From sequence record EF517044.1: 541 nt of DNA, one strand, 5' to 3'. Numbering within the stretch: position 1 is the first letter of the stretch; every line of letters starts with the position of its first letter. The position numbers and the translations under genes were made by a program. This document shows positions 1 through 541 of the stretch, piece after piece. Under the pieces are notes generated by a model. It ran no database searches, was not told where the DNA came from, and worked only from the letters and a program-made list of their open reading frames with translations. The stretch is from a phage.

Positions 1-1
1 T

Positions 2-292
2 ACTGTGGAGGCAGGACGAGATGAGATGGCTGTAGGCTCTCACGCTAAGGATTACAACCACAACTCTATCGGCGTCTGCCTTGTTGGTGGTATCGACGAT
101 AAAGGTAAGTTCGATGCTAACTTTACGCCAGTCCAAATGCAATCCCTTCGCTCACTGCTTGTCACACTGCTGGCTAAGTACGAAGGCGCTGTGCTTCGCG
201 CCCATCATGAGGTGGCGTCGAAGGCTTGCCCTTCGTTCGACCTTAAGCGTTGGTGGGAGAAGAACGAACTGGTCACTTCTGACCGTGGATGA
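2..292 (+). CDS. 3.5: T7-type lysozyme / N-acetylmuramoyl-L-alanine amidase, C-terminal ~96 codons; 5' end lies upstream of the window
   Basis: Open frame from window position 2 (codon ACT) to TGA at 290-292 translates to TVEAGRDEMAVGSHAKDYNHNSIGVCLVGGIDDKGKFDANFTPVQMQSLRSLLVTLLAKYEGAVLRAHHEVASKACPSFDLKRWWEKNELVTSDRG. From memory this is near-identical to the C-terminal part of T7 gp3.5, including the zinc-ligand/catalytic residues His122 (CAT 203-205), Lys128 (AAG 221-223) and Cys130 (TGC 227-229). The ORF track's start at position 5 is an internal GTG valine codon, not the true start. Not verified by database search. Confidence 0.9.
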   Translation, partial: TVEAGRDEMAVGSHAKDYNHNSIGVCLVGGIDDKGKFDANFTPVQMQSLRSLLVTLLAKYEGAVLRAHHEVASKACPSFDLKRWWEKNELVTSDRG

Positions 293-293
293 T

Positions 294-316
294 TAATTGA
301 ACTCACTAAAGGGAGA
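294..316 (+). promoter_or_regulatory. T7 RNA polymerase class II promoter (phi3.8-like), -17 to +6; predicted transcription start at G311
   Basis: TAATTGAACTCACTAAAGGGAGA at 294-316 aligns without gaps to the T7 promoter consensus TAATACGACTCACTATAGGGAGA, with 19 of 23 matches. Mismatches are at -13 (298), -12 (299), -11 (300) and -2 (309); the -10 to -3 core ACTCACT and the +1 to +6 GGGAGA are intact. Position immediately upstream of the gp3.8-like ORF fits T7 phi3.8. Confidence 0.85.
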
Positions 317-334
317 CCACAGCGATTTCCCTTT
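308..334 (+). other. 5' leader RNA stem-loop (GGGAGA...UUUCCC type) at the start of the phi3.8 transcript
   Basis: Inverted repeat seen directly: aaaggga (308-314) pairs with tcccttt (328-334). It extends by g315-t327 (G-U) and a316-t326, around a 9-nt loop ccacagcga (317-325). The part within the transcript (311-331) resembles the 5' GGGAGACC...GGUUUCCC hairpin found at the start of T7 late transcripts such as the phi10 leader. Confidence 0.5.
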
Positions 335-343
335 GTTCGCATT

Positions 344-349
344 GGAGGT
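344..349 (+). promoter_or_regulatory. Shine-Dalgarno sequence for the gp3.8-like gene
   Basis: GGAGGT at 344-349, with 7 nt between GGAGG and the ATG at 356-358. Confidence 0.75.
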
Positions 350-355
350 CAAATA

Positions 356-541
356 ATGCGCAAGTCTTATAAACAATTCTATAAGGCTCCGAGGAGGCAT
401 ATCCAAGTGTGGGAGGCAGCCAATGGGCCTATACCAAAAGGTTATTATATAGACCACATTGACGGTAATCCACTCAACGACGCCTTAGACAATCTCCGTC
501 TGACTCTCCCAAAAGAAAACTCATGGAACATGAAGACTCCA
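356..541 (+). CDS. 3.8: HNH endonuclease-like protein (T7 gp3.8 homolog), N-terminal 62 codons; 3' end lies beyond the window
   Basis: ATG at 356 preceded by a strong SD; frame is open to the window end (no stop, so not in the ORF track). Translation: MRKSYKQFYKAPRRHIQVWEAANGPIPKGYYIDHIDGNPLNDALDNLRLTLPKENSWNMKTP. It contains a DHIDGN...N...NLR...EN motif (codons 452-520) typical of HNH (HNH_3-type) nucleases and matches my recollection of T7 gp3.8. Confidence 0.85.
   Translation, partial: MRKSYKQFYKAPRRHIQVWEAANGPIPKGYYIDHIDGNPLNDALDNLRLTLPKENSWNMKTP

What the first reader, a model, noticed from the sequence alone, without database searches (positions are those of the whole stretch)
50..220. 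Three possible missense differences from canonical T7 lysozyme, one adjacent to catalytic Lys128
Against the T7 gp3.5 sequence as I recall it, the window encodes Asp for Gly71 (GAT 50-52), Val for Ala98 (GTC 131-133) and Ser for Pro127 (TCG 218-220). Each is a single-nucleotide change. Pro127 sits immediately N-terminal to Lys128, which is needed for amidase activity; the zinc ligands His122 and Cys130 are unchanged. T7 lysozyme also binds and inhibits T7 RNA polymerase, so substitutions could affect either function. The reference is from memory, so these may be natural variation in a T7 relative or a recall error.
Basis: partly seen in the sequence, partly recalled or inferred. Interest (0 to 1): 0.45.

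Follow-up and report, generated by a model that had tools for sequence, protein, structure and literature searches.

The report
Mutation-loaded T7 lysozyme gene copy
The window is phage T7's lysozyme gene region; its three amino-acid differences are real but sit at naturally variable positions, and they look like ordinary mutational load from a mutagenised laboratory T7 line, not a functional redesign.

Summary
The window matches T7 nt 10870-11410: the 3' two-thirds of gene 3.5 (lysozyme), the phi3.8 promoter and the start of gene 3.8. It has no gaps and 8 mismatches. The three missense changes are exactly as reported: G71D, A98V and P127S, each a single-base change. His122, Lys128 and Cys130 are intact.

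They are unlikely to matter much. Asp71 occurs in 35 of 120 T7-like lysozymes, and the sewage phage SYGE1 has the identical local sequence. Val98 occurs in 4 of 120. Residue 127 is variable (P/A/Q/T), and Ser-Lys-x-Cys-Pro occurs in 13 of 149 distant zinc amidases.

All 8 differences are transitions and 7 are G:C>A:T. Missense changes are as frequent as an unselected G:C>A:T mutation spectrum predicts. Natural T7 relatives show about 52% transitions and 19% non-synonymous changes. The Bull-laboratory T7 isolates K and P, which I recall as nitrosoguanidine-mutagenised, carry 8 and 7 G:C>A:T changes in the same 541 bp, at other sites.

Best reading: an independent, heavily mutagenised laboratory T7 lineage. 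It is absent from every collection searched. Structural mapping could not be done. Interest is low.

The parts
2..292 (+). 3' part of T7 gene 3.5 (lysozyme / N-acetylmuramoyl-L-alanine amidase / T7 RNAP inhibitor): residues 55-150 in no-Met numbering, plus the stop codon
   Evidence: 93 of 96 residues identical to the PDB chains 1LBA and 1ARO_L. Pfam Amidase_2 PF01510, 35.4 bits against a cutoff of 26. NC_001604 annotation.
50..52 (+). Codon GAT: Gly71Asp (G>A at window 51)
   Evidence: Asp is present at this column in 35 of 120 T7-like homologues and in natural phage SYGE1 with an identical local sequence.
113..115 (+). Codon GAT: synonymous Asp92 (GAC>GAT, C>T at window 115)
131..133 (+). 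Codon GTC: Ala98Val (C>T at window 132), second residue of the long helix
   Evidence: The column is highly variable, with Val in 4 of 120 close and 6 of 150 distant homologues. Helix 98-114 (with-Met numbering) in the AlphaFold model of homologue P0001.
218..220 (+). Codon TCG: Pro127Ser (C>T at window 218), immediately N-terminal to Lys128
   Evidence: Ser is absent in 120 close homologues (P95/A22/Q2/T1) but present in 13 of 149 distant zinc-amidase representatives as S-K-x-C-P.
290..292 (+). Gene 3.5 stop codon changed from TAA to TGA (A>G at window 291), the only non-G:C>A:T change
294..316 (+). T7 class II promoter phi3.8 (-17 to +6, with +1 at window 311), unchanged from T7
   Evidence: NC_001604 annotates the promoter at 11180, which is window 311. 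No differences in 294-316.
308..334 (+). Hairpin AAAGGGAGACC/ACAGC/GGUUUCCCUUU at the 5' end of the phi3.8 transcript; G>A at window 325 breaks the C-G pair next to the loop
   Evidence: Folding windows 311-370: wild type -20.0 kcal/mol (z -3.05) against the window -13.3 (z -0.72). In the 96-nt context: -30.4 against -23.7. Its identity with RNase III site R3.8 (T7 nt 11203) is from memory only.
356..541 (+). 5' part of T7 gene 3.8 (HNH endonuclease homologue), with a synonymous C>T at window 466 and Ala50Thr (G>A at window 503)
   Evidence: Pfam HNH_3 PF13392, 56.5 bits.

Best explanation
The window is bacteriophage T7 itself (gene 3.5 lysozyme, promoter phi3.8 and gene 3.8), from a lineage that accumulated dense G:C>A:T transitions with little purifying selection. 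That is the pattern seen in the Bull-laboratory T7 isolates K and P, which I recall as nitrosoguanidine-mutagenised and passaged through bottlenecks. G71D, A98V and P127S are three members of this random load. The enzyme keeps its zinc ligands and Lys128, and all three changes fall at positions that vary naturally in homologous amidases. The inferred outcome is a lysozyme that still works as a zinc amidase and, probably, as a T7 RNA polymerase inhibitor, with at most mild quantitative effects.

Shown: the identity of the locus, the differences, their spectrum, the lack of a selection signature, and the natural variability of the three columns.

Inferred: the mutagenesis origin and the near-neutrality of the changes.
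For: 1. The locus is T7: 533 of 541 bases identical with no gaps.
2. All 8 differences are transitions and 7 are G:C>A:T. Pooled differences of six natural Teseptimavirus relatives from T7 in the same region are 52% transitions and 34% G:C>A:T. Fisher tests against the window give p = 0.008 and p = 0.004.
3. Among the window's coding G:C>A:T changes, 4 are missense and 2 synonymous. The unselected expectation for G:C>A:T changes at these codons is 64% missense. Natural relatives show 19% non-synonymous changes (Fisher p = 0.035).
4. T7 isolates K/K115 and P/P82 (AY264775-AY264778) carry 8 and 7 changes in exactly these 541 bp. All are G:C>A:T, and the non-synonymous to synonymous counts are 4:4 and 4:1. 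The density and spectrum match the window, but no site is shared.
5. Five of the 7 mutated G residues have a 5' G, against a background of 25% (p = 0.013). From my own knowledge this fits the 5'-purine-G preference of MNNG.
6. Tolerance of the changes: Asp71 in 35 of 120 homologues and in SYGE1; Val98 in 4 of 120; position 127 variable, with Ser-Lys in 13 of 149 distant homologues.
7. His122, Lys128 and Cys130 are intact.
8. Published determinants of RNAP inhibition lie in the N-terminus, which is outside the window and was not examined. An R3S mutation in T7 lysozyme reduces inhibition, as cited in PMC10138996. K128Y abolishes amidase activity but keeps full RNAP inhibition (PMC5732464).
Against: - The source lineage was not found anywhere, so the mutagenesis history is inferred from 8 sites only.
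- One change (A>G at 291) is not G:C>A:T.
- The 5'-purine context is only 5 of 7 (p = 0.26 for purine), weaker than in lines K and P (14 of 15).
- Ser127 is not seen in any of the 120 close T7-like lysozymes, so an effect on the neighbouring Lys128 loop cannot be excluded.
- No coordinates were available, so distances to the zinc site and to the RNAP interface in 1LBA and 1ARO were not measured.
- The combined effect of three substitutions was not assessed.
Confidence: 0.68

Rival explanations
1. The window comes from a natural T7 variant or close relative, and the three substitutions are ordinary standing polymorphism.
For: G71D is shared, at the same nucleotide, with the sewage isolate SYGE1. 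All three positions vary among T7-like lysozymes. Transitions are common in close natural variants.
Against: Natural Teseptimavirus relatives differ from T7 here with 52% transitions and 81% synonymous changes. The window shows 100% transitions, 7 of 8 G:C>A:T, and 4 non-synonymous against 3 synonymous changes. None of the other 7 variants occurs in any of the 7 relatives examined. No record in the phage collection is closer than T7 itself.
Confidence: 0.12
2. The differences are not biological. They could be sequencing or assembly errors, or cytosine-deamination damage (heat, age or bisulfite-like treatment) in reads of ordinary T7.
For: G:C>A:T is also the signature of cytosine deamination. 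The window is short (541 bp), and neither its DNA nor its proteins occur in any collection searched.
Against: There are no indels, frameshifts or nonsense codons. Both reading frames and the stop position are kept. The same density and spectrum are seen in finished GenBank genomes of T7 isolates K and P. The enrichment for a 5' G next to the mutated G is, from my own knowledge, a known alkylation bias rather than a deamination bias.
Confidence: 0.1
3. One or more of the lysozyme substitutions, especially P127S next to Lys128, is adaptive or compensatory. It might tune amidase activity or lysis timing, or lysozyme-RNAP regulation, in an evolved phage.
For: Three of the four changes within the gene 3.5 codons are missense (the fifth change in the gene converts the stop codon). 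P127S lies in the His122-Cys130 catalytic loop, and Ser is not used by the 120 closest homologues. From my own knowledge, lysis timing and RNAP regulation are known targets of selection in evolved T7.
Against: A 3:1 missense to synonymous count is what unselected G:C>A:T mutation gives (64% missense expected). Gene 3.8 and the intergenic region are hit at the same density. The independent lines K and P carry other changes in this gene and none at these codons, so there is no parallelism. Position 127 is one of the most variable columns in the wider family.
Confidence: 0.08

Closest known systems
Bacteriophage T7 lysozyme gp3.5 (UniProt P00806; PDB 1LBA, 1ARO chain L)
   Same: 93 of 96 residues identical over residues 55-150. 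His122, Lys128 and Cys130 are present. It has the same genomic neighbours (phi3.8 promoter and gene 3.8) at identical spacing.
   Different: G71D, A98V, P127S, one synonymous change, and stop TAA>TGA. This triple-mutant sequence, built with a wild-type N-terminus, is not in the 15-billion-protein collection.
T7 isolates K, K115, P and P82 (GenBank AY264775-AY264778). From memory these are the nitrosoguanidine-mutagenised bottleneck lines of Bull et al. 2003, J Mol Evol 57:241. The paper was not held, and PMC4811365 cites it only for fixing random mutations through bottlenecks.
   Same: The same 541 bp carry 7-8 substitutions, all G:C>A:T, with about half or more non-synonymous. Density and spectrum match the window.
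   Different: No substituted site is shared, so the window is an independent lineage. The window has one A>G change and a weaker 5'-purine bias.
Escherichia phage vB_EcoP_SYGE1 lysozyme (MW883060), a natural Teseptimavirus
   Same: It carries Asp71 in the identical context GSHAKDYNHNSIG, through the same G>A nucleotide.
   Different: It is 93% identical in DNA over windows 1-344. It has Ala98 and Pro127, its other differences from T7 are mostly synonymous, and it lacks gene 3.8.
Engineered T7 lysozyme K128Y (LysY) and the pLysS/pLysE lysozyme cassettes
   Same: A laboratory-derived T7 gene 3.5 allele with a change in the 127-128 region. K128Y removes amidase activity but keeps RNAP inhibition (PMC5732464).
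   Different: The window keeps Lys128. It also extends into gene 3.8 beyond the pLysS insert (the insert end, T7 nt 11296, is from memory). The two plasmid records that match are only 97.7% identical and carry none of the variants as a set.

Membership tests
T7 lysozyme / Amidase_2 (PF01510) zinc N-acetylmuramoyl-L-alanine amidase | Significant sequence match to the family and to the solved T7 lysozyme | tested here: met
   PF01510 at 35.4 bits against a cutoff of 26. 1LBA and 1ARO_L at E = 6e-60, with 93 of 96 residues identical.
T7 lysozyme / Amidase_2 (PF01510) zinc N-acetylmuramoyl-L-alanine amidase | Zinc ligands His17, His122 and Cys130 | tested here: inconclusive
   His122 and Cys130 are present. 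His17 lies upstream of the window and cannot be seen.
T7 lysozyme / Amidase_2 (PF01510) zinc N-acetylmuramoyl-L-alanine amidase | Catalytic residues Tyr46 and Lys128 | tested here: inconclusive
   Lys128 is present, now preceded by Ser instead of Pro. Tyr46 is outside the window. The requirement for Tyr46 and Lys128 is taken from PMC8124813 and PMC5732464.
T7 lysozyme / Amidase_2 (PF01510) zinc N-acetylmuramoyl-L-alanine amidase | Amidase activity of this particular triple variant | not testable with these tools
   This needs an enzyme assay. The only evidence here is indirect, from natural variation at the three columns.
T7 RNA polymerase inhibitor function of gp3.5 | Intact RNAP-binding surface, including the N-terminal arm | not testable with these tools
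   The N-terminus (residues 1-54) is outside the window. No 1ARO coordinates were accessible. The literature points to the N-terminus: R3S reduces inhibition (PMC10138996).
Chemically mutagenised laboratory T7 lineage (like T7 isolates K and P, AY264775-AY264778) | Near-exclusive G:C>A:T transitions | tested here: met
   7 of 8 in the window, against 8 of 8 and 7 of 7 in lines K and P, and 34% in natural relatives.
Chemically mutagenised laboratory T7 lineage (like T7 isolates K and P, AY264775-AY264778) | High substitution density on an otherwise pure T7 backbone, with a neutral missense fraction | tested here: met
   1.5% divergence, the same as K and P in this window. Missense is 4 of 6 coding G:C>A:T changes against 64% expected.
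Chemically mutagenised laboratory T7 lineage (like T7 isolates K and P, AY264775-AY264778) | Descent from the published K or P lines (shared mutations) | tested here: not met
   None of the 8 sites is shared with K, K115, P or P82. If the window is a mutagenised line, it is an independent one.
Chemically mutagenised laboratory T7 lineage (like T7 isolates K and P, AY264775-AY264778) | MNNG sequence-context bias (5'-purine before the mutated G) | tested here: inconclusive
   5 of 7 sites have a 5' purine, all G. p = 0.013 for 5' G but p = 0.26 for purine. K and P together give 14 of 15.
Natural non-T7 Teseptimavirus species | Divergence dominated by synonymous changes, with mixed transitions and transversions | tested here: not met
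   Window: 8 transitions, 0 transversions, 4 non-synonymous and 3 synonymous. Natural relatives pooled: 67 transitions and 61 transversions, 22 non-synonymous and 95 synonymous.

The most novel reading that the evidence does not exclude
P127S, alone or together with G71D in the substrate-groove loop, reshapes the His122-Cys130 catalytic loop. On this reading it measurably changes amidase activity or lysis timing, and it was retained in this lineage as an adaptive or compensatory change rather than as neutral load.
Probability: 0.07. Interest if true: 0.35.

Novelty: already known. Interest (0 to 1): 0.12.

Why it matters
It matters little for biology. T7 lysozyme, its catalytic residues and its dual function are textbook knowledge, and the three substitutions fall at naturally variable positions.

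The useful outcome is provenance. The window should not be treated as wild-type T7 or as a new natural T7-like phage. It carries the signature of a mutagenised, weakly selected laboratory lineage, at about 1.5% divergence. If that density were uniform it would mean roughly 590 changes per genome. Any single substitution in it should therefore be presumed to be random load unless shown otherwise.

If the triple mutant were shown to be fully active, it would add a small data point on the mutational robustness of the loop next to Lys128.

Tried and rejected
**Finding the source lineage.**
- Megablast against 50,697 phage records: the best hits are T7 at 98.5%.
- Plasmids: only two pLys-type records, at 97.7%.
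- Exact 36-mer spanning variants 115 and 132: 0 hits in IMG/VR, JGI metagenomes and GTDB genomes.
- Exact 21-26-mers for each missense variant in IMG/VR, and P127S also in metagenomes: 0 hits. The wild-type control pattern hit only T7 itself, so these scans have little power.
- Exact-protein look-ups: the 96-aa fragment; full-length lysozyme and gp3.8 rebuilt with wild-type remainders. Neither is on record.
- Guessing neighbouring accessions GU071090 and GU071092 returned unrelated cyanophages.

**Testing one candidate source.** The heat-adaptation T7 experiment (PMC8923235) is rejected. It fixed only about 10 substitutions per genome, with none in gene 3.5 among those retrieved from its Table 1.

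**Structural mapping.** AlphaFold gave a good model of homologue P0001 (pLDDT 86.5). No coordinates are exposed to scripts, so only secondary-structure placement was possible. Distances to the zinc site and to the RNAP interface were not computed.

**Primary literature.** Cheng et al. 1994 (PMC43717), Jeruzalmi & Steitz 1998 (PMC1170743) and Springman et al. 2010 (PMC2815918) are not held. The docking paper PMC5445346 gave no interface residue list.

**Uniform random substitutions.** Substitutions drawn uniformly among base changes (for example introduced in silico) are rejected: the probability of 8 transitions out of 8 is 1.5e-4.

Full report
**What the window is.**
The 541-base window aligns end to end, without gaps, to bacteriophage T7 (NC_001604) nt 10870-11410 at 98.5% identity. 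It holds four features:
- the last 96 codons and the stop of gene 3.5 (lysozyme), at window 2-292;
- the class II promoter phi3.8, with +1 at window 311;
- a short leader;
- the first 62 codons of gene 3.8, an HNH-endonuclease homologue, from window 356.

Pfam confirms Amidase_2 and HNH_3 for the two reading frames.

**Checking the observation.**
The translated frame has exactly three differences from the solved T7 lysozyme chains 1LBA_A and 1ARO_L. A base-by-base comparison with NC_001604 gives:
- G>A at window 51: GGT>GAT, Gly71Asp.
- C>T at window 132: GCC>GTC, Ala98Val.
- C>T at window 218: CCG>TCG, Pro127Ser.

Residue numbers omit the initiator Met. His122, Lys128 and Cys130 are unchanged.

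**What else differs.**
The window has five more differences from T7:
- C>T at 115, synonymous.
- A>G at 291, gene 3.5 stop TAA>TGA.
- G>A at 325, in the phi3.8 leader.
- C>T at 466, synonymous in gene 3.8.
- G>A at 503, gp3.8 Ala50Thr.

All eight differences are transitions, and seven are G:C>A:T. About 100 T7 records in the phage collection all sit at 98.5% or lower. None of them therefore shares a variant without adding differences of its own.

**Natural variation or mutagenesis?**
I compared the same region in six natural Teseptimavirus relatives: YpP-R, C5, 13a, 3A_8767, WW2 and SYGE1. phiA1122 was also examined and is nearly the same as YpP-R. Pooled, their 128 differences from T7 are 52% transitions and 34% G:C>A:T, and only 19% of coding changes are non-synonymous. 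The window departs from this profile in three ways:
- transitions, Fisher p = 0.008;
- G:C>A:T changes, p = 0.004;
- non-synonymous fraction (4 of 7), p = 0.035.

I then enumerated every possible G:C>A:T change in the coding parts of the window. This gives 64% missense if there is no selection. The window shows 4 missense out of 6 coding G:C>A:T changes, which is the unselected expectation.

The collection also holds the T7 isolates K, K115, P and P82 (AY264775-AY264778). From my own knowledge these are the nitrosoguanidine-mutagenised, bottlenecked lines of Bull et al. [quoted passage not shown] That paper is not held; PMC4811365 cites it only for fixing random mutations by bottlenecks. In exactly these 541 bases K carries 8 changes and P carries 7. 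All of them are G:C>A:T, and the non-synonymous to synonymous counts are 4:4 and 4:1. The window has the same density and spectrum, but none of its sites coincides with theirs. It behaves like a further, independent line of the same kind.

Five of its seven mutated G residues have a 5' G (background 25%, p = 0.013). This is compatible with the 5'-purine-G bias of MNNG (my own knowledge), but weaker than in K and P, where 14 of 15 have a 5' purine.

Substitutions drawn uniformly among base changes are very unlikely: the probability of 8 transitions out of 8 is 1.5e-4.

**Are the three substitutions likely to matter?**
Evidence comes from two sets of homologues.

Among 120 T7-like lysozymes at 65-91% identity:
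- Column 71 is G68/D35/N15/E2.
- Column 98 is A76/Q17/E6/I5/S5/V4/D4 and others. Four sequences read FTPVQMQ.
- Column 127 is P95/A22/Q2/T1.
- His122, Lys128, Cys130, Asn73 and Tyr46 are invariant.

The sewage isolate SYGE1, a working coliphage, has GSHAKDYNHNSIG, identical to the window and produced by the same G>A.

An exhaustive HMMER search of 1.84 billion cluster representatives gave 150 more distant amidases at 36-52% identity:
- 149 keep His122 and Cys130, and 135 of those keep Lys128.
- The residue before Lys128 is one of the most variable columns: A42/N23/P16/K14/S13/R10/G9 and others.
- Thirteen read Ser-Lys-x-Cys-Pro.

So Pro127 is not a conserved neighbour of the catalytic lysine, and Ser is a naturally used alternative.

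In an AlphaFold model of the close homologue P0001 (pLDDT 86.5):
- Residue 71 lies in the loop before strand 77-82.
- Residue 98 is the second residue of the long helix 98-114.
- Residue 127 lies in the loop after His122 and His123.

These element numbers include the initiator Met. I could not obtain coordinates, so distances to the zinc and to the polymerase interface in 1ARO remain unmeasured.

The literature available here says three things:
- Tyr46 is required for amidase activity (PMC8124813).
- K128Y abolishes amidase activity but keeps full RNAP inhibition (PMC5732464).
- The N-terminus, which is outside this window, is a determinant of RNAP inhibition: R3S weakens it (PMC10138996).

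**Most likely explanation.**
The window is T7 from a heavily mutagenised, weakly selected laboratory lineage. G71D, A98V and P127S are random members of that load. The protein most likely still works as a zinc amidase and as an RNAP inhibitor, with at most quantitative effects. The locus identity, the differences, the spectrum, the neutral missense ratio and the variability of the columns are shown. The mutagen history and the near-neutrality are inferred. I put this at about 0.68.

The rivals are:
- a natural T7 variant (0.12);
- a damage or sequencing artefact (0.10);
- adaptive change in lysozyme (0.08).

Against adaptation: the missense ratio is neutral, neighbouring non-lysozyme sequence is hit at the same density, and lines K and P show no parallel changes.

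**Provenance searches that failed.**
The lineage is absent from the phage and plasmid collections, IMG/VR, JGI metagenomes, GTDB genomes and the 15-billion-protein collection. The exact-DNA scans have little power, because the wild-type control found only T7 itself.

**Verdict.**
The functional reading is weak. The real story is the mutational signature of the whole window. This is a known gene carrying ordinary, probably tolerated mutations, and interest is low.

Noticed in passing
window 308-334 (variant at 325): G>A at window 325 (T7 nt 11194, +15 of the phi3.8 transcript) breaks the C-G pair next to the loop of the hairpin AAAGGGAGACC/ACAGC/GGUUUCCCUUU. The predicted stability of windows 311-370 falls from -20.0 (z -3.05) to -13.3 kcal/mol (z -0.72). 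From memory, this hairpin is the 5' stem-loop of the phi3.8 mRNA and coincides with RNase III site R3.8 (nt 11203 = window 334). A possible effect on processing or mRNA stability was not tested.
   Followed up: partly
window 290-292: The gene 3.5 stop codon is TGA instead of T7's TAA (A>G at 291). This is the only change that is not G:C>A:T. It lies 3 nt upstream of position -17 of the phi3.8 promoter, so the promoter core (294-316) is untouched.
   Followed up: partly
window 356-541 (variants at 466 and 503): Gene 3.8 (HNH_3 domain, 56.5 bits) carries a synonymous C>T and Ala50Thr (DNLRLALPKEN > DNLRLTLPKEN) inside the HNH motif region. The conservation of that column was not examined.
   Followed up: no
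L003 (AY264774), aligned to window 191-193: The T7 record AY264774 reads GGT (Gly) where NC_001604, the window, and isolates K and P read GTG (Val118). This is a two-base GT/TG swap that looks like a sequence conflict between reference records. The PDB chains have Val.
   Followed up: partly
L002 and L006 (AY264777 and AY264778, T7 isolates P and P82), aligned to window 311 and 315: Line P carries G>A at +1 and +5 of the phi3.8 promoter's initiation region (GGGAGA > AGGAAA). That should weaken this promoter. The window keeps the wild-type promoter.
   Followed up: no
(search of protein cluster representatives): The exhaustive search of 50%-identity cluster representatives returned no hit better than E = 1.3e-20 and 50% identity. 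Yet T7-like lysozymes at 65-91% identity are abundant in the 90%-clustered collection. The T7-like cluster seems to be represented by a distant or partial member: P0235 is 84% identical, but only over 37 residues.
   Followed up: no
(records MZ375233-MZ375292): Dozens of 'Mutant Escherichia phage T7 clone' genomes (36.5-39.9 kb) match the window only up to about position 384. There they join directly to the primase/helicase gene, so gene 3.8 is deleted or truncated in many of these engineered or evolved T7 clones. This fits gene 3.8 being dispensable.
   Followed up: no

Follow-up and report, generated by a model that had tools for sequence, protein, structure and literature searches.

The element at positions 294–316 of the window (the whole 541-base stretch of phage DNA analysed here) is almost certainly the class II promoter φ3.8 of a T7 derivative, which doubles as the 5′ arm of the RNase III hairpin R3.8 and whose close spacing to the preceding stop codon is a matter of ordinary genome compaction. 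Judged by its sequence, the element is the already known φ3.8/R3.8 region of T7. Indeed, the T7 record has documented φ3.8 from the first sequencing of the genome onwards, together with its sequence, its position behind gene 3.5 and the fact that it overlaps R3.8. In the mechanism that we propose, this one stretch would have three roles, as the end of gene 3.5, as a promoter and as an RNA processing signal. As a discovery it carries little weight, and φ3.8 is familiar to biotechnologists from pLysS. The check removes a tempting, unsupported story, that of a lysozyme gene coupled to a lysozyme-sensitive promoter. It also makes a comparative point, namely that the module directly follows the amidase gene across genera with different polymerase specificities, with a compensatory change at the −2/+23 pair.

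Identity of the window and of its promoter

The whole window is matched without gaps by positions 10870–11410 of T7, at 98.5% identity, and a comparison of the window with the phage collection revealed no closer record. In the T7 records, gene 3.5 ends at 11161, the 'T7 promoter phi3.8' is placed at 11180 and gene 3.8 starts at 11225, which correspond to window positions 292, 311 and 356, respectively. Profile searches agreed with this assignment. The gene 3.5 frame, a 95-residue amidase reading frame closed by the TGA at 290–292, matched Pfam Amidase_2 (E = 1.6e-8) and the PDB entries 1lba and 1aro_L, 'T7 lysozyme' (E = 6e-60), and the gene 3.8 frame matched Pfam HNH_3 (E = 2.1e-15). The features of the window are collected in Table 1. 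A generic sigma-70 promoter and terminator scan of the window gave background-level matches alone, on the minus strand.

Table 1. Features of the 541-base window (positions are those of the window)
Feature	Position	Strand	Basis or remark
Gene 3.5, 3′ part (T7 lysozyme / N-acetylmuramoyl-L-alanine amidase), residues 56–151	2..292	+	T7 CDS 10706–11161
Single spacer base T, between stop codon and −17	293..293	+	Sequence
T7 RNA polymerase promoter φ3.8, −17 to +6, +1 = G311	294..316	+	Identical to annotated T7 φ3.8
Predicted RNA hairpin, RNase III site R3.8	294..344	+	Fold, T7.1 annotation, conservation
R3.8 lower stem (predicted)	294–302 with 335–344, C340 bulged	+	RNA fold of 293–345
R3.8 internal loop (predicted)	303–307	+	RNA fold
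R3.8 upper stem (predicted)	308–318 with 324–334	+	RNA fold
R3.8 terminal loop (predicted)	319–323	+	RNA fold
5′-terminal stem-loop of φ3.8-initiated RNA (predicted)	311..331	+	T7: GGGAGACC-ACAGC-GGUUUCCC
Shine–Dalgarno GGAGGT of gene 3.8	344..349	+	6 nt 5′ of ATG; read from sequence
Gene 3.8, 5′ part (HNH endonuclease), continues past window end	356..541	+	T7 CDS 11225–11590

The promoter sequence, TAATTGAACTCACTAAAGGGAGA, agrees with the consensus TAATACGACTCACTATAGGGAGA at 19 of 23 positions and departs from it at 298 (−13T), 299 (−12G), 300 (−11A) and 309 (−2A); the first six transcribed positions, GGGAGA, are fully consensus. All 23 bases are identical to those of the annotated T7 φ3.8 (coordinate 11180, V01146 / NC_001604). 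A search of the window with the full consensus and up to three mismatches found nothing because φ3.8 carries four of them, and the promoter was located using the core pattern together with scripted consensus scoring. The core CTCACTAWAGGGAGA occurs once in the window and in none of 200 dinucleotide-preserving shuffles, and no other site with at least 13 of 23 consensus matches was found on either strand of the window. By its place between genes 3.5 and 3.8 on the rightward strand, the promoter is orthologous to the T7 site. The flanking genes are the same in both, as are the distances from the stop codon to +1 (19 nt) and from +1 to the ATG (45 nt). The stop codon is TAA in T7 and TGA in the window (position 291), and transcript position +15 is G in T7 and A in the window (position 325).

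The original prediction, which was that of a class II promoter off the consensus and with G311 as its putative +1, is borne out by the sequence. It had described a TGA at 290–292, one further base and the −17 T at 294, and base 293 is indeed the sole spacer; the departures that it listed, TGA at −13, −12 and −11 and A at −2, are exactly those found. The promoter is the annotated T7 φ3.8, and G311 coincides with the annotated T7 +1 at 11180. The assignment to class II is based on the non-consensus sequence and on the location among class II genes. The −2A had been called a T3-like base, which is consistent with the T3-type promoters of related loci (AATTAACACTCACTAAAGGGAGA). Promoters of that type (AATTAAC[A/C]CTCACTAAAGGGAGA) share −2A and the positions from −9 to +6 with φ3.8. 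A T3-type identity was rejected for the element itself, as its positions −12 to −10 read GAA, not the T3-type ACA or ACC.

The four consensus mismatches, which include the specificity position −11, might suggest a chance or decayed promoter-like sequence that is inactive. We consider this practically negligible: the element is identical throughout to an annotated promoter and is conserved across T7-group phages, its core did not arise in the shuffles, φOL has −11A as well, and φ3.8 works on pLysS (PMC8601162). The variant in the window would thus be expected to be an active φ3.8, from which T7 RNA polymerase would start at G311 and proceed rightward into gene 3.8 and the gene 4 primase/helicase region.

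Eight positions of the window differ from T7 (51, 115, 132, 218, 291, 325, 466 and 503), none of them within 294–316. All eight are transitions, seven of which are G:C to A:T relative to T7. The change at 291, from A to G, turns the T7 stop TAA into TGA. In the lysozyme, two changes affect conserved residues, G72D (Gly in 46 of 48 relatives) and A99V (Ala in 47 of 48), and a third, P128S, replaces a Pro found in all 48 relatives beside the KAC motif. Gene 3.8 has a single change, A to T in LRLALP. This pattern looks like that of a chemically mutagenised or heavily passaged T7 and not of a natural relative. The 325A variant had no exact match in IMG/VR or in the metagenome contigs, and the junction variant with the TGA stop had none in IMG/VR. 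According to the fold predictions, the eight transitions would leave the promoter intact and weaken the hairpin that overlaps it.

Stop codons, promoters and the lysozyme gene

Class II promoters are weaker than class III promoters and are more readily shut off by T7 lysozyme. As φ3.8 begins one base after the lysozyme stop codon, the original prediction implied a coupling between that gene and its neighbouring promoter. This part found no support. In T7, the +1 of φ1.3, φ1.5, φ1.6, φ2.5, φ4.3, φ9 and φ17 is located exactly 15 nt past the upstream stop. These seven, out of 16 promoters that follow a gene, overlap the stop codon by 3 nt, their own TAA at −17 to −15 being the stop, and they include the class III promoters φ9 and φ17. 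With 19 nt between stop and +1 and its one-base spacer, φ3.8 is more loosely placed than all seven. The class III promoter φ10, unlike φ3.8, lies 13 nt beyond the upstream stop. In K11, four promoters overlap the upstream stop by 2 nt. As for the promoters that follow gene 3.5 in other phages, those of K11 and K30 (Klebsiella, Przondovirus) are found at the amidase stop with a one-base spacer, like φ3.8, and that of Yersinia phage fPS-9 overlaps the amidase stop by 3 nt. Promoters abutting stop codons are a general trait of these genomes.

We extended the comparison to 48 IMG/VR loci that carry the core motif. The +1 is 19 nt past the amidase stop in 31 of them, and 15 nt and 21 nt past it in one locus each. 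Three more loci harbour another repeated promoter-like element right at the amidase stop. In the remaining 12, the same promoter abuts or overlaps the stop of an inserted small ORF, which shows that adjacency to the lysozyme gene is dispensable. The near-zero spacer is therefore ordinary compaction of T7-group genomes and no lysozyme-specific device.

These data weigh heavily against a functional coupling, whether as feedback or as coordinated control, between the lysozyme gene and an abutting lysozyme-sensitive promoter, and we regard it as highly improbable. Seven T7 promoters, two of them of class III, are nearer to their stop codons, and in a quarter of the relatives (12 of 48) the promoter is kept apart from the amidase stop by a small ORF. 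The 19-nt distance, found in both the T7 and the K11 groups, could be taken as a sign of coupling, but shared ancestry of this homologous region accounts for it, given that the final amidase codons are also conserved. Moreover, φ3.8 fires away from gene 3.5, so that it does not transcribe the lysozyme gene in the linear genome of the phage; for this reason, we rejected an autoregulatory loop in the phage itself. A feedback loop between lysozyme and T7 RNA polymerase has been described on the circular plasmid pLysS, on which φ3.8 transcripts circle into the lysozyme gene and φ3.8 drives T7 RNA polymerase-dependent lysozyme expression (PMC8601162). In the literature, φ3.8–lysozyme feedback is restricted to that circular plasmid. 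The description of class II promoters as shut off by lysozyme also speaks for coupling, and it enters the work in question as a modelling assumption (PMC6938266). The searchable literature yielded no usable data on the lysozyme sensitivity of φ3.8 and no usable primary data on class II versus class III promoters. As φ3.8 has an initiation region of the class III type, any extra sensitivity would need either weaker binding in the upstream part or an open complex of lower stability, a source that we infer from the sequence only.

A few features of the junctions can be added. In T7, the junction (region 290–297) reads TAAT followed by TAATTGAAC, and in one relative (L013) it reads TAATTGAAC, with the stop TAA at −17 to −15. 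Relative to that locus, the one-base spacer of T7 looks like the outcome of a 4-nt tandem duplication of TAAT. The three loci with a different repeated element at the amidase stop are L022, L026 and L027; the element is TAATAACGACTCACCTAGGGAGG in L026 and L027 and CAGGGCTCACCAAAGGAGA in L022, and each recurs elsewhere within its own locus. Based on their sequences, these elements are probably promoters for polymerases of other specificity. The small ORFs were found in L010, L011, L012, L018, L021, L024, L025, L033, L036, L039, L040 and L043, approximately 100 nt past the amidase stop. In T3-type loci the inserted ORF codes for a Cys-rich peptide (MRMICIRCDKPLKSRVPSRQCQCK...). Hydrophobic peptides of 28–32 residues are encoded in K11-type loci (MVTQALIIFGLPILIV...) and in L010 (MIIHEMGLYDLIYHLAFLLAMVYVLTRN).

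Departures from consensus and promoter strength

We compared all 17 annotated T7 promoters, φ3.8 among them. Within this set, −2A is common to φ3.8, φ1.5, φ1.6, φ4c and φ4.3, and the TGA block at −13 to −11 is unique to φ3.8. Taken singly, −11A is found elsewhere only in φOL and −13T only in φ4.7. φ3.8 is also the sole class II promoter with a fully consensus GGGAGA at +1 to +6. It is identical to the class III promoter φ10, the one used in pET vectors, from −10 to +6 except at −2, at which φ10 has T; φ10 also differs in having ACG at −13 to −11. φ3.8 would thus be a weakened version of the consensus, perfect at +1 to +6 and altered at −13 to −11, in the upstream part that serves binding and specificity, and at −2.

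Activities of promoter variants measured in vitro at high throughput are available in the S2 file of PMC5937735 (Komura supplement), and the values given here are those of the searched portion of that file. The wild type, represented by five barcodes, has activities of 142–188. The −13T change alone gives 192, −2A alone 161 and 138, and the −13T/−12G double mutant 118, and the multi-mutants that include −11A range from 1.8 to 14.8 (PMC5937735). In the same source, 93% of the active variants keep G at −11. Neither φ3.8 in its exact sequence nor −11A as a single change is present in the searched portion of the S2 file. Thus, as far as this portion goes, −2A, −13T and −13T/−12G are nearly neutral in vitro (PMC5937735). 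By inference from these values, −11A is likely the main weakening base of φ3.8, and the costliest of its departures in the mechanism proposed here. By the same reasoning, the T3-like base at −2 would count little for strength.

The R3.8 hairpin in T7 and its relatives

The original prediction made no mention of the fact that φ3.8 forms the 5′ arm of R3.8. The same two-stem hairpin is present at the same place in T7, from −17 to +34. The T7.1 record has a 'possible RNase III site R3.8', as a stem-loop from −16 to +33 of φ3.8. When folded, the T7 sequence gives −19.5 kcal/mol (z = −4.74), with none of 200 shuffles as stable, and the window −12.8 kcal/mol (z = −2.46), with 4 of 200. The hairpin of the window is approximately 6.7 kcal/mol weaker than that of T7 because 325A, a G in T7, breaks the C317–G325 pair. 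Through this change, RNase III processing or 5′-end stability may differ from that of wild-type T7, if the fold predictions are right. An Rfam scan of the window, with E up to 10, matched no family, and R3.8 has no model in Rfam.

In the T7.1 record (L003, 532), a single coordinate is assigned both to the putative RNase III cut and to the mRNA start of φ3.8, probably as a placeholder or by an error of annotation. The cut coordinate of R3.8 is reportedly 11203 (Dunn & Studier 1983), which corresponds to window position 334. In PMC6938266, R3.8 is used as a cleavage site and is treated as a pair with φ3.8, the start site being 5′ of the cut, and RNA abundance shows a sustained drop 3′ of R3.8.

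The whole hairpin is present only in read-through RNA of upstream promoters, and φ3.8-initiated RNA retains just the 5′-terminal stem-loop of it. We therefore envisage two kinds of transcripts. Read-through RNA would form the two-stem R3.8 and be cut, so that the lysozyme message would carry a hairpin at its 3′ end. Transcripts initiated at φ3.8 would have the short 5′ stem-loop alone, in a leader resembling that of φ10. The first 22 nt of the φ10 and φ3.8 leaders are one base apart (GGGAGACCACAGCGGTTTCCCT vs GGGAGACCACAACGGTTTCCCT) and form the same 5′ stem-loop. In T7, a GGGAGACC-loop-GGTTTCCC stem-loop is located 3′ of φ10 (L056, 22904–22930). In K11, the post-3.5 promoter is followed by the same stem-loop, and φ9 and φ17 by similar ones (L057, 20241–20270 and 33175–33204 for these two). 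From these sequences, the 5′ stem-loop appears to be a recurring promoter-proximal module and not peculiar to the post-lysozyme site.

An alternative hairpin can be drawn in 338–360, with CGCAUUG (338–344) paired with UAAUGCG (354–360). It would hold the AUG of gene 3.8 in its stem and the Shine–Dalgarno sequence in its loop. As it uses positions 338–344 of the R3.8 lower stem, the two folds are mutually exclusive, and RNase III cutting or a start at φ3.8 could therefore change the translation of gene 3.8.

The promoter-plus-hairpin module follows the amidase gene in 45 of the 48 IMG/VR loci with the core motif. It is also found in K11, K30 and fPS-9, each with its own type of promoter. These three phages share the GGGAGAC...GUUUCCC hairpin with T7, with −3 to −1 paired in K11 and K30. 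Unlike T7, each has an upstream sequence specific to its own polymerase (CATTAGGGCACACTACAGGGAGA in K11). An alignment with MAFFT misplaced the 3′ arms, which were out of register between the T7 and K11 groups on account of loops of unequal length, and the pairs were tabulated from each sequence's own fold. Each of the 31 distinct sequences is predicted to form the R3.8 upper stem. At −2/+23, 11 of them (T7- and T3-type) have an A:U pair and 19 (K11-type) a C:G pair; K11-type sequences, unlike T7, have C at −2, paired with G. Among the 31, these two positions are unpaired only in fPS-9, which retains T at −2. In two T3-type loci (L012 and L021), positions +5 to +7 are remodelled and the pairing is retained. 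Judging from these sequences, the covariation of R3.8 across genera is real but modest, because the independent events are few, the sequences representing three or four clades and not 30 events.

In the predicted fold, all four non-consensus bases of φ3.8 are paired (−13U:G, −12G:C, −11A:U and −2A:U, the last with +23). The need for pairing in R3.8 might thus hold the bases at −13 to −11 and at −2, at least in part, and the weakness of the promoter would be a side effect of the RNA processing signal or selected jointly with it. This idea complements the identification of the element as φ3.8 with ordinary spacing, and we put it forward tentatively, as somewhat unlikely. According to the fold, a consensus ACG at −13 to −11 would lose two of the three pairs there. 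The −2/+23 pair has changed on both sides between genera, from A:U to C:G, and the post-3.5 promoters of T7 and K11 are both off their own consensus at −2. In K11, the post-3.5 promoter is alone in having a base other than T at −2 among 13 annotated promoters. Nevertheless, the 3′ arm belongs to an untranslated leader and can adapt to any promoter sequence, so that the promoter need not deviate for the sake of pairing. Furthermore, A or G could serve as a partner for the consensus T at −2, −2A is also found in φ1.5, φ1.6, φ4c and φ4.3 without such a hairpin, fPS-9 has an unpaired T at that position, and the independent evolutionary events are few. The broader proposition is that, throughout the T7 subfamily, the post-amidase promoter is coded for two functions at once, its departures from the consensus of each phage (at −2 in T7 and K11, and at −13 to −11 in T7) being maintained because these bases take part in the RNase III hairpin of read-through RNA; in our view it is unlikely. 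If it were true, a single sequence would set both how strong the promoter is and how mRNA is processed at the junction of genes 3.5 and 4.

Lastly, the gene that follows the module varies. It is the HNH gene 3.8 in T7 and in fPS-9 (L006), an ORF for 31 residues in K11 (L004) and, in several loci of the T7 group (L009, L015 and others), another ORF. In K30 (L005), gene 4A comes directly after the module. Such diversity fits gene 3.8 being a mobile HNH insertion, in which case the promoter would chiefly serve the gene 4 region.

Follow-up and report, generated by a model that had tools for sequence, protein, structure and literature searches.

The window analysed here, a 541-nt stretch of phage sequence record EF517044.1, aligns with positions 10870-11410 of the T7 genome at 98.5% identity and belongs to a T7 variant. 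All features lie on the plus strand. The 3' part of gene 3.5 (2-292), encoding T7 lysozyme (N-acetylmuramoyl-L-alanine amidase), was assigned from its open reading frame, the alignment and the T7 annotation; its product fragment matches Pfam Amidase_2 (E = 1.6e-8), and its stop codon is TGA at 290-292 rather than the TAA of T7. The T7 RNA polymerase promoter phi3.8 follows at 294-316 (-17 to +6), with its start at G311, which corresponds to the annotated T7 position 11180. The Shine-Dalgarno (SD) sequence of gene 3.8, GGAGG, can be read off the sequence at 344-348, and the 5' part of gene 3.8 itself (356-541) encodes an HNH endonuclease, as indicated by the T7 annotation and a match to Pfam HNH_3 (E = 2.1e-15). 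Between genomes with and without gene 3.8, the presence/absence junction falls at window position 344/345.

Promoter and leader share a hairpin at 308-334, identified by folding, z-scores, stem_loop features annotated in T3 and phiYeO3-12, conservation and covariation. The preliminary description had proposed an inner helix of 307-316 with 326-335, and both the folding and a set of 40 related loci confirm that it is real, stable and conserved. Its ten pairs comprise seven contiguous Watson-Crick pairs (308-314/328-334), A316:U326 and two G.U pairs, U307.G335 being an optional extra pair at the base. In the window, 305-337 folds at -10.7 kcal/mol (z = -3.50), with none of 200 shuffles as stable, and the inner helix has a pairing probability of at least 0.85 across all read-through contexts tested. 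The T7 version of the same segment reaches -17.4 kcal/mol (z = -5.67) and forms an 11-bp stem from A308:U334 to C318:G324, whereas the window stem has nine contiguous base pairs, a C317/A325 mismatch and then C318:G324. The G325A substitution costs the stem its C317:G325 pair and about 6.7 kcal/mol of stability. An exact search of IMG/VR for the G325A hairpin returned no match.

To place the hairpin among related phages, a covariance model search was used together with a manual alignment whose register was fixed by the +1:C pair. MAFFT was rejected because it misregistered the 3' arms of the Klebsiella and T3 sequences, and the covariance model left gaps at the Klebsiella -2/-1 pairs and did not detect two loci, L031 and L032. 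In 40 loci the model placed the hairpin downstream of the lysozyme gene, with the window matching at 50.6 bits. Across these loci, 96.9% of cells were paired, compared with 37-66% in slid controls, and none of 500 shuffles equalled this value. Every lineage retains the +1 to +8 stem. Pairs -1 to -3 are possible only in read-through RNA, and both of their sides change between lineages; the -2 pair, for instance, goes from A:U to C:G in KP32-like Klebsiella phages, and L031 and L032 carry G:C, A:U and U.G as their pairs upstream of +1. Moreover, L017 and L026 share a coordinated insertion in both arms. Mismatches at -1/-2 in 04922B and fPS-59 are uncompensated. ARAGORN detected no tRNA in the Klebsiella loci, and an Rfam scan of the whole window gave zero matches at E up to 10, R3.8 having no curated family.

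This hairpin is R3.8, an already known RNase III processing site overlapping phi3.8. What had been put forward as a candidate RNase III site is thus T7 R3.8 itself, as the 98.5%-identical sequence and the annotated relatives indicate. R3.8 has reportedly been on the T7 map since 1983. Locus, promoter and flanking genes are the same in T7, and the R3.8/phi3.8 sequence is equal except for the one loop-adjacent base, 325. The T3 "RNase III recognition site R3.8" (TAAAGGGAGACTTAACGTTTCCCTTTG) and the phiYeO3-12 "putative RNase III site R3.8" correspond base for base to 307-335, and the Yersinia phage R "R3.8 RNase III single-stranded RNA cleavage site" spans exactly positions 295-343 of the window. 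Each of the three phages carries a homologue of the stem-loop, embedded in a promoter and identical in its lower pairs (UAAAGGGAGA / UUUCCCUUUG), although T3 and phiYeO3-12 lack gene 3.8, so that R3.8 precedes gene 4, and differ in the loop and top pairs. The annotated extent also differs, being the 27-nt hairpin only in T3 and a 49-nt span including a proximal lower stem in phage R.

The RNase III cut is expected after U334 (334/335), since the T7 R3.8 cut is reportedly at coordinate 11203 (T7 GenBank record; Dunn & Studier 1983), equivalent to U334/G335; this position lies within all annotated R3.8 spans and within the range of 320-345 predicted earlier. Eight of ten other T7 cut coordinates taken in the same way land exactly on a ...UAU/G junction, and their agreement with the canonical CCUUUAU/G junctions supports the equivalence of 11203 and U334. 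The R0.7 coordinate taken likewise (1972) lay off any site motif and was dropped. The cut lies at +23 relative to the phi3.8 start in both the window and T7. In E. coli RNase III substrates the distal box has to lie about 11 bp from the cut (PMC3867540), and the T7 helix measures exactly 11 bp from the scissile bond (308:334 to 318:324). G325A strikes the distal-box region, and the window variant may therefore be a poorer RNase III substrate. R3.8 is located downstream of where phi3.8 transcription begins, and read counts fall beyond it (PMC6938266).

Promoter/RNase III hairpin overlap is common in T7 according to Jack et al., and at R6.5/phi6.5, R13/phi13, R1.1/phi1.1A, R1.3/phi1.3 and R4.7/phi4.7 RNAs from the internal promoter likewise lack part of the hairpin. 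Most of these other promoter-embedded sites combine the canonical motif with an internal loop and a well-defined lower stem, which R3.8 does not. Specifically, the canonical ACUCAAGG...CCUUUAU/G motif and the asymmetric internal loop, present at other T7 sites, are absent from R3.8, which reads ACUCACUAAAGGG...CCCUUU/GUUC at the motif positions. The phi10 (gene 10) leader has a nearly identical 21-nt hairpin beginning at +1 without an annotated RNase III site; upstream of +1 it extends by A:U, a U/C mismatch and CUA:UAG, where R3.8 has AAA:UUU. Promoter-spanning hairpins of similar or greater length occur in the phi10 and phi17 leaders, and the phage R and T3 records carry no RNase III feature there. 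No RNase III site is known in the phi10 and phi17 leaders of T7. Stem length alone is therefore not what defines a site, and a rule by which stem extension upstream of +1 would do so was rejected on the same hairpins.

Compared with the consensus of 17 T7 promoters, phi3.8 deviates at four positions, -13, -12, -11 and -2. All four deviations make or better RNA pairs, the one at -2 creating a pair upstream of +1 and the other three falling within 295-302. This segment, AAUUGAAC (promoter -16 to -9), supplies the 5' strand of a candidate proximal lower stem, as indicated by the folding, the promoter deviations and the start of the phage R feature; the 3' strand, GUUCGCAUU with C340 bulged, lies at 335-343 and is supported by the folding and the phage R span. 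When 295-343 is folded, 298-302 pairs with 335-339, and the whole proximal stem contributes -0.9 to -1.9 kcal/mol. The GUUCGCAUU segment is conserved among T7-group genomes with or without gene 3.8, and in relatives without the gene the MFE structure is a continuous 24-bp extended hairpin. Lower stems vary between lineages, however, with none in L015, and tests of lower-stem flank duplexes against shuffles were non-significant in every lineage (P = 0.06-0.95).

The preliminary description had instead extended the hairpin by an outer helix of 292-300 with 349-357, whose 3' arm, UCAAAUAAU, lies beyond the gene-3.8 junction and could be extended by GAG345-347. Its complementarity stands, at eight of nine pairs with an A296.A353 mismatch, but its role as a functional lower stem is not supported, given the marginal energy, the loss of the helix in fPS-59 and the poor cut geometry. 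Since both stems use the 295-302 region as 5' arm, the proximal and distal stems compete and are mutually exclusive. The cut at canonical T7 sites lies directly next to the 3' strand of the lower stem, and both the cut position and the published annotation agree better with the proximal stem than with the outer helix.

On the model with a distal stem, this stem would occlude the SD and AUG in read-through RNA, with G311-started or cut RNA exposing both. The complementarity is real and, at the sequence level, rarer than chance would give: 0.13 9-mer complements with at most one mismatch would be expected in the window, against the single non-trivial one seen. Folded alone, 292-357 takes exactly the structure described earlier, extended by CUC302-304:GAG345-347, although at -14.5 kcal/mol (z = -1.74) it is matched by 11 of 200 shuffles; the T7 segment reaches -21.2 kcal/mol (z = -3.84). 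With the CUC:GAG extension, the distal stem (292-304/345-357) gains 4.9 kcal/mol over the upper stem alone, more than the proximal stem, and makes up about 60% of the 285-365 ensemble, and the promoter deviations at -13, -12 and -11 favour it too. The nine positions without the extension, however, contribute only about -0.4 kcal/mol, and the outer helix is missing from the MFE structure of 285-365 (z = -0.35). The distal-stem structure lies 1.1 kcal/mol above the MFE among near-isoenergetic alternatives; the CUC:GAG probability of about 0.6 holds only for the isolated 81-nt fragment, and that of the outer helix is at most 0.05 with flanks of 100 nt or more. Flank-duplex tests of the outer helix were non-significant (P = 0.06-0.27). 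The 3' arm DNA is present only in gene-3.8-bearing genomes, of which the close relatives have identical distal arms, too similar to reveal covariation, and the helix is not kept in fPS-59, a carrier of a gene 3.8 homologue with a divergent leader. Canonical cut geometry on the distal stem would moreover predict a cut near 344-349, not 334. The CUC:GAG pairing is generic, as the CTCAC of a T7-type promoter complements any GGAG.

As had been stated, phi3.8 transcripts lack part of the structure, because G311 falls within the 5' arm (292-316). However, the further claim of differential SD exposure is not supported by a comparison of read-through (200-460), phi3.8-initiated (311-460) and cleaved (335-460) RNAs, in all three of which the SD, itself outside the claimed helix, has a computed unpaired probability of about 0.73-0.76. 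The initiation region is dominated by a local hairpin, 338-344/354-360 (-6.0 kcal/mol, z = -1.26), whose loop holds the SD and whose stem takes up the AUG, so that the AUG is sequestered alike in the three RNAs. This hairpin competes with both candidate lower stems and is not conserved, as NC-A and 04922B show uncompensated changes at U342. Translation of gene 3.8 that depends on RNA origin is thus unsupported by the folding or by comparison with relatives. A precedent exists in the T4 gene e/I-TevI system (PMC3014915), which also involves a homing endonuclease gene and in which an internal promoter lies within a hairpin that sequesters the ribosome-binding site, so that only read-through RNA has the 5' strand. 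There, however, SD and AUG lie in a stable stem with a measured effect of about 100-fold for gene e, whereas folding predicts a mostly unpaired SD in all RNA species of the present locus, and the T4 control has no RNase III step. On balance, occlusion by the distal stem is improbable. Highly improbable is a more elaborate scheme, in which gene 3.8, as a mobile HNH gene, was inserted in T7 just after 344 in the distal R3.8 stem and supplied a new 3' arm (GAG...UCAAAUAAU) that restored pairing with the A/T-rich promoter positions -19 to -7 to form a three-way translation switch. In that scheme the proximal stem, the distal stem and the AUG hairpin would alternate, and translation of the HNH gene would differ among read-through, cut and phi3.8-initiated RNAs.

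Two further explanations, each possible but not favoured, concern the hairpin and its extension. One holds that the hairpin mainly protects phi3.8-initiated RNAs from 5'-end-dependent decay, RNase III cutting being secondary. Stabilisation of mRNA by 5' stem-loops is established, and the hairpin starts at +1, with the +1 to +8 stem kept in all lineages. It also differs from the phi10 leader by a single loop base (GGGAGACCACAGCGGTTTCCC against GGGAGACCACAACGGTTTCCC), and the R3.8-built model matches phi10 at 40 bits. Yet the covarying pairs -1 to -3 are absent from phi3.8 RNA, the -2 deviation creates one of them, and the annotations name an RNase III site. Protection of the 5' end is compatible with the R3.8 explanation as a second role. 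The other explanation, likewise tentative, regards everything beyond the core hairpin as functionless, a chance consequence of A/T-rich sequence in the promoter and ribosome-binding site. The non-significant duplex tests, the lineage-variable lower stems and the restriction of the T3 annotation to a 27-nt stem-loop are consistent with it; RNase III substrates, by contrast, usually span about two helical turns, and both the 24-bp extended hairpin of relatives without gene 3.8 and the location of the promoter deviations at paired positions argue against it.

Taken together, the T7 identity, the fold, its conservation and covariation, and the matching annotated R3.8 features shown here make it very probable that the feature is the R3.8 RNase III processing signal of a T7 variant, placed atop the class II promoter phi3.8. 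Points against the R3.8 reading are the motif without a match, the phi10 and phi17 counterparts, the mismatches in 04922B and fPS-59, the non-significant lower stems and G325A.

The cut, its position and the fate of its products we infer from established knowledge of RNase III and T7. The core is a 10-12 bp stem-loop, its 5' strand formed by promoter positions -3/-4 to +8 and its 3' strand by the leader sequence GGUUUCCCUUU(G). Read-through RNAs from upstream promoters contain the whole helix and may add a weak A/U-rich lower stem from promoter -16 to -9. A single cut by host RNase III would follow U334, which in T7 is 11 bp below the loop. Single RNase III cuts leave stabilising 3' hairpins (PMC3867540), and the upstream product, carrying genes up to 3.5, would end in such a protective hairpin; the downstream product would begin with pGUUCGC, 9 nt ahead of the gene 3.8 SD. 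RNAs started at G311 have only an 8-bp 5'-terminal hairpin (6 bp and one isolated pair in the window) and no lower stem. They would probably remain uncut and retain a 5'-end hairpin almost the same as the one in the phi10 leader. Origin-dependent processing, with the full helix in read-through RNA only, is therefore a plausible model.

Finding R3.8 in a near-identical variant is in itself a rediscovery that adds nothing new. A translational switch, if true, would mean that a T7 homing-endonuclease gene is regulated like T4 I-TevI, with that type of control joined to RNase III processing. The covariation upstream of +1 and the promoter deviations suggest that the sequence of phi3.8 has been shaped by the RNA structure that it encodes. 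In addition, the complete substrate is present only in read-through RNA, and quantitative T7 expression models in which every transcript crossing R3.8 can be cut may therefore mis-assign the fate of phi3.8 RNA.

The window aligns without gaps to T7 10870-11410 at 98.5% identity, so that window position p corresponds to T7 position p + 10869, and no phage record was found closer to it than this. Gene 3.5 (lysozyme/amidase, Pfam Amidase_2) contributes its final 96 codons and ends in a stop codon at 290-292. It is followed by the T7 RNA polymerase promoter phi3.8, which initiates at G311 (T7 11180 in the T7 annotation), and by gene 3.8 (HNH_3), of which 62 codons are included from the ATG at 356 onwards, with a GGAGG Shine-Dalgarno (SD) sequence at 344-348. 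The eight substitutions relative to T7 (51, 115, 132, 218, 291, 325, 466 and 503) are all transitions, seven of them from G:C to A:T. Six are in coding sequence, four of which alter the protein (G>D, A>V and P>S in the lysozyme, A>T in gp3.8), and the gene 3.5 stop codon is TAA in T7 and TGA in the window. This pattern looks less like that of a natural relative than like that of a T7 line after chemical mutagenesis or mutation accumulation. G325A is the single difference from T7 within the hairpin studied here, and the variant hairpin had no exact match in IMG/VR.

The helix formed by 307-316 with 326-335, which the preliminary description had proposed as part of an RNase III site, is the already known site R3.8. 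Of its ten pairs (-9.8 kcal/mol in all), seven are contiguous and Watson-Crick, and the others are A316:U326 and two G.U pairs; the helix forms with a probability of 0.85 or more across all read-through contexts tested. None of 200 shuffles was as stable as the fold of 305-337 (z = -3.50); the T7 sequence, which forms two additional G:C pairs, reaches -17.4 kcal/mol (z = -5.67). In the T3 RefSeq record, positions 10616-10642 are labelled 'stem_loop, RNase III recognition site R3.8' and overlap 'T3 promoter phi3.8', and phiYeO3-12 carries the same pair of features; both stem-loops align base for base with window 307-335. In Yersinia phage R, a close T7 relative with gene 3.8, the feature 'R3.8, RNase III single-stranded RNA cleavage site' corresponds to window 295-343.

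We take the T7 R3.8 cut to be at 11203, that is, between U334 and G335, inside the interval 320-345 where cleavage had been predicted. When ten other RNase III coordinates were compared with the T7 sequence, 8 of them sat exactly on the canonical junction (CCUUUAU/G or a near variant), making both 11203 and the convention that it denotes the last base of the upstream product credible. R3.8 itself is without the canonical motif of the other T7 sites. According to Jack et al. 2019 (PMC6938266), R3.8 is cut downstream of the point where phi3.8 transcripts begin, an arrangement of promoter and cleavage site that is common in T7, and read counts fall for at least 500 bp past R3.8. Hairpins spanning the promoter start are also seen in the T7 phi10 and phi17 leaders (22897-22930 and 34559-34596; 9+3 bp and 14 bp), for which the phage R and T3 records hold no RNase III feature.

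G325A lowers the stability of the hairpin from -17.4 to -10.7 kcal/mol. The pair that it breaks, C317:G325, is retained or co-deleted in every relative examined and is the tenth counted from the cut, in the region of the RNase III distal box. Because the substitution removes a pair in this region at a cost of 6.7 kcal/mol, the window variant may be processed less well.

Among 49 lysozyme-anchored IMG/VR loci and annotated phage records, five lineages have a hairpin embedded in a promoter downstream of the lysozyme gene, either immediately or with one small ORF in between, namely the T7 group, the T3/phiYeO3-12 group, KP32-like Klebsiella phages, fPS-59 and the loci L031/L032. A covariance model built from seven sequences found the hairpin in 40 loci with 96.9% of cells paired, a level reached by none of 500 shuffles; controls with slid partners gave 37-66%. 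In a register anchored on the +1:C pair, the pairs -1 to -3 (308-310/332-334), upstream of the start, vary on both sides among lineages: pair -2 is A:U in T7/T3 and C:G in the Klebsiella group, and the three pairs are G:C, A:U and U.G in L031/L032. In two further loci, L017 and L026, the two arms contain coordinated insertions. Counter-examples to the upstream pairing are 04922B, with U.U at -2, and fPS-59, with U.U at -1 and -2. Since the pairs -1 to -3 are kept and are present only in read-through RNA, their retention argues for a role in read-through transcripts.

The preliminary description further proposed an outer helix, 292-300 with 349-357. Its complementarity holds (8 of the 9 positions pair, A296.A353 being the exception; 0.13 nine-base complements with at most one mismatch are expected by chance in the window), but its stability is marginal, the nine pairs contributing -0.4 kcal/mol on their own. 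Folding of 292-357 alone returns this structure plus CUC302-304:GAG345-347 (together, the distal lower stem) as the minimum free energy (MFE) form. In the fold of 285-365 the outer helix is absent from the MFE structure, which is no more stable than shuffles (z = -0.35), and its probability is at most 0.05 once the flanks are at least 100 nt. A second possible lower stem, proximal to the hairpin, pairs AAUUGAAC (295-302) with GUUCGCAUU (335-343, in which C340 is bulged), opposite a 5-nt bulge UCACU; 295-343 folded alone yields its core, 298-302/335-339. For T7 285-365, the upper stem (308-334) alone gives -16.4 kcal/mol, with U307.G335 -17.4, with the outer helix also added -17.7, with the proximal stem -18.3, with the outer helix and CUC:GAG -22.3, and with a separate 338-360 hairpin -24.0 kcal/mol, the MFE. 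In T7 289-362, the MFE, proximal and distal forms all lie within 1.1 kcal/mol, so thermodynamics does not choose between the lower stems.

We favour the proximal stem on the basis of cut geometry, shared sequence and the phage R annotation. Canonical T7 sites are cut immediately 5' of the 3' strand of the lower stem, a position that G335 occupies in the proximal model, whereas the distal model would put the cut near 344-349. The proximal 3' arm is sequence common to T7-group genomes with and without gene 3.8, and the distal one lies past the junction of gene 3.8 presence and absence at 344/345. The phage R span ends at A295 and U343, the closing pair of the proximal stem, just as its spans of R0.3, R1, R1.1, R4.7, R6.5 and R13 end at or beside the closing pairs of complete two-stem hairpins. 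Several observations tell against a firm choice: the T3 annotation covers the 27-nt hairpin only, the relative L015 has no lower stem, and tests for a flank duplex reached significance in no lineage (P = 0.06-0.95).

Gene 3.8 is variably present in relatives (L006, L007, L009, L011 and many of L012-L030), the shared sequence stopping right after GTTCGCATTG at 344/345, and in genomes without the gene the promoter and hairpin stand directly ahead of gene 4. In such relatives, for example CICC 80001, the MFE structure is one continuous 24-bp hairpin, comprising the proximal stem and a UAAUUAAU:GUUGAUUA helix that extends to the gene 4 SD. In some KP32-like Klebsiella phages (L039 1056-1121; also L036, L040, L047, L049, L053 and L057), the homologous promoter and hairpin are followed at once by a segment ending in GGGTTCGATTCCCGGACTGACCACACCA, which looks like a tRNA T-arm and acceptor end; ARAGORN made no call there, and the one Rfam hit, to the tRNA clan, was weak (17.2 bits, E = 0.73). 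In another Klebsiella phage (L035, about 1050-1075), the leader and first three codons (GAGATCAAATTATGCGCAAG) are close to the region where translation of T7 gene 3.8 starts (GAGGTCAAATAATGCGCAAG), but they lead into a different ORF; this likeness may reflect an initiation module common to both or a junction left by recombination.

The preliminary description is partly confirmed as an observation and partly supported in its interpretation; its claim about translation is not supported. The outer helix covers bases past the SD and the AU of the AUG but does not include the SD itself. Exposure of the SD in a promoter-dependent manner is not predicted by folding: its mean unpaired probability is 0.73 in read-through RNA (200-460; T7 0.74), in phi3.8-initiated RNA (311-460; T7 0.76) and in RNase III-cut RNA (335-460). 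In all three RNAs the AUG is held, with a probability of about 0.8, in a local hairpin (338-344/354-360) with the SD in its loop. At -6.0 kcal/mol (z = -1.26) this hairpin is weak, and it is not conserved: NC-A and 04922B differ at U342 with no compensatory change. CUC:GAG pairing reaches about 0.6 only in the isolated 81-nt fragment and is generic, because every T7-type promoter has CTCAC and every strong SD has GAG; moreover, fPS-59, which has a gene 3.8 homologue behind a divergent leader, does not retain the distal helix. The mechanism proposed is well established in T4, where it governs gene e and the homing endonuclease I-TevI (PMC3014915). Its defining trait, stable sequestration in read-through RNA only, is absent at gene 3.8 in the predicted folds, which do not support control of gene 3.8 translation by promoter origin.

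Read-through RNA contains the full upper stem (11 bp from cut to loop in T7), in agreement with the minimum of about 11 bp that the distal box imposes on E. coli RNase III substrates (PMC3867540), and may add a lower stem, though a weak one. Cut once, after U334, the upstream RNA would be left with a 3' hairpin, a known stabiliser when left by single-strand RNase III cleavage (PMC3867540), and the downstream product would start with a 5'-monophosphate on GUUCGC..., which agrees with the fall in coverage past R3.8. In RNA started at G311 the helix is reduced to 8 bp (in the window, to 6 bp and one isolated pair), and the scissile bond would lie 3 nt outside it, so this RNA is probably not an RNase III substrate. 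It would keep its 5' stem-loop uncut, a structure near-identical to the phi10 leader hairpin, from which it differs by one loop base. Compared with the consensus of 17 T7 promoters, phi3.8 deviates at -13, -12, -11 and -2 (window 298-300 and 309), and all four deviations create or improve a pair of the R3.8 structure; G at -12 occurs in phi3.8 alone among T7 promoters, and A at -10 in T3 phi3.8 alone among 14 T3 promoters. These sequence comparisons suggest that the phi3.8 promoter is constrained by the RNA it encodes.

Follow-up and report, generated by a model that had tools for sequence, protein, structure and literature searches.

Gene 3.8 in a slightly mutated bacteriophage T7 sequence: an HNH nuclease gene very likely of the homing-endonuclease type

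Background

The phage sequence EF517044.1, of which 541 nucleotides were analysed (this whole stretch is referred to as the window), ends within an open reading frame that starts directly downstream of a lysozyme gene. The question raised by this locus is whether the frame belongs to a mobile homing endonuclease gene, as was proposed in a first-pass annotation made from the letters alone, or to a protein that serves the phage in some other way. The work presented here established the identity of the gene, its family membership, the boundary of its insertion, its patchy distribution, its dispensability and the intactness of its HNH motif. Taken together, it is very likely that positions 356–541 belong to a T7 genome with a few mutations and hold the 5' half of its gene 3.8, and that this is a free-standing, selfish gene of the homing-endonuclease type.

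Results and discussion

The window and its counterpart in phage T7

A search of a phage collection gave positions 10870–11410 of T7 (NC_001604) as the best match of the window, 98.5% identical over 541 bases in a gapless alignment, and no phage record in this collection was found to be more than 98.5% identical to it. The features of the window are the following:

2–292, plus strand: 3' part of T7 gene 3.5 (lysozyme / N-acetylmuramoyl-L-alanine amidase), from translation and the T7 annotation
294–316, plus strand: class II T7 RNA polymerase promoter phi3.8, TAATTGAACTCACTAAAGGGAGA, with +1 at 311, from the annotation of NC_001604
311–331, plus strand: 5'-terminal hairpin of the phi3.8 transcript, GGGAGACC..GGTTTCCC, from RNA folding and the stem_loop annotation of T3
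344–348, plus strand: Shine-Dalgarno sequence GGAGG of gene 3.8, from the sequence
356–541, plus strand: gene 3.8, codons 1–62 of 121, with the complete HNH nuclease domain (predicted beta-beta-alpha-metal fold), from translation, Pfam and PHROG
452–520, plus strand: catalytic core with D33 (452–454), H34 (455–457), N46 (491–493) and N55 (518–520), from alignment with the I-HmuI profile
503–505, plus strand: codon 50, ACT (Thr) where T7 has GCT (Ala), from comparison with T7

The part of gene 3.5 in the window covers residues 56–151 and the stop codon at 290–292, and matches Pfam Amidase_2 with E=1.6e-8. The promoter phi3.8 is annotated at position 11180 of NC_001604, which equals window position 311; its sequence is identical to that of T7 and it is annotated likewise in 13a and T3. 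Gene 3.8 is driven by phi3.8, and in related phages where the place of gene 3.8 is empty the same promoter drives gene 4 directly. A scan of the window for sigma-70 promoters and terminators revealed nothing beyond the expectation from shuffled sequences, and no sigma-70 signal is expected because the region is transcribed by T7 RNA polymerase.

When folding the 5' leader of the transcript the expected hairpin was obtained, with a z of -1.1 that is statistically undistinctive and by itself weak evidence; its counterpart in the record of T3 is a stem-loop given there as RNase III site R3.8. One of the differences between the window and T7, G325A, removes the C317-G325 pair of this hairpin.

The open reading frame starts with ATG at 356–358, is open to the end of the window and has the translation MRKSYKQFYKAPRRHIQVWEAANGPIPKGYYIDHIDGNPLNDALDNLRLTLPKENSWNMKTP. 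By alignment with T7 and its annotation this is gene 3.8, situated immediately downstream of the lysozyme gene as the first-pass annotation had stated, and all positions given there were found to be correct: the ATG at 356, H34 as CAC at 455–457 and the Asn codons N38 (467–469), N41 (476–478), N46 (491–493) and N55 (518–520). RefSeq lists the frame in T7 as gene 3.8 / HNH endonuclease (NP_041974.1), and in other records gp3.8 is named "putative NHN endonuclease" or "homing endonuclease".

The HNH nuclease domain

The comparison with Pfam HNH_3 (PF13392) that had been suggested as a check of the nuclease assignment gave a significant match for the 62-residue fragment, with E=2.1e-15 and 56.5 bits where the gathering cut-off is 24.8, residues 14–55 lying on positions 3–44 of the 46 positions of the profile. 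PHROG 4578, "HNH endonuclease", was matched at E=2.7e-31, and by these profile scores the HNH motif is far above chance.

HNH nucleases are recognised by a general-base His that follows an Asp at the end of the first strand, by one Asn with a structural role and, in the helix, by an Asn or His that binds the metal. When a profile built from 26 homologues was run against the sequences in PDB it found I-HmuI (1u3e) with E=1e-8 and placed D33, H34, N46 and N55 on D74, H75, N87 and N96, so that the D33-H34 pair, N46 and N55 of gp3.8 are in register with the catalytic residues of I-HmuI. The full 26 sequences were needed for this value, as a profile of 7 sequences reached I-HmuI only at E=0.064. 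The functional roles of the catalytic residues of I-HmuI were reportedly described by Shen et al. in 2004, and by analogy H34 is the putative general base and N55 a putative metal ligand in gp3.8. Among the 26 homologues D33, H34 and N46 are invariant and N55 is nearly so; the catalytic residues D33, H34, N46 and N55/N58 show little or no variation even in homologues with no more than 31% identity.

An AlphaFold model of the 99% identical protein P0005 (pLDDT 88) shows strands at residues 31–34 and 47–50 and a helix at 52–57, as expected for this fold. Structure searches, Foldseek included, gave no significant HNH enzyme, with I-HmuI unlisted and I-PpoI at a probability of 0.14 only, and the assignment of a nuclease fold therefore rests on the sequence profiles. 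Matches from a PDB search with the single sequence were rejected as spurious, namely a designed Kelch repeat protein, matched weakly six times over, and Fab heavy chains that have the string GPIPKGYY in common.

An AP2-like domain in the C-terminal half

The HNH domain, approximately residues 14–57, lies inside the window, and a second domain of AP2 type, approximately residues 68–120, lies outside of it. For this C-terminal half the gp3.8 profile matches the AP2 domains of the plant proteins WRI1 (E=6e-4) and TEM1 (E=0.011), and distant homologues of gp3.8 carry PF00847 (AP2) and PF13392 (HNH_3) together. With the Pfam AP2 model (PF00847) no domain was detected in T7 gp3.8 at E<=1, and the AP2 domain of gp3.8 is therefore divergent. 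An AP2 assignment is well supported by profile and model-based structural evidence, and gp3.8 is, as far as these comparisons tell, a minimal HNH and AP2 protein of 121 residues. It belongs with the HNH-AP2 homing endonucleases, which are found in bacteria and phages and are related to the AP2/ERF DNA-binding domain of plants, with the AP2 part as its divergent portion. A nuclease domain combined with a separate DNA-binding domain that reads the sequence is the architecture of a homing endonuclease, and in gp3.8 the latter is the AP2-like domain outside the window.

A single slot, occupied or empty

Presence in some relatives and absence in others, between conserved genes of DNA metabolism, had been put forward, and comparing the genomes of the relatives confirmed it for one fixed slot. 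Gene 3.8 is found in the same slot in T7 and in the Yersinia phages phiA1122 and YpP-R, as an 80% identical orthologue in the Klebsiella Przondovirus IME335 and as an orthologue with 73% protein identity in Yersinia phages of the fPS type. The slot is empty in the closely related Teseptimavirus phages C5 and 3A_8767, in the closely related Yersinia phage WW2 and in T3 (genus Teetrevirus), where the gene order is lysozyme, promoter and then directly gene 4A, without gene 3.8. In 13a and 64795_ec1 a divergent HNH_3 gene occupies the slot, which lies between phi3.8 and gene 4A as in T7; the proteins end in ELHGQYARF, and that of 13a (160 aa) has an extended N-terminus and shares 32% identity with gp3.8 of T7. 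A homologue has also been described in Citrobacter phage SH5, while its close relatives SH4 and Dev2 lack one (PMC4925675). A lysozyme at least 90% identical to that of T7 was found in 283 phage records and a gp3.8 at least 80% identical in only 92, a gap that is partly made up of T7 laboratory deletion mutants.

Placed side by side, T7 and C5 remain colinear as far as ...GTTCGCATTG, the last base of which is window position 344, and this alignment puts the left edge of the gene 3.8 insertion at 344|345. Matches in megablast stop at 344 for C5, SYGE1 and LNA7, at 341 for 3A_8767 and Bas102 and at 334 for 13a, the left junction of the latter thus being situated 10 nt upstream of that of T7. After the junction C5 continues with TTGATTAAGGAATAACCATATGGAATTAGAACAA, consisting of the ribosome site and the first codons of gene 4A, and T3 is arranged likewise; the empty-slot sequence TGATTAAGGAAT..ATGGAA is common to C5 and T3 and is replaced by gene 3.8 in T7. 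In place of the empty site T7 has approximately 373 nt with gene 3.8, and homology resumes at GATAGT, which overlaps the stop codon of gene 3.8. In 13a the junction of the alternative slot gene comes directly after the leader hairpin.

The gene is accordingly present sporadically, at a fixed position and with a recognisable empty site, as is seen for homing genes, and such scattered occurrence at one slot bears the mark of mobility. Much of the pattern would be accounted for by vertical descent in which gene 3.8 was lost repeatedly.

Comparing T7 with phiA1122 (locus L001 against L004, 1337–3541) showed an identity of 79.8% in the first half of gene 3.5, then of 93.9% and 96.8%, with the highest value, 98.6%, reached in gene 3.8; in gene 4 it is about 95–97%, gene 3.8 being only modestly more conserved. 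This gradient fits co-conversion around a homing gene and also ordinary mosaicism, which makes it suggestive, not diagnostic, and as evidence of recent homing it was rejected as too weak.

Other HNH genes were seen in the neighbourhood. T7 has the HNH gene 2.8 between genes 2.5 and 3 (L001 488–907), which phiA1122 lacks, and phiA1122 has a gene for a 152-aa protein with HNH_3 and helix-turn-helix parts between genes 3 and 3.5 (L004 907–1365); 13a and C5 have neither of the two.

At the other end of gene 3.8, the essential primase/helicase gene 4A was found to have its ribosome-binding site and its ATG within the 3' end of gene 3.8, in the conserved ELHGQ codons. The embedded start was located at L001 2178–2221 in T7 (outside the window), L003 3300–3334 in 13a and L010 1241–1266 in IME335, and the annotation of IME335 gives the same 26-nt overlap of genes 3.8 and 4A. 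The divergent slot gene of 13a has the same 3' end and embedded gene 4A start as T7. In phages of the T7 type gp4A starts with MDNSHDSD, and in those with an empty slot with MELEQD (C5) or MEREDD (T3).

Dispensability and the function of gp3.8

The gene had been described as non-essential in T7, and the literature, a viable triple deletion and the deletion clone T7_70S all agree with this. It is called "non-essential gene 3.8" in PMC6042481, trxA has been cloned into it (PMC11011186), as have T3 gene 1.2 or T7 gene 1 (literature including PMC6042481), and a T7 from which genes 2.8, 7.7 and 3.8 have been removed is viable and forms plaques (bioRxiv 10.1101/2025.09.07.674715). In the sequenced viable mutant clone T7_70S gene 3.8 is missing from codon 11 to about codon 112. 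Gene 3.8 is thus dispensable for the phage genome, as a homing gene is. In T7_70S (L011 756–875) codons 1–10 of gene 3.8 are fused in frame to sequence just upstream of gene 4A, and due to this in-frame join the primase/helicase CDS is annotated from the ATG of gene 3.8.

Many HNH proteins of phages have a role in packaging or with terminase (PMC3592412, PMC5304195), those of HK97-like cos phages among them, and gp3.8 might be considered such an accessory factor of DNA packaging and no homing enzyme at all. Membership of the same HNH superfamily is the sole point in its favour. Proteins of the HK97 gp74 type are encoded next to the terminase genes or the cos site, contain a CxxC zinc site and are needed for packaging. 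Gene 3.8 is instead located between lysozyme and primase, in the class II region of DNA metabolism away from the terminase genes, it is dispensable and entirely missing in close relatives, and its product is an I-HmuI-like HNH_3 protein with an AP2 domain. There are 0 Cys in the 121 residues, which makes a CxxC zinc site impossible. By its location, lack of Cys and dispensability a terminase-associated HNH protein was rejected, and a packaging role for gp3.8 is extremely improbable.

A more serious alternative comes from the only functional study found on gp3.8, a 2025 preprint, in which the effect is independent of the catalytic His (bioRxiv 10.1101/2025.09.07.674715). In this study plasmid-expressed T7_3.8(H34A), a dead mutant, strongly cut the protection that GAPS4 gives against lambda, and wild-type T7 outcompeted the triple deletion of 2.8, 7.7 and 3.8 only when GAPS4 was active; H34A was treated as catalytically dead by analogy. 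Such results suggest that gp3.8 may be kept mainly as an anti-defence factor, whose binding to DNA hides breaks from break-sensing defence nucleases such as GAPS4 and whose HNH activity is irrelevant or vestigial, and the well supported AP2-like DNA-binding domain is in line with this. The data are those of a single preprint using over-expression, however, and the phage phenotype comes from a triple deletion in which the share of gene 3.8 is not separated. Moreover the catalytic residues are kept in homologues down to 31% identity, which argues that the nuclease activity is under selection, and the patchy distribution at one slot carries the signature of a mobile gene. As the main reason for which the gene is kept, anti-defence is therefore possible but somewhat doubtful. 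It is compatible with a homing origin, and a second, nuclease-independent role of gp3.8 against GAPS4, a defence that senses breaks, is plausible and agrees with homing as well.

Substitutions in the window and the state of the gene

The window differs from T7 at 8 positions (51, 115, 132, 218, 291, 325, 466 and 503), all of them transitions and 7 of them GC->AT. Gene 3.8 itself is identical at 184 of 186 nt, with a synonymous change at G37 (GGC->GGT) and A50T, so that Ala at codon 50 in T7, where the window has Thr (ACT, 503–505), which the first-pass annotation had given as uncertain, turned out to be right (GCT in T7). Promoter, Shine-Dalgarno sequence and lysozyme gene are the same as in T7, with the six further transitions in this flank. 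In gene 3.5 they give G72D (50–52), a synonymous change at D93, A99V (131–133), P128S (218–220) and a stop codon at 290–292 that reads TGA in the window and TAA in T7. P128 of T7 lysozyme presumably lies directly before the catalytic Lys and near the Cys that is a ligand of zinc.

The natural relative phiA1122 has none of the 8 differences. Over the same 541 nt the mutagenised laboratory isolate "T7 isolate P" (AY264777) shows GC->AT changes at 7 different places, and GC->AT is the spectrum reported for T7 mutagenised with nitrosoguanidine or hydroxylamine (PMC6042481). The window probably derives from a chemically mutagenised laboratory lineage of T7, of the nitrosoguanidine or hydroxylamine type, that the phage collection searched does not include.

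A protein search with the 62-residue fragment gave 4 short matches, none with the exact A50T. The protein closest to the allele of the window is P0005, a full-length gp3.8 variant with 34 member sequences that has G37A instead. Two other entries, P0001 and P0002, are truncated or frameshifted variants of gp3.8 with C-termini that diverge after about residue 85, and this hints at gene decay in some genomes or at assembly errors.

These observations raise the possibility that gene 3.8 is an inactivated or decaying copy in this heavily mutated T7 lineage, in which A50T would have impaired a nuclease that the phage can do without. It is favoured by the number of transitions, eight in 541 nt, and of the changes within sense codons 4 out of 6 are non-synonymous, which suggests weak purifying selection. 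Ala50, with which beta-strand 2 of the catalytic motif ends, is invariant in the 26 homologues of gp3.8 down to 31% identity; since Thr stands at this family-invariant position the activity of the window allele is uncertain, and A50T may impair the enzyme. The variants P0001 and P0002 in public protein collections fit the same picture. Against decay, the frame is intact across the window (which holds the 5' half of the gene only) with all catalytic residues kept, the HNH_3 score is not reduced by A50T (56.5 bits in the window, 56.0 in T7), and other HNH_3 members tolerate different residues at the equivalent of position 50, namely Cys in the slot genes of 13a and 64795_ec1 and Val in I-HmuI. 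A decaying copy is thereby distinctly unlikely, and gene 3.8 of the window is best taken as a homing-type gene with an intact HNH motif.

A model for homing

Of the proposal of a homing-endonuclease-like gene, the HNH_3 family, the patchy slot and the dispensability stood firm, and the homing label itself follows from homology and distribution. In the literature no report was found of site-specific cleavage by gp3.8, a target site, homing or gene conversion, or marker exclusion. Cleavage by gp3.8, its target and homing are here inferred by analogy, and would proceed as follows. Gene 3.8 is transcribed by T7 RNA polymerase from phi3.8 and translated from GGAGG at 344–348. In a mixed infection with a relative lacking the gene, the AP2 domain would bind a long, asymmetric target near the junction of genes 3.5 and 4, and the bound DNA would be nicked or cut at the only HNH site, in which H34 would act as general base and D33/N55 would bind the metal. 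Recombinational repair from the genome that carries the gene would then copy gene 3.8 together with its flanks.

The closest known systems are I-HmuI and I-BasI of the Bacillus phages SPO1 and Bastille, which share the HNH_3-type catalytic motif with gp3.8. Both nick one strand, and the nick is thought to be converted to homing by replication (PMC3017599). As they are, like gp3.8, monomeric with a single active site, nicking is predicted for gp3.8 as well (PMC3017599). In contrast to these intron-encoded enzymes (174 aa in I-HmuI) gp3.8 is free-standing and has 121 aa. The DNA-binding part of I-HmuI, with NUMOD and helix-turn-helix modules, also differs from the AP2-like domain of gp3.8.

In a more elaborate version of the model gene 3.8 would be anchored by the embedded start of gene 4A outside the window, would home by nicking the 5' end of gene 4 in relatives with an empty slot, would resist clean loss and would in addition confer a nuclease-independent anti-defence benefit; this combination as a whole is unlikely.

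Conclusion

That gene 3.8 encodes a protein of this kind is already known, the gene having been annotated as HNH or homing endonuclease for years, and it is in routine laboratory use as a dispensable cloning site. The junctions, with window 344|345 on one side and C5 or T3 as the natural empty allele, supply ready cleavage substrates. The 2025 preprint suggests a further effect of such "selfish" genes, which is to weaken a defence system of the bacteria.
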